Virus record (IMG/VR): IMGVR_UViG_2778261162_000009
Direction: 5' to 3' (one strand)
DNA length: 24,974 bases
From: a virus
Lineage: Duplodnaviria; Heunggongvirae; Uroviricota; Caudoviricetes
Of this stretch, positions 1 through 24,974 are shown piece after piece. Under the pieces are notes generated by a model that was not told where the DNA came from, did no database searches, and saw only the letters and a list, made by a program, of their open reading frames with translations. How positions within the stretch are numbered: the first letter of the stretch is position 1; each line of letters begins with the position of its first letter. The position numbers were made by a program, and so were the translations under genes.

Positions 1-1002
1 TTACCCTCTATTGTCAAAAGGGTTCAATTCAACAGCAGCCTCTAAATGACCTGGAGCAAAATGCGCATAACGCATAGTCATTTTTATATCGCTATGCCCC
101 AGTATTTTTTGCAACACAAGAATATTTCCGCCCCGCATCATAAAATGACTGGCAAACGTGTGACGTAGCACATGAGTTAATTGCCCATCAGGAAGCTCGA
201 TCTTCGCTCTCTTAATTGCAGCGTCAAAAGCCTCATAACATGGTGAAAATAGCGCTCCTCGTTTTTTAGGAAGCATAGCCTGCAATTGAGGTGAAATCGG
301 TACAGTGCGGTTCTTCTTTCCTTTAGTTTTAACAAATGTGATTCGACCGGGCAGTACTTGAGATTGCTTTAATCCTTCTGCTTCACTCCACCGAGCACCC
401 GTCGCAAGCCCAATACGGACAACAACCCCCAAATCTTTATTCCGTGACTCATCACACGCAATCAGAAGGCGCTCAATCTCATCTACATACAGAAACGCCA
501 GTTCCTTTTCTTCCTCACGAAACTTGCGAATACCAGTCAGGGGGTTTTCACCAGACCACTCCCCAAGGCGCTTCAGTTCGGCAAAAACAGCATGTAGATA
601 TGACTGCTCGCGATTAACGGTTGCTTCACTAAGTTTTTTCTTCCCCTTGGGATTCCATTCTCCTGATAGCCTTCTTTCCCGATAAGTAGCAAACATATTT
701 TTGTCAAACTGAGAAGCAAATGGATCTCCCAGCCTGGAACAAATCGCCTCAAGTTTGACTTTGCGCTCTGCACCAGAGGACAAGGTTTTACCGTACATCT
801 CAAACCAACGAGCAATCAACTCAGAAAGACGAGGACCAGAACCATCTTGAAACTCGTCTCCAACTCTACTATTCATTAAACGGCGCTCATAAGAGAGCGC
901 CTCACTTTTTGTCGCAAACTGTTTACGAATGCGTTTTCCCGATACCCCGTAGGGATAACATTCGCAAAGCCATTTACCTGATGGAATCTTACGAACCGAC
1001 AT
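1..1002 (-). CDS. int: Tyrosine-recombinase integrase (P2 Int family), 333 aa; stop codon sits at the window edge
   Basis: ORF translation has integrase-like C-terminal catalytic region (…HVLRHTFASHF…MRYAHF…); position next to the repressor as in P2/186 prophages. Confidence 0.88.
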   Translation of the reverse strand: MSVRKIPSGKWLCECYPYGVSGKRIRKQFATKSEALSYERRLMNSRVGDEFQDGSGPRLSELIARWFEMYGKTLSSGAERKVKLEAICSRLGDPFASQFDKNMFATYRERRLSGEWNPKGKKKLSEATVNREQSYLHAVFAELKRLGEWSGENPLTGIRKFREEEKELAFLYVDEIERLLIACDESRNKDLGVVVRIGLATGARWSEAEGLKQSQVLPGRITFVKTKGKKNRTVPISPQLQAMLPKKRGALFSPCYEAFDAAIKRAKIELPDGQLTHVLRHTFASHFMMRGGNILVLQKILGHSDIKMTMRYAHFAPGHLEAAVELNPFDNRG

Positions 1003-1007
1003 TTTAG

Positions 1008-1355
1008 TTACTTATCACATAAATCAAATGCAGCCTTAGTGACATCCCCCAGACTCTTTTTTAACCCTGGAGCGGCATCATTATCTAGCCAAAATGGATT
1101 ATTGTTATCTAACGGTAACGCACCAAATGTTTTACCTTTTATTCGAGCCAAACCTGTAAGTGCATATAACTTATTATCGTCAAAATTCATCACATAAGGA
1201 TTACCATCAAGACACTGTAATTGAACCTCATCAGTATTAAATGGCCATACCCCATTGAAACTCTCACGTTCAATAGTTTTAAAAGGCATTGCGACGGCGG
1301 AAAAAGAAAACATAGATAAAAAAGTAACTAATAGTTGAACCTTTTTTGCTTTCAT
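1008..1355 (-). CDS. Small secreted/periplasmic protein, 115 aa, unknown function (cargo gene)
   Basis: N-terminal signal peptide MKAKKVQLLVTFLSMFSFSAVA; two Cys in mature part; AT-rich; co-oriented with repressor operon; SD-like GAGG upstream. Confidence 0.6.
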   Translation of the reverse strand: MKAKKVQLLVTFLSMFSFSAVAMPFKTIERESFNGVWPFNTDEVQLQCLDGNPYVMNFDDNKLYALTGLARIKGKTFGALPLDNNNPFWLDNDAAPGLKKSLGDVTKAAFDLCDK

Positions 1356-1384
1356 ATCATTACCTCAATTTAGCTCAAGTAAGA

Positions 1385-2035
1385 TTACAAATTAAAAAAC
1401 GCCCTAGAAATGACACCGCCTACCAAAACCCCTACGCAGATAAAGAATATTATTTCTTTTGGATAAAGTCGGATTAATTCTGAAGCACGAAGTCGGACTT
1501 CTGGTAAGGTCGAACTCTCTGTGTGGCTTGATGCCGATTGTTGCTCTAACCACGACAATGCAGACTGTAACTGAGAACGAGTAAGATCGTTTAAACGTCC
1601 TGTACCGAAATTGATATGGCAATACCGCAGAAGTTTTTGTCGAAGTCCACAGTCTTCACTGTTACGTAGTAATAAACTTACAAGAGCCTTACAGGCATCA
1701 TGATCTTTACATCGCTCAAGCATTGCATGCAGAAAACTCTCCGCTGTTTTATATTGATTTACTGTCATATCATCAATACCAGCTACACCAATCTCCGCAT
1801 GTACTTTTTGCCAAATAATAAACGCTTCAGTATTGCTAGCTTCTGCAATAGCAGCAACCAAGCTATTTAGCTCCTTACGCTGAGCCTTAAGCAAAGGGCG
1901 ATCGTCATCATCATTATTCGAAGGGATTGCGATATTGACGGTATGAGAACCATCATATCGCTCTATCTGAATATTCTTTTCGTGAAAATCACGCCCAGCA
2001 ACGCGATTGTTTGAACCGTTTGAGTTGACGGCCAT
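1385..2035 (-). CDS. Tail-anchored membrane protein, 216 aa, unknown function (cargo gene)
   Basis: Soluble N-terminal domain then single C-terminal hydrophobic helix (IIFFICVGVLVGGVISRAFF); strong SD GGGAGGTG 5 nt before ATG; 16 bp after repressor stop. Confidence 0.6.
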   Translation of the reverse strand: MAVNSNGSNNRVAGRDFHEKNIQIERYDGSHTVNIAIPSNNDDDDRPLLKAQRKELNSLVAAIAEASNTEAFIIWQKVHAEIGVAGIDDMTVNQYKTAESFLHAMLERCKDHDACKALVSLLLRNSEDCGLRQKLLRYCHINFGTGRLNDLTRSQLQSALSWLEQQSASSHTESSTLPEVRLRASELIRLYPKEIIFFICVGVLVGGVISRAFFNL

Positions 2036-2050
2036 GTCACCTCCCTACTA

Positions 2051-2455
2051 TCACCTACCCTTAGTTTCGTTATAGTCACGACCAGCGATACGGTTATTAC
2101 CACCAGAAATATTTAACTCACGTCCTGATGGCTGAGTTTCCTTTTCACTGATCGCACCTTTTAAAGCCCCAATCACCGCGTTTTTCACATCTAACGAAGC
2201 TGCTCGAAAGCGAGTAATCAACTCCTGCTCATCATCGTTATAAGTTTCAGGTGAGTGAATTCCCAACACAACATACTGAACATCAAGGCCAAAACGAGAC
2301 AGCGCTGCCAAATACGCAGCATCAGGAAAGCTATCTCCTTTCTCATATCTAAGCTGAGTTAGCTTTTTGACTCCACCAATGTCGCTCATGGCAACTTGAC
2401 TAAGTCCCAATCTTTCCCTTTCCTCACGCAACCGCTGACCAATATCATTTTTCAT
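2051..2455 (-). CDS. XRE-family helix-turn-helix repressor, 134 aa (candidate immunity repressor, CI/C analogue)
   Basis: N-terminal HTH_XRE pattern (IGQRLREERERLGLSQVAMSDIGGVKKLTQLRYEKGDSFPDAAYLAALSRFGLDV); divergent from the rightward early operon. Confidence 0.75.
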   Translation of the reverse strand: MKNDIGQRLREERERLGLSQVAMSDIGGVKKLTQLRYEKGDSFPDAAYLAALSRFGLDVQYVVLGIHSPETYNDDEQELITRFRAASLDVKNAVIGALKGAISEKETQPSGRELNISGGNNRIAGRDYNETKGR

Positions 2456-2530
2456 ACAAAAACCTTGACAGGTATCTTTTTTGATACCAAAATGATTTCA
2501 CGAGCTATTAGATGATCACAATATACCACT
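2456..2530. promoter_or_regulatory. Divergent lysogeny/lytic switch region with TTGACA -35-like hexamer and perfect palindrome GGTATCTTTTTTGATACC (2471-2488)
   Basis: 75-bp gap between divergent repressor and early operon; TTGACA at 2465-2470; 6-bp inverted repeat arms seen directly. Confidence 0.45.
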
Positions 2531-2737
2531 ATGAAACAAGTTCTTCACGATACCAGATCACGCATTCCGCGTAACACCGCCACAGGTCCAAGACTGGCGC
2601 TTCGGCTGTCCCTCGAGGAGCGAGCCGTCATTGATGAAATGGCAGCTAAAGAACAACGCTCATCCTCTAACATGGCGCGCATGATCTTCCTTCGCGGCCT
2701 AGAGCTAACCCAGAAAGAACAAAACAAATCTTCCTGA
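2531..2737 (+). CDS. Small DNA-binding regulator, ribbon-helix-helix-like, 68 aa (first gene of early operon)
   Basis: RLALRLSLEERAVIDEMAAKEQRSSSNMARMIFLRGLE resembles CopG/MobC RHH fold; no clear SD. Confidence 0.45.
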   Translation: MKQVLHDTRSRIPRNTATGPRLALRLSLEERAVIDEMAAKEQRSSSNMARMIFLRGLELTQKEQNKSS

Positions 2738-2753
2738 TCAGGAGGCTAGTGGG

Positions 2754-2957
2754 ATGTCAGGTATAACCATCAATATCAATGTGGATGCCCCCTATGTATC
2801 CCTGCAGAAATATGCAGAGATAACAGGTATCCCTCTTAATACATGCAAAAGGATGTTGGCTGACGGTCGAATTATTATCCGCCCCAAACGCGCCAAAATG
2901 GAAAAGCCTGAAGTAAACCTTGTGGCGATGTTAAAAGACGCTTTGGCTAACAGCTAA
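2754..2957 (+). CDS. Cox/excisionase-like HTH protein, 67 aa
   Basis: APYVSLQKYAEITGIPLNTCKRMLADGRI resembles P2 Cox HTH segment; GGAGG SD 8 nt upstream. Confidence 0.55.
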   Translation: MSGITININVDAPYVSLQKYAEITGIPLNTCKRMLADGRIIIRPKRAKMEKPEVNLVAMLKDALANS

Positions 2958-2978
2958 AACAATGAACAGAGCACCATC

Positions 2979-3329
2979 ATGAAAAAAAACGCTAATAATC
3001 CATACTCCAAATTTCGTAATGGCGTAGAACGCCATGTACACCACGTCGCTACCAGTGCATCACGTAGTAACAGTCGCTATAACCTGAACGAGACGCACGC
3101 AACACCGGATGGCCACGCTGTAAAACAAATCGGCGAGCATGCCTGGCTGATTGAGAAAGCTGGAATCGTGGTCCACAAATGCCCACGCAATCCGTTTACC
3201 GGAAACCGCATTTTTGCATTGAACTGCGGCGACAATCACTTCGGGCAGGATTTCACATTATACGAAGCACTTCGCACGGTTGATCGTCTGCTTCGCGGGC
3301 AAAGTTTTATTAAACAGGCTGATTTATAA
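2979..3329 (+). CDS. Hypothetical early protein, 116 aa
   Basis: ORF in operon orientation, protein-like composition; weak RBS. Confidence 0.4.
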   Translation: MKKNANNPYSKFRNGVERHVHHVATSASRSNSRYNLNETHATPDGHAVKQIGEHAWLIEKAGIVVHKCPRNPFTGNRIFALNCGDNHFGQDFTLYEALRTVDRLLRGQSFIKQADL

Positions 3330-3339
3330 CAGGTGCTTT

Positions 3340-3618
3340 ATGACCAAAGAGCATGCACAAGGTGTATTTATCCGTTTTATTGATTTTCGCGGTGAACTGT
3401 TATTACGCGCATCAGCCATTGACGGAGTTGTTCCATCCGAAAAAAACGCAGCTACTTACGTTTATCTGAACGGTACGCGCCTGACTGTGGAGCTTCCGTA
3501 CCAGACCGTACGAGAAATCATTAGCGAAGCTGAAAAGGCACGTCAGGTTAATGGCGATGAACCCTATATCGAAATTATTTGTATGGATTCAGAAGCTGAA
3601 ATTCAGAAAGCAGATTAA
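3340..3618 (+). CDS. Hypothetical early protein, 92 aa
   Basis: ATG at 3340 preceded by AGGTG; longer track ORF start at 3280 overlaps previous gene. Confidence 0.5.
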   Translation: MTKEHAQGVFIRFIDFRGELLLRASAIDGVVPSEKNAATYVYLNGTRLTVELPYQTVREIISEAEKARQVNGDEPYIEIICMDSEAEIQKAD

Positions 3619-3629
3619 AGGGCGTTGCG

Positions 3630-3872
3630 ATGGGCAAAGAATATAAAACTCTCATTAACAAAGCACTTGAACGATTTTATTTTCGCTTAAGTGCATCAGG
3701 CGCTCATGCTGAACATGCAGCCCGTGACTCATTGACCAGGGCAATCCGGAGTTTGTATGACGTTGCTTTTTACGCTGATGATCTGGATGCACTGAACGAA
3801 CTTTCCGAGCTGATCTGTGCCGCAGAATGCGGGGAACACATTGAACCGTATAAGCTGGGGAATATCGCATGA
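3630..3872 (+). CDS. Hypothetical early protein, 80 aa
   Basis: ORF with upstream AAAGGG; operon orientation. Confidence 0.5.
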   Translation: MGKEYKTLINKALERFYFRLSASGAHAEHAARDSLTRAIRSLYDVAFYADDLDALNELSELICAAECGEHIEPYKLGNIA

Positions 3873-3982
3873 GTATATTTATCTCATGGCTTGTTCTGAT
3901 TATTTCGGTGGCCTGCGCCATTGGGATTATGCGAATTATTCATTCAGTAAAAAAGATTGAACGCTTTTTCACTGACGAATAA
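3869..3982 (+). CDS. Small hydrophobic peptide, 37 aa, single predicted TM helix
   Basis: ATGA start/stop overlap with upstream gene; sequence MSIFISWLVLIISVACAIGIMRIIHSVKKIERFFTDE; below ORF-track length cutoff. Confidence 0.35.
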   Translation: MSIFISWLVLIISVACAIGIMRIIHSVKKIERFFTDE

Positions 3983-4074
3983 CAGCTTAAACAAAACACC
4001 AGATTAAACCCGAAAACCTGAAAACCATCCGCATTCGCGGAGGTATTCGCACACGTAAATAACGGAGATATAAA

Positions 4075-4491
4075 ATGAACGCAAAAGAAAAAAATATTAT
4101 CAATACATTAAAAATAGTGTCAGCAGAGCAAGACAAGCTGTCCAGGGCAGCCCAGAAAGATAATCAACATATGGCAGCGCTTTACGCACTGACCATCGCA
4201 ATAGCCACCTCTGAAGCAGCCAAAGTTATTGAGGAACAGAGCAAAGAAATCGACACTCTGAAAACACAGTCAACAGTTGCAGCCATGAATCCGTCCAGCA
4301 TTGGACGCTGCATTTATATTCTTGGTTCAGCAATGATGCTGCAATACACCATTATTGCCGAACTGCACGGCAAATACCTGATAACGCCTTACCACACAAA
4401 AGAGTCAGAGCTTCTGACAAATCTCCGCCTGATAGAACGCTCTCAAGCTGTATTCATTGATGACGCGCAACGTGCCGTATTTAACGCATAG
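4075..4491 (+). CDS. Hypothetical early protein, 138 aa
   Basis: GGAG SD 7 nt upstream of ATG; clean ORF. Confidence 0.55.
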   Translation: MNAKEKNIINTLKIVSAEQDKLSRAAQKDNQHMAALYALTIAIATSEAAKVIEEQSKEIDTLKTQSTVAAMNPSSIGRCIYILGSAMMLQYTIIAELHGKYLITPYHTKESELLTNLRLIERSQAVFIDDAQRAVFNA

Positions 4492-4514
4492 GGTTACTGG
4501 ACAAAGGGGGCGCA

Positions 4515-4718
4515 ATGGCAATTAAGCATTTTCCCGTCGTTCGCTTTACCTCCAGAGGGCGCGAATACGAGGTCGACGAACGCCTGATTACCACTATCGA
4601 CAAACATCGTTCGGAAAAGGATGCACACCACATCTACCTCACTGACGGCACTTACTTCTGCGCCACCAACGTGGCGCGAGTAAATCTTATCCGACAGGTA
4701 CAGGAGCCACGCAGATGA
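4515..4718 (+). CDS. Hypothetical early protein, 67 aa
   Basis: GGGGG SD before ATG; operon orientation. Confidence 0.5.
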   Translation: MAIKHFPVVRFTSRGREYEVDERLITTIDKHRSEKDAHHIYLTDGTYFCATNVARVNLIRQVQEPRR

Positions 4719-4981
4719 CCGTTCTGGACTACATCGCTACTCATCCGGGGTGTAGCGGCGGAGAAATCGCCGCAGCACTGAATACCCCAACCACAGCTAT
4801 TAATGCTGAGTTACGCCGACTTTGGCGCAGCGGCTTAGTCATCAGAACAAACCGCAGCACAGGTGGTCGCGCTCGCAAAACTGGAGGCCAGGCTTCTTAC
4901 CACGTAAACCCGATGCCGTTCGGGTGTAGCAATCCACTTACTCACATGTTTAACCAGCTACTGAAGGAAGCCAGAACATGA
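4715..4981 (+). CDS. Hypothetical protein, 88 aa, possible winged-helix DNA-binding protein
   Basis: ATGA overlap with upstream gene; N-terminal helix pattern suggestive of wHTH (weak). Confidence 0.5.
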   Translation: MTVLDYIATHPGCSGGEIAAALNTPTTAINAELRRLWRSGLVIRTNRSTGGRARKTGGQASYHVNPMPFGCSNPLTHMFNQLLKEART

Positions 4982-5032
4982 GCACCATCAACCACCAGAA
5001 GCTACGCGAACTGGCATTTTGCCCTGCAACGA

Positions 5033-5278
5033 ATGGCAACTCCTCAAAAATTACTGGCATTTCGCGCAATGCTCTCGCCGTCTGCTGTGCTGGCACTGCT
5101 GGATCAGCTGGAGCACGCCAGAACCACGGCTCCTGCCATTCGCCTGACGCTCCATCATGAAATCGTTGATTTCTGCGCAACGCTGGGGGCACCTGGCGAA
5201 CCGGAAACGCCGGAAGCAATGCAGCAAGAGCTGCTGCAACGCATTGACAAGGTTTTTGATTTTTTTCTGAACCAGTAA
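5033..5278 (+). CDS. Hypothetical early protein, 81 aa (true start may be ATG 4978 if a T-run frameshift is corrected)
   Basis: Protein-like ORF; ATG 5033 lacks SD, whereas ATG 4978 is translationally coupled but in another frame. Confidence 0.45.
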   Translation: MATPQKLLAFRAMLSPSAVLALLDQLEHARTTAPAIRLTLHHEIVDFCATLGAPGEPETPEAMQQELLQRIDKVFDFFLNQ

Positions 5279-5299
5279 GAAACCAGAACATGCACACAC

Positions 5300-5328
5300 A
5301 AAAAAACCGCTTGCCATGCCGCAATCGG
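5300..5328 (-). terminator. Candidate intrinsic terminator on minus strand (imperfect 8-bp stem then U7)
   Basis: Plus strand A7 followed by CCGCTTGC-catgcc-GCAATCGG; reads as hairpin plus U-run on minus strand. Confidence 0.35.
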
Positions 5329-5400
5329 TCAGGTTACATTTCCGCTGCACCTCATAAAACGGGTGCCGGGATTCTCAACCCGATACAGAGCAAAGCGCAT

Positions 5401-5421
5401 AACCGCGCCAGCGGTTTTTTT
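5401..5421 (+). terminator. Candidate intrinsic terminator on plus strand (AACCGC-gcca-GCGGTT then T-run)
   Basis: 6-bp stem with 4-nt loop followed by TTTTTTT seen directly. Confidence 0.4.
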
Positions 5422-5600
5422 GTGCGTACTGTATTGCCACGTCTTTTTCGCGTCAGAATTATGGCGGGGCGTACGGGGCCGACTTCGGTCGGGCCGGATT
5501 CTTTGCTCTCCGGTGTTGAGAACCCTGTACGTCTCGCCACCCCGAGATTCTCAACTCTGGATGGTGAGCTATTTCTATCACCGAGCAAAGAGGCCACACC

Positions 5601-5831
5601 ATGGCAAACCGCAAACAACAGCGCGCATACGCTGCGCGTCGTCACATCCAGACTGAAATCAACCGTAGACTTTTCCGCGCATCACGCGTCGCGCAAATCA
5701 TGCACATCAATATGCTGCATGAGCGCAGCCACGCGCTATCGAACATCTATTCCGCCTCTGTTTTCAGCTATCTGCCGGATGATCTGCGCGAGCTGCAACA
5801 ACTCTTCCAGCAGCAAAACAAACTCCATTAA
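5601..5831 (+). CDS. Hypothetical early protein, 76 aa, basic N-terminus
   Basis: ORF with AAAGAGG upstream; operon orientation. Confidence 0.5.
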   Translation: MANRKQQRAYAARRHIQTEINRRLFRASRVAQIMHINMLHERSHALSNIYSASVFSYLPDDLRELQQLFQQQNKLH

Positions 5832-5903
5832 TTCCTGTTCCGGGCCTTTCCTGCACCTTACGGCGGGAGGCCTTCGCACATCTGTAGTAAAGAGAATTGC
5901 AGC

Positions 5904-6293
5904 ATGATTGACGCTCATGACTTCACAAGATGGGTGCGCACACAGGACACCCGTCTGGCTCCCGTTCTTCAGGGATTATTTGATCTCTACATCCGTGGCC
6001 GTGACAACAGAGCACGCACCACAAAACCAGAGAATGCAGACACCCTTTATTTCACAGTAGACGACTGCTACCGCGTGGACTTCACACCACACGGGCTGGC
6101 GTTGCACTGCCTGACACCACACGGAGGATCACTGCTAGCGTATTACGACTCCCCGGCCTCCGTATTTGCGGCAATGCTGGCGCATTGCACTGCTGGCGGG
6201 TGTGCCTCGCTGAGTGAATACACCGCTGAATTTAACCGCCTTTCTGCCCTCTTCTCGCAGGAGTGGCAGCGCGTGACGGGATACCAGCCATGA
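5904..6293 (+). CDS. Hypothetical early protein, 129 aa
   Basis: ORF immediately upstream of and overlapping gene A start. Confidence 0.5.
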   Translation: MIDAHDFTRWVRTQDTRLAPVLQGLFDLYIRGRDNRARTTKPENADTLYFTVDDCYRVDFTPHGLALHCLTPHGGSLLAYYDSPASVFAAMLAHCTAGGCASLSEYTAEFNRLSALFSQEWQRVTGYQP

Positions 6294-9130
6294 GTGAGTT
6301 TGCATGGAGCTGGAATGAACCACGGCCAGCCATTGATCCGGCCAGATTTACGGAGCACAGGCAGGAAACTGAAACCGACCTGCAACGCGCCATCCGTTAC
6401 TACCTTGAGGCAGACAAAAAGGCTCTGGAAGAACAGGAAGCGAAGGAGGAAGCCTTTTTCGCACAATCCACCGTGGGTAAAAAACTCATGGCATCCCTTG
6501 AGGAAGCCGGACAGCGTGAAAAGCTGGCACAAAGCATCATCAGCAATCGTCAGGCAACAGAACAAGACCCGGTGGCCCGTGCTTTTGCCACACTGAAGGT
6601 GCTTCCCGTTTATCTGCGTGAACCTCTGAGCCACCACCTCTCTTTCCTGCGCAAAAAACAGGAAGCCGATCGCCAGAAAGGCAAAAAGAGCTGGCAGGCT
6701 GAACGCTACGCGCGCGGAACCCTGCGCAAAATATTCGAACGTCTGGACCGCACCGATCACCGCTGGCTGACACCGGGTTATCGCTCCCTTGCCGGACGCG
6801 AACGCCTGGACGATTTGCTTTACCTGCCGCAGCTCAACAAACACCAGATACAGACGCTGGCCACCATGACGGCGGCGATGTTCAGCAGCACCTTCGAAAA
6901 ACTCTGCGATGGCTTTGGCGCGACTGATGGCGAACTGACCATGGATGTAACGCTGAAGGCGTATCAGATGCTGGCCCGCATGGCGTTACACCTGCACGCC
7001 ATGCCTCCACATTATGACGCACTGACAACAGACAAAGACCGGAGGAACGAACCGGACACGGAGCTGCTGCCGGGCGCAATCCTTCGCCTGACCTGTGCGG
7101 AATGGTGGAAACGCAAACTGTGGCTGTTACGTTGCGAGTGGAGAGAAGAACAACTCCGCGCCGCCTGTCTGGTTTCCAGAAAAACATCACCCTATCTGAG
7201 CCAGGACGCGTTAAGCGAGTTTCGCGCACAGCGCGAGAAAACACGCGATTTCCTGAAAAGTTTCATGCTGGAAAATGAAGACGGGTTCACGATTGATCTC
7301 GAGACGGTGTATTACGCGGGAGTAAGTAACCCGGTTCACCGTAAGGCAGAAATGATGGCCACCATGAAGGGACTGGAACTTCTGGCCGAAGCCCGTGGCG
7401 ACAGAGCGGTGTTTCTGACTGTCACCTGCCCGTCAAAATACCACGCAACAACGGAGAACGGTCATCCGAACCCCAAATGGAACGGGGCCACCATGCGCGA
7501 CTCCAGCGATTACCTGGTTAACACGTTTTTTGCGGCGGTCCGCAAAAAACTGAACCGCGACGGTCTGCGCTGGTATGGCATCCGCACGGTGGAGCCTCAC
7601 CATGACGGCACTGTGCACTGGCACATGATGGTCTTTGCACATCCGGACGAGATTGAAACCATCGTGTCCCACGTCTGCGATATTGCCATTCAGGAAGACC
7701 GCCACGAGCTGGGCGATGACATAACTCCGCGTTTTAAGGCGGAGTACGTAGACGGCTCAAAAGGCACACCAACCAGCTACATCGCCACCTACATCGGAAA
7801 GAACCTGGACAGCCGCGCCGTGGATGGCATCGACCCGAAAACGGGCAAGCCACGCGTTGACCACGAAACCGGAAAATCAATGGCCGAGAGCGTGGAACGC
7901 GCCATCGGCTGGGCGCGCCTTCACCGGGTCCGCCAGTTCCAGTTCTTTGGTATCCCCTCCCGTCAGGTGTGGCGTGAACTGCGTCGCCTTGCCAGCCAGA
8001 TGGCACGCAACCCGGAAGGCCCGCAACGGCTGAAGGATGACGCAATGGACGCGGTACTCGCTGCCGCTGATGCCGGATGTTTTGCCACCTACATTGAGAA
8101 ACAGGGTGGCGTACTTGTTCCACGCAAGGACTACCTGATTCGCACCGCCTACGACCTCGCAGATGAGCTGAACGATTACGGCGAACAGAGCGTACAGATT
8201 TACGGGATCTGGTCACCACTCATCGGGGAGTCTTCCCGTGTGTGCACACATCCGGATAACTGGAAGCTGGTAAGACGTAAACCGGAAGCGGAAGACAGCG
8301 CCCGCGAAAATGGTTTTGACCTTCAGGGCGGCCCTGCCGCCCCTTGGACTCGTGGCAATAACTGTCCCCGTGTACAGGAAACGGACAACAACGGGACAGA
8401 ACAGCCGGAAGAACGGCCAGCACCGTGGCCGCAGCTTCCTGACGGCGTTGATGTGGATGAATGGATGCGCTCACTGAAACGGCACGAACGCCGGGCGCTG
8501 ATGCGTTCGCTTCGTGACAAACAGGCAAAAAACAGCAGTGATGAAATGCAGAGCTGGACACAGAGCCGCAAACAGCAGCGGCCTTTGCCTGATAACTACG
8601 AATTACTCGCTAAAGAATGGCGGGAATCTGCCGAATCTCTCGGCCTGCATATCGGTGAACAGCAGATGCAGCACCTGTTACGGGGCGGCAGCCTGTACGT
8701 TGACGGCAGCATCATTGCACCGCAGGGATTTGAAATTGTACGCAAACCGGATACCCGCCCGGACAGCCGAATCACGCAGCTCTGGCAGCGCCTGAGCCGT
8801 AATCACGGCGTAAGCAGCACAGAGATCCGCCATAACCCGGTCGCCAGCTATCTGGAACAACTGGGGGCATCAGACCCCGAAGCCGCCGCACGTCTGGCAT
8901 CCACACTTCAGCAGGACCAGAACACCATGAAAACCCCCGTTACCGTGCTTTCTGACATGCTGCGCGCCATCCGTGACGCAGAGCACGCACAGAGAATCAG
9001 TGAAACCACTGAACGCGCCCACCGCAAAGCAGACCTGCTGCGGGGTAGCCTGACCAGTGGAAACAAAAAACAGACAGAAACGGGACTCACAAATCCCGTA
9101 AATGAGCAAAAAACGCGCCGCGATATATGA
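6290..9130 (+). CDS. A: Replication initiation protein, P2 gpA-like rolling-circle endonuclease, about 946 aa
   Basis: Motif VEPHHDGTVHWHMMVF (HxH metal-binding motif of gpA family) and YIATYIGKN (catalytic Tyr region); start ATG 6290 overlaps upstream stop. Confidence 0.88.
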   Translation: MSEFAWSWNEPRPAIDPARFTEHRQETETDLQRAIRYYLEADKKALEEQEAKEEAFFAQSTVGKKLMASLEEAGQREKLAQSIISNRQATEQDPVARAFATLKVLPVYLREPLSHHLSFLRKKQEADRQKGKKSWQAERYARGTLRKIFERLDRTDHRWLTPGYRSLAGRERLDDLLYLPQLNKHQIQTLATMTAAMFSSTFEKLCDGFGATDGELTMDVTLKAYQMLARMALHLHAMPPHYDALTTDKDRRNEPDTELLPGAILRLTCAEWWKRKLWLLRCEWREEQLRAACLVSRKTSPYLSQDALSEFRAQREKTRDFLKSFMLENEDGFTIDLETVYYAGVSNPVHRKAEMMATMKGLELLAEARGDRAVFLTVTCPSKYHATTENGHPNPKWNGATMRDSSDYLVNTFFAAVRKKLNRDGLRWYGIRTVEPHHDGTVHWHMMVFAHPDEIETIVSHVCDIAIQEDRHELGDDITPRFKAEYVDGSKGTPTSYIATYIGKNLDSRAVDGIDPKTGKPRVDHETGKSMAESVERAIGWARLHRVRQFQFFGIPSRQVWRELRRLASQMARNPEGPQRLKDDAMDAVLAAADAGCFATYIEKQGGVLVPRKDYLIRTAYDLADELNDYGEQSVQIYGIWSPLIGESSRVCTHPDNWKLVRRKPEAEDSARENGFDLQGGPAAPWTRGNNCPRVQETDNNGTEQPEERPAPWPQLPDGVDVDEWMRSLKRHERRALMRSLRDKQAKNSSDEMQSWTQSRKQQRPLPDNYELLAKEWRESAESLGLHIGEQQMQHLLRGGSLYVDGSIIAPQGFEIVRKPDTRPDSRITQLWQRLSRNHGVSSTEIRHNPVASYLEQLGASDPEAAARLASTLQQDQNTMKTPVTVLSDMLRAIRDAEHAQRISETTERAHRKADLLRGSLTSGNKKQTETGLTNPVNEQKTRRDI

Positions 9131-9175
9131 AGCGCGCACAAAACAGGCAAAAGCGGGATTTAAAAATCCTGTAAC
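9080..9175. promoter_or_regulatory. Two related palindromic sites (ACGGGActcacaaaTCCCGT at 9080-9099; GGATTTaaAAATCC at 9156-9169) upstream of parM-like gene; candidate ParR operator/centromere
   Basis: Direct repeat of about 20 bp, each copy internally palindromic, sharing AAATCC(C/T)GTAA; second copy about 35 bp upstream of parM start. Confidence 0.35.
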
Positions 9176-9206
9176 CGATTAATTAATCAACATAAGGAAA
9201 AGCGAC

Positions 9207-10166
9207 ATGAAAATTTGTATCGACGACGGCTCCACCAACATCAAGCTGGCATGGACTGAGAACGGCAAACGCCGCAACGCCATCAGCCCGAACAGCTTCA
9301 AGTCGGAATGGTCTGCGCCGTTCGGTGGCACGCAGCCCGCGAACTACATGCTTGATGGCGTGCGCTATGGCTTTGATCCGGTCAGCGATCGCTTTGTCCA
9401 GACGACCGACACGCAATACCAGTACAGCGATGTGAATGTCATTGCCATTCATCACGCGCTGGTCAAATCAGGCATCACGCCACAGGAGGTGGATGTGGTT
9501 GTCACCCTGCCACTGAGCGAGTATTTCGACACAAACGCACAGCCGGACATGGCCAACATCAGCCGCAAAAAAGCGAACGTTATGCGCCCGGTGGAGTACC
9601 AGAACGGCGAAGCATTCACTATCCGTAACGTACGGGTTATGCCTGAATCCATTCCGGCTGGCTTTAAGGCACTGGCTGACATGAGTCCGTTTGAATCCCT
9701 GCTGATTGTGGATTTGGGCGGAACCACGCTGGATGTGGCAAAGGTTCAGGGGCAACTGGCAGGTATTAGCCAGGTGTTTTGCGATCCACACGTAGGCGTT
9801 TCTCTGATGGCCGATGCCGTACTGTCGGTGATGGCCACTAACGGTATGCGTACCAGTCACCACATCGCCAATACCATTATCGAACATCGCCATGATGAAG
9901 CCTGGCTGCGCCAGCACATCCACAATGACGCGCATTACGCCAGCCTGATGGCGGTTATTCGTGAAAAGGAAGAAACACTGAAACAACGCGTGATCCGCGC
10001 GCTGGCGGTTTTTTCGGGTTACGGGCGGGTGATGGTTGTCGGTGGCGGGGCGGAGATTGTGGCACCCGCTATCCGCGAAGCCTGCGGAGTTAATGCGACT
10101 TTCATCGCGGACGGGGTGCCACAGTTTGCTCTGGTTAATGGGCTGTACGCAATGGACAAGGAGTAA
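9207..10166 (+). CDS. parM: ParM/StbA-like actin-type ATPase, 319 aa
   Basis: Strong resemblance to plasmid R1 ParM from memory: MKICIDDGSTNIKLAW, SPNSF, YSDVNV…HHAL, VMPESIPAG, DLGGTTLD, VGGGAE, LVNG. Confidence 0.85.
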   Translation: MKICIDDGSTNIKLAWTENGKRRNAISPNSFKSEWSAPFGGTQPANYMLDGVRYGFDPVSDRFVQTTDTQYQYSDVNVIAIHHALVKSGITPQEVDVVVTLPLSEYFDTNAQPDMANISRKKANVMRPVEYQNGEAFTIRNVRVMPESIPAGFKALADMSPFESLLIVDLGGTTLDVAKVQGQLAGISQVFCDPHVGVSLMADAVLSVMATNGMRTSHHIANTIIEHRHDEAWLRQHIHNDAHYASLMAVIREKEETLKQRVIRALAVFSGYGRVMVVGGGAEIVAPAIREACGVNATFIADGVPQFALVNGLYAMDKE

Positions 10167-10170
10167 ACCA

Positions 10171-10485
10171 ATGACGACACCAACCAGACGGATAAGTTTC
10201 TATCTGAAGCCAGCTGCAGTCAAGAGTGAACGGGAAGCGTGTAATTATCTCGACAGCCTGCCAGCCTCCGAACGCAGCCGCGCGCAACGCGCGGCATTTC
10301 TGGCTGGACTGGCACTCATTAAAAACGATCCTGCCTTTGCTTACTGGCTGGCTGAATGGTCAGAGGGGGAAAATATGCCTGCCAACAATCACATATGGGG
10401 CTGGCATAACAGCGAGCCTGCTGGTTGCAAAAATCAGAATATAAGTCAAATAAAAAAGAATATTCAGGAATTTTTTCCTGAATGA
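10171..10485 (+). CDS. parR: ParR/StbB-like partition adaptor, about 104 aa
   Basis: RRISFYLKP…LDSLPASERSRAQRAAFLAGLAL matches ParR N-terminal RHH region; AGGAG SD; directly downstream of parM. Confidence 0.65.
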   Translation: MTTPTRRISFYLKPAAVKSEREACNYLDSLPASERSRAQRAAFLAGLALIKNDPAFAYWLAEWSEGENMPANNHIWGWHNSEPAGCKNQNISQIKKNIQEFFPE

Positions 10486-10490
10486 TCACA

Positions 10491-10516
10491 AAAAGCATGG
10501 CTTTCGCCATGCTTTT
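10491..10516. terminator. Bidirectional intrinsic terminator (AAAAGCATGGC-tttc-GCCATGCTTTT)
   Basis: Perfect hairpin flanked by A-run and T-run. Confidence 0.6.
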
Positions 10517-10528
10517 AAATATCAAATA

Positions 10529-10678
10529 TCAGCTTCGCACTAGAAACGCCCAAGCTTTCCAGCCATACTCATGAGCATCCAGCTTTCGACCAGAATCACC
10601 ACGAACCTTACGGTATCGGCAAAACTGCCAACGAAATCCTTTCGGAGCCGGTTTTTTTACAATTGATTTCAAAGCCAT
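10529..10678 (-). CDS. Unannotated small ORF, 49 aa, basic (MALKSIVKKPAPKGFRWQFCRYRKVRGDSGRKLDAHEYGWKAWAFLVRS)
   Basis: Consensus SD AAGGAGGTGA upstream; lies between two terminators; below ORF-track cutoff. Confidence 0.3.
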   Translation of the reverse strand: MALKSIVKKPAPKGFRWQFCRYRKVRGDSGRKLDAHEYGWKAWAFLVRS

Positions 10679-10807
10679 CCATAATCACCTCCTTACTGAG
10701 AATGATTTTTACCTTGATTATCTGCCTGGATTGACTAGAATCACAGTTGTACATGCAAAACATCAAGGTGATGATATTTCTCAGACTATCATTTCTTTGT
10801 GTTGAAA

Positions 10808-10837
10808 AGCCCCTGACGGTTGGCCCCGTCAGGGGCT
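10808..10837. terminator. Intrinsic terminator after the antitoxin gene (AGCCCCTGACGG…CCGTCAGGGGCT)
   Basis: 12-bp perfect stem; U-rich tract follows on minus strand. Confidence 0.6.
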
Positions 10838-10843
10838 TAATAT

Positions 10844-11161
10844 TTATGCAACCTGACAGGAATGTTCTGCCGTCGCAGTAACAACCCCACCGGAATACCC
10901 AAACTTAAAATCCCACCCCAGGATGTTTAGCATGATAAACAGTCGATCAATGGTATGATTATCTAACTTACCATTAATGATTTCGCTTACTCTTGGTTGG
11001 GTAGTTTCCAGCAATTCAGCAGCTTCTCGCTGGGTAAGACCGCGCTCCTGAATCATTTTTCGGATAATAACCATTAATTGGGCCCGGATGTGTTTATCAC
11101 TAGCTTCATTTACAGAGCTACTTGATGACGCATAAGGGTTTTTGACTACGACGAATTCCAT
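10844..11161 (-). CDS. HigA-like XRE-HTH antitoxin, 105 aa
   Basis: HTH pattern GLTQREAAELLETTQPRVSEIINGKL; downstream of Gp49-family toxin gene. Confidence 0.7.
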   Translation of the reverse strand: MEFVVVKNPYASSSSSVNEASDKHIRAQLMVIIRKMIQERGLTQREAAELLETTQPRVSEIINGKLDNHTIDRLFIMLNILGWDFKFGYSGGVVTATAEHSCQVA

Positions 11162-11231
11162 AACTCTCCAGCCTTAATCAGCGATGTTGCTGACATTGAT
11201 TATGTTATATCAGATTTGAGATACCTGCAAG

Positions 11232-11633
11232 CTATCTTAAGCCATTTTTACGACGATACTCCACTAATTGTTTGTATCTTGCGGCAGCTGTCTCATATTC
11301 TTTTTTTGACACACCATTTGTCTTTTTCTTAAATGTATGAAGTATGTAAACAGACTCCGCAAATTTCGCAACGTAAATCATACGATAAGAATCACTACTC
11401 TTGATGGTTAATTGCATTGCGTAGCGACCAATCGTTTCCCGCATTGATTTTTTTTGAGCAGGTGGAACCCCCAAGGCATCATCACCATCCACTGGAAAAT
11501 CGAAACTGTCGAAAGAATGAGGACAATCGCTCTGCAGTGCAACAAGCTCAAAATTTATCCTTTCTCGAACAGCTTCAGGATAACTATCAATTTGTTTCTG
11601 AATTTTATCATTCCAATATGTGATGTCTTTCAC
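11232..11633 (-). CDS. HigB/RelE-superfamily toxin of the Gp49-like family, 133 aa
   Basis: C-terminal signature RMIYVAKFAESVYILHTFKKKTNGVSKKEYETAAARYKQL; GTG start with GAGAGG SD; toxin-first order typical of HigBA. Confidence 0.65.
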   Translation of the reverse strand: MKDITYWNDKIQKQIDSYPEAVRERINFELVALQSDCPHSFDSFDFPVDGDDALGVPPAQKKSMRETIGRYAMQLTIKSSDSYRMIYVAKFAESVYILHTFKKKTNGVSKKEYETAAARYKQLVEYRRKNGLR

Positions 11634-12243
11634 TCAGAACCTCTCACCAACGTAACCGAACGAAATTATACAAAGATCTTTTTTCGCTTAAATACATCCA
11701 CTGAACGTTGATTTTAATGCAAGATTGTGCACAAATTTGCACAATTTTTTTGAACGACTTTTTGCCCTTCCGGCCCGCGTGGCGGCTGGATCCGCCAAGG
11801 ATCCGTGCGTGCACAAAAAAACGCGTTTTTTCTGCGCGCAGGTGACGGGGGAACAGCCCGCGTTTCAGGGGGTAAATAGCATCCCCTGAACGATGTCGCA
11901 GCGACACGACAGAATGGCTGTATTTCTCACGCTGAGCGTGAAAAAGACGTGAGGGTTTTTGATTTGATGGGGTGGCAGATAAGGCCGTCAAAATCGCACT
12001 GAGGCGGCGAGAACATGCAGTCAGCGCGATGGGATTGCGTAAGAGCCTGACCGTCGATGATGGCAATAAGCTGGAAGGCGTCGTGAAATTATCTGATTGA
12101 TACAGGAGCTGGAGAGTCGGGGCATAAATTTTTTATGCCCCGGCGAAGCAGCAGACAAGCGAAGCGCGTCAGTGATACGGCACCTTGCCGACCATACTTC
12201 ATAAGTGCAAAATACGAGCAAAGAAATCAATGGAGGCTGTCTT

Positions 12244-12768
12244 ATGGTCATTAATTACAAGCAGTTAAGAGAAAAACGGGAGCAGGTAAAGGAGAGCTTT
12301 CGCCGCAATGAAGATCTGACCCCGCTTGTACGCCTTGCCCAGGGCATTGTTGATGCTTATGAAATCTCGCTGGAGCTGCCATCACAGACCTGGACAGATA
12401 GCGATGGTAATCGCCAGCATTACGTTTCATGCGGACTGGAAGCAGCCGAAGGATTTCGCAGAATGCCTTTATCCCAGATCCCTGCCGCTACCCCCAAAGC
12501 ACGGGGCAGCAATGATGAGCGAAAACTGACTTTTAGTATTGAAACGGTGGTTGACGACACACCTGGCGAAGTCGCGTTCGTGCACACTCCTGTTTCGATC
12601 GCAATGTATAACGATGAAATACAGGTTCGCGTTAATAATAATATCGTGCCACTTAAAGAAGGTAATTCACCCTACACCACCGTTTGTGAAGCCATTCAAT
12701 ATTACGTTCTCTCTGAAATTGATAATCTCAAGCCTGACGGCACCCAGAAAATGGTTCAACTCTGGTAA
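12244..12768 (+). CDS. Orphan hypothetical protein, 174 aa (cargo gene between cos region and portal gene)
   Basis: ATG 12244 with GGAGG 7 nt upstream; convergent with Q; no recognisable domain. Confidence 0.6.
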   Translation: MVINYKQLREKREQVKESFRRNEDLTPLVRLAQGIVDAYEISLELPSQTWTDSDGNRQHYVSCGLEAAEGFRRMPLSQIPAATPKARGSNDERKLTFSIETVVDDTPGEVAFVHTPVSIAMYNDEIQVRVNNNIVPLKEGNSPYTTVCEAIQYYVLSEIDNLKPDGTQKMVQLW

Positions 12769-12773
12769 AAAGG

Positions 12774-12800
12774 ACAGCCCCATCACGGGGCTGTTTTTTC
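12774..12800 (+). terminator. Intrinsic terminator (ACAGCCCC-atcac-GGGGCTGT then TTTTTT), overlapping Q stop
   Basis: 8-bp stem and T6 tract seen directly. Confidence 0.6.
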
Positions 12801-13829
12801 ATCAAGAAGAGCATAAGAGTTAAAACGGATCACCTCTTCGCCAAGCCAGTCATTGATGTGCTTCATGGCCTCCATAACGGGCATCAGCTCGTTAATTGCG
12901 TAAACCCGCGCGGCCTTCTCCACATCACCAAACGCACTTTTTTCACCCGGCATCGCCCCCATCAGTTGCGGCGGAACGCGGTGCGCAGCCAGCACATCAT
13001 CACGGGATGCCGCCTTAACATTCATGAACTCATCCTTTGCAGTGATCTGCTGGAACGGCAAAATTTGCACACCTTCTTTGCCCCCGTTGGGCGCATGAAT
13101 GAGCACATTCTTAAACGCACCACCACCACGTGCACCCTGTAGCGTTTCTTTCAGGGAGTCCATGCTTTCGCGGTTTACCTGCGCTGCACCGATGTAGATG
13201 ATGCACCCGGCGTGGGATCCGTTGTCGTAATACAGTTTTCTGAACATGTCCGCCGAATGAGACAGGCTGGCCGAGAGTAATGCGCCGAGATATTCCGGCA
13301 TGCCGTAGATTTCCTGGTTAATATCCGGATTCATCAGGTGGCACACTTTGCCAGGGCGAAACTGGAACGCGTCCTTGCCATCCTGCACATACCACCATGA
13401 TTCAAGATCGCTTCCGCGTCGCATGTATTTCGCCAGGGCGTGCCGTAATTTAAGCGGTTCACCGAGCATATTGCTTCGAAGCTCAAGGAATGCGTTACCG
13501 AACACAAACCAGTCCAGCGCCAGCGCCGAGAAATCCTGCCGGGAAAGCAGCGGGTGCGGAATATAGCAACCGAGCAATACATTGCGCTTAAAGTAAAGCG
13601 CAGACTGATGCCAGGACGTTTGCCGGGCAGCTCTTGCCAGACCGTACCAGTCCACCGGGGTTTCATACCACCGCCCGTTATCAGCACAGTACATATTATC
13701 CAGCAGGTCATGCCCGGTCAGGCGATAAGGACCATCAAATGTGAATGCACTGAGCGACGATTCTTTCCTGAGCGCATCAGCGAGATCAATGCGTGAACTC
13801 ATGCGCACTTTTTTATTTTTTCTGCTCAT
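12783..13829 (-). CDS. Q: Portal protein, P2 gpQ-like, 348 aa
   Basis: Size and sequence resemblance to P2 gpQ; ATGA overlap with terminase gene; conserved synteny. Confidence 0.88.
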   Translation of the reverse strand: MSRKNKKVRMSSRIDLADALRKESSLSAFTFDGPYRLTGHDLLDNMYCADNGRWYETPVDWYGLARAARQTSWHQSALYFKRNVLLGCYIPHPLLSRQDFSALALDWFVFGNAFLELRSNMLGEPLKLRHALAKYMRRGSDLESWWYVQDGKDAFQFRPGKVCHLMNPDINQEIYGMPEYLGALLSASLSHSADMFRKLYYDNGSHAGCIIYIGAAQVNRESMDSLKETLQGARGGGAFKNVLIHAPNGGKEGVQILPFQQITAKDEFMNVKAASRDDVLAAHRVPPQLMGAMPGEKSAFGDVEKAARVYAINELMPVMEAMKHINDWLGEEVIRFNSYALLDEKTAP

Positions 13830-15580
13830 CAGAACTCCATAACCGTGAAACGCTCGTTTTCTCCTTCGCCGCCAATCGGTTCGTTAATGACAGCAAGCAT
13901 GGTTGCCCACGCAAGGTCGCCGTGGCTGATCCCCCTCGCGCGGTCCGTTTCGTAAGTGATAAAGCCGCCCGGTGTTTTCACCTTACGCACGGCGTTAAAG
14001 GCCGCGACCAGCTCACGTTCGGCGCGATCGTATTCCCACCGCCCGGCACGCATTATTTGCAGCATTTTCAGTACCAGCGACCGTTTTGATGACAGCGTGA
14101 AGGTGTACGGAATAGCAGCAGGGAAAAACCGTTTCACTATCTGATAAACAGCCTCCCCGTTCCCGCCCGTCACATCAATGCCGATGTGTTCCACGTTGTA
14201 GCGACACGTGAACTCTTCAATGACTCTGGCCTGTTCTTCAAACTCCAGCCCCTGAACGCGTCGCGTCTCCACCGTTCGAAAACGGCCACCAGGAACAGCC
14301 GGAGGAACCACCACAGACACAGCGCCGCTGTCGCCGTTACCACTGCTGCCGTTTGCGTCATACCCAATCCATACCGGACGATTCCCCATCGGGCGGGGAG
14401 CAAAAGGTTTCCAGTCTTTCCAGTCGTCGTATCCGTCAACACCGCAGCCAATCAGGATATTCAGGTTAAATGCCGATTCCCCTTCGCGGACAAACTCACA
14501 CATATAGAGATTGAGGAACTCGTCTTCGGTGTTTTCATCACGAATTTCGTCGATATCGGTGTGTTTCCAGCCGTGATTAACCACATCTTCCAGCGTGACA
14601 ATCTGCCGCCACGTCCGGTCAGGGCAGATAAGCCCGTTATGCAGCGTTTTCCAGTCCACAGAAAAACGCTGGCGTTTATGCGAGGCCTTTTTCTCGTTCC
14701 AGCGGTCGCCGTTCCAGTAAGCGTATGCCTCGTGCGTTTCGGTGGATGGCGTGGAGAAGTAGGTGCGCCGCAGTCCGCTGAGGGTTGCCATAGCGCCAGC
14801 CACCTTGCGCAGTTCAGCAAAGCGACTGACCCAGAAAAATTCATCAAAATAAAAATTGCCCGTATAGGACTGTGCCGACGCAGCAGAAGTGCCGAGAAAA
14901 TGCAGCTCTGCGCCGTTGGAGAGGATGATTTTATCGCCCCCTTTCAGCTCCACATCAACTTCAGCCGCGGCCTTCTGAATAATGCTTTTAAACTGGAACG
15001 CCTGACGACGCGACGCAGACAAAAAAATCTGGTTACGCTGGTAAGGCTGCGCCACATCGTCACGCAGCGCCATCAGCAGTGCTTCCTGCGCAAAATACCA
15101 TGTCGCCCCAATCTGTCGGGATTTCAGGATCATCCTGTTACGTATCCCGGCTTCCCTGCAAAGGGTCAGGGAGTCAAACCAGCCCCGCTGATGCCACTCC
15201 AGCCTGCTGATGATTTTTTCCCGCAGTGCGGCAATCTGTTCCGGCGTGAAATGATTTTTGAGTTTTTTCGCCCGACCTTTCTTTCCTGCGGCCATCACAT
15301 CCGGCTGGCCATCATGCAGCTTTTTAAGCTGCCGGGTCAGCAGGTCTATTTCCTTAAAGTCACCGCCTGTTTTATTCTGTTTTTCAGTAAGCTGGATGAG
15401 GCGCGCATCGATGGACTGCGTGACACGCTGCACAGGTGGCGTTTCATCCCACTGGTCGCGTTTTTTCCACGCATAAATCGTGTTCGGGTTTATTCCCATC
15501 AGACGTGATATTTCTGCGGGCGGATAACCCTGCCAGTAAAGTTGCCGCGCACGCTGGCGCACAAAAGCGTCCTGAATCAT
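13829..15580 (-). CDS. P: Terminase large (ATPase) subunit, P2 gpP-like, 583 aa
   Basis: Size and synteny; N-terminal MIQDAFVRQRARQLYWQGY… typical of gpP family. Confidence 0.88.
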   Translation of the reverse strand: MIQDAFVRQRARQLYWQGYPPAEISRLMGINPNTIYAWKKRDQWDETPPVQRVTQSIDARLIQLTEKQNKTGGDFKEIDLLTRQLKKLHDGQPDVMAAGKKGRAKKLKNHFTPEQIAALREKIISRLEWHQRGWFDSLTLCREAGIRNRMILKSRQIGATWYFAQEALLMALRDDVAQPYQRNQIFLSASRRQAFQFKSIIQKAAAEVDVELKGGDKIILSNGAELHFLGTSAASAQSYTGNFYFDEFFWVSRFAELRKVAGAMATLSGLRRTYFSTPSTETHEAYAYWNGDRWNEKKASHKRQRFSVDWKTLHNGLICPDRTWRQIVTLEDVVNHGWKHTDIDEIRDENTEDEFLNLYMCEFVREGESAFNLNILIGCGVDGYDDWKDWKPFAPRPMGNRPVWIGYDANGSSGNGDSGAVSVVVPPAVPGGRFRTVETRRVQGLEFEEQARVIEEFTCRYNVEHIGIDVTGGNGEAVYQIVKRFFPAAIPYTFTLSSKRSLVLKMLQIMRAGRWEYDRAERELVAAFNAVRKVKTPGGFITYETDRARGISHGDLAWATMLAVINEPIGGEGENERFTVMEF

Positions 15581-15734
15581 TGCTCCCCCTGAGTAATTAC
15601 AGGAAGATTACCCGCGCGCGAAACCGTTCTCCTTAACCCCCTGTTCTGGCCGTTTTCTTACAACAAAAGCCCTTTGTATCAGCCTGTTACGCTTTGCCAT
15701 CATGACTGAAGAACCAGTCAGAGGGGCAAAAACT
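15581..15734. promoter_or_regulatory. Divergent late promoter region between P and O operons; contains dyad TACAA-N10-TTGTA (15659-15678)
   Basis: Intergenic position equals P2 late promoters; dyad seen directly; activator site not matched to a consensus. Confidence 0.4.
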
Positions 15735-16571
15735 ATGGCTAATGAAAAAAAGACATCCCGCAAAAAGTTTCGCGTGGCTGTCTCCGGATCAACTGTTGAT
15801 GGCCGTGAAATCAGTCCGGTGCATCTGCGTGAAGCCGCCGAGAACTTCAACCCGGATGTTTACGCTGCCCGCGTGAACGTTGAGCACTATCTCTCGCCAT
15901 GCCCGTCAAGCGAATTTTCCGCAATGGGCGATGTCACCGCACTGAGTACGGAAGACATTACGGAAGGTCCGCTGGCCGGACGTACTGCGCTGTATGCAGA
16001 AATCGAACCGACCGAGCGCATGAAGCAGCTTGTCGCGGACGGCAAGAAAATCTATTCCAGTATCGAACTGCACCCGCAGTTCTCCGTTAACGGGCGCGCC
16101 TATCTGGTCGGGCTGGCGATGACCGACACCCCGGCAAGCCTGGGCACTGAGCGCCTGAAATTCACGGCACAGCAACGTCAGGCGGTGATGACGTTCAACA
16201 GTATCCAGGGTGAAGCGCCGCTTATCTCCGAAGCCATCGAGTCTGAAATCATCGAAATGGCAGAACAACGCCAGGAAGAAGGCACCCAGTGGTTTAACCG
16301 CGTAATGGGGATTATTGGTCGTGGCCGCAAAGCGGATGACGCCAGTTTCTCCCGTATTCAGGAAGCGGTGGAAGGCATCGCAACGTCACAGGCCGACATT
16401 ATCGACCGTTTTAATATGCTGGAAACCCGCCATCAGCAGGACCGCCAGAAAATCACGTCACTGACCACAGAGCTGACAGCACTGAAGGAAAAACTGCGCA
16501 CGCAGGACGGCGATCCGCAGAACCGGTTCACCGCAACGGGCGCAGCCTCCGACCAGCTGGCTGACTTCTGA
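15735..16571 (+). CDS. O: Capsid scaffold protein, P2 gpO-like
   Basis: FRVAVSGSTVDGREISPVHLREAAENFNP resembles gpO N-terminus; start ATG 15735 preferred (GAGGGG SD) over 15702. Confidence 0.82.
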   Translation: MANEKKTSRKKFRVAVSGSTVDGREISPVHLREAAENFNPDVYAARVNVEHYLSPCPSSEFSAMGDVTALSTEDITEGPLAGRTALYAEIEPTERMKQLVADGKKIYSSIELHPQFSVNGRAYLVGLAMTDTPASLGTERLKFTAQQRQAVMTFNSIQGEAPLISEAIESEIIEMAEQRQEEGTQWFNRVMGIIGRGRKADDASFSRIQEAVEGIATSQADIIDRFNMLETRHQQDRQKITSLTTELTALKEKLRTQDGDPQNRFTATGAASDQLADF

Positions 16572-16594
16572 TAAGACAAAGGAGCAAATTTTTT

Positions 16595-17647
16595 ATGAAT
16601 CTGGTGATGTCAGATATTACCCGCAACAAGCTGGGTTGCTATATGGCGCAGCAGGCGTCGCTTAACAATATCCCGGTATCTGCACTGGTATCGCGATTTA
16701 CCGTGGAACCCGCGGTGCAGCAGCGTTTTGAAAACGCCTCAAAGGACAGTACAGAATTAACGAAAAGAATTAACGTGATCGGCGTGACCGACCAGAAAGG
16801 CGAAAAAATCCTCCTGGATACCACAGGACCGATTGCGCGCACGAATACCAGTTATGACGGCACAAAACGCCGTAACCCGAATAACGTGGTTGATCTGAAA
16901 AACCGCAAATACCAGTGCGAACAGGTGAACTACGACACGTTTATTTCGTATCCGCAGCTTGATGCCTGGTCGGCACACCCTGATTTTCAGTCCCGCATCA
17001 GCGCACAGATTGCCCGACAGGTGGCGCTTGACCGCATCATGATCGGTTTCAACGGCACGTCTCACGCAGATGAGTCCGACTTCAGCACTAACAAACTGCT
17101 TCAGGACGTTAACGTGGGATGGCTGGAGCACATCAGAACCGACGCCAGCGAGCGCGTAATGAATGACGTGACGCTGACCTCCCGCAACATGGACAACACC
17201 GTGGCGCACGCGGGTAAGTATGCGAACCCTGATGCACTGGTACAGGACGCGCGCTCATCCCTGCTGGATGAATGGCACAAGGAAGCTGACGACCTCGTGG
17301 TGATTATGGGGCGCAACCTGTTTAACTCGCTGCGTCTGCCCGTGCTGAACAGCATCAGCGGCCAGAATCCCAATGCGGAATTACTTGCCGGGCAGCTCAT
17401 CCTGTCATCGCGCACCATTGGCGGGCTGGGCGTGTTCCTTGCGCCGTTCTTCCCGGATGCAACGATGCTGATCACCTCGTTCAACAACCTGTCGATTTAC
17501 TGGCAGAAAGGTTCAATGCGTCGCCTGATGAAAGACGAACCAGAATACAACCGCATCGCCACCTACCAGTCCATCAATGACGCTTATGTCGTTGAAGACT
17601 ATGGCAAGTGCGCGATGGTCACTGGCCTGAAGTTCGCCGACAGCTAA
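16595..17647 (+). CDS. N: Major capsid protein, P2 gpN-like, 350 aa
   Basis: Extensive resemblance to P2 gpN (FTVEP…GEKI…YQCEQ…IMIGFNG…VGWL…YVVEDY). Confidence 0.9.
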   Translation: MNLVMSDITRNKLGCYMAQQASLNNIPVSALVSRFTVEPAVQQRFENASKDSTELTKRINVIGVTDQKGEKILLDTTGPIARTNTSYDGTKRRNPNNVVDLKNRKYQCEQVNYDTFISYPQLDAWSAHPDFQSRISAQIARQVALDRIMIGFNGTSHADESDFSTNKLLQDVNVGWLEHIRTDASERVMNDVTLTSRNMDNTVAHAGKYANPDALVQDARSSLLDEWHKEADDLVVIMGRNLFNSLRLPVLNSISGQNPNAELLAGQLILSSRTIGGLGVFLAPFFPDATMLITSFNNLSIYWQKGSMRRLMKDEPEYNRIATYQSINDAYVVEDYGKCAMVTGLKFADS

Positions 17648-17692
17648 TCAACTCACGGCGGGCATCATGCCCGCCTGTAACGGAGAGAAAAA

Positions 17693-18493
17693 ATGATTAC
17701 TCCTGCACAACAACACTGGCAGAACGTGATGGCACAGCGCGCAGGCCGGGCGAATGAAGGCGTGGACCACGCCGCGCGTACCGCGCATGAAGAGGTGCTG
17801 TATCGTCTGCGTCTGGCACAGGCCCGGCTTAAGGGCGTACAGGCCAGAAGCGCGAAAGCCGCCATCAAAAAAGAGTTGTTGCCGGACTTTTCCGGCTGGA
17901 TTGAGGGAACGCTGGAGGCTGACGGCGGGCAGCAGGATGAAGTGATTGCCACGCTGATGGTGTGGGCGATTGACTGCGGCGATCTTCCGCTCGCGTTGCG
18001 TATTGGTGCGTATGTGGTCCGTCATAACCTCATTATGCCGGATAACTTTGGCCGTACTGCTGCCACGGTACTGACCGAAGAAATCTGCAACCCGGTACTG
18101 ACGCAGGCCGGGACGGATGCCGACGCGGATTTGTCCGCCTTTATCGAACCACTGGATACCCTCCGGGAGATTGTCACCGACCAGGACATGCCGGACGAAG
18201 TGCGCGCCAAATTATGCAAGGCGTGCGCCTTTGCCCGTCGTGGTCTGACCGATGCAGACAACATGGCCCTGTCACTGAAGCTGCTGCGCGAAGCAATGCA
18301 CCTGAACCCGAACGCAGGTGTGAAACGCGAGATTGCAACCCTTTCCCGCGCCCTGAAAAAAGCCGATTCTGCAACCGCACCAGAAGACGCCAGCACACCG
18401 CAGGCGCAGGACGAAAGCAGCAAAAGTAAAAAGACAACGCGGAAGCCTGCAACACGAAAAACCACCGCGACGCAGAAGGCGAAGCGCGGTTAA
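17693..18493 (+). CDS. M: Terminase small/endonuclease subunit, P2 gpM-like, 266 aa
   Basis: Synteny after N, size, GGAGAG SD. Confidence 0.8.
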   Translation: MITPAQQHWQNVMAQRAGRANEGVDHAARTAHEEVLYRLRLAQARLKGVQARSAKAAIKKELLPDFSGWIEGTLEADGGQQDEVIATLMVWAIDCGDLPLALRIGAYVVRHNLIMPDNFGRTAATVLTEEICNPVLTQAGTDADADLSAFIEPLDTLREIVTDQDMPDEVRAKLCKACAFARRGLTDADNMALSLKLLREAMHLNPNAGVKREIATLSRALKKADSATAPEDASTPQAQDESSKSKKTTRKPATRKTTATQKAKRG

Positions 18494-18594
18494 CGACTGA
18501 CCCCGTCAGCGGGCGGCGTGCGCGGTGTTCCGGTTTGACTCCGTGACCGTTTACACCGTGCACCCACCGCCCGATTTTTTCAGGAGTGAACCCC

Positions 18595-19089
18595 ATGAGT
18601 ATGGTTGCCAGAACCAACCCCGGACCCGCAGAGGACGACATCACCGATACCGATGATGGTGATACCCGTATTTCAGCGGGTGCATTCTGGCCGGATATTG
18701 TGCTGCGTGAGCTGCGTCTGGCGATACGACTGCCGGGCCGTGTGACCACCTCCCGCCTGCTGCATACCGCCACCGGGGCCGTGGCACACGTTACCCGCGA
18801 GCTGGAAGCGTGGCAGCAGGAACAGCAGGCGGCTGGCCATCAGACGCTGGCCGATGTTCCGGCCCCCGTAATTAACGGAGAAAGCGTCAATCTCTGGCAC
18901 TGGCGCAATGCTGTTTATACCGCCACACGCGCCCTGATTCTGGAGCGTTACCGCGATGCGGACACAACGGATAAGGGCGACCGCCGGGCGGACGCCCTGG
19001 ATATACAGACATCGGATTTGTGGCGCGATGTGAGCTGGGCCATCTCTGACATTCTGCGCCGCCCGCGAATTTTTGCGGAGCTGTGCTGA
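18595..19089 (+). CDS. L: Head completion/stabilisation protein, P2 gpL-like
   Basis: Synteny and size; ATG 18595 with AGGAGTG SD. Confidence 0.8.
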   Translation: MSMVARTNPGPAEDDITDTDDGDTRISAGAFWPDIVLRELRLAIRLPGRVTTSRLLHTATGAVAHVTRELEAWQQEQQAAGHQTLADVPAPVINGESVNLWHWRNAVYTATRALILERYRDADTTDKGDRRADALDIQTSDLWRDVSWAISDILRRPRIFAELC

Positions 19090-19289
19090 TGAAAGTGAAG
19101 GCACTGGAAGGCGACACCGTGGATTCGCTCTGTTTCCGGTACTACGGCACGACGCAGGGCGTCACCGAAAAGGTGCTGGATGCCAACCCCGGACTCTGTC
19201 AGCAGGTATTTCTGGACGCCGGGCAGGACGTGGAGATGCCGGAGCCGGAGAAGAAGAAACGAGAAATGATTCAGTTGTGGGGGGAGTAG
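19089..19289 (+). CDS. X: Tail protein X (LysM-like), 66 aa
   Basis: MKVKALEGDTVDSLCFRYYGTTQGVTEKVLDANPGL matches P2 gpX closely. Confidence 0.85.
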   Translation: MKVKALEGDTVDSLCFRYYGTTQGVTEKVLDANPGLCQQVFLDAGQDVEMPEPEKKKREMIQLWGE

Positions 19290-19291
19290 TA

Positions 19292-19615
19292 GTGAGCACC
19301 ATTCAAACAGGGATCACAGAGCAGGTTATTGCGTGGCTCTTTGACCACCTGCCAACGGTGTATGCAGCAGGCGCGGCGGTCAGCATTTCCGCGCTGATGA
19401 GTCTTTATGACGGACGAACGCTGGTTCAGACCGTAACGGGATCGCTGGCGTGCGGCGTTCTTGCCATGGCCGTGGCCGGGTCGTTGCGCTTCTTCGGAGT
19501 TCCTGAAGATGCCGTGACGTTTTTCGGCGCATCTATCGGTTTTATGGGCGCAGAGAAAGCACGCGACAAGATCATTGCCGCCTTTAACCGCATAACCCAA
19601 AAGGGAGATGAATAA
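19292..19615 (+). CDS. Putative holin, about 107 aa, GTG start
   Basis: Three hydrophobic segments; sits between X and endolysin as P2 Y does; GGGGAG SD. Confidence 0.5.
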   Translation: MSTIQTGITEQVIAWLFDHLPTVYAAGAAVSISALMSLYDGRTLVQTVTGSLACGVLAMAVAGSLRFFGVPEDAVTFFGASIGFMGAEKARDKIIAAFNRITQKGDE

Positions 19616-19669
19616 GTTGCAGGCTTAAAGCCGGTAATCACCATAAAAATCATTCACAGAGGTGACGAA

Positions 19670-20215
19670 ATGAAATCGAAAGACGAAATTTTTGATGTCG
19701 TTCTTGGCAAAGAAGGCGGCTACGTCAATCACCCGGATGACAGAGGCGGTCCGACAAAATGGGGCATCACTGAAAAGGTGGCACGGGCACACGGATACCG
19801 TGGCGATATGCGTGATTTAACGCGCGGACAGGCACTGGAAATCCTTGAAGCTGATTACTGGTACGGACCGCGTTTTGATCAGATAGCGAAGCTGTCCCCG
19901 GATATTGCCGCAGAACTGTGTGACACCGGAGTAAATATGGGGCCGTCTGTGGCAACCAGAATGCTTCAGCGCTGGCTGAACGTATTCAATCAGGGCGGGA
20001 AACTGTATCCCGATATGGACACGGACGGACGCACTGGCCCACGCACGATTAACGCATTGCGTGTATATCTGGAAAAACGCGGTCGGGACGGCGAGATGGT
20101 GATGTTAACAGCACTGAACTGTACACAGGGTGAACGCTATCTGGAGCTGGCGGAAAAACGCGAAGCCAACGAGTCGTTTGTCTACGGCTGGATAAAGGAA
20201 CGCGTGGCAGCATGA
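19670..20215 (+). CDS. Endolysin: glycoside hydrolase family 108-type N-terminal domain with peptidoglycan-binding C-terminal domain, 181 aa
   Basis: N-terminal EGGYVNHPDDRGGPTKWGIT motif typical of GH108; AGAGGTGA SD. Confidence 0.75.
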   Translation: MKSKDEIFDVVLGKEGGYVNHPDDRGGPTKWGITEKVARAHGYRGDMRDLTRGQALEILEADYWYGPRFDQIAKLSPDIAAELCDTGVNMGPSVATRMLQRWLNVFNQGGKLYPDMDTDGRTGPRTINALRVYLEKRGRDGEMVMLTALNCTQGERYLELAEKREANESFVYGWIKERVAA

Positions 20216-20620
20216 AGTTATGGACTTCTCTGGGCGTCGCTTTTCTTCTGATTGCCGCATGGGGGAACATCCATGCGTCTGTCGTGGTCGCTGGGCCGGG
20301 AGAACGCCAGAAACGAAGCGCAGGCCAGCACCCTGAAAAGTACCGTCGACACCCTGAATATCATCAGCGCCGGGGTGCAGGATATGCAGCAGGTGCTGGC
20401 ACAACTCCGCGTGGAAAATCAGCAACGCAATCAGGACGGAGAAGCCAGACGTGAACAGCTACGCAACGATATTGCAAAAGATGAATGCGCCCACGCTTTG
20501 CCTGATGCTCGTTTTACTGACAGGCTGCGCAGGCACGCAGAACGCGCCACGGCCAGCGCCGTCAGTCCGGCTTATACCGCAGACGCTGACCATACCGGTA
20601 ACGCCTCCCCCCTTCCCTGA
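20212..20620 (+). CDS. lysB: Rz-like i-spanin (LysB analogue); reading frame interrupted at G5 run 20261-20265
   Basis: TM helix MKLWTSLGVAFLLIAAW in frame 1, coiled-coil periplasmic domain in frame 2; removing one G joins them. Confidence 0.55.
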
Positions 20621-20771
20621 CACTCCCACATGGGGAAATCTCGGTATATGGGGCGACCGCCTTCTGGATGCACTGGAAACCTGTAACGCGGATAAACGGG
20701 CCATTGAATTACTGGAACAGCGCAGACTGCAACGACTGAACAACGAGGACAACAACCATGCTGAAAACTGA
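20481..20771 (+). CDS. lysC: Rz1-like o-spanin lipoprotein (LysC analogue), 96 aa, +1-frame overlap with i-spanin
   Basis: Lipobox LLTGC, Pro-rich mature region; alternative start at 20451. Confidence 0.6.
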   Translation: MNAPTLCLMLVLLTGCAGTQNAPRPAPSVRLIPQTLTIPVTPPPFPDTPTWGNLGIWGDRLLDALETCNADKRAIELLEQRRLQRLNNEDNNHAEN

Positions 20772-21225
20772 TTCCCTGCGTGAAGCCATGACCCGTTCAT
20801 GCCGATGGTGTCAGGCCAACCCGGAAAAATTCACCATTTTCGTGGAGAGCGGCAACATTGAAACGACCGGAGAAACCCCATCGTTTGTTTACCGCTATCA
20901 GATGGTGATGTTTGTCATGGATTACGCCGGGGAGCTGGACGACCTCACGCTGCCGCTGCTGGCGTGGTTATCCGAAAATCAGCCGCAGTTGTTGCTCAAC
21001 CCTGAGCGTAATCAGGACATCAAATTCTCCGCCGTTATCAATGATGATGACAGCGCCGATCTCCTGTTTACGCTCCCCCTGCGGGAACGCGTTCGCATCA
21101 CGCGCAGCAGTCAGCGCACACCGCAGGCAGAACACCTGCCGGAGCCAAAACCCCGCCTGCCATCTTCCGAAGGCGACTGGTCGCATGTATTCCAGGATGT
21201 GACGCGGGGTGAAAGCGATGGATAA
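20758..21225 (+). CDS. R: Tail completion protein, P2 gpR-like, 155 aa
   Basis: Size identical to P2 gpR, synteny. Confidence 0.82.
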   Translation: MLKTDSLREAMTRSCRWCQANPEKFTIFVESGNIETTGETPSFVYRYQMVMFVMDYAGELDDLTLPLLAWLSENQPQLLLNPERNQDIKFSAVINDDDSADLLFTLPLRERVRITRSSQRTPQAEHLPEPKPRLPSSEGDWSHVFQDVTRGESDG

Positions 21226-21853
21226 GGCATTCACTGAACTGGATCGCAGGACACAAGTCATCATCAAATGGGCGTCTCCTGACTCACAGGCCAGGATCGC
21301 AAAGCATCTTGCAAAGGAATTGCGTCGCGCCCAGCAGGCGCGCATCCGGTCACAGAAAGCGCCGGACGGGACCGCATGGACACCACGTAAACGCCGCGTA
21401 ACCCGGATACAGGAACGCATTCGCTTTATCCGGGATAACGAAGTGCGCACGCTGAAAAACTGGCATCACGACACGGGGAAATACGGGCGAACCATCACTG
21501 GCTGGGATGAAGACAAAGGCGGGATCCGCACGTTTTACCGGGCTGATATTCTCCGCTTTCTGGAAATACGCACCCGGCGCATCAACCAGGACAGCACAAA
21601 GCGCGTCCCCATGTTCGTAAAACTGCGCACCGCCCGCTACCTGAAAGCCCGTGCAGATGCTTCCGGTGTGACGGTGGGTTACAGCGGCGTGGCCGCACGT
21701 ATTGCACGCGTTCATCAGTTCGGTGAGCGCGATCAGGTTGCGCCGGGCATTTTCACCGATTACCCGGTACGTGAGCTGTTGGGTATCAGCCAGGCAGATG
21801 AGCGCCTGATTTATAACACGGTGCTGGGCCGGATTGCGGAGGCTGTACGGTGA
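21218..21853 (+). CDS. S: Tail completion/virion morphogenesis protein, P2 gpS-like
   Basis: Synteny; longer than P2 S (about 150 aa), start could be GTG 21209. Confidence 0.72.
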   Translation: MDKAFTELDRRTQVIIKWASPDSQARIAKHLAKELRRAQQARIRSQKAPDGTAWTPRKRRVTRIQERIRFIRDNEVRTLKNWHHDTGKYGRTITGWDEDKGGIRTFYRADILRFLEIRTRRINQDSTKRVPMFVKLRTARYLKARADASGVTVGYSGVAARIARVHQFGERDQVAPGIFTDYPVRELLGISQADERLIYNTVLGRIAEAVR

Positions 21854-22431
21854 GCGCAGAACTTATGCGACTGCTGAGCAACATCATCCGCACCGGGATC
21901 ATCTCTGAAGTTGATGAGGAGTCCTGGTGCGTGCGCGTTCGCAGCGGCGAACTGGAAACAGGCTGGTTGCGCTGGAACACCACGCGCGCGGGAGCCTTCA
22001 ATGTGTGGCTGCCGCCATCACCCGGCGAACAGGTGGTAATTGCCTGCATTGGCGGCAACCCGGAAACCGCCATGATAATTGGCAGCCTGTGGAGTGATGC
22101 CAATCCGGCACCCGGCAAAAGCCTGAAAGAAATCGTGGTCAGCGCGCCGGATGGCGCAGTGTTTCGCTACGACGCGGACGCAGGCGCACTGAGTGCCAGC
22201 GGCATGAAAACGGCCACTTTGCAGGCATCCGTCAGCGTGAAACTGGACACGCCCGTCGTGGAATGCACAAACCTTCTGAGAACGGCGACGCTTGACGTCA
22301 CAAAAGGAGGAAAGATGAGCGGCAATATCACGCACAGCGGAGGCAACTTCACCTCAAACGGCATTACCGTGCATACGCATAAACACGGTGGCGTGAAAGG
22401 CGGCAGCGATTCGACAGGAGGCCCGCAGTGA
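21850..22431 (+). CDS. V: Baseplate spike/assembly protein, P2 gpV-like
   Basis: NIIRTGII…WLRW…GEQV…THSGG…HTHKH pattern matches gpV. Confidence 0.85.
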   Translation: MSAELMRLLSNIIRTGIISEVDEESWCVRVRSGELETGWLRWNTTRAGAFNVWLPPSPGEQVVIACIGGNPETAMIIGSLWSDANPAPGKSLKEIVVSAPDGAVFRYDADAGALSASGMKTATLQASVSVKLDTPVVECTNLLRTATLDVTKGGKMSGNITHSGGNFTSNGITVHTHKHGGVKGGSDSTGGPQ

Positions 22432-22778
22432 CAACCCGCTACACAGGAATGAACCCGGACGGAACGGGAAACCTGAACGATATGGAGCACCTGAAACAGT
22501 CAGTCAGGGACATCCTGACCACCCCGCTGGCAAGCCGGGTTATGCGACGGGAATATGGCAGCCTTGTGCCTGATTTGATTGACGAACCCATGAATAACAC
22601 CACGCGTCTGCAATGCATGAGCGCTGCCGTGATTGCGCTGACACGATGGGAACCCCGCATTGCCCTGGATGCCATCGACGTTGTCTGGAAAGCGGGAGGC
22701 CGCGCAGGGGTGATGCTGTCGGGCACTGTCATGCAGACCATGCAGAATGTTGAATTAACCATCACGCTGAGAGAGTAA
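22428..22778 (+). CDS. W: Baseplate wedge protein, P2 gpW-like, 116 aa
   Basis: GMNPDGTGN…SVRDILTTP…RVMRREYGS matches gpW. Confidence 0.85.
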   Translation: MTTRYTGMNPDGTGNLNDMEHLKQSVRDILTTPLASRVMRREYGSLVPDLIDEPMNNTTRLQCMSAAVIALTRWEPRIALDAIDVVWKAGGRAGVMLSGTVMQTMQNVELTITLRE

Positions 22779-22781
22779 ATC

Positions 22782-23678
22782 ATGCCTGCTGTTGACCTTT
22801 CCCAGTTACCGGAACCCGCCATCATCGCGGAGCCTGATTTTGAGGCAATTCTGGCTGACACAAAGACCATGATGATTGCGTCCTATCCTGCCGAACAGCG
22901 TGAAGCCGTCTCCGCCGCGCTGGAGCTGGAATCGGAACCACTGAACGTTATCGCTCAAACCATGTCGTTTCGTGAAATGCTGTTACGCCAGCGGGTTAAC
23001 GAGGGCGCACGCGCCTGCATGTTAAGCCACGGTTCAGGGACAAACCTGGACAACCTCGCGGGCAATATGAACACAAAGCGCCTGGTTATCACTCCGGCAA
23101 CGGATACCACCGACGCGGTGATGGAGAGCGACACCTCGCTGAGACTGCGGGCGCAGCGGGCGTACGACGGCCTGAGTGTTGCTGGCCCGTCAGGTGCATA
23201 CGAGTATTTTGCACGCAGCGCCAGCGGTCTGGTGCGTGATGCGCGGGCCATCAGCCCGTCTCCGGCCTGTGTGACGGTTTCCATCCTGTCCACTGAAGGC
23301 GACGGCACAGCAACGGAGGCGTTGCTTAATACCGTTCGCGCCGTTCTGAATGCAGAGGATACCCGCCCGGTGGCCGACCGCCTGACCGTACAGAGCGCCA
23401 GAATCATGACATGGCGGCTGAATGCAAAACTATACTTTTACCCCGGCCCGGAATCCGAACCTATTCTGGCCGCGGCAGAATCGTCATTCAGGAAGTGGCT
23501 GGCTGAACAGGGGCTTATCGGTCAGGACGTGGCGTTGTCCGCCATTGCTGCCGCACTGCATGTGCACGGTGTGCAACGCGTGGAGATAATCGAACCCACA
23601 CAGAATATGGCCATCAGCGACATACAGGCGGCGCGCTGTGAGTCATTCACCATCAGCGAAGGTGGGCGCAATGAGTAA
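22782..23678 (+). CDS. J: Baseplate protein, P2 gpJ-like, 298 aa
   Basis: Size and synteny. Confidence 0.82.
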   Translation: MPAVDLSQLPEPAIIAEPDFEAILADTKTMMIASYPAEQREAVSAALELESEPLNVIAQTMSFREMLLRQRVNEGARACMLSHGSGTNLDNLAGNMNTKRLVITPATDTTDAVMESDTSLRLRAQRAYDGLSVAGPSGAYEYFARSASGLVRDARAISPSPACVTVSILSTEGDGTATEALLNTVRAVLNAEDTRPVADRLTVQSARIMTWRLNAKLYFYPGPESEPILAAAESSFRKWLAEQGLIGQDVALSAIAAALHVHGVQRVEIIEPTQNMAISDIQAARCESFTISEGGRNE

Positions 23679-24279
23679 TTCGTTGTTACCACCATCAGCC
23701 AGCAATTTCATGCGTTGTGCCGAAGCCGTCGGAACACGCATTACAGACATTCCGGTAGACCTCAATACGCTGTGGTCGCCGGATACCTGCCCGGTGCATC
23801 TGCTGCCTTATCTCGCCTGGGCGTTTTCCGTTGACCGCTGGGATCGCAACTGGCCGGAAGAGACAAAGCGACAGGTAATTCGTGATGCATGGCTGATACA
23901 CCGACACAAAGGGACCATCAGCGCACTGCGAAGAGCCGTGGAGCCTCTCGGCTACCTGATTGAAGTAAAGGAGTGGTGGCAACTCAACGAGGAGCCAGGA
24001 ACATTTCGCATTGTTGTCGGAGTACTTGATCAGGGCATCACCGATGAAATGTATCAGGAACTTGAGCGCCTTATTGCGGATGCAAAACCAGTAAGTCGCC
24101 ATCTGACGGGGCTGGCGATCAGCCTGAGTGTGAACGGAAAGATTTTCGTTGGTACGGGATGCTATCACGGCGATGCCCTGACGGTTTATCCCTACACCCC
24201 GGAGTCCATTATTGTCGAAGGGGATTATTTCCCTGCCCCGGCCATTCATTTAATTGATAATCTGAGAGTAAACGCATGA
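23671..24279 (+). CDS. I: Baseplate/tail-fibre attachment protein, P2 gpI-like
   Basis: NLLPYLAWAFSVDRWD…HKGTI…AKP motifs match gpI. Confidence 0.85.
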   Translation: MSNSLLPPSASNFMRCAEAVGTRITDIPVDLNTLWSPDTCPVHLLPYLAWAFSVDRWDRNWPEETKRQVIRDAWLIHRHKGTISALRRAVEPLGYLIEVKEWWQLNEEPGTFRIVVGVLDQGITDEMYQELERLIADAKPVSRHLTGLAISLSVNGKIFVGTGCYHGDALTVYPYTPESIIVEGDYFPAPAIHLIDNLRVNA

Positions 24280-24974
24280 CAGTGAAATACTACGCCATTC
24301 TGACTAATCAGGGCGCGGCACGACTGGCTAACGCGACGATGCTCGGCAGTAAGCTGAATCTGACGCAAATGGCCGTTGGTGATGCAAATGGTGTGTTACC
24401 AACACCAGACCCTGCACAAACAAAACTGATTAACCAGAAACGCATTGCACCGCTGAATCTTCTGAGTGTTGACCCTAACAATCAGAGCCAGATTATTGCG
24501 GAGCAAATCATCCCTGAAAACGAGGGAGGATTCTGGATCCGTGAGATTGGTCTTTATGATGATGAAGGTGTACTCATTGCGGTGGCAAACTGCCCGGAAA
24601 CGTACAAACCGCAGTTGCAGGAAGGCAGTGGACGCACCCAGACTATCCGCATGATTCTGGTTGTCACGAACACCGAAGCCATCACGCTGAAAATCGACCC
24701 GTCTGTAGTACTGGCGACCCGTAAATATGTAGATGACAAGGCTCTGGAACTCATTGATGGTGCACCTGCTACGCTGAATACACTGGAAAAAATCGCAAAA
24801 GCAATCAACAACGATCAGGAATTCGACGTCAACATAAACAACGCACTGGCAGGTAAACAACCGCTGGATGAAACACTGACTAATTTAAGCGGGAAAGACG
24901 TGGCCGGTCTTCTCTCATACCTTGGTTTGGGGGAAGGCTCTGCACTGCCCGTTGGTGTACCTGTTCCGTGGCCC
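24276..24974 (+). CDS. H: Tail fibre protein, P2 gpH-like, N-terminal 233 codons; truncated by window end
   Basis: Open frame to window edge (absent from ORF track for lack of a stop); GGFWIRE(I/L)GLYDD…LIAVAN…ETYKP…EGSGR matches gpH N-terminal domain. Confidence 0.85.
   Translation, partial: MTVKYYAILTNQGAARLANATMLGSKLNLTQMAVGDANGVLPTPDPAQTKLINQKRIAPLNLLSVDPNNQSQIIAEQIIPENEGGFWIREIGLYDDEGVLIAVANCPETYKPQLQEGSGRTQTIRMILVVTNTEAITLKIDPSVVLATRKYVDDKALELIDGAPATLNTLEKIAKAINNDQEFDVNINNALAGKQPLDETLTNLSGKDVAGLLSYLGLGEGSALPVGVPVPWP

Follow-up and report, generated by a model that had tools for sequence, protein, structure and literature searches.

A prophage immunity repressor and its Flk_N-domain membrane partner carry matching terminal motifs beside an exchangeable DUF2511 gene

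In phage P88 the integrase gene int and the repressor gene C are adjacent, with a 66-nt gap and no gene between them; in the window analysed here, a 24,974-nt stretch of viral DNA that represents a P2-type, P88-like (Xuanwuvirus) prophage, genes for proteins of 216 and 115 aa stand between repressor and int. Why are they there? An earlier note had taken them for a single module of AT-rich cargo, a membrane effector plus an exported protein kept on in the lysogen, and had recognised neither protein. Our comparisons with related prophages instead assign the two genes to different units, the first to the repressor and the second to the slot beside int. The same module is carried by an O157:H7 genome, where the prophage adjoins yecA. 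The features of the region are:

1 to 1002, minus strand: tyrosine integrase (int), 333 aa; Pfam Int_N (5e-32) and Phage_integrase (2.5e-22); phrog_1
1008 to 1355, minus strand: YebY/DUF2511-family protein, predicted to be exported, 115 aa; probable variable-slot cargo (moron)
1385 to 2035, minus strand: tail-anchored Flk_N-domain protein, 216 aa; conserved repressor partner
1391 to 1462, minus strand: C-terminal transmembrane tail anchor of the partner, residues 192-215; hydrophobic stretch, AlphaFold2 helix
1526 to 1903, minus strand: Flk_N helical core of the partner, residues 45-170; two three-helix units
1976 to 2029, minus strand: motif at the N-terminus of the partner, residues 3-20, VNSNGSNNRVAGRDFHEK; N10, R11, G14, R15 and D16 invariant in the close family
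2051 to 2455, minus strand: HTH-XRE immunity repressor, 134 aa; HTH_31/HTH_19/HTH_3; phrog_8/4/3 repressors
2066 to 2116, minus strand: motif in the C-terminal tail of the repressor, residues 114-130, LNISGGNNRIAGRDYNE; a basic end (TKGR) comes after it
2456 to 2530, no strand: switch region between repressor and early operon, 75 nt; promoter-like site and inverted repeat
2531 to 2737, plus strand: Arc-like ribbon-helix-helix early gene; phrog_3431 (1e-28)
2754 to 2957, plus strand: Cox-like excisionase/repressor; phrog_575 (1.3e-27)

The repressor is transcribed divergently from the Arc-like and Cox-like early genes, the former of which is also kept in related loci. To its other side int forms the terminal gene of a leftward gene string. 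The open reading frames, their co-orientation and their Shine-Dalgarno sites were correctly described before: GGAGG lies 5 nt upstream of the ATG of the 216-aa gene and GAGG 7 nt upstream of that of the 115-aa gene. The 29-bp gap between these two genes stands as well, but the spacer from the repressor stop to the ATG of the 216-aa gene is 15 nt and not 16, and a further 5 nt separate the stop of the 115-aa gene from the int ATG. A scan of positions 900-3100 found no terminator-like site and identified no leftward promoter for the repressor operon; the sole minus-strand promoter-like site that it returned is weak and lies within the 115-aa gene. The switch region contains a rightward promoter-like site, TTGACA-17-CAAAAT, at 2465-2493, and an imperfect inverted repeat is found at 2444-2462/2478-2496. 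Since the genes follow the repressor at tight spacing with no terminator-like site in the scanned interval, a single leftward transcription unit, from the repressor to the int side and expressed in the lysogen, is plausible. The published papers on CP-933T expression do not resolve the 216-aa and 115-aa genes.

The low GC content of both genes is likewise real. However, it cannot serve as a mark of cargo against the phage backbone, as had been proposed, because the repressor (44.0%), int (45.0%) and the early region 2531-4500 (45.1%, as compared to 54.1% for the rest) are AT-rich too, and low GC thus marks the entire lysogeny/early region. The 216-aa gene (41.3%) falls in the lowest 6% of equal-sized windows. 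The one true outlier is the 115-aa gene, which with 35.3% GC and 25.9% GC3 falls in the lowest 0.6%.

Both proteins belong to named families. The 216-aa protein matches phrog_5825 (4e-103), its homologues carry a precomputed assignment to Flk_N (PF27202), and hhalign aligns it with Flk at 99.5% probability (E 2.8e-22). The match to the NCBIfam Flk model is partial (E 8.6e-16; residues 37-166 on profile positions 20-149 of 339) and, at 58.1 bits against an equivalog cut-off of 353, places the protein below full-length Flk with its ~333 aa and two halves. AlphaFold2 models the protein with a mean pLDDT of 85.8 and gives a confident helix at 192-215, which together with the last ~22 residues being hydrophobic in every family member bears out the tail anchor proposed in the earlier note; some members (P0147, P0172, P0153) have a periplasmic domain or extra transmembrane segments beyond the anchor. 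The Flk_N units are similar to three-helix modules that occur in phage recombination proteins; among the matches is 8tfu, the Red-beta C-terminal domain bound to the SSB C-terminal peptide. Foldseek against viral structures returned weak matches only (E > 0.01; ORF6C, RecT C-terminus, Bro-N and a 'regulatory protein'), and a sequence search of the PDB with the 216-aa family returned nothing useful. In long-distance comparisons both the partner and the DUF2511 genes show pN of 0.20-0.30, with pS saturated at 0.70-0.84; among close E. coli sequences the partner has a dN/dS of 0.3-1.3, calculated from very few substitutions.

The repressor shows similarity to the N-terminal domain of P22 C2 (E 0.011). 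In its AlphaFold2 model an HTH domain (5-64) and helices (74-106) are followed by residues 107-134 with pLDDT of 40-47, a predicted disordered tail. In all nine species genomes found, the Flk_N gene stands next to this repressor, with a varying gene between Flk_N and int, and in nearly all of about 160 collected loci it follows the repressor directly, usually after a gap of 0-22 nt; the unbiased support for the pair comes from protein-based look-ups, two of the three locus scans having used motif-derived patterns. The pair occurs in prophages of both the P2-like and the Mu-like kind, in Enterobacterales, Pseudomonas and a betaproteobacterium. In Mu-like phages, where the pair adjoins an rve transposase, Mu Gp27 or a Mu-type holin/SLT lysis cluster, the 216-aa gene stands beside the repressor even when there is no tyrosine integrase at that place. 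Of 5,426 complete E. coli genomes, 521 (about a tenth) contain the cassette, and many of the sampled entries are O157:H7. Genes are inserted between the partners at some loci (L177, L125/L146), and at one (L178) a motif-less repressor lies beside an Flk_N protein with a longer N-terminus; apparent exceptions in the repressor tail at L106/107, L124/135, L125/146 and L155/167 were traced to ORF-picking errors or inserted genes. A homologous repressor that is devoid of the tail also lacks the Flk_N partner and is followed by a different tail-anchored protein instead. In the literature library searched, no paper describes the repressor-Flk_N pair or contains the protein accessions or the term 'Flk_N'.

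What ties the two proteins together is a Gly/Val/Asn-rich motif of ~17-25 aa, which is found both in the C-terminal tail of the repressor and at the N-terminus of the partner. In either protein AlphaFold2 gives the segment low confidence, as expected of a disordered chain (pLDDT about 50 in the partner), next to confidently predicted domains. The tail motif is kept, in several classes, among the repressor homologues; NRxAGRD and GxVGQVxxGD are two of the motif classes. Six-frame translation finds the motif exactly twice in 160 of 167 NR-class loci, counts that are biased to the motif by the search patterns, and the copies inspected lie at the repressor C-terminus and the partner N-terminus; at seven loci with other motif classes the alternative class is present in both partners. 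In the window, too, the motif is present twice and no third motif-bearing gene was found. Moreover, among 20 pairs with less than 50% core identity, tails and N-termini of cognate partners align with a mean score of 48.7 as compared to 32.7 for non-cognate ones, and none of 20,000 permutations reached the observed cognate mean. The local alignments span 9-29 aa, with scores of 35-62, in 19 of these pairs and at least 17 aa in 16 of the 19; the apparent mismatch of the twentieth (L119, score 17) is an ORF-picking artefact. At L124 the co-variation extends to fine detail (AGHT(F/Y)NE), and a second, unrelated protein with two transmembrane segments bears the motif as well.

Of 183 identical motif residues 98 are encoded by different codons, with 47-69% identity at the nucleotide level, which argues that it is the protein sequence that is under selection. 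With more than half of the identical residues encoded differently, gene conversion is ruled out as the source of the likeness. Read-through or frameshift fusion of the two reading frames is ruled out too; they share a frame, but are separated by three consecutive in-frame stops (TGA TAG TAG) plus two codons. Taken together, the co-varying terminal motif and the conservation of the 216-aa gene whatever the next slot holds place it in the immunity module as the fixed partner of this repressor type rather than as cargo. The notion of a two-gene module with the exported protein is not supported.

How might the partner act on the repressor? We propose that the interval consists of a repressor/Flk_N immunity cassette with a motif-coupled membrane partner and, separate from it, a DUF2511 moron, and we give this reading an even chance of being correct. 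The two alike motifs would associate by homotypic strand-to-strand pairing driven by their sequence likeness, and some of the repressor molecules would thereby be drawn to the inner membrane on its cytoplasmic side. Tethered there, the partner would modulate or sense the lysogeny switch, in rough analogy to an anti-sigma factor and its sigma factor. Physical contact between the motifs and co-transcription are what we infer from the data above; the direction and the outcome of the regulation are a matter of speculation. A point that speaks against the coupling is that both proteins come from the same operon, so that binding at all times would deplete the repressor, unless it is conditional or the stoichiometry is skewed.

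A more far-reaching version, which we consider unlikely, is that the matching motifs work as a prion-like, cross-beta signalling pair after the manner of HET-S/NWD2 and Bab/Agp, wired into the lysogeny switch. Clustering of the membrane partner, triggered perhaps by envelope damage, an incoming phage or, in members with extra domains, a periplasmic cue, would then template the repressor tail into an ordered aggregate and result in a switch-like loss of immunity, or else the signal would flow in reverse. The composition of the motif is rich in G (16%), V (11.7%) and N (10.3%) and poor in L (1.8%), P (0.8%) and K (3.6%), a bias also reported for BASS motifs; on the other hand, Q makes up only 4%, charged R/D/E residues are many, and comparison with the HET-s prion domain gave scores equal to those of shuffled motifs and hence no sign of a sequence relation. 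If true, this version would represent the first amyloid-type signal on a transcription factor deciding prophage induction, carried by a mobile cassette common to P2-like and Mu-like phages.

Alternatively, both motifs may dock one co-evolving factor, such as an antirepressor/derepression protein or a protease, with the membrane protein acting as a decoy or buffer that sets the induction threshold. Likeness of the two peptides is what mimicry of one ligand would be expected to produce, the motif is portable to another membrane protein, and the O157:H7 prophage copy indeed has an annotated 'derepression protein' in its early operon. However, such a factor would need to co-vary across P2-like and Mu-like phages, and neither a third motif copy nor a conserved third gene was seen, two copies being the rule in the 160 loci mentioned above. 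Nor would a conserved host protease account for several lineage-specific motif classes. We regard recognition by a third party as unlikely.

Could the pair be an addiction module, in which the tail-anchored protein harms the membrane and the repressor tail neutralises it? A cell in which the repressor is lost or inactivated would die or stop growing, with prophage stabilisation or abortive infection as the result. The layout, an HTH-XRE protein with a disordered C-terminal tail and a partner within 0-22 nt, is type II-like; a different tail-anchored protein follows the tail-less relative of the repressor, and the decayed O157:H7 prophage, in which tail genes are frameshifted and IS elements have inserted, still has the whole cassette at 99.7% identity. 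Yet the 216-aa protein has no PADLOC match and no toxin or antitoxin family among its Pfam and NCBIfam matches, it is for the most part a well-folded helical domain, soluble but for its one anchor, and does not resemble small pore-forming toxins, and its homologue Flk is not known to be toxic (PMC13344023); we consider a toxin-antitoxin function decidedly unlikely.

The assumption closest to the earlier note, that both genes are independent cargo forming a rexAB-like exclusion or abortive-infection pair and that the motif likeness has no function and is left over from a split gene or a local duplication, is in our view very improbable. Co-orientation behind the repressor, tight spacing, low GC, defence-type genes in the neighbouring slot of relatives and the shared frame with its three stop codons would all fit. 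But DUF2511 accompanies the 216-aa gene in a subset of lineages only, the latter tracks the repressor type and not the slot, and a relic would not co-vary over pairs of 25-30% identity while synonymous sites diverge; moreover, no fused HTH-Flk_N protein is found among the listed matches. Equally improbable is a Flk-like lysogenic conversion, in which the protein would act on the type III export gate (flagellar/LEE) and alter motility or secretion, for despite clear homology to the N-terminal half of Flk, which keeps the flagellar export apparatus in early mode, possibly via FlhA-C (PMC13344023), and the same tail-anchored topology, the score is far under the equivalog cut-off with only one of two Flk halves present, prophages of Pseudomonas and Silvimonas have members of the family as well, and the repressor-matched motif would be left unexplained.

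The 115-aa gene is a different matter. Its product matches phrog_2950 (1.7e-39) and PF10709 (DUF2511/YebY), where residues 28-113 cover profile positions 2-87 of 87 at 28.4 bits (cut-off 21), and aligned to E. coli YebY (7n0j), of which it is a distant homologue (phmmer E 0.003), it keeps both cysteines, C48 and C113, which are described as forming a disulfide in YebY (PMC8689200). The N-terminus, MKAKK followed by a hydrophobic core and AVA-M, resembles a Sec-type signal peptide as judged by eye, and the protein is thus predicted to be exported to the periplasm. The neighbours of the gene are int and the Flk_N gene, with no AZY (copC/copD) operon context, and from sequence the protein is classed as a DUF2511 member and not as a YebY orthologue; homologues of YebY that are flanked by a recombinase of the XerD type and a CI repressor have been noted before (PMC8689200). 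In relatives the int-side slot is 77 to 2653 nt long and either empty or occupied by DUF2511, BRCT proteins, Abi_alpha, an AAA_15/21 ATPase or a VasI-like protein. The int-repressor interval is thus variable among relatives, and the slot taken here by the 115-aa gene carries recognisable defence-type genes elsewhere. By this evidence the 115-aa gene is an ordinary exchangeable moron or defence-hotspot cargo beside int, whose likely role may be lysogen protection at the level of the envelope, such as exclusion or toxin immunity. PADLOC returned no defence model for it. The moron/defence hotspot is accordingly to be sought in the int-proximal slot only, where the Abi_alpha, BRCT and ATPase genes are defence candidates.

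The stay-or-leave decision of P2-like and Mu-like prophages that do not have RecA-cleavable repressors is only partly understood. Our work indicates that a widespread repressor type has a conserved, previously undescribed partner with a lineage-specific address label, and two short motifs and one partner gene offer a handle on this question. In addition, it suggests that the host flagellar regulator Flk is derived from, or shares common ancestry with, a phage protein family.

Among known systems, the amyloid signalling pairs (HET-S/NWD2, BASS, Bab/Agp) likewise consist of collinear adjacent genes that share a motif of ~17-25 aa, placed at the C-terminal end of the first product and at the N-terminal end of the second, which matches within the pair and varies between lineages; in composition our motif recalls BASS motifs in part, by its G/V/N bias and its paucity of L/P/K, it is likewise portable to other domains, and Bab/Agp of E. 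coli are also located in prophage hotspots (bioRxiv 10.1101/2024.11.07.622273). Different from these pairs, however, the partners here are a DNA-binding repressor and an Flk_N protein and not an NLR/TPR sensor and a Bell/HeLo pore-former, and different from BASS motifs, Gln is not enriched. Flk itself (RflH/Fluke of Salmonella and E. coli) has in common with the prophage protein the Flk_N helical domain and a C-terminal tail anchor facing the cytoplasm, but it comprises ~333 aa with two Flk_N-like halves, lacks the NRxAGRD motif and is encoded by a chromosomal gene with a flagellar role, whereas the prophage protein has one half, bears the motif and sits beside a repressor. Membrane-anchored antagonists that are co-transcribed with a transcription factor are exemplified by the anti-sigma factor RseA of sigma-E, and Mlc is held at the membrane by PtsG. 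As in the sigma-E/RseA type, the regulator gene is followed here by one for a single-pass membrane partner with a cytoplasmic N-terminal part; the proteins here are unrelated to those in sequence and fold, the proposed contact is between two alike disordered motifs rather than through a folded anti-sigma domain, and the regulator is a prophage repressor.

The lambda rexAB genes and glo of Vibrio phage K139 are likewise found behind the immunity repressor, next to int. Neither protein studied here matches any of the PADLOC defence models, and we know of no exclusion phenotype for DUF2511 proteins. K139 glo encodes a periplasmic protein and has been called the immunity gene of its family (PMC4870250), and in K139-like phages a defence hotspot has been described between cI and int (PMC9122126), a likeness which fits the 115-aa DUF2511 gene and its slot. 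That protein shares the DUF2511 family with YebY of the E. coli AZY operon and with MlbQ of lantibiotic self-resistance, and with YebY it has in common both disulfide cysteines, the Trp near the start of the fold and, if the predicted signal peptide is functional, export.

The tail-anchored 216-aa protein encoded next to the repressor is part of a previously undescribed repressor-partner cassette, of which we found no mention in the literature searched, and it is this cassette rather than the cargo idea that merits follow-up. The region is laid out as follows:

1-1002, minus strand: int
1008-1355, minus strand: 115-aa ORF
1385-2035, minus strand: 216-aa ORF (the partner)
2051-2455, minus strand: 134-aa HTH protein (the repressor)
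2465-2493, plus strand: promoter-like site, rightward (scan of 900-3100), facing the next two genes
2531-2737, rightward: Arc-like gene, right of the repressor
2754-2957, rightward: Cox-like gene

The four minus-strand ORFs are separated by spacers of 15, 29 and 5 nt, GGAGG and GAGG precede the 216-aa and 115-aa genes, respectively, and the scan of 900-3100 detected no terminator-like site. This confirms what the earlier note had described as co-oriented, tightly spaced, low-GC genes with SD sites behind the repressor. Its further claim, that low GC sets the two middle genes (41.3% for the 216-aa gene, 35.3% for the 115-aa gene) apart from the backbone, does not hold: the repressor (44.0%), int (45.0%) and the early region 2531-4500 (45.1%) are also low as compared to 54.1% elsewhere in the window, and low GC thus marks the entire lysogeny/early region. 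The backbone is P88-like Xuanwuvirus, with gpA, ParM and the portal gene farther rightward; in phage P88 C directly adjoins int. The early operon begins with the Arc-like RHH gene followed by the Cox-like gene, where P88 has a single Cox-type regulator instead, and the RefSeq annotation of O157:H7 leaves the Arc-like ORF uncalled in favor of a 45-aa hypothetical protein on the opposite strand (window 2545-2727, minus). A complete ParM/StbA actin-like segregation gene (9207-10166, plus) lies immediately 3' of gpA, where P2-like phages have a known hotspot between gpA and the portal gene; a 'plasmid partitioning/stability' gene likewise adjoins in the O157:H7 prophage copy.

In nine of nine species genomes the 216-aa gene is located 3' of an HTH repressor gene divergent from Arc-like/Cox-like genes, and the gene next toward int differs among them. 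Distant relatives (25-35% identity; Pseudomonas, Silvimonas and metagenome contigs) also come after an HTH repressor, several of these pairs residing in Mu-like prophages beside an rve transposase, Mu Gp27 or a Mu-type holin/SLT lysis cluster. Since the pair occurs in Mu-like prophages too, repressor and partner move as a cassette among unrelated temperate phage types, and the 216-aa gene is not cargo.

Neither protein had been recognized in the earlier note; profile searches now place the 115-aa protein in DUF2511, and the 216-aa protein (phrog_5825) with Flk_N (PF27202) by way of its homologues. Profile comparison matches its residues 3-168 to the first half of Flk with 99.5% probability, and its NCBIfam Flk score is far under the equivalog cut-off. 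In an AlphaFold2 model built with 43 sequences, residues 45-170 form a helical core at pLDDT 96-98 and residues 192-215, on the hydrophobic tail, a C-terminal helix, both predicted with confidence; for residues 1-40 the confidence is low. Searched exhaustively, a set of 1.8 billion representatives yielded only 92 relatives, most of them tail-anchored and 190-230 aa long, together with Flk proteins of 320-410 aa. Alignment of the family with Flk makes the host protein look like a duplicated relative of the prophage form. The latter was seen in Enterobacterales, Pseudomonas and Silvimonas, and all relatives seen that are named 'flagella biosynthesis regulator' come from enteric species, which suggests that Flk may descend from a phage protein by domestication.

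Of 5,426 E. coli genomes, all complete, 521 carry the 1.46-kb segment (identity at least 99% in 479), and O157:H7 is frequent among the rows sampled. A single O157:H7 genome was examined, and there the segment adjoins yecA inside a decayed prophage, in which a serine O-acetyltransferase gene (L183:14969-15541) lies amid tail genes, with IS elements and a frameshifted tape-measure gene as neighbors. Among 50,697 GenBank phage records, relatives of the 216-aa protein occur only in phage 520873 and three Ralstonia phages. Phage 520873 (NC_049344.1; 1039-3080) is the sole such record with this module; its 216-aa match is broken into three pieces and, like the DUF2511 gene, unannotated, int is annotated as two fragments, and the record resembles a damaged copy of a prophage. 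Among E. coli alleles 96-99% identical (window versus L044, L049, L051 and L055; tiny counts), dN/dS is 0.3-1.3 for the 216-aa gene, 0.08-0.26 for the DUF2511 gene and 0-0.23 for the repressor; the values for the partner may be noise, or relaxed or diversifying selection.

The 115-aa protein scores above the Pfam gathering threshold for DUF2511, belongs to phrog_2950 and starts with a putative Sec-type signal peptide. In Enterobacteriaceae, genes for homologues of YebY, itself a DUF2511 protein, have already been reported to lie between those of a XerD-type recombinase and a CI repressor (PMC8689200). The int-repressor interval, which the earlier note proposed to compare across relatives, is variable: in 62 dereplicated related loci extending as far as int, 77 to 2,653 nt separate int from the 216-aa homologue. 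This slot holds DUF2511 in some lineages, no called ORF in some loci, and elsewhere BRCT-domain proteins of about 290 aa (about 290-400 aa across relatives), Abi_alpha, an AAA_15/AAA_21 ATPase accompanied by a 172-aa partner, a VasI-like exported protein or a 244-aa membrane protein (L007:6635-7513, L138, L140, L161, L114 and L121). A Mu-like relative encodes a TIR protein (TIR_2; L175:3990-4862) two genes farther downstream; recognized defence systems are a minority of these genes. The cI-int interval of K139-like Vibrio phages is a defence hotspot (PMC9122126) and int-to-primase a minor one in P2-like prophages (PMC13586616). Given this variability and these precedents, the 115-aa gene is hotspot cargo of an ordinary, known kind.

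What would couple repressor and partner is a peptide motif. The window's repressor has ...LNISGGNNRIAGRDYNETKGR as its C-terminus and the partner MAVNSNGSNNRVAGRDFHEK... as its N-terminus; of 167 loci in this class (NRxAGRD), 160 show exactly two copies in six-frame translation, which in the loci read close the repressor and open the partner. Seven loci that belong to other classes carry an identical alternative class on both partners (QQFNGPVGTVTTGDVVN with QQFHGAVEQVAAGDIKN, VVHGDVGQTVKGNVTIEGG with IIHGDVGIVAEGDVIQNNS, GGEFAARDIVNHG with DGQFAGRDIVNNI). Two locus scans used motif-derived patterns, and protein-based look-ups are therefore the weightier evidence. In 20 pairs with cores less than 50% identical, cognate ends score a mean of 48.7, attained by none of 20,000 permutations, versus 32.7 for non-cognate ends. 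Nucleotide identity within the motif is 47-69% and codons are unlike at 98 of 183 identical residues, which rules out gene conversion and argues that selection on the peptide maintains the likeness. Both segments are predicted to be disordered. In L124:2100-3642 (IMG/VR contig 3300009403_000035) and L135:2007-3642 (IMG/VR contig 3300036770_004908) an unrelated 154-aa protein with CxxC...CxxC and two TM helices, encoded between repressor and Flk_N protein, bears the same N-terminal motif, so that three consecutive genes carry it; in L124 repressor and 154-aa protein have the rare variant AGHT(F/Y)NE in common. The motif is thus a portable tag.

P0316, a P2-like 119-aa repressor homologue on hundreds of contigs, has neither tail motif nor Flk_N partner. 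Downstream of its gene come those of a 117-aa zinc-ribbon-like protein and a different, 140-aa coiled-coil tail-anchored protein, and then int (L180:3501-4632), so that a tail-anchored protein 3' of the repressor recurs with unrelated sequences. The sole pair whose repressor lacks the motif (L178:2570-3675, Pseudomonas syringae group) has a helical extension of about 30 residues ahead of a degenerate motif in its Flk_N protein, possibly a different coupling solution.

These comparisons point to peptides required to be alike, not merely complementary, and hence to homotypic pairing or a common third factor. We favor direct homotypic pairing of repressor tail and partner N-terminus, as it can do without a third co-varying component, and neither a third motif copy nor a conserved third gene was found. 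Such pairing would physically link the immunity repressor to the inner membrane and make the partner a membrane-tethered modulator of the lysogeny switch; relatives with extra periplasmic or membrane parts fit a sensing role. Alternatively, the partner might be a decoy for an antirepressor or protease, or a toxin neutralized by the repressor tail. An improbable Flk-like action on type III export would draw on the match to half of Flk, set against the low equivalog score. Equally improbable is the earlier note's model of two independent cargo genes, which stands for the DUF2511 gene and fails for the 216-aa gene, the repressor's cassette partner.

The proposed membrane-tethered modulator resembles sigma/anti-sigma pairs, in which a regulator gene is likewise followed by that of its membrane antagonist. 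Fungal and bacterial amyloid signalling pairs, among them E. coli Bab/Agp, which resides in prophage hotspots, share a layout with the cassette, a motif being C-terminal in one product and N-terminal in the next, and the motif described here is lineage-specific and rich in G/V/N, poor in L/P/K, with a length of about 20 aa. However, it lacks Gln enrichment, does not resemble the HET-s prion domain in sequence when aligned with an approximate HET-s query, and is attached to entirely different domains. By analogy, an amyloid-type signalling pair is conceivable but rather improbable.

Follow-up and report, generated by a model that had tools for sequence, protein, structure and literature searches.

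The island at positions 5280-5600 of the window, the whole stretch of 24,974 nucleotides that was analysed, is best explained as a whole as an RNA immunity cassette of the P4/P1 type in a P88-like prophage of the P2 family, a reading to which we assign a probability of roughly 85%. The cassette is recognisable by its sequence as the counterpart of the P4 immunity module (seqA / CI RNA / seqC) and of c4 in P1. By analogy with these systems, an IsrK/seqA-like RNA and a C4/CI-like RNA would pair with repeated targets and thereby hold an anti-repressor-like gene silent, and the replication gene behind it is probably kept silent by the cassette as well. The RNA families and the mechanism have been known since about 1990 from P1 c4 and P4 CI, and nothing described here is new in kind.

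The host element is identified from its matches as a P88-like (Xuanwuvirus) prophage of the P2 family in E. coli; the island with its flanks (5200-5900 of the window) matches P88-like Peduoviridae. A 134-aa HTH protein encoded on the minus strand at 2051-2455 is taken as its repressor. The cassette was found in 1178 of 5426 complete E. coli genomes; E. coli 300709 and NCTC9022 are examples with an identical 5280-5600. Among the records listed, 24 of 25 carry it without annotation, and where phage records do annotate it the labels are 'hypothetical protein' or 'transcriptional regulator'. A description of the cassette in P88-like or P2-like phages was not found in a literature search, an absence that is not proof.

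Two RNA genes and their predicted promoter

Two plus-strand RNA genes were called in the island above the curated Rfam thresholds (Table 1). The isrK model was matched over its full length with 62.8 bits (gathering score 50; E = 1.8e-11), and the sequence has the build of this family, two 5' hairpins followed by an intrinsic terminator. The terminator, AACCGC-GCCA-GCGGTT with a T-run, was found independently by a terminator scan; it had been noted in a preliminary description of this DNA and is evidently the end of the IsrK-like RNA. The RNA is predicted to fold with −24.2 kcal/mol (z = −3.1), and its helices are 99-100% paired in 20 relatives.

The match to the C4 model begins 35 nt past this terminator and covers model positions 1-87 of 87 with 78.5 bits (gathering score 45; E = 4.3e-14). 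The shape is that of a C4 RNA: two hairpins, one with a loop of about 12 nt, are surrounded by a long closing stem, and the junction on the 3' side is single-stranded. Hairpin 1, CCGAC-TTCG-GTCGG with its cUUCGg loop, is the tetraloop hairpin that had been picked out earlier, while the loop of hairpin 2 measures 12 nt. The predicted fold (−47.6 kcal/mol, z = −4.9) is the same in the MFE and centroid structures. All 27 pairs of C4 are 100% paired across 20 relatives, two of them with compensatory double changes, and the scaffold helices of the relatives are 99.9% paired overall. Alignment to the annotated P1 C4 RNA places the ends of the mature C4 probably at about 5463-5541 (79 nt).

The preliminary description had suspected a structured small-RNA locus, and had proposed an Rfam covariance-model scan and a look at relatives for conservation and compensatory substitutions. 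The scan gave isrK and C4 above their gathering scores, and the conserved helices, with the compensatory changes in C4, agree with the suspicion. The motifs that it listed are all real and lie where it put them or within 1-2 bases. Three further Rfam matches below threshold, CRISPR-DR33, STnc410 and Hrs13, were judged to be due to chance, and c4-a1b1, matched weakly (15.9 bits), falls on the isrK match and adds nothing to it.

Table 1. Positions in the window of the cassette features and of the genes downstream.
Feature	Position	Strand	Remarks
Spanning frame, 205 codons	5290..5907	+	spans promoter, both RNA genes and, in another frame, the epsilon-like gene
Cassette promoter (predicted)	5300..5340	+	promoter scan, invariance among relatives
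Promoter, A-tract	5300-5306	+	
Promoter, −35	5311-5316	+	TTGCCA; followed by 18-nt spacer
Promoter, −10	5335-5340	+	TACATT
IsrK / P4-seqA-like leader RNA	5347..5421	+	Rfam RF01394
IsrK-like hairpin 1	5347-5366	+	
IsrK-like hairpin 2	5367-5382	+	
Target a1	5372-5379	+	UUCUCAAC, in loop of IsrK-like hairpin 2
Target b1	5387-5395	+	AGAGCAAAG, in IsrK-like RNA
IsrK-like intrinsic terminator	5401-5421	+	
C4 / P4-CI-like antisense RNA	5457..5544	+	Rfam RF01695
C4 closing stem	5462-5478 with 5523-5539	+	
C4 hairpin 1	5479-5492	+	
C4 hairpin 2	5493-5514	+	
b'	5499-5509	+	UUCUUUGCUCU, in 12-nt loop of C4 hairpin 2
a'	5515-5522	+	GUUGAGAA, single-stranded C4 junction
Target a2	5548..5555	+	UUCUCAAC, 4 nt past end of C4 match; complementary to a'
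Target b2	5583-5592	+	GAGCAAAGAG; 10 pairs possible with C4 loop b'
Epsilon-like derepression gene	5601..5831	+	76 aa; first gene under the proposed C4 control
129-aa gene	5904..6293	+	PHROG 3237, function unknown
Replication endonuclease, P2 gene A family	6290..9130	+	Pfam Phage_GPA, 1.5e-129

The promoter is predicted from a sigma-70-like site at 5311-5340, which scores 9 of 12 matches in a scan of the sequence only. Transcription is predicted to start near 5347, and the isrK model begins 7 nt after the −10. The AAAAACCGCTTGC block does not vary in 20 relatives, and neither does GGTTACA (GGT plus bases 1-4 of the −10); the spacer differs in sequence but keeps its length. An internal promoter upstream of the replication genes had been considered before; the scan and the invariant hexamers now speak for it at this site. 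It is the counterpart of PLE in P4 and of P1c4/P2c4 in P1, P4 having TTGCCT...TATAGT at the same place where TTGCCA...TACATT stands here. A second promoter-like site, TTGCCA-17-AATTAT at 5434-5462, was treated as non-functional; its −35 reads TCGCCA or TCGTCA in most relatives, and a start from it would truncate the closing stem of C4, because its −10 belongs to the conserved 5' flank of C4.

The same region holds the A7 at 5300-5306 and then an imperfect hairpin at 5306-5329, which the minus strand reads as a hairpin followed by U7. On this the preliminary description had placed a minus-strand terminator (5300-5328) and a small RNA of the minus strand ending there. The sequence is indeed present and folds with −11.4 kcal/mol, and the annotation of P88 has a minus-strand hypothetical CDS across the C4 region. 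Nevertheless, the hairpin is only marginal (z = −1.94), because 11 of 200 shuffles fold as well, and it coincides with the promoter. One of its arms is the variable spacer, replaced outright in 5 of the 20 relatives and carrying CAGT for CGGT in 13 more, while the other arm is the invariant −35 block. The energies among the relatives run from −3 to −12 kcal/mol with differing shapes, and thus the stable and conserved hairpin of a minus-strand intrinsic terminator was not found at this U-run; of the two terminators formerly described as convergent, conservation holds only for that of the plus strand. Moreover, the matches to the two Rfam models are confined to the plus strand, a scan of 4500-6500 turned up no promoter-like site on the minus strand, and a 97-aa ORF on the minus strand matches no Pfam or PHROG family. 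A small RNA transcribed from the minus strand and ending at 5300-5329 is, on this evidence, extremely improbable.

Recognition elements and their co-variation

The motif GATTCTCAAC stands at 5370-5379 and 5546-5555, with a 9/10 reverse complement, GTTGAGAACC, at 5515-5524, just as the two direct copies and one inverted copy had been described. Its 8-mer core TTCTCAAC has exactly three copies on both strands of the 24,974 bases, against 0.64 expected, and all of them fall within 184 bases. A second triple had been overlooked, namely GAGCAAAG at 5388-5395 and 5583-5590 with its complement CTTTGCTC at 5501-5508. Judged from the sequence, the three GATTCTCAAC copies are the RNA pairing elements a1, a' and a2, and the GAGCAAAG/CTTTGCTC set is b1, b' and b2, the labels following the convention of P1. 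Target b2 overlaps the Shine-Dalgarno sequence AAGAGG (5588-5593), 7 nt before the ATG at 5601; a downstream b2 on the ribosome-binding site of the first controlled gene belongs to the C4 class and is found likewise in P4 and P1.

Relatives of the cassette provide the test of pairing. In viral contigs, 25 specificity variants were found with exact complements of 8-10 nt at fixed offsets, and all six patches co-vary among the 20 variants on which this was measured (17 upstream pairs and 18 downstream pairs). Pairing between molecules was assessed by explicit counting of pairs, in place of a whole-molecule duplex prediction of C4 against its flanks, which is uninformative because the C4 scaffold gets unfolded. 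Pairing reaches 98.9% in the helix of the loop with the upstream target (b'-b1), where both partners have changed in 7 of 9 pairs, and 95% in that with the downstream target (b2-b'), where both have changed in 6 of 10; for the junction helices of a' with its targets it is about 85%. The upstream helices have a covariation score of 0.65 and the downstream ones a score of 0.56, while shuffles give 0.13 and 0.12; none of 500 shuffles reached the observed value, and it falls to 0.18 or less when the registers are slid by 1-3 columns. G-U pairs occur within these co-varying helices; they point to a pairing RNA on the plus strand, because on the other strand they would be A-C mismatches. Beside epsilon-like genes, 21 combinations of loop and junction were found, the two modules being re-assorted although the six patches interleave on the DNA.

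The GATTCTCAAC dyad, for which DNA-binding assays had earlier been proposed, could be a protein operator; the copies would then be DNA sites for a repressor of an internal promoter serving the replication genes. The inverted repeat 5515-5524 / 5546-5555 with its direct copy at 5370-5379 has the look of such sites, and paired changes among relatives would be expected of a DNA inverted repeat also. The repeats, however, neither flank nor overlap the conserved promoter; instead they fall exactly on loops and unpaired stretches of RNA scaffolds for which curated covariance models gave matches. The interleaved second set, GAGCAAAG, behaves in the same way and has one copy on a Shine-Dalgarno sequence, the tolerated G-U pairs fit RNA pairing and not DNA symmetry, and the homologous elements of P1 are annotated as binding sites of C4 RNA. 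We give the operator reading hardly any credence and take the repeats as RNA-RNA recognition elements in the single-stranded parts of a conserved C4 scaffold.

The spanning frame and the genes behind the cassette

The preliminary description had found no credible ORF in the island and dismissed the 205-aa frame. This frame nevertheless stays open in 72 of 74 distinct variants. Within the hypervariable patches it has no stop in 223 codons, whereas the other two frames have 18 in 443 (Fisher p = 7e-4), an argument which is statistical and in which the mutual complementarity of the patches makes them less than fully independent. The frame begins with an ATG ahead of the cassette promoter and transcription start, runs, like the eta frame, across leader, C4 gene and targets, and ends in a TGA (5905-5907) that overlaps the ATG of the 129-aa gene, as read directly. 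The start has a weak Shine-Dalgarno sequence (AAGAAA), and the gene just upstream carries a 1-base frameshift in this window, which could weaken its coupling to the frame. By analogy with eta in P4, of which we propose it as the counterpart, the 205-codon frame is probably translated.

Could the island then simply be protein-coding, with a functional 205-aa product and RNA structures that are incidental? Besides its openness, the frame matches PHROGs 995, 821 and 6928 (1e-12 to 1e-16) and, weakly, Pfam Phage_ASH (Ash family), and its product is annotated as a CDS in NC_049391 and as a 'transcriptional regulator' in RefSeq for P88_4B11. These protein families, however, are conceptual translations of isrK-C4 regions; the eta frame of P4 itself matches Phage_ASH at 4.7e-23, in the part that its isrK and C4 genes encode. 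The hypervariable patches alter the residues freely while the RNA complementarity is kept. In the overlap with the epsilon-like gene, the variation hits the second codon position of the 205-codon frame, and what is conserved there is therefore its openness and not its sequence. Taken together, these observations make a protein-coding island with incidental RNA structures very improbable, and we keep to the RNA cassette.

In the epsilon-like gene itself, third codon positions vary most (54 of 77 columns; 31 and 29 at the other two positions). Its 76-aa product matches the Pfam 'Derepression protein family' (PF25738) with 29.9 bits against a cut-off of 27, PHROG 3688 at 8e-45 and, by BLASTP, P4 epsilon with 33% identity (E = 5e-9). 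The gene is in a different frame from the spanning one, and the in-frame nesting of kil type was thus not found between 5601-5831 and 5290-5907. In-frame nesting of the first gene in the spanning frame is seen in Rha-type and P4-like relatives.

At both ends the 129-aa gene shares an ATGA overlap with its neighbour, the spanning frame before it and gene A after it; no similarity of its product to P4 ORF151 was found. The gene A start was taken from the RefSeq annotation of a relative whose island 5280-5600 is 100% identical, and the ATGA overlap at this start was read directly from the sequence. Gene A is probably the downstream beneficiary of control by the cassette. In a tblastn tally, all 21 loci of the specificity type of the window have the epsilon-like gene and 20 of the 21 have gene A, while P4 markers were found in none of these 21 loci.

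Known systems and proposed control

The immunity region of P4 is ordered PLE - seqA - cI/CI RNA - seqC - eta/kil - epsilon - alpha, and the parts follow in the same order here. Both have a leader of the IsrK model whose first target sits in a hairpin loop and whose second precedes the terminator, then a C4-model RNA with two targets behind it, of which the latter lies on the Shine-Dalgarno sequence of the first gene (kil in P4). Also common to both are a long frame that spans everything from upstream of the promoter (eta, 8821-8171 in P4), and an epsilon homologue and a replication gene downstream. Satellites of the P4 type carry alpha primase, sid, psu and delta and no structural genes of their own. 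The present element is probably not one of them but a phage of the P2 family, with gene A, ParM and presumably structural genes; a domain scan of nine genes around the island gave the replication endonuclease of gene A and nothing P4-like. The first controlled gene is epsilon-like here but kil in P4 and icd in P1, and whereas P4 kil is the in-frame end of eta, the epsilon-like gene is read in another frame than the spanning ORF. From terminator to C4 there are 35 nt here and 107 nt in P4, and the recognition sequences of the two differ.

As in immI of P1 and P7, a' belongs to the 3' junction and b' to the loop of a hairpin, and b2 lies at a ribosome-binding site. The P1 record annotates c4 with targets a1 b1 / a2 b2, b2 lying at icd, in control of icd-ant, and its C4 scaffold is strongly similar in sequence (GAAUUAUGGUGGGGCGU..., ...CCCUGUCACGUCCUGCCACC). 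The specificity variation seen here is of the same kind as that which makes P1 and P7 heteroimmune. P1, however, controls icd and ant in place of an epsilon-like gene followed by a replication gene, and a C1 operator is annotated at its promoter while none is evident here.

The phage-plasmid N15 is said to make a small processed CA RNA that controls the antC anti-repressor by premature termination. This anti-immunity is likened to the present cassette by the description of its class (cited in PMC3632133). IsrK and C4 are structural homologues of P4 seqA and CI (PMC3632133), and relatives of CI and seqA in satellites are detected by the Rfam C4 and isrK models (PMC10111431). In Salmonella Gifsy-1, the locus isrK - orf45 (STnc1160) - anrP belongs to the same Rfam isrK family, an RNA of ~80 nt is processed downstream of IsrK, and the controlled gene is of anti-repressor type, as here (PMC4825925); lysogens of Gifsy-1 transcribe both RNAs at high levels (PMC7067206). 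The published Gifsy-1 model has trans-activation by IsrK and translational coupling via orf45, whereas here there are an epsilon-like gene and a C4 scaffold of the P1/P4 type.

The regulatory steps proposed for the cassette follow P1 c4-icd-ant and P4 CI-kil by analogy. In the lysogen, the cassette promoter would be active and most transcripts would end at the terminator. Read-through transcripts would be processed to a C4 RNA of ~79 nt, RNase P cutting the 5' end; the one support for the processing of C4 and for repression in trans is the end sequences shared with the annotated mature P1 C4. C4 would then pair with a2/b2 of further read-through transcripts and block translation of the epsilon-like gene, and the untranslated RNA would be exposed to Rho-dependent termination, leaving the 129-aa gene and gene A off. 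The IsrK-like RNA, with a1/b1, may aid termination, as in the P4 view, or titrate C4 and so tip the switch, as in the view of Gifsy-1 IsrK. After derepression, transcripts from an early promoter would enter from upstream and bring in the ATG at 5290, and ribosomes on the 205-codon frame would traverse the terminator and the C4 target sites, making expression insensitive to C4. In P4, translation of eta makes expression insensitive to immunity. The ATGA overlaps would hand the ribosomes on to the 129-aa gene and then to gene A.

The Gifsy-1 logic could, alternatively, dominate the switch. The IsrK-like RNA would be a trans activator that pairs with the C4 region and opens a structure in cis, whereupon the anti-repressor-like gene would be translated, and C4 would mainly be a cis element. 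The experimental model concerns a locus of the same Rfam family (PMC4825925). For the unprocessed leader of the present cassette (5347-5620), a fold is predicted in which a2/b2 pair in cis with the loop and junction of C4 (z = −4.6), and with a1/b1 the IsrK-like RNA is a perfect competitor for a'/b'. The scaffold of a processed C4, however, with its closing stem and the RNase-P-type ends common to P1, is 100% paired, and C4 and CI reportedly act in trans as immunity factors in P1 and P4 (summarised in PMC3632133). We consider it unlikely that the Gifsy-1 logic dominates, but the two views, IsrK as activator and C4 as trans repressor, are compatible and not mutually exclusive.

With C4 as trans repressor the preferred reading, the position of the cassette directly ahead of the epsilon-like gene and gene A suggests that such P2-family phages, like P4, use antisense RNA as the gate on their own anti-repressor and replication. 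The cassette is carried by about a fifth of complete E. coli genomes, mostly unannotated in the records listed, and its co-varying specificity types offer a natural data set on how a two-element RNA recognition diversifies, informative also on heteroimmunity among prophages. More speculatively, and with doubt prevailing, P88-like phages, of the kind that satellites exploit, may carry the control cassette of the satellite (C4/CI RNA, eta-like frame and epsilon-type derepression protein) before their own replication gene, diversified into a combinatorial code of RNA immunity. If so, helpers and satellites could read, block or trigger each other through matching C4 specificities and epsilon proteins, and the epsilon-type protein would be the helper's own RNA-gated inducer.

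RNA families and repeats of the island

The island at 5280-5600 is flanked by an early-operon gene ending at 5278 and a 76-codon gene starting at 5601. All the motifs listed for it in the preliminary description are present in the sequence. The covariance-model scan against Rfam that had been proposed there was run on the whole window. Two matches, and no others, exceeded their curated thresholds: isrK (RF01394) with 62.8 bits (gathering score 50) and C4 antisense RNA (RF01695) with 78.5 bits (gathering score 45). Each is on the plus strand and covers its model in full. The earlier expectation that the locus encodes small RNA was thus borne out, although not for the minus strand to which it had been assigned. 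The plus-strand terminator belongs to the IsrK-like RNA, and hairpin 1 of C4 is the one with the cUUCGg loop.

Features of the island and their positions in the window
Feature	Position	Strand	Basis
A7 and imperfect hairpin	5300-5329		read from sequence
TTGCCA-18-TACATT, predicted promoter	5311-5340		promoter scan
isrK (RF01394)	5347-5421	plus	Rfam scan
GATTCTCAAC, direct copies	5370-5379 and 5546-5555		
a1, upstream target	5372-5379		P1 nomenclature
b1, upstream target	5387-5395		P1 nomenclature
GAGCAAAG	5388-5395 and 5583-5590		
Hairpin and T-run	5401-5421	plus	terminator scan
C4 antisense RNA (RF01695)	5457-5544	plus	Rfam scan
CCGAC-TTCG-GTCGG	5479-5492		read from sequence
b′, C4 loop	5499-5509		P1 nomenclature
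CTTTGCTC, complement of GAGCAAAG	5501-5508		
a′, C4 junction	5515-5522		P1 nomenclature
9/10 reverse complement of GATTCTCAAC	5515-5524		
a2, downstream target	5548-5555		P1 nomenclature
b2, downstream target	5583-5592		P1 nomenclature

The 8-base core TTCTCAAC occurs three times on both strands of the whole 24,974-base window, where 0.64 matches are expected, and all three lie inside 184 bases. The second IsrK hairpin has the first direct copy of GATTCTCAAC in its loop, the inverted copy falls in the single-stranded junction of C4, and the second direct copy begins 2 nt past the end of the C4 match (its core, a2, 4 nt past). A second repeat set, GAGCAAAG with CTTTGCTC, is laid out like the first and had been overlooked. 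CTTTGCTC lies within the 12-nt loop of C4 hairpin 2; one of its complements stands just 5′ of the IsrK terminator and the other on the Shine-Dalgarno AAGAGG (5588-5593) of ATG 5601.

Folded alone, each RNA gives its family structure (z = −3.1 for the IsrK-like RNA and −4.9 for C4). Alignment with mature P1 C4 predicts a mature C4 of 79 nt at ~5463-5541. In the predicted fold of the unprocessed leader, 5347-5620 (−107 kcal/mol, z = −4.6), the C4 loop and junction are cis-paired to a2/b2, which recalls the alternative structures of the Gifsy-1 isrK-orf45 transcript (PMC4825925).

Predicted promoter and co-variation among relatives

The feature at 5300-5329 had been read as a minus-strand terminator. 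In the alignment of 20 relatives, the invariant blocks are AAAAACCGCTTGC (A-tract and −35) and GGTTACA, in which GGT precedes bases 1-4 of the −10 TACATT; the bases that do not vary are those of the predicted promoter hexamers. The 18-nt spacer between the blocks is replaced outright in 5/20 relatives and has CAGT in place of CGGT in 13 others. As the spacer is one arm of the predicted hairpin, the hairpin varies in shape among relatives (−3 to −12 kcal/mol), and in the window 11 of 200 shuffles fold equally well. The promoter scan of 4500-6500 returned no minus-strand promoter-like site. The plus-strand site TTGCCA-18-TACATT ends 7 nt 5′ of the first isrK-match base, and in P4 the PLE hexamers take the equivalent position. 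We conclude that the A7/hairpin feature is not a minus-strand terminator and is the predicted promoter of the cassette (promoter, both RNAs and the C4 targets), in agreement with the internal promoter suggested earlier. A second promoter-like site before C4, TTGCCA-17-AATTAT at 5434-5462, is probably not a promoter, because its −35 is unconserved and its −10 lies within the conserved C4 5′ flank.

The cassette is carried by a P88-like phage of the genus Xuanwuvirus (Peduoviridae, P2 family). The 321-base island is present in 1178 of 5426 complete E. coli genomes and, among the matches listed, is unannotated in 24 of 25 E. coli records; the 25th is a 14% partial match overlapping an Icd-like gene. 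In P88_4B11 (NC_049391, 4091-4708) the island is annotated as a plus-strand 205-aa 'transcriptional regulator', and in P88 (NC_026014, 5033-5221) a minus-strand 'hypothetical protein' is annotated over C4.

Scanning viral contigs with the invariant hairpin-1 sequence gave 120 loci, among which loop and junction sequences combine in 25 different ways. In nearly all 25, both elements have complements of 7-10 bases at fixed offsets upstream and downstream. In the three exceptional types, two of which share a loop sequence, the exact match to the loop element is just 4-6 bases long at one site or at both. In the 20-variant alignment the scaffold is almost invariant, with 99.9% pairing in the intramolecular helices, and six hypervariable patches stand out that coincide exactly with the elements a1, b1, b′, a′, a2 and b2. 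The proposed pairs counted were 17 upstream and 18 downstream. The b1-b′ helix is 98.9% paired with both sides changed in 7/9 pairs, and the b2-b′ helix 95% paired with both sides changed in 6/10. Both a helices are ~85% paired, the shortfall being mainly due to the outermost junction pair (paired in 6/20 sequences) and partly to three sequences with an indel. Covariation scores were 0.65 upstream and 0.56 downstream versus 0.13 and 0.12 in shuffles, none of 500 shuffles reached the observed scores, and registers slid by 1-3 columns gave at most 0.18. The target helices contain G-U pairs, which on the other strand, as in a DNA dyad, would become A-C mismatches. The protein-binding dyad once proposed for GATTCTCAAC is very unlikely, the copies lying in the IsrK loop, the C4 junction and the downstream target. 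Taken together, the comparative evidence for plus-strand RNA-RNA recognition is as strong as such evidence gets.

Across the viral-contig loci the loop and junction modules re-assort, one loop occurring with three different junctions and one junction with at least nine loops. The patches are interleaved on the DNA in the order a1 b1 b′ a′ a2 b2, so that swapping a single element takes several coordinated exchanges.

Known systems and the genes probably under control

Cassettes of this kind are already well known; here one is found in a P2-family host element, for which our literature searches found no published description. IsrK has been equated with P4 seqA and C4 with P4 CI, and such systems were noted in P1, P7, N15 and some lambdoid prophages (PMC3632133, PMC4825925, PMC10111431). 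P4 has both Rfam families, likewise with isrK first, and base by base its anatomy is the same: promoter, leader, CI RNA and both targets repeated. As here, its leader has one target in a hairpin loop and the second before the terminator, and the second downstream target is on the Shine-Dalgarno of kil. The equivalents are annotated explicitly in the P1 record as promoters P1c4 and P2c4, targets a1 and b1, the 77-nt C4 RNA, and targets a2 and b2 just 5′ of icd; in the P1 sequence a pairs with the junction and b with the loop.

The 76-aa product of the gene at 5601-5831 matches the Pfam 'Derepression protein family' above cut-off and is 33% identical (E = 5e-9) to P4 epsilon, the protein inactivating the P2 repressor. 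It is followed by a 129-aa protein and the gene A replication endonuclease (6290-9130). Among the viral-contig loci, 21 specificity types adjoin an epsilon-like gene (17 of the 21 with gene A within the stretch covered), one precedes a Rha-family gene, and two are P4-like satellites with the cassette before kil.

Directly 3′ of gene A, as in P88, lie a ParM-type segregation gene (9207-10166) and a partition gene (~10170-10485), which hint at a plasmid phase. In gene 4978-5278 the window has TTTT at 5016-5019 where E. coli strain 300709, with an identical island, has TTT; the extra T splits a 99-aa gene (PHROG 4144) into 60-aa and 81-aa ORFs and reflects either a true frameshift or miscalling of the homopolymer in sequencing. 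The repressor side (1008-2455, minus strand) is mosaic: the window has a 134-aa HTH protein and ORFs of 216 and 115 aa, strain 300709 a 103-aa HTH protein, and P88 a P2 C-like protein. RNA cassette and protein repressor thus assort independently.

The 205-codon frame and the proposed mechanism

The view that the island holds no credible ORF could not be maintained. In 72 of 74 distinct variants, a set with distant members from Rha-type elements and true P4-like satellites, the 205-codon frame (5290-5907) runs uninterrupted from a point 5′ of the promoter to past the end of the first gene. None of its 223 codons within the hypervariable patches is a stop, compared with 18 of 443 in the other two frames (Fisher p = 7e-4). 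Its ATG lies upstream of the predicted cassette transcription start, its TGA (5905-5907) overlaps the start codon of the 129-codon gene (ATG, 5904), and the stop of that gene overlaps the ATG (6290) of gene A. The start contexts of the upstream gene, AAGGAAGCCAGAACATG (4963-4980), and of the 205-codon frame, AAGAAACCAGAACATG (5275-5292), are near-duplicates, which argues for a real, if weak, initiation site. The counterpart in P4 is eta, whose translation on upstream-promoter transcripts reportedly prevents immunity-dependent termination (Forti et al. 1999, cited in PMC10111431).

The P4 eta frame (8171-8821, minus strand) matches Pfam PF10554 'Phage_ASH' at 4.7e-23 over residues 40-164, a conceptual translation over the P4 isrK and C4 RNA genes; the frame here gives a weak Phage_ASH match and several PHROGs. 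True epsilon belongs to PF25738, so PF10554, taken as the epsilon marker in a survey of P4-like satellites (PMC8628076), may track the RNA immunity region.

Where the 205-codon frame overlaps the epsilon-like gene, variable columns cluster at the third codon position of that gene (54 of 77, versus 31 and 29 at the other two). The product conserved there is therefore the epsilon-like protein; the 205-codon frame retains its openness alone. From its retention, stop depletion, ATG overlaps and likeness to eta, the frame is probably translated, the act of translation and not the product being what counts.

Sequence comparison establishes the cassette parts, their complementarity and their co-variation. 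By analogy with P1 and P4, the cassette promoter would be active in the lysogen, most transcripts would stop at 5421, and C4 would be made by processing of read-through transcripts. C4 would pair with a2/b2 on further read-through RNA and block the ribosome-binding site of the epsilon-like gene; Rho would terminate the untranslated RNA, and the anti-repressor-like protein and gene A would thereby be kept off. The IsrK-like RNA contains a perfect decoy sequence for C4. It could either aid termination, as viewed in P4, or titrate C4 and so trigger expression, as viewed in Gifsy-1 (PMC4825925); the Gifsy-1 view is consistent with the cis-pairing predicted for the unprocessed leader. Once the early promoter is derepressed, ribosomes moving along the 205-codon frame would overcome terminator and C4 alike and carry expression to gene A.

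Follow-up and report, generated by a model that had tools for sequence, protein, structure and literature searches.

The textbook example of actin-like plasmid segregation is the ParMRC system. Its centromere in plasmid R1, parC, consists of two sets of five direct 11-bp iterons arranged around a 39-bp promoter core, and in R1-family systems parC lies directly upstream of parM (PMC2241845). An actin-like system has also been described in an integrated phage, prophage CGP3 of Corynebacterium glutamicum, where AlpA-AlpC-alpS combines a filament with an adaptor binding repeats upstream of its own operon. The AlpAC genes come on early after induction, efficient replication of the phage depends on them, and the system was proposed to act on excised circular phage DNA (PMC4446434). 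In P2-like phages, Rousset et al. 2022 reported a cargo hotspot between gpA and gpQ, occupied in about a quarter of E. coli P2-like phages by a putative plasmid partitioning system (PMC9122126); no cis site was described and the function of the system was not tested in that study (PMC9122126). Our own literature search found no study of the function or the cis site of P88-like parMR. Since parMR cargo is already in the literature, the novelty of the sites described below is modest: they are an expected component of a known system, not a new mechanism.

The window analysed here, a stretch of 24,974 bp, is a P88-like (Xuanwuvirus, P2-like) prophage with an integrase gene at 1-1002. Gene A (6263-9130) and parM are on the same strand, and the parMR cassette is located exactly in the gpA-gpQ hotspot of Rousset et al. 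Alignment with two parMR-less P88-like prophages, together with two truncated matches, placed the left boundary of the parC-parM-parR cassette at 9030-9040, inside the 3′ end of gene A. The parMR cassette was matched in 1358 of 5426 complete E. coli genomes (∼25%), in agreement with the quarter of P2-like phages reported previously. With 1514 of the 1516 matching places in these genomes chromosomal, and an integrase in the window, one feature of ParMRC, an extrachromosomal low-copy replicon that it would stabilise, was not found. Rousset et al. suggest plasmid maintenance; the near-exclusive chromosomal location does not support that, and indicates that classical plasmid partition is not the normal situation of these elements. 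PADLOC defence models gave no match for ParM or ParR. The two palindromes described below and parMR are of an ordinary kind; what is unusual is that they are integrated in the chromosome.

The original prediction had read the genes of this cassette as parM- and parR-like. Pfam and PDB matches confirmed a genuine R1-family pair, with both the actin-like ParM and the downstream ribbon-helix-helix ParR of a ParMRC system. parM (9207-10166, plus strand) starts 76 nt after the end of gene A and encodes an actin-like segregation ATPase of 319 aa (Pfam StbA_N, 9.8e-82; ParM C-terminal domain, 6.3e-69; R1 ParM structure PDB 1MWK, 8.1e-93). parR (10171-10485, plus strand) starts 5 nt past the parM stop, with its own Shine-Dalgarno sequence, and encodes a 104-aa ribbon-helix-helix adaptor of the StbB family (Pfam Plasmid_stab_B PF10784, 2.1e-25; pB171 ParR, PDB 2JD3, E 0.003 over residues 6-60), with the N-terminal strand TRRISFYLKP and the C-terminal tail KKNIQEFFPE. 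Both proteins look functional, as judged from a parM dN/dS of 0.078 (140 alleles), from the intact ATPase motifs of ParM, in which IDDGS, PES and DLGGTT are present, and from the ParR tail, whose (K/R)xN...(F/L)(F/I)P motif is conserved and aligns with TKKNAMKLIN of R1. ParM is strongly homologous to that of R1/R100, with about 46% identity to IncF copies, and is 47-52% identical to ParM of the StbA/StbB modules of IncL/M and IncI1 plasmids and of the phage-plasmid D6, which share the operon layout and are all carried by autonomous replicons. ParR, like that of R1, is a StbB/ribbon-helix-helix protein, the IncF R1 type being its nearest plasmid relative (43.5% over the N-terminal 62 aa). AlpC, in contrast, is of an actin family unrelated in sequence to this ParM, and in alpAC the adaptor gene comes first.

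A repeat search on the region upstream of parM identified a 38-bp direct repeat (9064-9101 and 9137-9174, plus strand), 79% identical and 73 bp apart start to start. Each unit is composed of an A-rich 16 nt followed by a palindromic site; unit 1 falls within the last 22 codons of gene A and unit 2 in non-coding DNA between the gene A stop and parM. Site 1, the putative distal ParR-binding site (9080-9099), reads ACGGGACTCACAAATCCCGT in the window, with a GGG-N10-CCC core and the family consensus ACGGGATT-CACA-AATCCCGT. Site 2, the putative proximal ParR-binding site and possible operator (9153-9172), reads GCGGGATTTAAAAATCCTGT, with the consensus ACGGGATT-TCAG-AATCCCGT. The family consensus of each 20-bp site is a perfect 8+4+8 palindrome, ACGGGATT-N4-AATCCCGT. 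The window copies are slightly degenerate, with a C at 9086 and a T at 9170, both of them minor alleles, and the proximal copy has CCT where the core has CCC. Downstream of site 2, positions 9178-9199 (plus strand) hold an AT-rich motif, ATTAATTAATCAA, and the Shine-Dalgarno sequence AAGGAA; the former is a candidate for a weak -10 region. The sequence TTAATCAA is retained in Hafnia and Plesiomonas prophages too.

The original prediction had placed ACGGGActcacaaaTCCCGT at 9080-9099, in the 3′ end of gene A, and GGATTTaaAAATCC at 9156-9169, just upstream of parM, with AAATCC(C/T)GTAA common to both. Both positions were verified: the shared motif lies at 9091-9101 and 9164-9174, gene A contains site 1, and the parM ATG is at 9207. 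The pairing of two sites about 75 bp apart was also borne out, but its extent had been under-called, the repeats being 38 bp long and 73 bp apart and the second palindrome spanning 9153-9172. A search for further copies in the prophage found none in the window within 3 mismatches: the 21-nt core CGGGAYTYAMAAATCCYGTAA was matched at only two places in 24,974 bp on either strand and in 0/100 dinucleotide-preserving shuffles, the pattern itself being derived from the two copies. A shorter 11-mer gave one additional 1-mismatch match, at 8200, which is within chance.

We considered and rejected the repeats as a replication origin or target of gene A. The P2 ori nick sequence GCGCCTCGGAGTCCTGTCAATAACTGT has a homologue, GCCCCTTGGACTCGTGGCAATAACTGT, at about 8335-8370, ∼730 bp upstream of the repeats, and the repeats are dispensable, being absent from parMR-less phages with the same gene A. 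In these P88-like relatives gene A remains alignable as far as about 9030-9040, beyond which the sequences differ and no palindrome is present. In elements that do carry the genes, where absence of the repeats would have refuted the original prediction, the two sites were kept in 111 of 114 distinct E. coli-family upstream sequences. Spacing between the sites was 73 bp in 107 of the 111 two-site sequences, and the proximal core started 53 nt before the parM ATG in 110/111. The locus possesses repeated, putatively cis-acting sites directly upstream of parM which are inherited with the genes, as is characteristic of ParMRC.

Variation within the sites was also informative, within the limits set on the power of this argument by the low overall diversity of the non-coding stretch. 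Diversity in the site arms was about ten-fold below synonymous; those of site 2 were nearly invariant except for C/T at 9170, with a variable centre (pi 0.165 vs 0.083 at parM 4-fold sites). These data bear on the view that a local 73-bp duplication simply left the sites behind, with no function of their own. The two units are indeed direct repeats, and they have recombined at least twice, in two independent natural deletions that left a single site. However, the constrained arms around a free centre, the palindromic symmetry kept in both copies and a two-site layout found with different sequence in three genera make a mere remnant extremely improbable.

The other two genera are Hafnia and Plesiomonas, whose P2-like prophages have the same A-parM-parR-portal order. 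Two GGG-N10-CCC sites are present at -128/-55 in Hafnia and at -131/-59 in Plesiomonas, as compared to -125/-52 in the E. coli family, so that the same layout is maintained with a changed sequence. Single-protein scans with Hafnia and Plesiomonas ParM for further two-palindrome lineages gave almost nothing. Hits in the further lineage scans were mostly E. coli-type loci, or plasmid-type loci in the metagenome scan; the scan of genome contigs for such lineages gave only three close relatives, and the lower-identity chromosomal ParMs lay in an ICE-like region, in an integrated plasmid-like region and on a short contig that lacked the upstream region.

The Hafnia and Plesiomonas sites help to discriminate between DNA sites and hairpins. 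Both sites could be minus-strand intrinsic terminators that keep antisense transcription, whether begun in the cargo or in the late portal-terminase operon, out of gene A and the origin. On the minus strand of the window and of P88 they score as terminator-like, with an 8-bp stem and a 4-nt loop followed by TTCTGTCTGTTTTTTG or TTTTTGCCTGTTTTG, the T-tract being the A-rich half of the 38-bp repeat. The Serratia/Enterobacter type has a long inverted repeat, likewise scored as a terminator, which is followed by T5-6 on the minus strand, and minus-strand cargo genes point toward the sites, at 10844-11633 in the window and encoding a KAP NTPase and a DUF3800 protein in relatives. Against this, Hafnia and Plesiomonas keep GGG-N10-CCC, its spacing and its position with no T-run past the dyad on either strand, and the Plesiomonas sites permit only a ∼4-bp stem. 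At the junction, base 9153 varies between A and G (pi 0.5), which makes the T-run shorter; the sites are inherited with parMR, not with gene A; and a terminator would be oddly placed if antisense transcription had to cross 1.3 kb of parMR before reaching it. We therefore regard termination as an unlikely primary role, although terminator and ParR-site functions are not mutually exclusive.

Alternatively, the palindromes might act not in DNA but as plus-strand RNA hairpins in an A-parM-parR transcript, directing its processing, affecting its stability or modulating parM translation. Co-transcription is likely, as no plus-strand terminator separates A from parM, and folding of the region is stronger than that of shuffles (z = -2.8). 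At 9170, the common C-to-T allele retains a plus-strand G-U pair, and type B loci are able to form a 19-bp stem. But other natural variants give A-C mismatches as often as wobble pairs, and palindromic protein sites yield the same apparent covariation. In addition, the hairpin stops 35 nt short of the ATG and leaves out the Shine-Dalgarno sequence, a search of 9040-9206 against Rfam 15 was negative at E up to 1, and the limit of about 4 bp on the stem in Plesiomonas applies here too. An RNA element is thus very unlikely. Since the Plesiomonas centre is not self-complementary, a model of protein half-sites fits better than a hairpin.

Comparison of eight ParR groups showed the repeated motif upstream of parM to vary in step with the sequence of the ParR N-terminal β-strand. 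ParR proteins with TRR(I/V)SFYL are associated with the repeat AATCCC(G/A), R1 ParR (RRTIAFKL) with AAACCC and those with TRRKIxFY with TTATCTC, while NRKISFYL (phage type B) and NRKCSFYI (IncL/M plasmids) are both associated with ATTTTTC. The correlation is imperfect, IncI1 ParR (SRRCSFEL) having a different repeat. The NRK-SFY strand and the ATTTTTC motif are common to IncL/M and the Serratia/Enterobacter prophage type, indicating that phage and plasmid modules exchange. Within the E. coli family, two ParR allele classes, ∼53% identical overall, have the same N-terminal strand and the same sites, and no association was found between site alleles and these classes.

This correlation also bears on whether the palindromes are operators of another DNA-binding protein, a phage regulator or a host factor, with ParR binding elsewhere or nowhere. 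A perfect 20-bp palindrome would suit dimeric regulators in general, the architecture is unlike that of characterised ParR centromeres, and the link between ParR and the sites is comparative. Yet the ParR β-strand class and the motif vary together in phages as in plasmids, the sites belong to a three-element cassette and are gone when parMR is gone, ParR is the only DNA-binding protein encoded in that cassette, and there is no other copy of the site in the 25-kb window. By eye, the sites are also unlike the LexA, CRP, IHF or P2 Ogr (TGT-N12-ACA) consensus. An unrelated regulator is, on this evidence, distinctly unlikely.

The original prediction had taken R1 parC as the model for these sites. 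The position upstream of parM was upheld, with the same order of cis-site, parM and parR, a cis region that is likewise bipartite (two repeat units and a central segment) and a similar Shine-Dalgarno context (ATAAGGA). Beyond this the analogy is loose: ten direct 11-bp iterons in R1 contrast with two 20-bp palindromes 73 bp apart here, and the R1-type arrangement of about ten iterons in two sets flanking a promoter, as seen in plasmid relatives, is absent. An R1-like array hidden in the A-rich flanks was rejected, as a matrix built from the ten R1 iterons was not enriched: of its 44 matches in the window, 2, which overlap each other, fell in 9040-9206. In IncL/M, IncI1 and D6 modules the parM promoter region is flanked by direct iterons in multi-copy arrays, with a clear promoter called for IncL/M, and alpS has 24 short TTAAnnG repeats. 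Here, unlike in R1, no promoter is recognisable between the sites and the distal site lies within coding sequence; and R1 is a low-copy plasmid, whereas this parMR is on an integrated prophage. Overlap with the par promoter was also part of the R1 analogy. No plus-strand σ70-type promoter overlapping the sites was called, which is uninformative because the same scan misses the known R1 promoter; by eye, TTTAAA-N17-ATTAAT is a weak candidate.

The two 20-bp palindromes established here, conserved, linked to parMR and correlated with ParR type, are probably cis-acting ParR-binding sites, the equivalent of parC in a compact type II ParMRC cassette in the gene A-to-portal hotspot of a P88-like prophage. 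ParR binding, centromere activity, operator activity and expression timing are what we infer from sequence. A ribbon-helix-helix ParR dimer would read the half-sites CGGGAT / ATCCCG (core GGG-N10-CCC), probably as a dimer of dimers. The 73 bp between the sites correspond to about seven helical turns, which puts them on the same DNA face, where they could nucleate one nucleoprotein complex. Through the conserved C-terminal tail of ParR, this complex would capture ParM filament ends and drive sister DNA circles apart. Bound at the proximal site, ParR may also reduce local transcription entering parM.

Given the 76-nt gap, the common strand and the lack of a plus-strand terminator after gene A, parMR is probably made with the early replication operon, and its likely substrate is then an excised or replicating phage circle, not the integrated prophage. 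P2-type phages replicate and package monomeric DNA circles. For an integrated prophage, AlpAC of CGP3 provides the best functional analogy, the substrate proposed there too being a phage circle. With only two sites (four half-sites) vs ten R1 iterons, and no iteron enrichment, the locus may be too small for a centromere. A tentative possibility is that of a pared-down ParMRC, with two partly gene-embedded palindromic ParR sites and early co-expression, which would not maintain a plasmid but position or separate monomeric phage circles, or stabilise a transient episome after excision or infection.

Taken together, ∼25% of complete E. coli genomes have a complete ParMRC under strong purifying selection within an integrated phage, a setting in which no role for plasmid partition is obvious. 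Location of the likely cis site defines a 1.45-kb cassette, about 9040-10485, which makes ParR binding, stabilisation of a mini-replicon and a role in the phage cycle directly testable. The locus would be a natural minimal centromere for asking how few ParR sites engage a ParM filament. If the reading as a pared-down machine is true, the lytic cycle of a classical coliphage family would include an actin-based DNA-handling step, analogous to that of AlpAC in Corynebacterium.

Site 1 (distal palindrome, 9080-9099) and site 2 (proximal palindrome, 9153-9172, of which the original prediction gave 9156-9169) upstream of parM, and the AAATCC(C/T)GTAA they share, lie exactly where that prediction put them. 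They are parts of a 38-bp direct repeat, whose copies (9064-9101 and 9137-9174) share 79% identity and are 73 bp apart. A search of the window for further copies found the 21-nt core nowhere else within 3 mismatches, and the same tolerance gave zero matches in 100 shuffles. Across 114 distinct upstream sequences from relatives, the consensus of each site was ACGGGATT-N4-AATCCCGT, a perfect 8+4+8 palindrome, relative to which the alleles in the window are slightly degenerate. Overlapping the stop codon of gene A is a third, GC-rich imperfect dyad (CGCGAT-ATATGA-AGCGCG, 9114-9138), whose centre falls almost at the midpoint between the two sites; it is similar to the site arms (CGCGAT vs CGGGAT) and is more polymorphic, CCATAAAACATGAAGTGCG taking its place in one haplotype.

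The prophage of the window is of the P88/Xuanwuvirus type within the P2 family, P88 and its relatives sharing 94-96% identity with region 8900-10600. Matches to this region were found in 1358 of 5426 complete E. coli genomes; of the 1516 places that matched, 1514 were chromosomal. The integrase gene (1-1002, minus strand) is followed by early genes, replication gene A (6263-9130; Phage_GPA, 1.5e-129), parM (9207-10166; StbA_N, 9.8e-82, and ParM C-terminal domain, 6.3e-69), parR (10171-10485; Plasmid_stab_B, 2.1e-25) and, 3′ of parR on the minus strand, a toxin-antitoxin-like pair (10844-11633; Gp49, HigB-like toxin, and HTH_37 antitoxin), with portal and terminase genes beyond. ParM matched the R1 ParM structure (8.1e-93) and ParR the pB171 ParR structure (0.003), and neither matched any PADLOC defence model. 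Strong purifying selection acts on parM (dN/dS 0.078, 140 alleles). The Gp49/HTH_37 pair occupies the cargo hotspot of the window, and a perfect GC-rich hairpin of 13 bp (10807-10838) comes after it; the antitoxin weakly matched the PADLOC candidate PDC-M64C (5.4e-05). A 187-aa ORF between this pair and the portal gene (12205-12768) had no Pfam or PADLOC match.

The repeats were also present in relatives carrying parMR, as the original prediction would have it: 111 of the 114 upstream sequences had two sites, spaced by 73 bp in 107 of these 111, and the proximal core began 53 nt 5′ of the parM ATG in 110. Single-site loci, found in IMG/VR and a metagenome, represent two independent 73-bp deletions between direct repeats (L038/L168 and L210), which arose through recombination between the 38-bp copies. 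Their junctions differ, and the gene A reading frame stays open. The arms of site 2 were almost invariant except at one C/T position, and its 4-6 central bases varied more than synonymous sites (pi 0.165 vs 0.083); set beside this pattern, neutral duplication is a less likely account of the paired sites. A 226-kb contig from a genome labelled Vagococcus sp., a Firmicute (L004, NZ_JBQPOM010000071.1), carries a P88-like parM that shares 97% identity with that of E. coli, which probably reflects assembly contamination or mislabelling.

In P88-like prophages with other cargo replacing parMR, gene A was common up to ~9030-9040 and then diverged, and the palindromes were missing. The sites thus belong to a parC-parM-parR cassette and not to the replication apparatus, and comparison of the sequences places the left edge of this cassette inside the last ~30 codons of gene A. 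These codons (9030-9130) are part of the exchangeable cargo; two loci with other cargo (L178, L179) have unrelated gene A C-termini from 9030-9040 onward. We rejected the sites as replication origin: the annotated P2 origin nick lies within gene A and, aligned by sequence and by protein context, falls at window ~8335-8370, ~730 bp upstream of the repeats (GCCCCTTGGACTCGTGGCAATAACTGT vs P2 GCGCCTCGGAGTCCTGTCAATAACTGT; conserved protein context AAP..NNC). No Rfam family matched the region of the sites.

Hafnia, Plesiomonas, Serratia and Enterobacter have P2-like prophages in which parMR likewise follows gene A directly and precedes the portal gene; their ParM proteins are 54-62% identical to that of the window. 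Two GGG-N10-CCC sites were found in Hafnia (73 bp apart, -128/-55 from ATG) and Plesiomonas (72 bp apart, -131/-59), close to those of the E. coli family (-125/-52): the layout is the same, the sequence different. Since GGG-N10-CCC is rare (0.1-0.5 per kb), this agreement in position is unlikely to be coincidental. The Plesiomonas centres are not self-complementary, symmetry being confined to the GGG/CCC ends, a pattern that fits protein half-sites better than a hairpin; plus-strand RNA hairpins are a less likely reading of the sites. Hafnia and Plesiomonas also retain the sites without any T-tract, which counts against the strongest rival explanation, in which the dyads shield gene A as intrinsic terminators on the minus strand, even though both sites score as such terminators in the window and in P88. 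Prophages of the Serratia/Enterobacter type (type B) have instead a single long inverted repeat with arms of ~19 bp (GGGAACGAAATAGAAAAAT), followed on the minus strand by T5-6, as a terminator would be. The sites may also play a dual role, as ParR site and minus-strand terminator. The type B repeat (L010, L092, L093, L094, L176) lies ~60-130 nt upstream of parM with ~27 nt between arms, and its ATTTTTCT motif is the iteron core upstream of IncL/M (pOXA-48-like) parM; the corresponding ParRs have an NRK-SFY strand in common.

Tabulating the ParR N-terminal β-strand against the commonest repeated 7-mers upstream of parM revealed consistent pairs across eight ParR groups: TRR(I/V)SFYL with AATCCC(G/A) and ACGGGAT, R1 RRTIAFKL with AAACCC, NRKISFYL (prophage type B) and NRKCSFYI (IncL/M plasmids) both with ATTTTTC, and TRRKIxFY with TTATCTC. 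ParR of the E. coli family falls into two allele classes only ~53% identical overall (L001, L174, L175), yet the N-terminal strand MTTPTRRISFYLKP is identical in both and so are the sites. Binding by a different protein is considered less likely. Both classes share the first 18 residues, β-strand included, and a C-terminal FFPE/LFPE tail; the adjacent ParM is 98-99% identical despite this dimorphism, and DNA homology to most phage records ends near 10360, within parR. Chromosomal parMR outside P2-like phages (~49-50% identity) occurs in an integrative conjugative element-like region of Dickeya (L180; TraG_N, integrase) and an integrated plasmid-like region of Mangrovibacter (L181; Rep3, UmuDC), both with TTATCTC-type direct iterons upstream.

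The nearest plasmid ParR is of the IncF R1 type. The window genes have the features that define the R1 ParMRC family, and the proposed analogy to R1 parC (the cis-acting partition site) stood in that upstream repeats travel with parMR. It failed for the architecture: R1 parC consists of ten direct 11-bp iterons around the promoter (PMC2241845), an array the window lacks, and an R1-iteron matrix was not enriched in the cis region. Classical direct 10-11-bp iteron arrays were found in IncF R1-type, IncL/M and IncI1 plasmids and in phage-plasmid D6. Window-type elements are moreover chromosomal, whereas R1 is a plasmid. Rousset et al. 2022 (PMC9122126) had already reported that the gpA-gpQ hotspot holds a putative plasmid partitioning system in about one quarter of E. 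coli P2-like phages, with neither cis site defined nor function tested, and we found no paper doing either for such a system. The family features and this earlier report of the cargo place the locus in a known kind; that it is a ParMRC-type member with an unusual minimal, palindromic cis layout is well supported.

The palindromes most likely serve a compact ParMRC cassette as its ParR-binding sites; ParR binding, centromere and operator activity, and timing are what we infer from sequence. Ribbon-helix-helix ParR dimers would read each palindrome, and the two sites, seven helical turns apart and so on one DNA face, would jointly build a complex captured by ParM filaments. Because only a 76-nt gap separates gene A from parM, with no plus-strand terminator between them and no canonical promoter detected, parMR would be expressed together with the early replication operon. 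Monomeric circles are the form in which P2-type phages replicate and package their DNA. Read in the light of this co-expression, the system would work on excised or replicating phage circles rather than in classical plasmid maintenance, and would in this resemble AlpAC/alpS of prophage CGP3, proposed to act on excised phage DNA circles (PMC4446434).

Follow-up and report, generated by a model that had tools for sequence, protein, structure and literature searches.

The type II partition cassettes of plasmids R1 (ParMRC, also StbA/StbB) and pB171 (par1) consist of a centromere region followed by parM and then parR. In the R1 centromere two blocks, each with five direct 11-bp iterons, surround the promoter, and the C-terminal tail of R1 ParR binds ParM. 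A StbA-type partition protein is also present in the P1-like phage D6 (91 kb), which lies outside the P2-like group; as D6 is an extrachromosomal phage-plasmid, its need for partition is obvious. Partition active only on the excised form has been described for two integrating elements, by SrpMRC for the SXT/R391 elements (Carraro et al. 2015, PMC4489591) and by AlpAC/alpS for the CGP3 prophage of Corynebacterium glutamicum (Donovan et al. 2015, PMC4446434). SrpMRC is expressed only together with excision and replication functions, and stabilises the excised, rolling-circle-replicating circle (PMC4489591). The integrated CGP3 prophage carries genes for an actin-like ATPase and for an adaptor that binds DNA at sites in its own upstream region; both are induced early after excision and tie the circular phage DNA to filaments (PMC4446434).

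The parM-parR pair (parMR) described here is contained in a window of 24,974 nucleotides, this being the whole stretch of phage DNA analysed (IMG/VR record IMGVR_UViG_2778261162_000009). Its closest described counterparts are found in the genus Xuanwuvirus (Peduoviridae), where phages P88, P884B11, 520873, 503458 and Citrobacter phage phiSM have ParM proteins 95-99% identical to that of the window, and where the A-parM-parR DNA is 92.9-96.2% identical over 14 phage records. The gene order of P88 is the same as that of the window, while its ParR is only 53% identical to the ParR allele of the window. Public Xuanwuvirus records annotate the two genes as ParM and partition protein, and parMR has already been discussed for this phage group, meaning that we are dealing with the correct annotation of a known common module and not with an unusual acquisition. 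The order of a candidate centromere region, parM and parR is shared with R1 and pB171, but here the pair belongs to a P2-like phage that integrates, and it immediately follows gene A, which encodes the rolling-circle initiator.

The parM and parR genes and their prophage setting

The parM gene (9207..10166, plus strand) encodes an actin-fold partition ATPase of 319 aa, as supported by Pfam, structure matching and BLASTP. Residues 1-157 match StbA_N (PF06406, E 9.8e-82) and residues 159-316 the ParM C-terminal domain (PF21523, E 6.3e-69), the top match among solved structures is R1 ParM (1mwk, E 8e-93, residues 2-316 versus 2-318), and BLASTP gave 47% identity and 68% positives over 318 residues of R1 ParM. 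The similarity to R1 ParM therefore extends over the whole protein and both domains, and none of the nucleotide-binding motifs is missing (IDDGSTNIKL, VMPESIPAG, DLGGTTLD and VVGGGAE); the protein also matches phrog_691, 'partition protein'. The parR (stbB) gene (10171..10485, plus strand) starts at the in-frame ATG at 10171, leaving a gap of 4 nt after parM, and encodes a ribbon-helix-helix adaptor of 104 aa, which like R1 ParR belongs to PF10784 (Plasmid_stab_B, StbB/ParR; E 9.4e-26), and which also matches phrog_2515 (E 9e-48) and, weakly, the pB171 ParR structure 2jd3 (E 3e-3). Its C-terminal tail is IKKNIQEFFPE, with a KKNxxxFFP motif, thus keeping the KKNxxxL/F tail of R1 ParR; a KNxxxLFP tail with an invariant Asn is found in all phage ParRs, and aligns with KKNAMKLIN of R1 ParR. 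Taken as sequence comparisons, the Pfam and structure matches of both proteins are far above chance. The initial annotation had described a 319-aa protein resembling R1 ParM across its length and followed by a ParR-like adaptor, and both descriptions hold, with the HMM searches which it had proposed matching the ParM/StbA and the ParR families alike.

The same annotation had placed the pair within an integrase-bearing P2-like prophage, and this was confirmed. A tyrosine integrase gene of 333 aa is present at 1..1002 on the minus strand (Int_N, E 5e-32; Phage_integrase, E 2.5e-22); it is intact and occupies the position of int in P88. Gene A, encoding the rolling-circle replication endonuclease, extends from 6263 to 9130 on the plus strand (Phage_GPA, E 1.5e-129), although its RefSeq homologues start 45 nt further in, corresponding to 940 aa, and its product shares 31% identity with the A protein of P2. 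The annotation of P2 (NC_001895) puts the nick site at position 29892, within GCCGCGCC/TCGGAGTCCTGTCAATAACTGT, and the window contains GCCGCCCCTTGGACTCGTGGCAATAACTGT at the homologous codons. On the basis of this homology to the P2 ori, we predict that 8320..8365 (plus strand) is the ori with the nick site of the A protein, which would be approximately 0.8 kb upstream of parMR. Downstream of parMR are P2-type portal, terminase and capsid genes.

Directly after parR, a hairpin AAAAGCATGGC-tttc-GCCATGCTTTT was read from the sequence at 10491..10516, which scores slightly under the threshold of the terminator scan and is probably a bidirectional terminator that ends an A-parM-parR transcription unit. 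The variable A-to-Q hotspot proper follows at 10529..12768, as delineated with Pfam and PHROGs, and includes the cos region; it contains a 49-aa ORF (10529-10678, minus strand), an HTH_37 antitoxin-like gene (10844-11161, minus strand), a Gp49/RelE-family toxin-like gene (11232-11633, minus strand; both assigned with Pfam/PHROGs) and a further ORF (12205-12768, plus strand). The portal gene Q (12783..13829, minus strand), taken from the ORF list and the annotation of homologous loci, forms its right border. RefSeq names the toxin-antitoxin-like pair of a near-identical locus as RelE/ParE-family toxin and HTH protein. Other P88-like phages have different hotspot cargo, and the combination of the RelE/Gp49-HTH pair with the parR allele of the window was found at full coverage in only 2 of 5426 E. 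coli genomes. An Rfam search of positions 8800-12900 gave no RNA family.

Distribution and conservation of parMR

The survey of complete E. coli genomes found parMR in 1303 out of 5426, in P88-like prophages, at a total of 1443 places, of which 1441 are chromosomal. The core of the P88-type gene A was present at 1538 places, and parMR is thus about 94% as frequent as the gene A that it follows. An intact 319-aa ParM was present in all P88-like loci examined (89/89), the end of gene A was located less than 200 nt upstream of parM in 85 of the 86 loci for which upstream sequence was available, and the 22 junction classes in these loci all start only 3' of parR. Carriers include O157:H7 and ST131 strains, and defective prophages, e.g. 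the CP-933T-type elements of O157:H7, also keep the pair; omics papers on O157:H7 had no usable expression data for the CP-933T homologue. About a quarter of the complete E. coli genomes contain the cassette, the largest natural reservoir of ParMRC on chromosomally integrated phages. P2 itself and approximately three quarters of the E. coli P2-like phages lack parMR (Rousset 2022, PMC9122126), and the pair is therefore dispensable for the P2 life cycle. The share of one fourth was taken from that study because our blastn search with the terminase gene, meant to count all E. coli P2-like prophages, was unsuited to P2- and 186-type genes, which are too diverged at the DNA level.

We conclude that parMR belongs to the backbone of the P88-like P2-like phages (Xuanwuvirus) and not to the variable hotspot cargo. 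The initial annotation had viewed it as accessory cargo of the A-to-cos interval in the manner of P2 tin/old, a view which is not supported, given its frequency relative to gene A, the intact ParM in every locus and the restriction of variation to the region after parR. It had also named a common backbone in this phage group as the alternative that would speak against its interpretation, and such a backbone is what we see, both within E. coli (1443 versus 1538 places) and in four other genera. While tin/old of P2 are situated, like parMR, between gene A and the portal gene, they are variable morons transcribed leftward from their own promoter in lysogens, whereas parMR is fixed, co-oriented with A, and bounds the variable region on its left without belonging to it.

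Relatives of ParM with 54-62% identity are present in P2-like prophages of Plesiomonas, Hafnia, Serratia and Enterobacter, all with the gene order A-parM-parR-cargo-portal; the Plesiomonas relative is on a phage-sized contig of 32,167 bp with the integrase gene 142 bp from the end. A scan of one genome per species gave only three loci with close ParM relatives, and in a collection of 50,697 sequenced-phage records D6 was the sole other phage with a ParM homologue (47.5% identity). The phage ParMs form two subclades with bootstrap values of 100/100 each, apart from the plasmid and ICE ParMs checked, but joined as a single clade they reach only 51/100, and hence we do not claim a single acquisition. 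The dN/dS of parM versus its relatives was 0.03-0.13, values indicative of strong purifying selection on parM. In contrast to the almost invariant parM which it adjoins, parR is represented by 46 distinct sequences of two deep allele types with dS of 0.55-0.87, while the N-terminal DNA-reading strand TRRISFYLKP is the same in both allele types.

Upstream palindromes and transcription

The region upstream of parM contains a repeat of 38 nt in two copies on the plus strand. The first (9064..9101) includes the palindrome ACGGGActcacaaaTCCCGT (9080-9099) and lies in the final codons of gene A; the second (9137..9174) includes the palindrome GCGGGAtttaaaaaTCCTGT (9153-9172), 35 nt 5' of the parM start codon. 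None of 300 shuffles of the window scored as high as this repeat, and 1/300 did so for the Plesiomonas relative. The two palindromes are 73 bp apart, and a two-site spacing of 72-73 bp is kept in three lineages (window, Plesiomonas and Hafnia relatives). In the 89 P88-like loci the palindrome arms GGGAy...ATCCCG are conserved with a variable centre, and a CAGGCAAAAnCGGGA motif of the second unit is common to the Serratia phage lineage. From their arrangement, we propose the two palindromes as a candidate centromere of ParR, of which the second unit may also be an operator; alternatively, their role may lie with gene A, with replication or with transcription. Co-variation of the palindrome centres with the two ParR allele types, which would have tied ParR binding to these sites, was considered, but was not found in the 89 P88-like loci.

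This candidate centromere differs from parC of R1 and pB171, which consists of about ten direct iterons, as it has only two palindromes, partly in the coding sequence of gene A. The repeat search upstream of parM gave only the two-palindrome repeat and no R1-type direct iterons, while TCTCA iterons were present in the plasmid and ICE relatives checked. The R1 iterons flank a promoter, whereas none was clearly seen for parM of the window, our scan having detected neither a σ70-like promoter nor a terminator between A and parM. With no such element recognised between the two genes, parMR is probably transcribed together with the early (Pe) operon, and a weak promoter under ParR control may also be active in lysogens.

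Possible roles of parMR on an integrating phage

By analogy with the systems described above, it is fairly probable that parMR is a functional type II (ParMRC-type) segregation cassette in the conserved P88-like replication module, and that it acts on the transient circular genome. ParR dimers would bind the two palindromes, one at the end of gene A and the other in the parM leader, the conserved C-terminal tail of ParR would catch ATP-bound ParM filaments, and filament growth would drive sister circular phage genomes apart. Expression with the early operon would coincide with the period in which the phage genome is an extrachromosomal circle, i.e. after infection and before integration, and again after excision, when A-driven rolling-circle replication would give monomeric circles. 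The benefit would be that both daughter cells receive a phage copy, with a higher yield of lysogens and a lower rate of loss following transient excision, and possibly also a better cellular placement of the replicating circles. As it would act on transient circles only, the pair would not serve to maintain the prophage as a stable plasmid. The closest analogue in function is SrpMRC, which like parMR is a ParM-type system on a normally chromosomal element, albeit with a ParM of a distant lineage, an SrpR unrelated to ParR, and a conjugative element instead of a phage; the function of SrpMRC has been shown experimentally, whereas parMR of the window is known from its sequence. AlpAC is likened here by description and not by sequence, as it has an actin-like ATPase of another family, the adaptor gene in first position and a Gram-positive host, and its phenotype is efficient replication and not plasmid-type partition. 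If the segregation role is correct, it would extend to tailed phages the principle known from SXT/R391 and CGP3, namely that partition is needed in short extrachromosomal phases, and both lysogenisation efficiency and prophage stability would be affected.

A different possibility is that ParMRC, gene A and the ori together allow a low-copy plasmid prophage alternating with the integrated state in some hosts or conditions, for instance where attB is missing or occupied. We consider such a facultative phage-plasmid unlikely, even though the layout of ori and A followed by par is like that of a plasmid basic replicon, and an episomal state has already been suggested for these phages in published work (Pfeifer 2021, PMC7969092; Rousset 2022, PMC9122126). 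One complete P88-like genome was deposited as a circular 'plasmid' of 34,461 bp (pZ1323PEC0009-2), the phage records CP025923 and CP025874 have accession numbers of the genome-project type and may be separate replicons from host assemblies, and the Plesiomonas contig has the size of a phage genome. However, P2-type replication yields monomeric circles, and spontaneous induction alone could thus give circular contigs. PLSDB shows no enrichment: phage-sized circles that have P2-type capsid genes and lack this parMR are no rarer than those with it, and a window-type capsid gene occurs on just one phage-sized circle, the single parMR record. With regard to the properties of phage-plasmids of the P1, N15 and SSU5 type, plasmid-type replication and partition genes are present on the phage genome, with A, the rolling-circle initiator of P2, as replication gene, but extrachromosomal maintenance is not what is seen in E. 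coli, with 1441/1443 copies chromosomal, an intact integrase in the window, and integrated P88 and phiSM lysogens. Gene A is a lytic initiator for which we know of no copy-number control. A composite version, in which ParMRC is coupled to rolling-circle replication by gpA, stimulates or localises this HUH nickase, distributes the monomeric circles and additionally permits low-copy episomal lysogeny where no usable attB is available, seems rather unlikely; if true, about a quarter of the E. coli P2-like prophages would be conditional phage-plasmids with a non-canonical two-palindrome centromere.

Segregation of transient circles also has to be weighed against roles outside partition. ParM and ParR could be a replication or processing helper, which near the ori would stimulate or localise gpA, an HUH-type nickase, together with the replicating or packaging DNA. 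This is suggested by the strict adjacency to gene A and the proximity of the predicted ori, by the binding of R1 ParM and ParR to TraI with stimulation of its relaxase activity (PMC4949242), by the requirement of AlpAC for efficient CGP3 replication, and by the position of SrpMRC next to oriT on a rolling-circle-replicating ICE (PMC4489591). We regard it as quite improbable, since contact between gpA and ParM is proposed from analogy, the features of classical segregation are all kept in the window pair, and P2 and 186 replicate well without parMR. It is more doubtful still, and in our opinion very unlikely, that the pair serves lysogenic conversion or competition, with prophage ParR and ParM disturbing the partition of incoming plasmids or phages, or acting as a defence or positioning device. 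The adjacent hotspot is indeed a defence hotspot (Rousset 2022, PMC9122126), and the polymorphism of parR beside a near-invariant parM and the 47% identity with R1 ParM would also fit such a role; yet PADLOC gave no match for ParM or ParR, leaving the defence role mentioned in the initial annotation without support, and parMR is fixed, with the orientation and spacing of an early-operon member, in contrast to tin/old of P2. Cross-binding to plasmid parC is also unlikely, because the phage sites do not resemble the TCTCA iterons of the plasmid relatives and the DNA-reading strand of ParR is invariant. That parMR is an inert relic of an old plasmid recombination, carried as a functionless passenger, is extremely improbable: while its absence from most P2-like phages (Rousset 2022, PMC9122126) and its retention in defective CP-933T-type elements of O157:H7 would fit a passenger, all 89 parM copies are intact with low dN/dS, the size limit set by packaging generally disfavours dead weight in phage genomes, and the pair occupies the same position across genera at 54-62% ParM identity.

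The parM and parR genes and their prophage

The 319-aa protein encoded at 9207-10166 (+ strand) matches the Pfam domains StbA_N (E 9.8e-82) and ParM C-terminal (E 6.3e-69), and over its full length aligns with the sequence of crystallised plasmid R1 ParM (1mwk, E 8e-93), at 47% identity over 318 residues and unbroken phosphate-binding and adenosine motifs. The parR ATG startcodon lies four bases past the parM stop, and the 104-aa product (10171-10485, + strand) matches PF10784 (Plasmid_stab_B, the StbB/ParR family, E 9.4e-26) and, weakly, the plasmid pB171 ParR structure 2jd3, while PHROGs families labelled 'partition protein' match the pair. Alignment of the phage ParRs with R1 ParR showed that the N-terminal strand-helix-helix region (TRRISFYLKP...) is kept, as is a C-terminal KNxxxLFP motif among the phage proteins, the R1 counterpart of which is KKNAMKLIN, the ParM-binding part of R1 ParR. 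The initial annotation, which described a full-length R1 ParM homologue followed by a ParR-like adaptor at 9207-10485, had read the sequence correctly: ORF list and domain matches agree with its coordinates, and the HMM search it proposed recovered both families.

The integrase-bearing P2-like prophage it recognised was likewise confirmed, by an intact tyrosine integrase gene (1-1002), the P2-type replication gene A (6263-9130, Phage_GPA E 1.5e-129), and, from the ORF list and homologous loci, P2-type genes for portal, terminase, scaffold and capsid downstream of a toxin/HTH pair. The A-parM-parR stretch has 93-96% DNA identity to 14 phage records, including P88, P884B11, 520873, 503458 and Citrobacter phiSM (genus Xuanwuvirus, family Peduoviridae). 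The order from int through to the lysis genes is shared with P88, whose record already calls parM 'plasmid segregation protein ParM' and parR 'partition protein'. The gene A product is 940-955 aa long, exceeding the 761 aa of P2 A by about 190, and measures 785-907 aa in other parMR-bearing P2-like phages; a domain search with the extra C-terminal part gave no match. Members of the P88-like Xuanwuvirus/Peduoviridae are known to be contractile-tailed phages. On the basis of electron micrographs phiSM has been described as a siphovirus with a non-contractile tail (PMC6456863), yet its record (OR565851) is assigned to Xuanwuvirus, Peduoviridae. A 226-kb contig labelled 'Vagococcus sp. WN89Y' (NZ_JBQPOM010000071.1), a Gram-positive genus, also has a P88-like locus, its ParM 97% identical, apparently as a result of contamination or of a wrongly labelled assembly. 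In the unannotated record of phage 503458 (CP025874.1), parM is split into four tblastn pieces with a first reading frame of just 136 aa, and these breaks are probably sequencing indels rather than true decay.

A conserved left border to a variable region

The parMR pair is a common backbone feature of P88-like phages, and as such had been annotated and discussed before; what we add is that it is fixed beside gene A and bounds the hotspot, that P2-like prophages of other Enterobacterales have related cassettes at this position, and that polymorphism is far higher in parR than in parM. The 9100-10520 query hit 1443 sites in 1303 of 5426 complete E. coli genomes (1441/1443 chromosomal) and the P88-type gene A core hit 1538 sites in 1375 genomes, so that parMR reaches about 94% of the frequency of this gene A. 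P88-like loci sampled from IMG/VR, phage records and genomes gave 89 parM copies, all encoding an intact 319-aa ParM, and gene A ends at most 200 nt upstream of parM in 85 of the 86 loci whose upstream sequence was long enough. Past parR there were 22 junction classes, with the portal gene 1.0-4.2 kb away; together with the fixed A-parM junction, this places the start of the variable A-to-Q interval (gene A to portal gene Q) after parR or in its 3' part, and makes parMR its fixed left border. The initial annotation had placed the pair in the A-to-cos accessory hotspot, a view which these counts do not support: parMR is common backbone in this phage group, an outcome which that annotation had itself listed as refuting.

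The cargo in the window consists of an HTH_37 antitoxin-like gene (10844-11161, − strand, E 8e-19) and a Gp49/RelE-family toxin-like gene (11232-11633, − strand, PF05973 E 3e-13), which together with the parR allele of the window are fully covered in only 2/5426 complete E. coli genomes. Two further ORFs are unannotated in the near-identical RefSeq locus: a very basic 49-aa ORF (10529-10678, − strand) with a strong AAGGAGG ribosome-binding site, matching phrog_33859 (E 5e-24, unknown function), and, with the cos region before it and the portal gene after it, a 187-aa ORF (12205-12768, + strand), which matches phrog_5091 (E 2e-67, unknown function) and gave no match in the Pfam search.

Among ParM homologues below 90% identity, the nearest are those of Plesiomonas (62%), Hafnia (62%), Serratia (58%) and Enterobacter (54%), and all four have a Phage_GPA gene upstream and a P2-like portal gene downstream, in the order parM, PF10784 parR and varied cargo. 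Of three homologues outside the phage group, genomic context placed one in an integrated plasmid-like region, one in an ICE and one on a plasmid. A neighbour-joining tree splits the phage ParMs into two subclades (100/100 bootstrap each), which are joined at just 51/100, so that a single acquisition is not a claim we make. Among P88-group phages, dS is 0.05-0.17 and dN/dS 0.03-0.13 for parM, compared with 0.55-0.87 and 0.09-0.31 for parR, which is present as 46 distinct sequences in 89 loci and as two deep allele types; the ParR of the window is just 53% identical to that of P88 (parR of the window, 10171-10485, was compared with 9820-10131 of locus L001). The difference in dS and the number of ParR sequences suggest that recombination at the left end of the hotspot has its boundary inside parR. 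The motor ParM is nearly invariant; the polymorphism of the adaptor ParR is old and sits at the border of the recombination hotspot.

Candidate centromere and replication module

An R1-like direct iteron array was searched for upstream of parM and not found, and a consensus scan between A and parM gave neither a sigma-70-type promoter nor a plus-strand terminator. This region does contain a 38-nt direct repeat (9064-9101 and 9137-9174, 73 bp spacing; score reached in 0/300 shuffles), with one palindrome, ACGGGActcacaaaTCCCGT (9080-9099), within the final codons of gene A and another, GCGGGAtttaaaaaTCCTGT (9153-9172), within the second repeat unit. The palindrome arms (GGGAy...ATCCCG) are kept over the 89 P88-like loci, and variation in their centres is unrelated to ParR type. 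The two-site layout at 72-73 bp is also present in the Plesiomonas phage (1/300 shuffles) and, more weakly, in the Hafnia phage, while in the Serratia and Enterobacter phages inverted arms of 14-20 nt are separated by 26-28 nt, and the motif CAGGCAAAAnCGGGA is shared. In contrast, the plasmid and ICE relatives carry classical TCTCA repeats with ~11-bp spacing. We consider the two palindromes a candidate centromere/operator, and a further point added here is that this likely centromere differs in type from the R1 iterons. Within gene A of P2 the ori nick site is annotated at NC_001895 position 29892; it has a clear homologue at ~8336, and thus a single compact module would comprise the predicted ori, gene A, the candidate centromere and the parMR pair. 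Just past parR, a GC-rich hairpin (10491-10516) with A and T runs on its flanks probably terminates the A-parM-parR transcription unit.

Possible roles in an integrating phage

Why an integrating phage retains a partition system is a real question, but not a new one: P88 was flagged in a phage-plasmid screen (Pfeifer et al. 2021, PMC7969092), and both that study and Rousset 2022 (PMC9122126) noted the P88-like parMR and speculated on an episomal state; the literature searched gave no experimental work on it. We think it reasonably likely that parMR is a working ParMRC-type cassette of the phage replication module, probably transcribed with the early operon, which would act on the circular extrachromosomal phage genome from infection or excision until integration or packaging. 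Functional precedents on integrating elements are SrpMRC of the SXT/R391 ICEs, which is co-expressed with int and keeps the circle stable as it replicates after excision (PMC4489591), and AlpAC of prophage CGP3, which is induced early and without which phage DNA is not replicated efficiently (PMC4446434). In plasmid R1, the TraI relaxase is a further target that ParM/ParR stimulate (PMC4949242), and parMR might similarly help gpA-driven replication, which we consider distinctly unlikely. A part in interference or defence is very improbable, with zero matches in a PADLOC search, and an inert relic is hardly credible, being contradicted by the purifying selection on parM.

A true facultative plasmid state of the prophage appears unlikely, with nearly all parMR copies in complete E. 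coli genomes integrated. Some records do resemble such a state: a complete P88-like genome with intact int was submitted as a circular 'plasmid' of 34,461 bp (NZ_CP148288.1), the Plesiomonas relative is on a phage-sized contig, and phage records CP025923 and CP025874 have genome-project-type accession numbers and may be separate contigs of host genome assemblies. In PLSDB, P2-type capsid genes also occur on many replicons of phage size without this parMR, and monomeric circles are the product of P2-type replication, so circular or phage-sized records fail to separate plasmid maintenance from spontaneous induction. The other variable region of the 34,461-bp record carries Hok/Gef and Com-methyltransferase genes.

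Follow-up and report, generated by a model that had tools for sequence, protein, structure and literature searches.

A Gp49/HTH_37 toxin-antitoxin pair from a rare loop-bearing clade is exchangeable cargo at the gpA-gpQ hotspot of a P88-like prophage

Gp49 toxins are ribosome-dependent mRNases that are encoded in toxin-first order (PMC11980606, PMC2701414). The Tad-Ata systems of Paracoccus pAMI2, phage N15 (gp49) and SXT (PMC2701414) share with the toxin-antitoxin pair described here the same two Pfam families, the toxin-first arrangement, a plasmid- or phage-borne location and a toxin predicted to be a RelE-like mRNase. The reference for toxin action is M. tuberculosis HigB1 (HigB-TAC, Rv1955; PDB 7awk/7nbu), whose pocket is formed by K58, E66, R68, R77, F93, K95, Q98 and K99; the R68A and K99A substitutions abolish toxicity and E66A weakens it, and the Gp49 paralogs HigB2 and HigB3 were non-toxic in the same study (PMC9098466). 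The HigBA2 system of an A. baumannii plasmid likewise encodes a Gp49 toxin first and an HTH antitoxin second, and is known for plasmid stabilization and antitoxin autorepression; its operator is located at the promoter of the operon, and an internal promoter predicted for the antitoxin proved inactive (PMC5906591). Gp49/HTH_37 pairs carried by Tn3-family transposons (PMC7157771) display the same domain pair, gene order and status as passengers of a mobile element. In P2-like phages, the cos-proximal site between gpA and gpQ is an already documented hotspot, known for anti-phage genes (PMC9122126, PMC13586616) and described as rich in defense systems (PMC9122126), and a prophage HigB-type system defends its host against lambda (bioRxiv 10.1101/2024.02.24.581848).

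The 24,974-nt stretch of DNA analyzed here, hereafter the window, is a P88-like (Xuanwuvirus, P2-like) prophage. It encodes an integrase (1-1002), the replication endonuclease gpA (6263-9130) and a ParM/ParR-like pair (9207-10485), with the portal and terminase genes on the minus strand from position 12783 onward. A cargo segment of 1.24 kb (10486-11726) separates the ParR-like gene from the cos-proximal backbone; it comprises the toxin gene, the antitoxin gene and a third unit built around a small gene that we call S49. The AT-rich DNA reported in a preliminary description of the pair, based on the sequence alone, is evident here, with a GC content of 0.39-0.44 across 10401-11600 against 0.53-0.58 on either side. 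The ParM/ParR genes are part of the backbone in this P88-like lineage, and segment 10486-11726 is missing from other P88-like phages, in which similarity ends before ~10370-10485, near the end of the ParR-like gene, and restarts at ~11727. Searching phage DNA with the window returned matches to the backbone alone and none to the cargo, and searching plasmid DNA with the cargo sequence returned no match. The accessory hotspot postulated in the preliminary description corresponds to the cos-proximal gpA-gpQ site, where sister P88-like phages carry other, unrelated genes, and the toxin-antitoxin pair is exchangeable cargo at this hotspot of a P88/P2-like prophage. The P2 cargo genes old and tin (PMC9122126, PMC13586616) occupy the same cos-proximal site, between the replication genes and the portal gene, but have no sequence relation to the pair. 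The same description placed the pair on the strand opposite to the phage backbone, which is correct with respect to gpA, ParM and ParR, but not with respect to the portal and terminase genes, which share the strand of the pair.

The toxin gene (11232-11633, minus strand) starts with a GTG codon behind the Shine-Dalgarno sequence GAGAGG (11640-11645, minus strand) and encodes a Gp49/Tad-family RelE-fold protein of 133 aa, whereas the downstream antitoxin gene (10844-11161, minus strand) starts with ATG and encodes an HTH_37 protein of the COG5606/Ata type, 105 aa in length. The profile search that had been proposed as a check on their identity placed both proteins above the gathering scores of their Pfam families. 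The toxin scores 50 bits with Gp49 (PF05973; gathering score 23.9; E = 3.2e-13), in an alignment that spans residues 58-121 only, and PF05973 is present in 21 of 21 close toxin homologs. Its predicted fold is of the RelE type, a beta-sheet with flanking helices, and includes the long C-terminal helix typical of Gp49-like toxins. The antitoxin matches HTH_37 (PF13744) with 67.7 bits against a gathering score of 27 (E = 7.7e-19), and its nearest solved sequence is 2a6c (E = 2.8e-11). These results uphold the initial identification of a Gp49-family RelE-like toxin and an XRE-HTH antitoxin partner, as well as the toxin-first order, which recurs in every homologous locus examined. The HigB/HigA-like naming did not survive. 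The toxin has no match to the HigB families of Pfam (PF05015 HigB-like and PF09907 HigB), and the antitoxin reaches 14.3 bits with the NCBIfam HigA equivalog TIGR02607, below its cut-off of 47.7; a strict HigB/HigA identity was rejected on these grounds, and the pair is correctly designated Tad-Ata (COG4679/COG5606 or Gp49/HTH_37). The pair is ordinary in kind and already annotated, with RefSeq names identifying a type II toxin and an HTH protein, and a toxin-antitoxin system in a prophage hotspot is to be expected. PADLOC-DB 2.0 contains no convincing model for it, yielding weak partial matches of the toxin to NsnC (E = 0.0026) and of the antitoxin to PDC-M64C (E = 5e-5). The pair was not found in the text-form supplementary files of PMC9122126, and a full-text literature search for the RefSeq accession retrieved no mention of these proteins.

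Homology searches revealed that close relatives of this pair are few. In a large protein database, relatives of the toxin form 22 clusters at E ≤ 1e-3, with 47-99% identity, and the set of antitoxin relatives matches. A profile search that ran exhaustively through 1.84 billion representative sequences yielded 1612 family matches, of which three reached E ≤ 1e-30, and a scan of species-representative genomes with the clade alignment recovered canonical Gp49 genes only (28-54% identity) and no close relative. Among 5426 complete E. coli genomes, two harbor the pair, and in independent genomes and viral contigs both open reading frames are intact and 99-100% identical. The loci found are scattered over different carriers: an IncFII plasmid, next to repA; a Rep_3 plasmid, next to parA; the nin-like region of one lambdoid prophage and the vicinity of the integrase gene in another; three P2-like phages, in two orientations; a Pantoea locus near an AbiTii gene; and a Photorhabdus chromosome. 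Toxin and antitoxin genes always occur together, adjoining each other in every locus examined, and the antitoxin is the more conserved of the two (e.g., 90% versus 73% identity). The pair behaves like a mobile module, and the sequences that share its toxin insertion constitute a rare clade that departs from canonical members of the family in four linked ways: an acidic loop in the toxin, an altered catalytic pocket, uncoupled genes and, usually, a small gene downstream.

The first of these departures is a clade-specific acidic loop, predicted to be disordered, between helix alpha2 and the next strand, which in the toxin of the window reads SDCPHSFDSFDFPVDGDDALGVPP (codons 35-58; 11460-11531, minus strand). 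In a 100-sequence family alignment, this segment measures 24 aa in the toxin studied here and 15-38 aa across the 30 insert-bearing sequences, whereas 55 of the 70 canonical members have 5 aa. The preliminary description had pointed to an acidic insertion atypical of the family; that assessment stands, but the insertion is no oddity of this copy, since it defines the clade, and the copy in the window has in fact the shortest loop of all. The loop opens with a conserved CPHSFDDFDF-like motif, followed by an acidic run of variable length, and contains 6-17 acidic and 0-3 basic residues in close homologs. Residues 35-58 have no predicted secondary structure, with pLDDT values below 50 at residues 40-53. 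The median net charge in the insert clade is +0.7 with the loop and +8.8 for the core alone, compared with +7.7 in canonical members, so that most of the core's positive charge is offset by the loop, which probably tempers or gates toxin activity. The loop sets the clade apart from several described systems. It is an addition of 15-38 aa relative to Tad-Ata (PMC2701414) and an extra acidic insertion relative to HigB1, with which the toxin shares 15% sequence identity, and it is absent from S. pneumoniae HigBA (PDB 6af3/6af4), to which the similarity of the toxin is confined to the C-terminal half. For the Tn3-family pairs (PMC7157771), which differ from the present locus in carrier and position, neither such an insertion nor a long spacer has been reported.

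To locate the catalytic pocket, the canonical profile was aligned with HMMER to HigB1 (7nbu/7awk), and the corresponding columns were counted in the 100-sequence alignment. Residues K62, R84, F101 and K103 of the toxin are kept and correspond to K58, R77, F93 and K95 of HigB1. The equivalents of E66, R68, Q98 and K99, in contrast, are missing, their places being taken by Q74, T76, N106 and G107. The replacements hold across the insert clade, which has Q at position 74 (29/30), T or S at position 76 (28/30) and G at position 107 (29/30), whereas the canonical sequences present E (63/70), R (58/70) and K (36/70) in the same columns; position 106 is N here and E in most of the insert clade. The clade thus presents Q-x-T/S where Tad-Ata has E-x-R, and G in place of K, and S. 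pneumoniae HigBA conforms to the canonical pattern with an E66/R68/K92 pocket. With replacements at half of the positions that match the HigB1 pocket, this protein is not to be assumed toxic. Lysines K78 and K102, however, are fixed in the insert clade, and for this reason the pocket may have been rebuilt rather than lost.

The third departure concerns the 70 nt that separate the two genes (11162-11231, minus strand). The antitoxin frame has no start codon further upstream, and the gap is therefore exactly 70 nt. It had been described as unusual, an appraisal corroborated by the canonical Gp49 genes (28-54% identity) from the scan of species-representative genomes: median spacing in these canonical Gp49/HTH pairs is -4 nt (n = 57), and a gap of at least 50 nt occurs in one of the 57. 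Across the insert clade, the gap ranges from 57 to 189 nt and contains its own putative promoter and operator, whereas the Tad-Ata genes overlap. In the window, the putative antitoxin promoter, P_A, comprises a -35 element TTGCAG (11225-11230, minus strand) and a -10 element TAACAT (11202-11207, minus strand). The interval between them holds an 18-bp imperfect palindrome, TATCTCAAATCTGATATA (11206-11223, minus strand), which overlaps the -10 element and represents a putative operator for the HTH antitoxin. The consensus of this palindrome across loci is TATCTCAAAT(C/T)TGATATA. Its mean pairwise identity in nine loci is 0.91, compared with 0.46 for the third codon positions of the antitoxin gene, and its occurrence in the spacer is the only site in the window at three or fewer mismatches (0 expected by chance). 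An exact scan of viral contigs with the palindrome pattern returned mostly unrelated, perfect AT-rich palindromes, and recovered the pair on already known contigs only. The surrounding arrangement, TTGnnn-17 nt-TAnnnT, is invariant in 10 of 10 loci, with the palindrome filling the 17-nt interval; in two of these loci the TTG falls within the toxin stop codon or straddles it. The P_A hexamers match the consensus weakly (6-9 of 12 positions per locus) and the consensus scan made no call, so our reading of P_A as a promoter draws on its conservation.

Between the -10 element of P_A and the antitoxin ribosome-binding site (11164-11176, minus strand), the spacer can form a hairpin with a GUCAGC/GCUGAU stem (11177-11194, minus strand). 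A stem-loop is found at the same place in 10 of 11 loci, while the stem itself varies (GUCAGCA/UGCUGAC, GUCAGUU/AACUGAC, GUCUG/CAGGC, CCGC/GCGG), indicating that the element is conserved by structure and not by sequence; an Rfam search of the spacer returned no significant match. We read the spacer as a promoter for the antitoxin alone that has an operator for the HTH protein and gives its mRNA a 5' hairpin, a reading suggested by the conservation of all three elements. [quoted passage not shown] A TGTATAAT-like element recurs ~33 nt upstream of the toxin start whatever the upstream context, with the exception of the Photorhabdus (L005) and Rep_3-plasmid (L101) loci. None of 11 loci showed an operator or its half-sites ahead of the toxin gene, and the classical arrangement of an operator at the operon promoter was accordingly dropped. 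In this respect the locus differs from A. baumannii HigBA2, where the operator sits at the operon promoter, as the sole conserved palindrome here lies between the genes. Together with the GTG start codon and the shortest loop of the clade, the poor -35 element could result in weak expression or attenuation of this copy.

Taken as a whole, these features lead us to propose, with somewhat better than even confidence, that the pair is a type II Tad-Ata addiction or abortive-infection module with an autoregulated antitoxin promoter and a ribosome-dependent mRNase toxin that combines a rebuilt pocket with a charge-masking loop. According to this model, transcription from P_T would cover the toxin gene, cross the 70-nt spacer and extend into the antitoxin gene, and the second promoter within the spacer would add an antitoxin-only mRNA starting at the 5' hairpin, which is expected to stabilize it. 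A dimer of the HTH_37 antitoxin would bind the 18-bp palindrome between the -35 and -10 elements of the spacer promoter and, through this proposed binding, set its own level and stay in excess over the toxin. Such autoregulation would, like the proposed stabilizing role, parallel HigBA2, and it would replace the translational coupling of canonical family members. The antitoxin is predicted to bind and neutralize the RelE-fold toxin, with the acidic loop canceling most of the positive charge of the core and probably tempering or gating toxin activity. Were the supply of antitoxin to stop, through loss of the element or because an infecting phage shuts off host transcription, free toxin would enter the ribosomal A site and cleave mRNA in the manner of M. 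tuberculosis HigB1, and the ensuing growth stop would either stabilize the prophage or abort the infection; the abortive-infection role is a possibility. The four pocket replacements, the weak consensus matches of both promoters, the inactivity of the internal promoter predicted in HigBA2 (PMC5906591) and the lack of a convincing PADLOC model speak against the proposal. The clade offers a natural experiment on three counts: how toxin-first modules keep the antitoxin in excess, where a dedicated, operator-controlled promoter appears to have replaced translational coupling; to what extent a RelE-type active site tolerates rebuilding in a module that remains mobile and conserved; and what role a disordered acidic loop plays on a toxin that targets ribosomes.

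The preliminary description had also credited the pair with its own terminator. A 13-bp GC-rich hairpin does lie directly after the antitoxin stop codon (10807-10838), but it is missing after the antitoxin gene in a locus without S49, and because of this absence we assign it to the S49 unit, with which it travels, and not to the pair. It constitutes a putative bidirectional terminator, serving the antitoxin gene on one side and a candidate antisense RNA on the other. Beyond it extend a structured leader (10679-10806, minus strand) and the S49 gene proper (10529-10678, minus strand), which encodes a basic protein of 49 aa (pI 10.8); this is the third gene of the locus, which, in contrast to the HigB1 TAC system, has no gene for a SecB-like chaperone. 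S49 matches phrog_33859 (E = 5e-24), its homologs form five clusters, and it has no match in Pfam, NCBIfam or PADLOC; the AF2 model is poor (pLDDT 58). Of 12 distinct loci, 10 have a 49-aa open reading frame that starts 166-177 nt past the antitoxin stop, and two toxin-antitoxin loci are devoid of any such frame. The distance is 166-176 nt in every locus that has S49, and 174-177 nt in three loci that encode instead a different, Cys-rich 49-aa protein, in which profile comparison detected no homology to S49.

Conservation in the S49 unit extends to its RNA. RNAalifold predicts 18 base pairs in the leader, 11 of them with compensatory changes, including a long-range stem, and an Rfam search of the leader returned no significant match. 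Inside the leader, on the plus strand, lies a candidate antisense promoter (-35 at 10714-10719, -10 at 10736-10741), whose pattern TTGAnn-16..18-TAnnnT is present in 8 of 8 loci (10714-10741 in the window) and points at the hairpin at 10807-10838. The hairpin, in turn, exhibits compensatory changes and has a conserved GGCGCCAACC loop and an antisense-side T-run in 8 of 8 loci, including loci without the toxin-antitoxin pair. This configuration suggests a cis-antisense RNA of ~100 nt opposite the S49 leader. No conserved sense promoter was found between the hairpin and S49, and the S49 mRNA consequently is probably derived from the upstream pair. Arsenophonus, a lambdoid phage and 13 E. coli genomes carry the S49 unit as well, there behind HTH+ImmA/IrrE pairs, which leads us to regard it as a separate unit associated with two kinds of XRE-type modules; for the same reason, we rejected a main reading that makes S49 an obligatory third member of the toxin-antitoxin system.

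Several other explanations of the locus have to be weighed against the proposed addiction module. The altered pocket could reflect an attenuated or non-catalytic pair, in which the RelE-fold protein no longer cleaves mRNA efficiently and may instead bind ribosomes or partner the HTH repressor; rather than a killer, the module would in that case chiefly be a small unit of regulation or weak addiction. We consider this unlikely, although it is the strongest of the alternatives: Q74, T/S76 and G107 replace HigB1-type E66, R68 and K99 in 28-29 of the 30 insert-bearing sequences, two of these three positions are ones at which alanine inactivates HigB1 (R68A, K99A), related HigB2 and HigB3 are non-toxic (PMC9098466), the acidic loop cancels basic charge needed to contact rRNA and mRNA, and this copy combines a GTG start with a weak -35 element. 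Against loss of catalysis, R84, F101, K103 and K62 are kept and K78 and K102 are fixed, so that the pocket may be rebuilt, the two genes are strictly conserved as a pair and, like addiction modules, move between plasmids and phages, and tight conservation and apparent autoregulation of the antitoxin make sense if its partner is dangerous. The pair might alternatively be an inert passenger, a decaying remnant without current function in the prophage. The rarity of the pair in complete E. coli genomes (2/5426), the GTG start and the clade's shortest loop are compatible with decay, but neither frame is disrupted, copies from independent genomes and viral contigs are 99-100% identical, and every regulatory element conserved in the clade is present, which makes this explanation highly improbable.

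The addiction module that we favor is limited to two genes, and the regular position of S49 raises the question of whether toxin, antitoxin and the S49 unit (protein, leader and candidate cis-antisense RNA) cooperate as a three-part cassette, in which S49 might be a second effector in the style of type I toxin-antitoxin systems or a modulator expressed by read-through from the two upstream genes. The 49-aa frame at 166-177 nt in 10 of 12 distinct loci, the probable origin of its mRNA in the upstream pair, the covariation in the leader and the conserved antisense promoter with its bidirectional terminator are all in line with cooperation. The same S49 unit is found, however, behind the unrelated HTH+ImmA/IrrE pairs of Arsenophonus, the lambdoid phage and the 13 E. 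coli genomes, two toxin-antitoxin loci do without such a frame and three carry the non-homologous Cys-rich one, and a strong hairpin parts S49 from the antitoxin gene, so that we deem a three-part cassette decidedly doubtful. Slightly more doubtful still is a bolder combination, in which the insert clade would be a functionally distinct kind of Gp49 module whose disordered acidic loop acts as an intramolecular nucleic-acid mimic, masking a rebuilt, lysine-based active site until some trigger dislodges it, and in which S49, as a small type-I-like toxin gene under the control of its cis-antisense RNA, would join the pair in a composite cassette. If true, the locus would amount to a two-layer abortive-infection or addiction device moving between phage and plasmid hotspots.

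With its covarying leader and candidate antisense RNA, S49 may in any case represent a new small toxin-like or regulatory unit. The S49 gene is unannotated in most records.

The S49 unit, comprising a gene for a conserved, basic protein (49 aa, pI 10.8) and the leader preceding it, lies on the minus strand 3' of the antitoxin gene (window 10529-10806) and is also present in the compared loci L006, L090, L099, L147-L154 and L157-L159. In prophage cargo sites, it is positioned after either Gp49/HTH_37 pairs or HTH plus ImmA/IrrE pairs. The leader, about 110 nt long, shows covariation. Searches of the unit against Pfam, NCBIfam, PADLOC and Rfam returned no match, and S49 is left unannotated in several records.

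Inspection of the plus strand opposite the leader revealed promoter-like hexamers (window 10714-10719 and 10736-10741) following a TTGAnn/TAnnnT pattern that is kept in eight loci. Judged from sequence, the S49 leader is thus faced by a candidate cis-antisense RNA of approximately 100 nt (window ~10748-10846), the 3' end of which would fall at the bidirectional hairpin at 10807-10838. The combination of the S49 leader and this candidate RNA is similar in layout to a type I toxin-antitoxin locus.

In three loci, a Cys-rich ORF (CxxCGxxC...IFRYSICVNGVMR.AKKGKPFPIPVCSCS) stands in place of S49 (L003, 7002-7151; L091, 6961-7143; L095, ~6005-6154). The ORF is located 174-177 nt past the antitoxin stop codon, a distance close to that of S49 (166-176 nt), and the region upstream of it is also structured, but the Cys-rich ORF has no detectable homology to S49. 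It encodes 49 aa in L003 and L095, whereas its longest form in L091 encodes 60 aa, with an internal ATG yielding a 47-aa form.

Within the toxin-antitoxin pair, the toxin start codon (window 11631-11633) is GTG in this phage lineage and ATG in every homologue examined. Together with the poor -35 element, this suggests that toxin expression is lower in this lineage. In the most divergent member, on the Rep_3 plasmid L101, the spacer between toxin and antitoxin genes spans 189 nt (3628-3816) and contains a roughly 20-nt direct repeat (..ATTTATACAAAAAAC..) in three or four copies. Because these repeats replace the palindrome, the putative operator of the spacer, the diverged L101 antitoxin appears to use a different operator.

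The cargo is flanked on one side by two genes encoding a ParM-like actin and a protein resembling ParR/StbB (window 9207-10485; Plasmid_stab_B, E=9e-26, for the latter). Both genes form part of the backbone in integrating P88-like phages; a plasmid partition system is retained by an integrated prophage. Overlapping palindromes and repeats (TTGTGCACAA ATT TGCACAA; window 11718-11748) coincide exactly with the junction between cargo and conserved phage backbone. Beyond this junction, a 187-aa ORF on the plus strand (window 12205-12768; phrog_5091, E=2e-67) sits between portal and cos-proximal region. Its site is a second small variable spot, since the otherwise near-identical E. coli prophage in L001 lacks this ORF.
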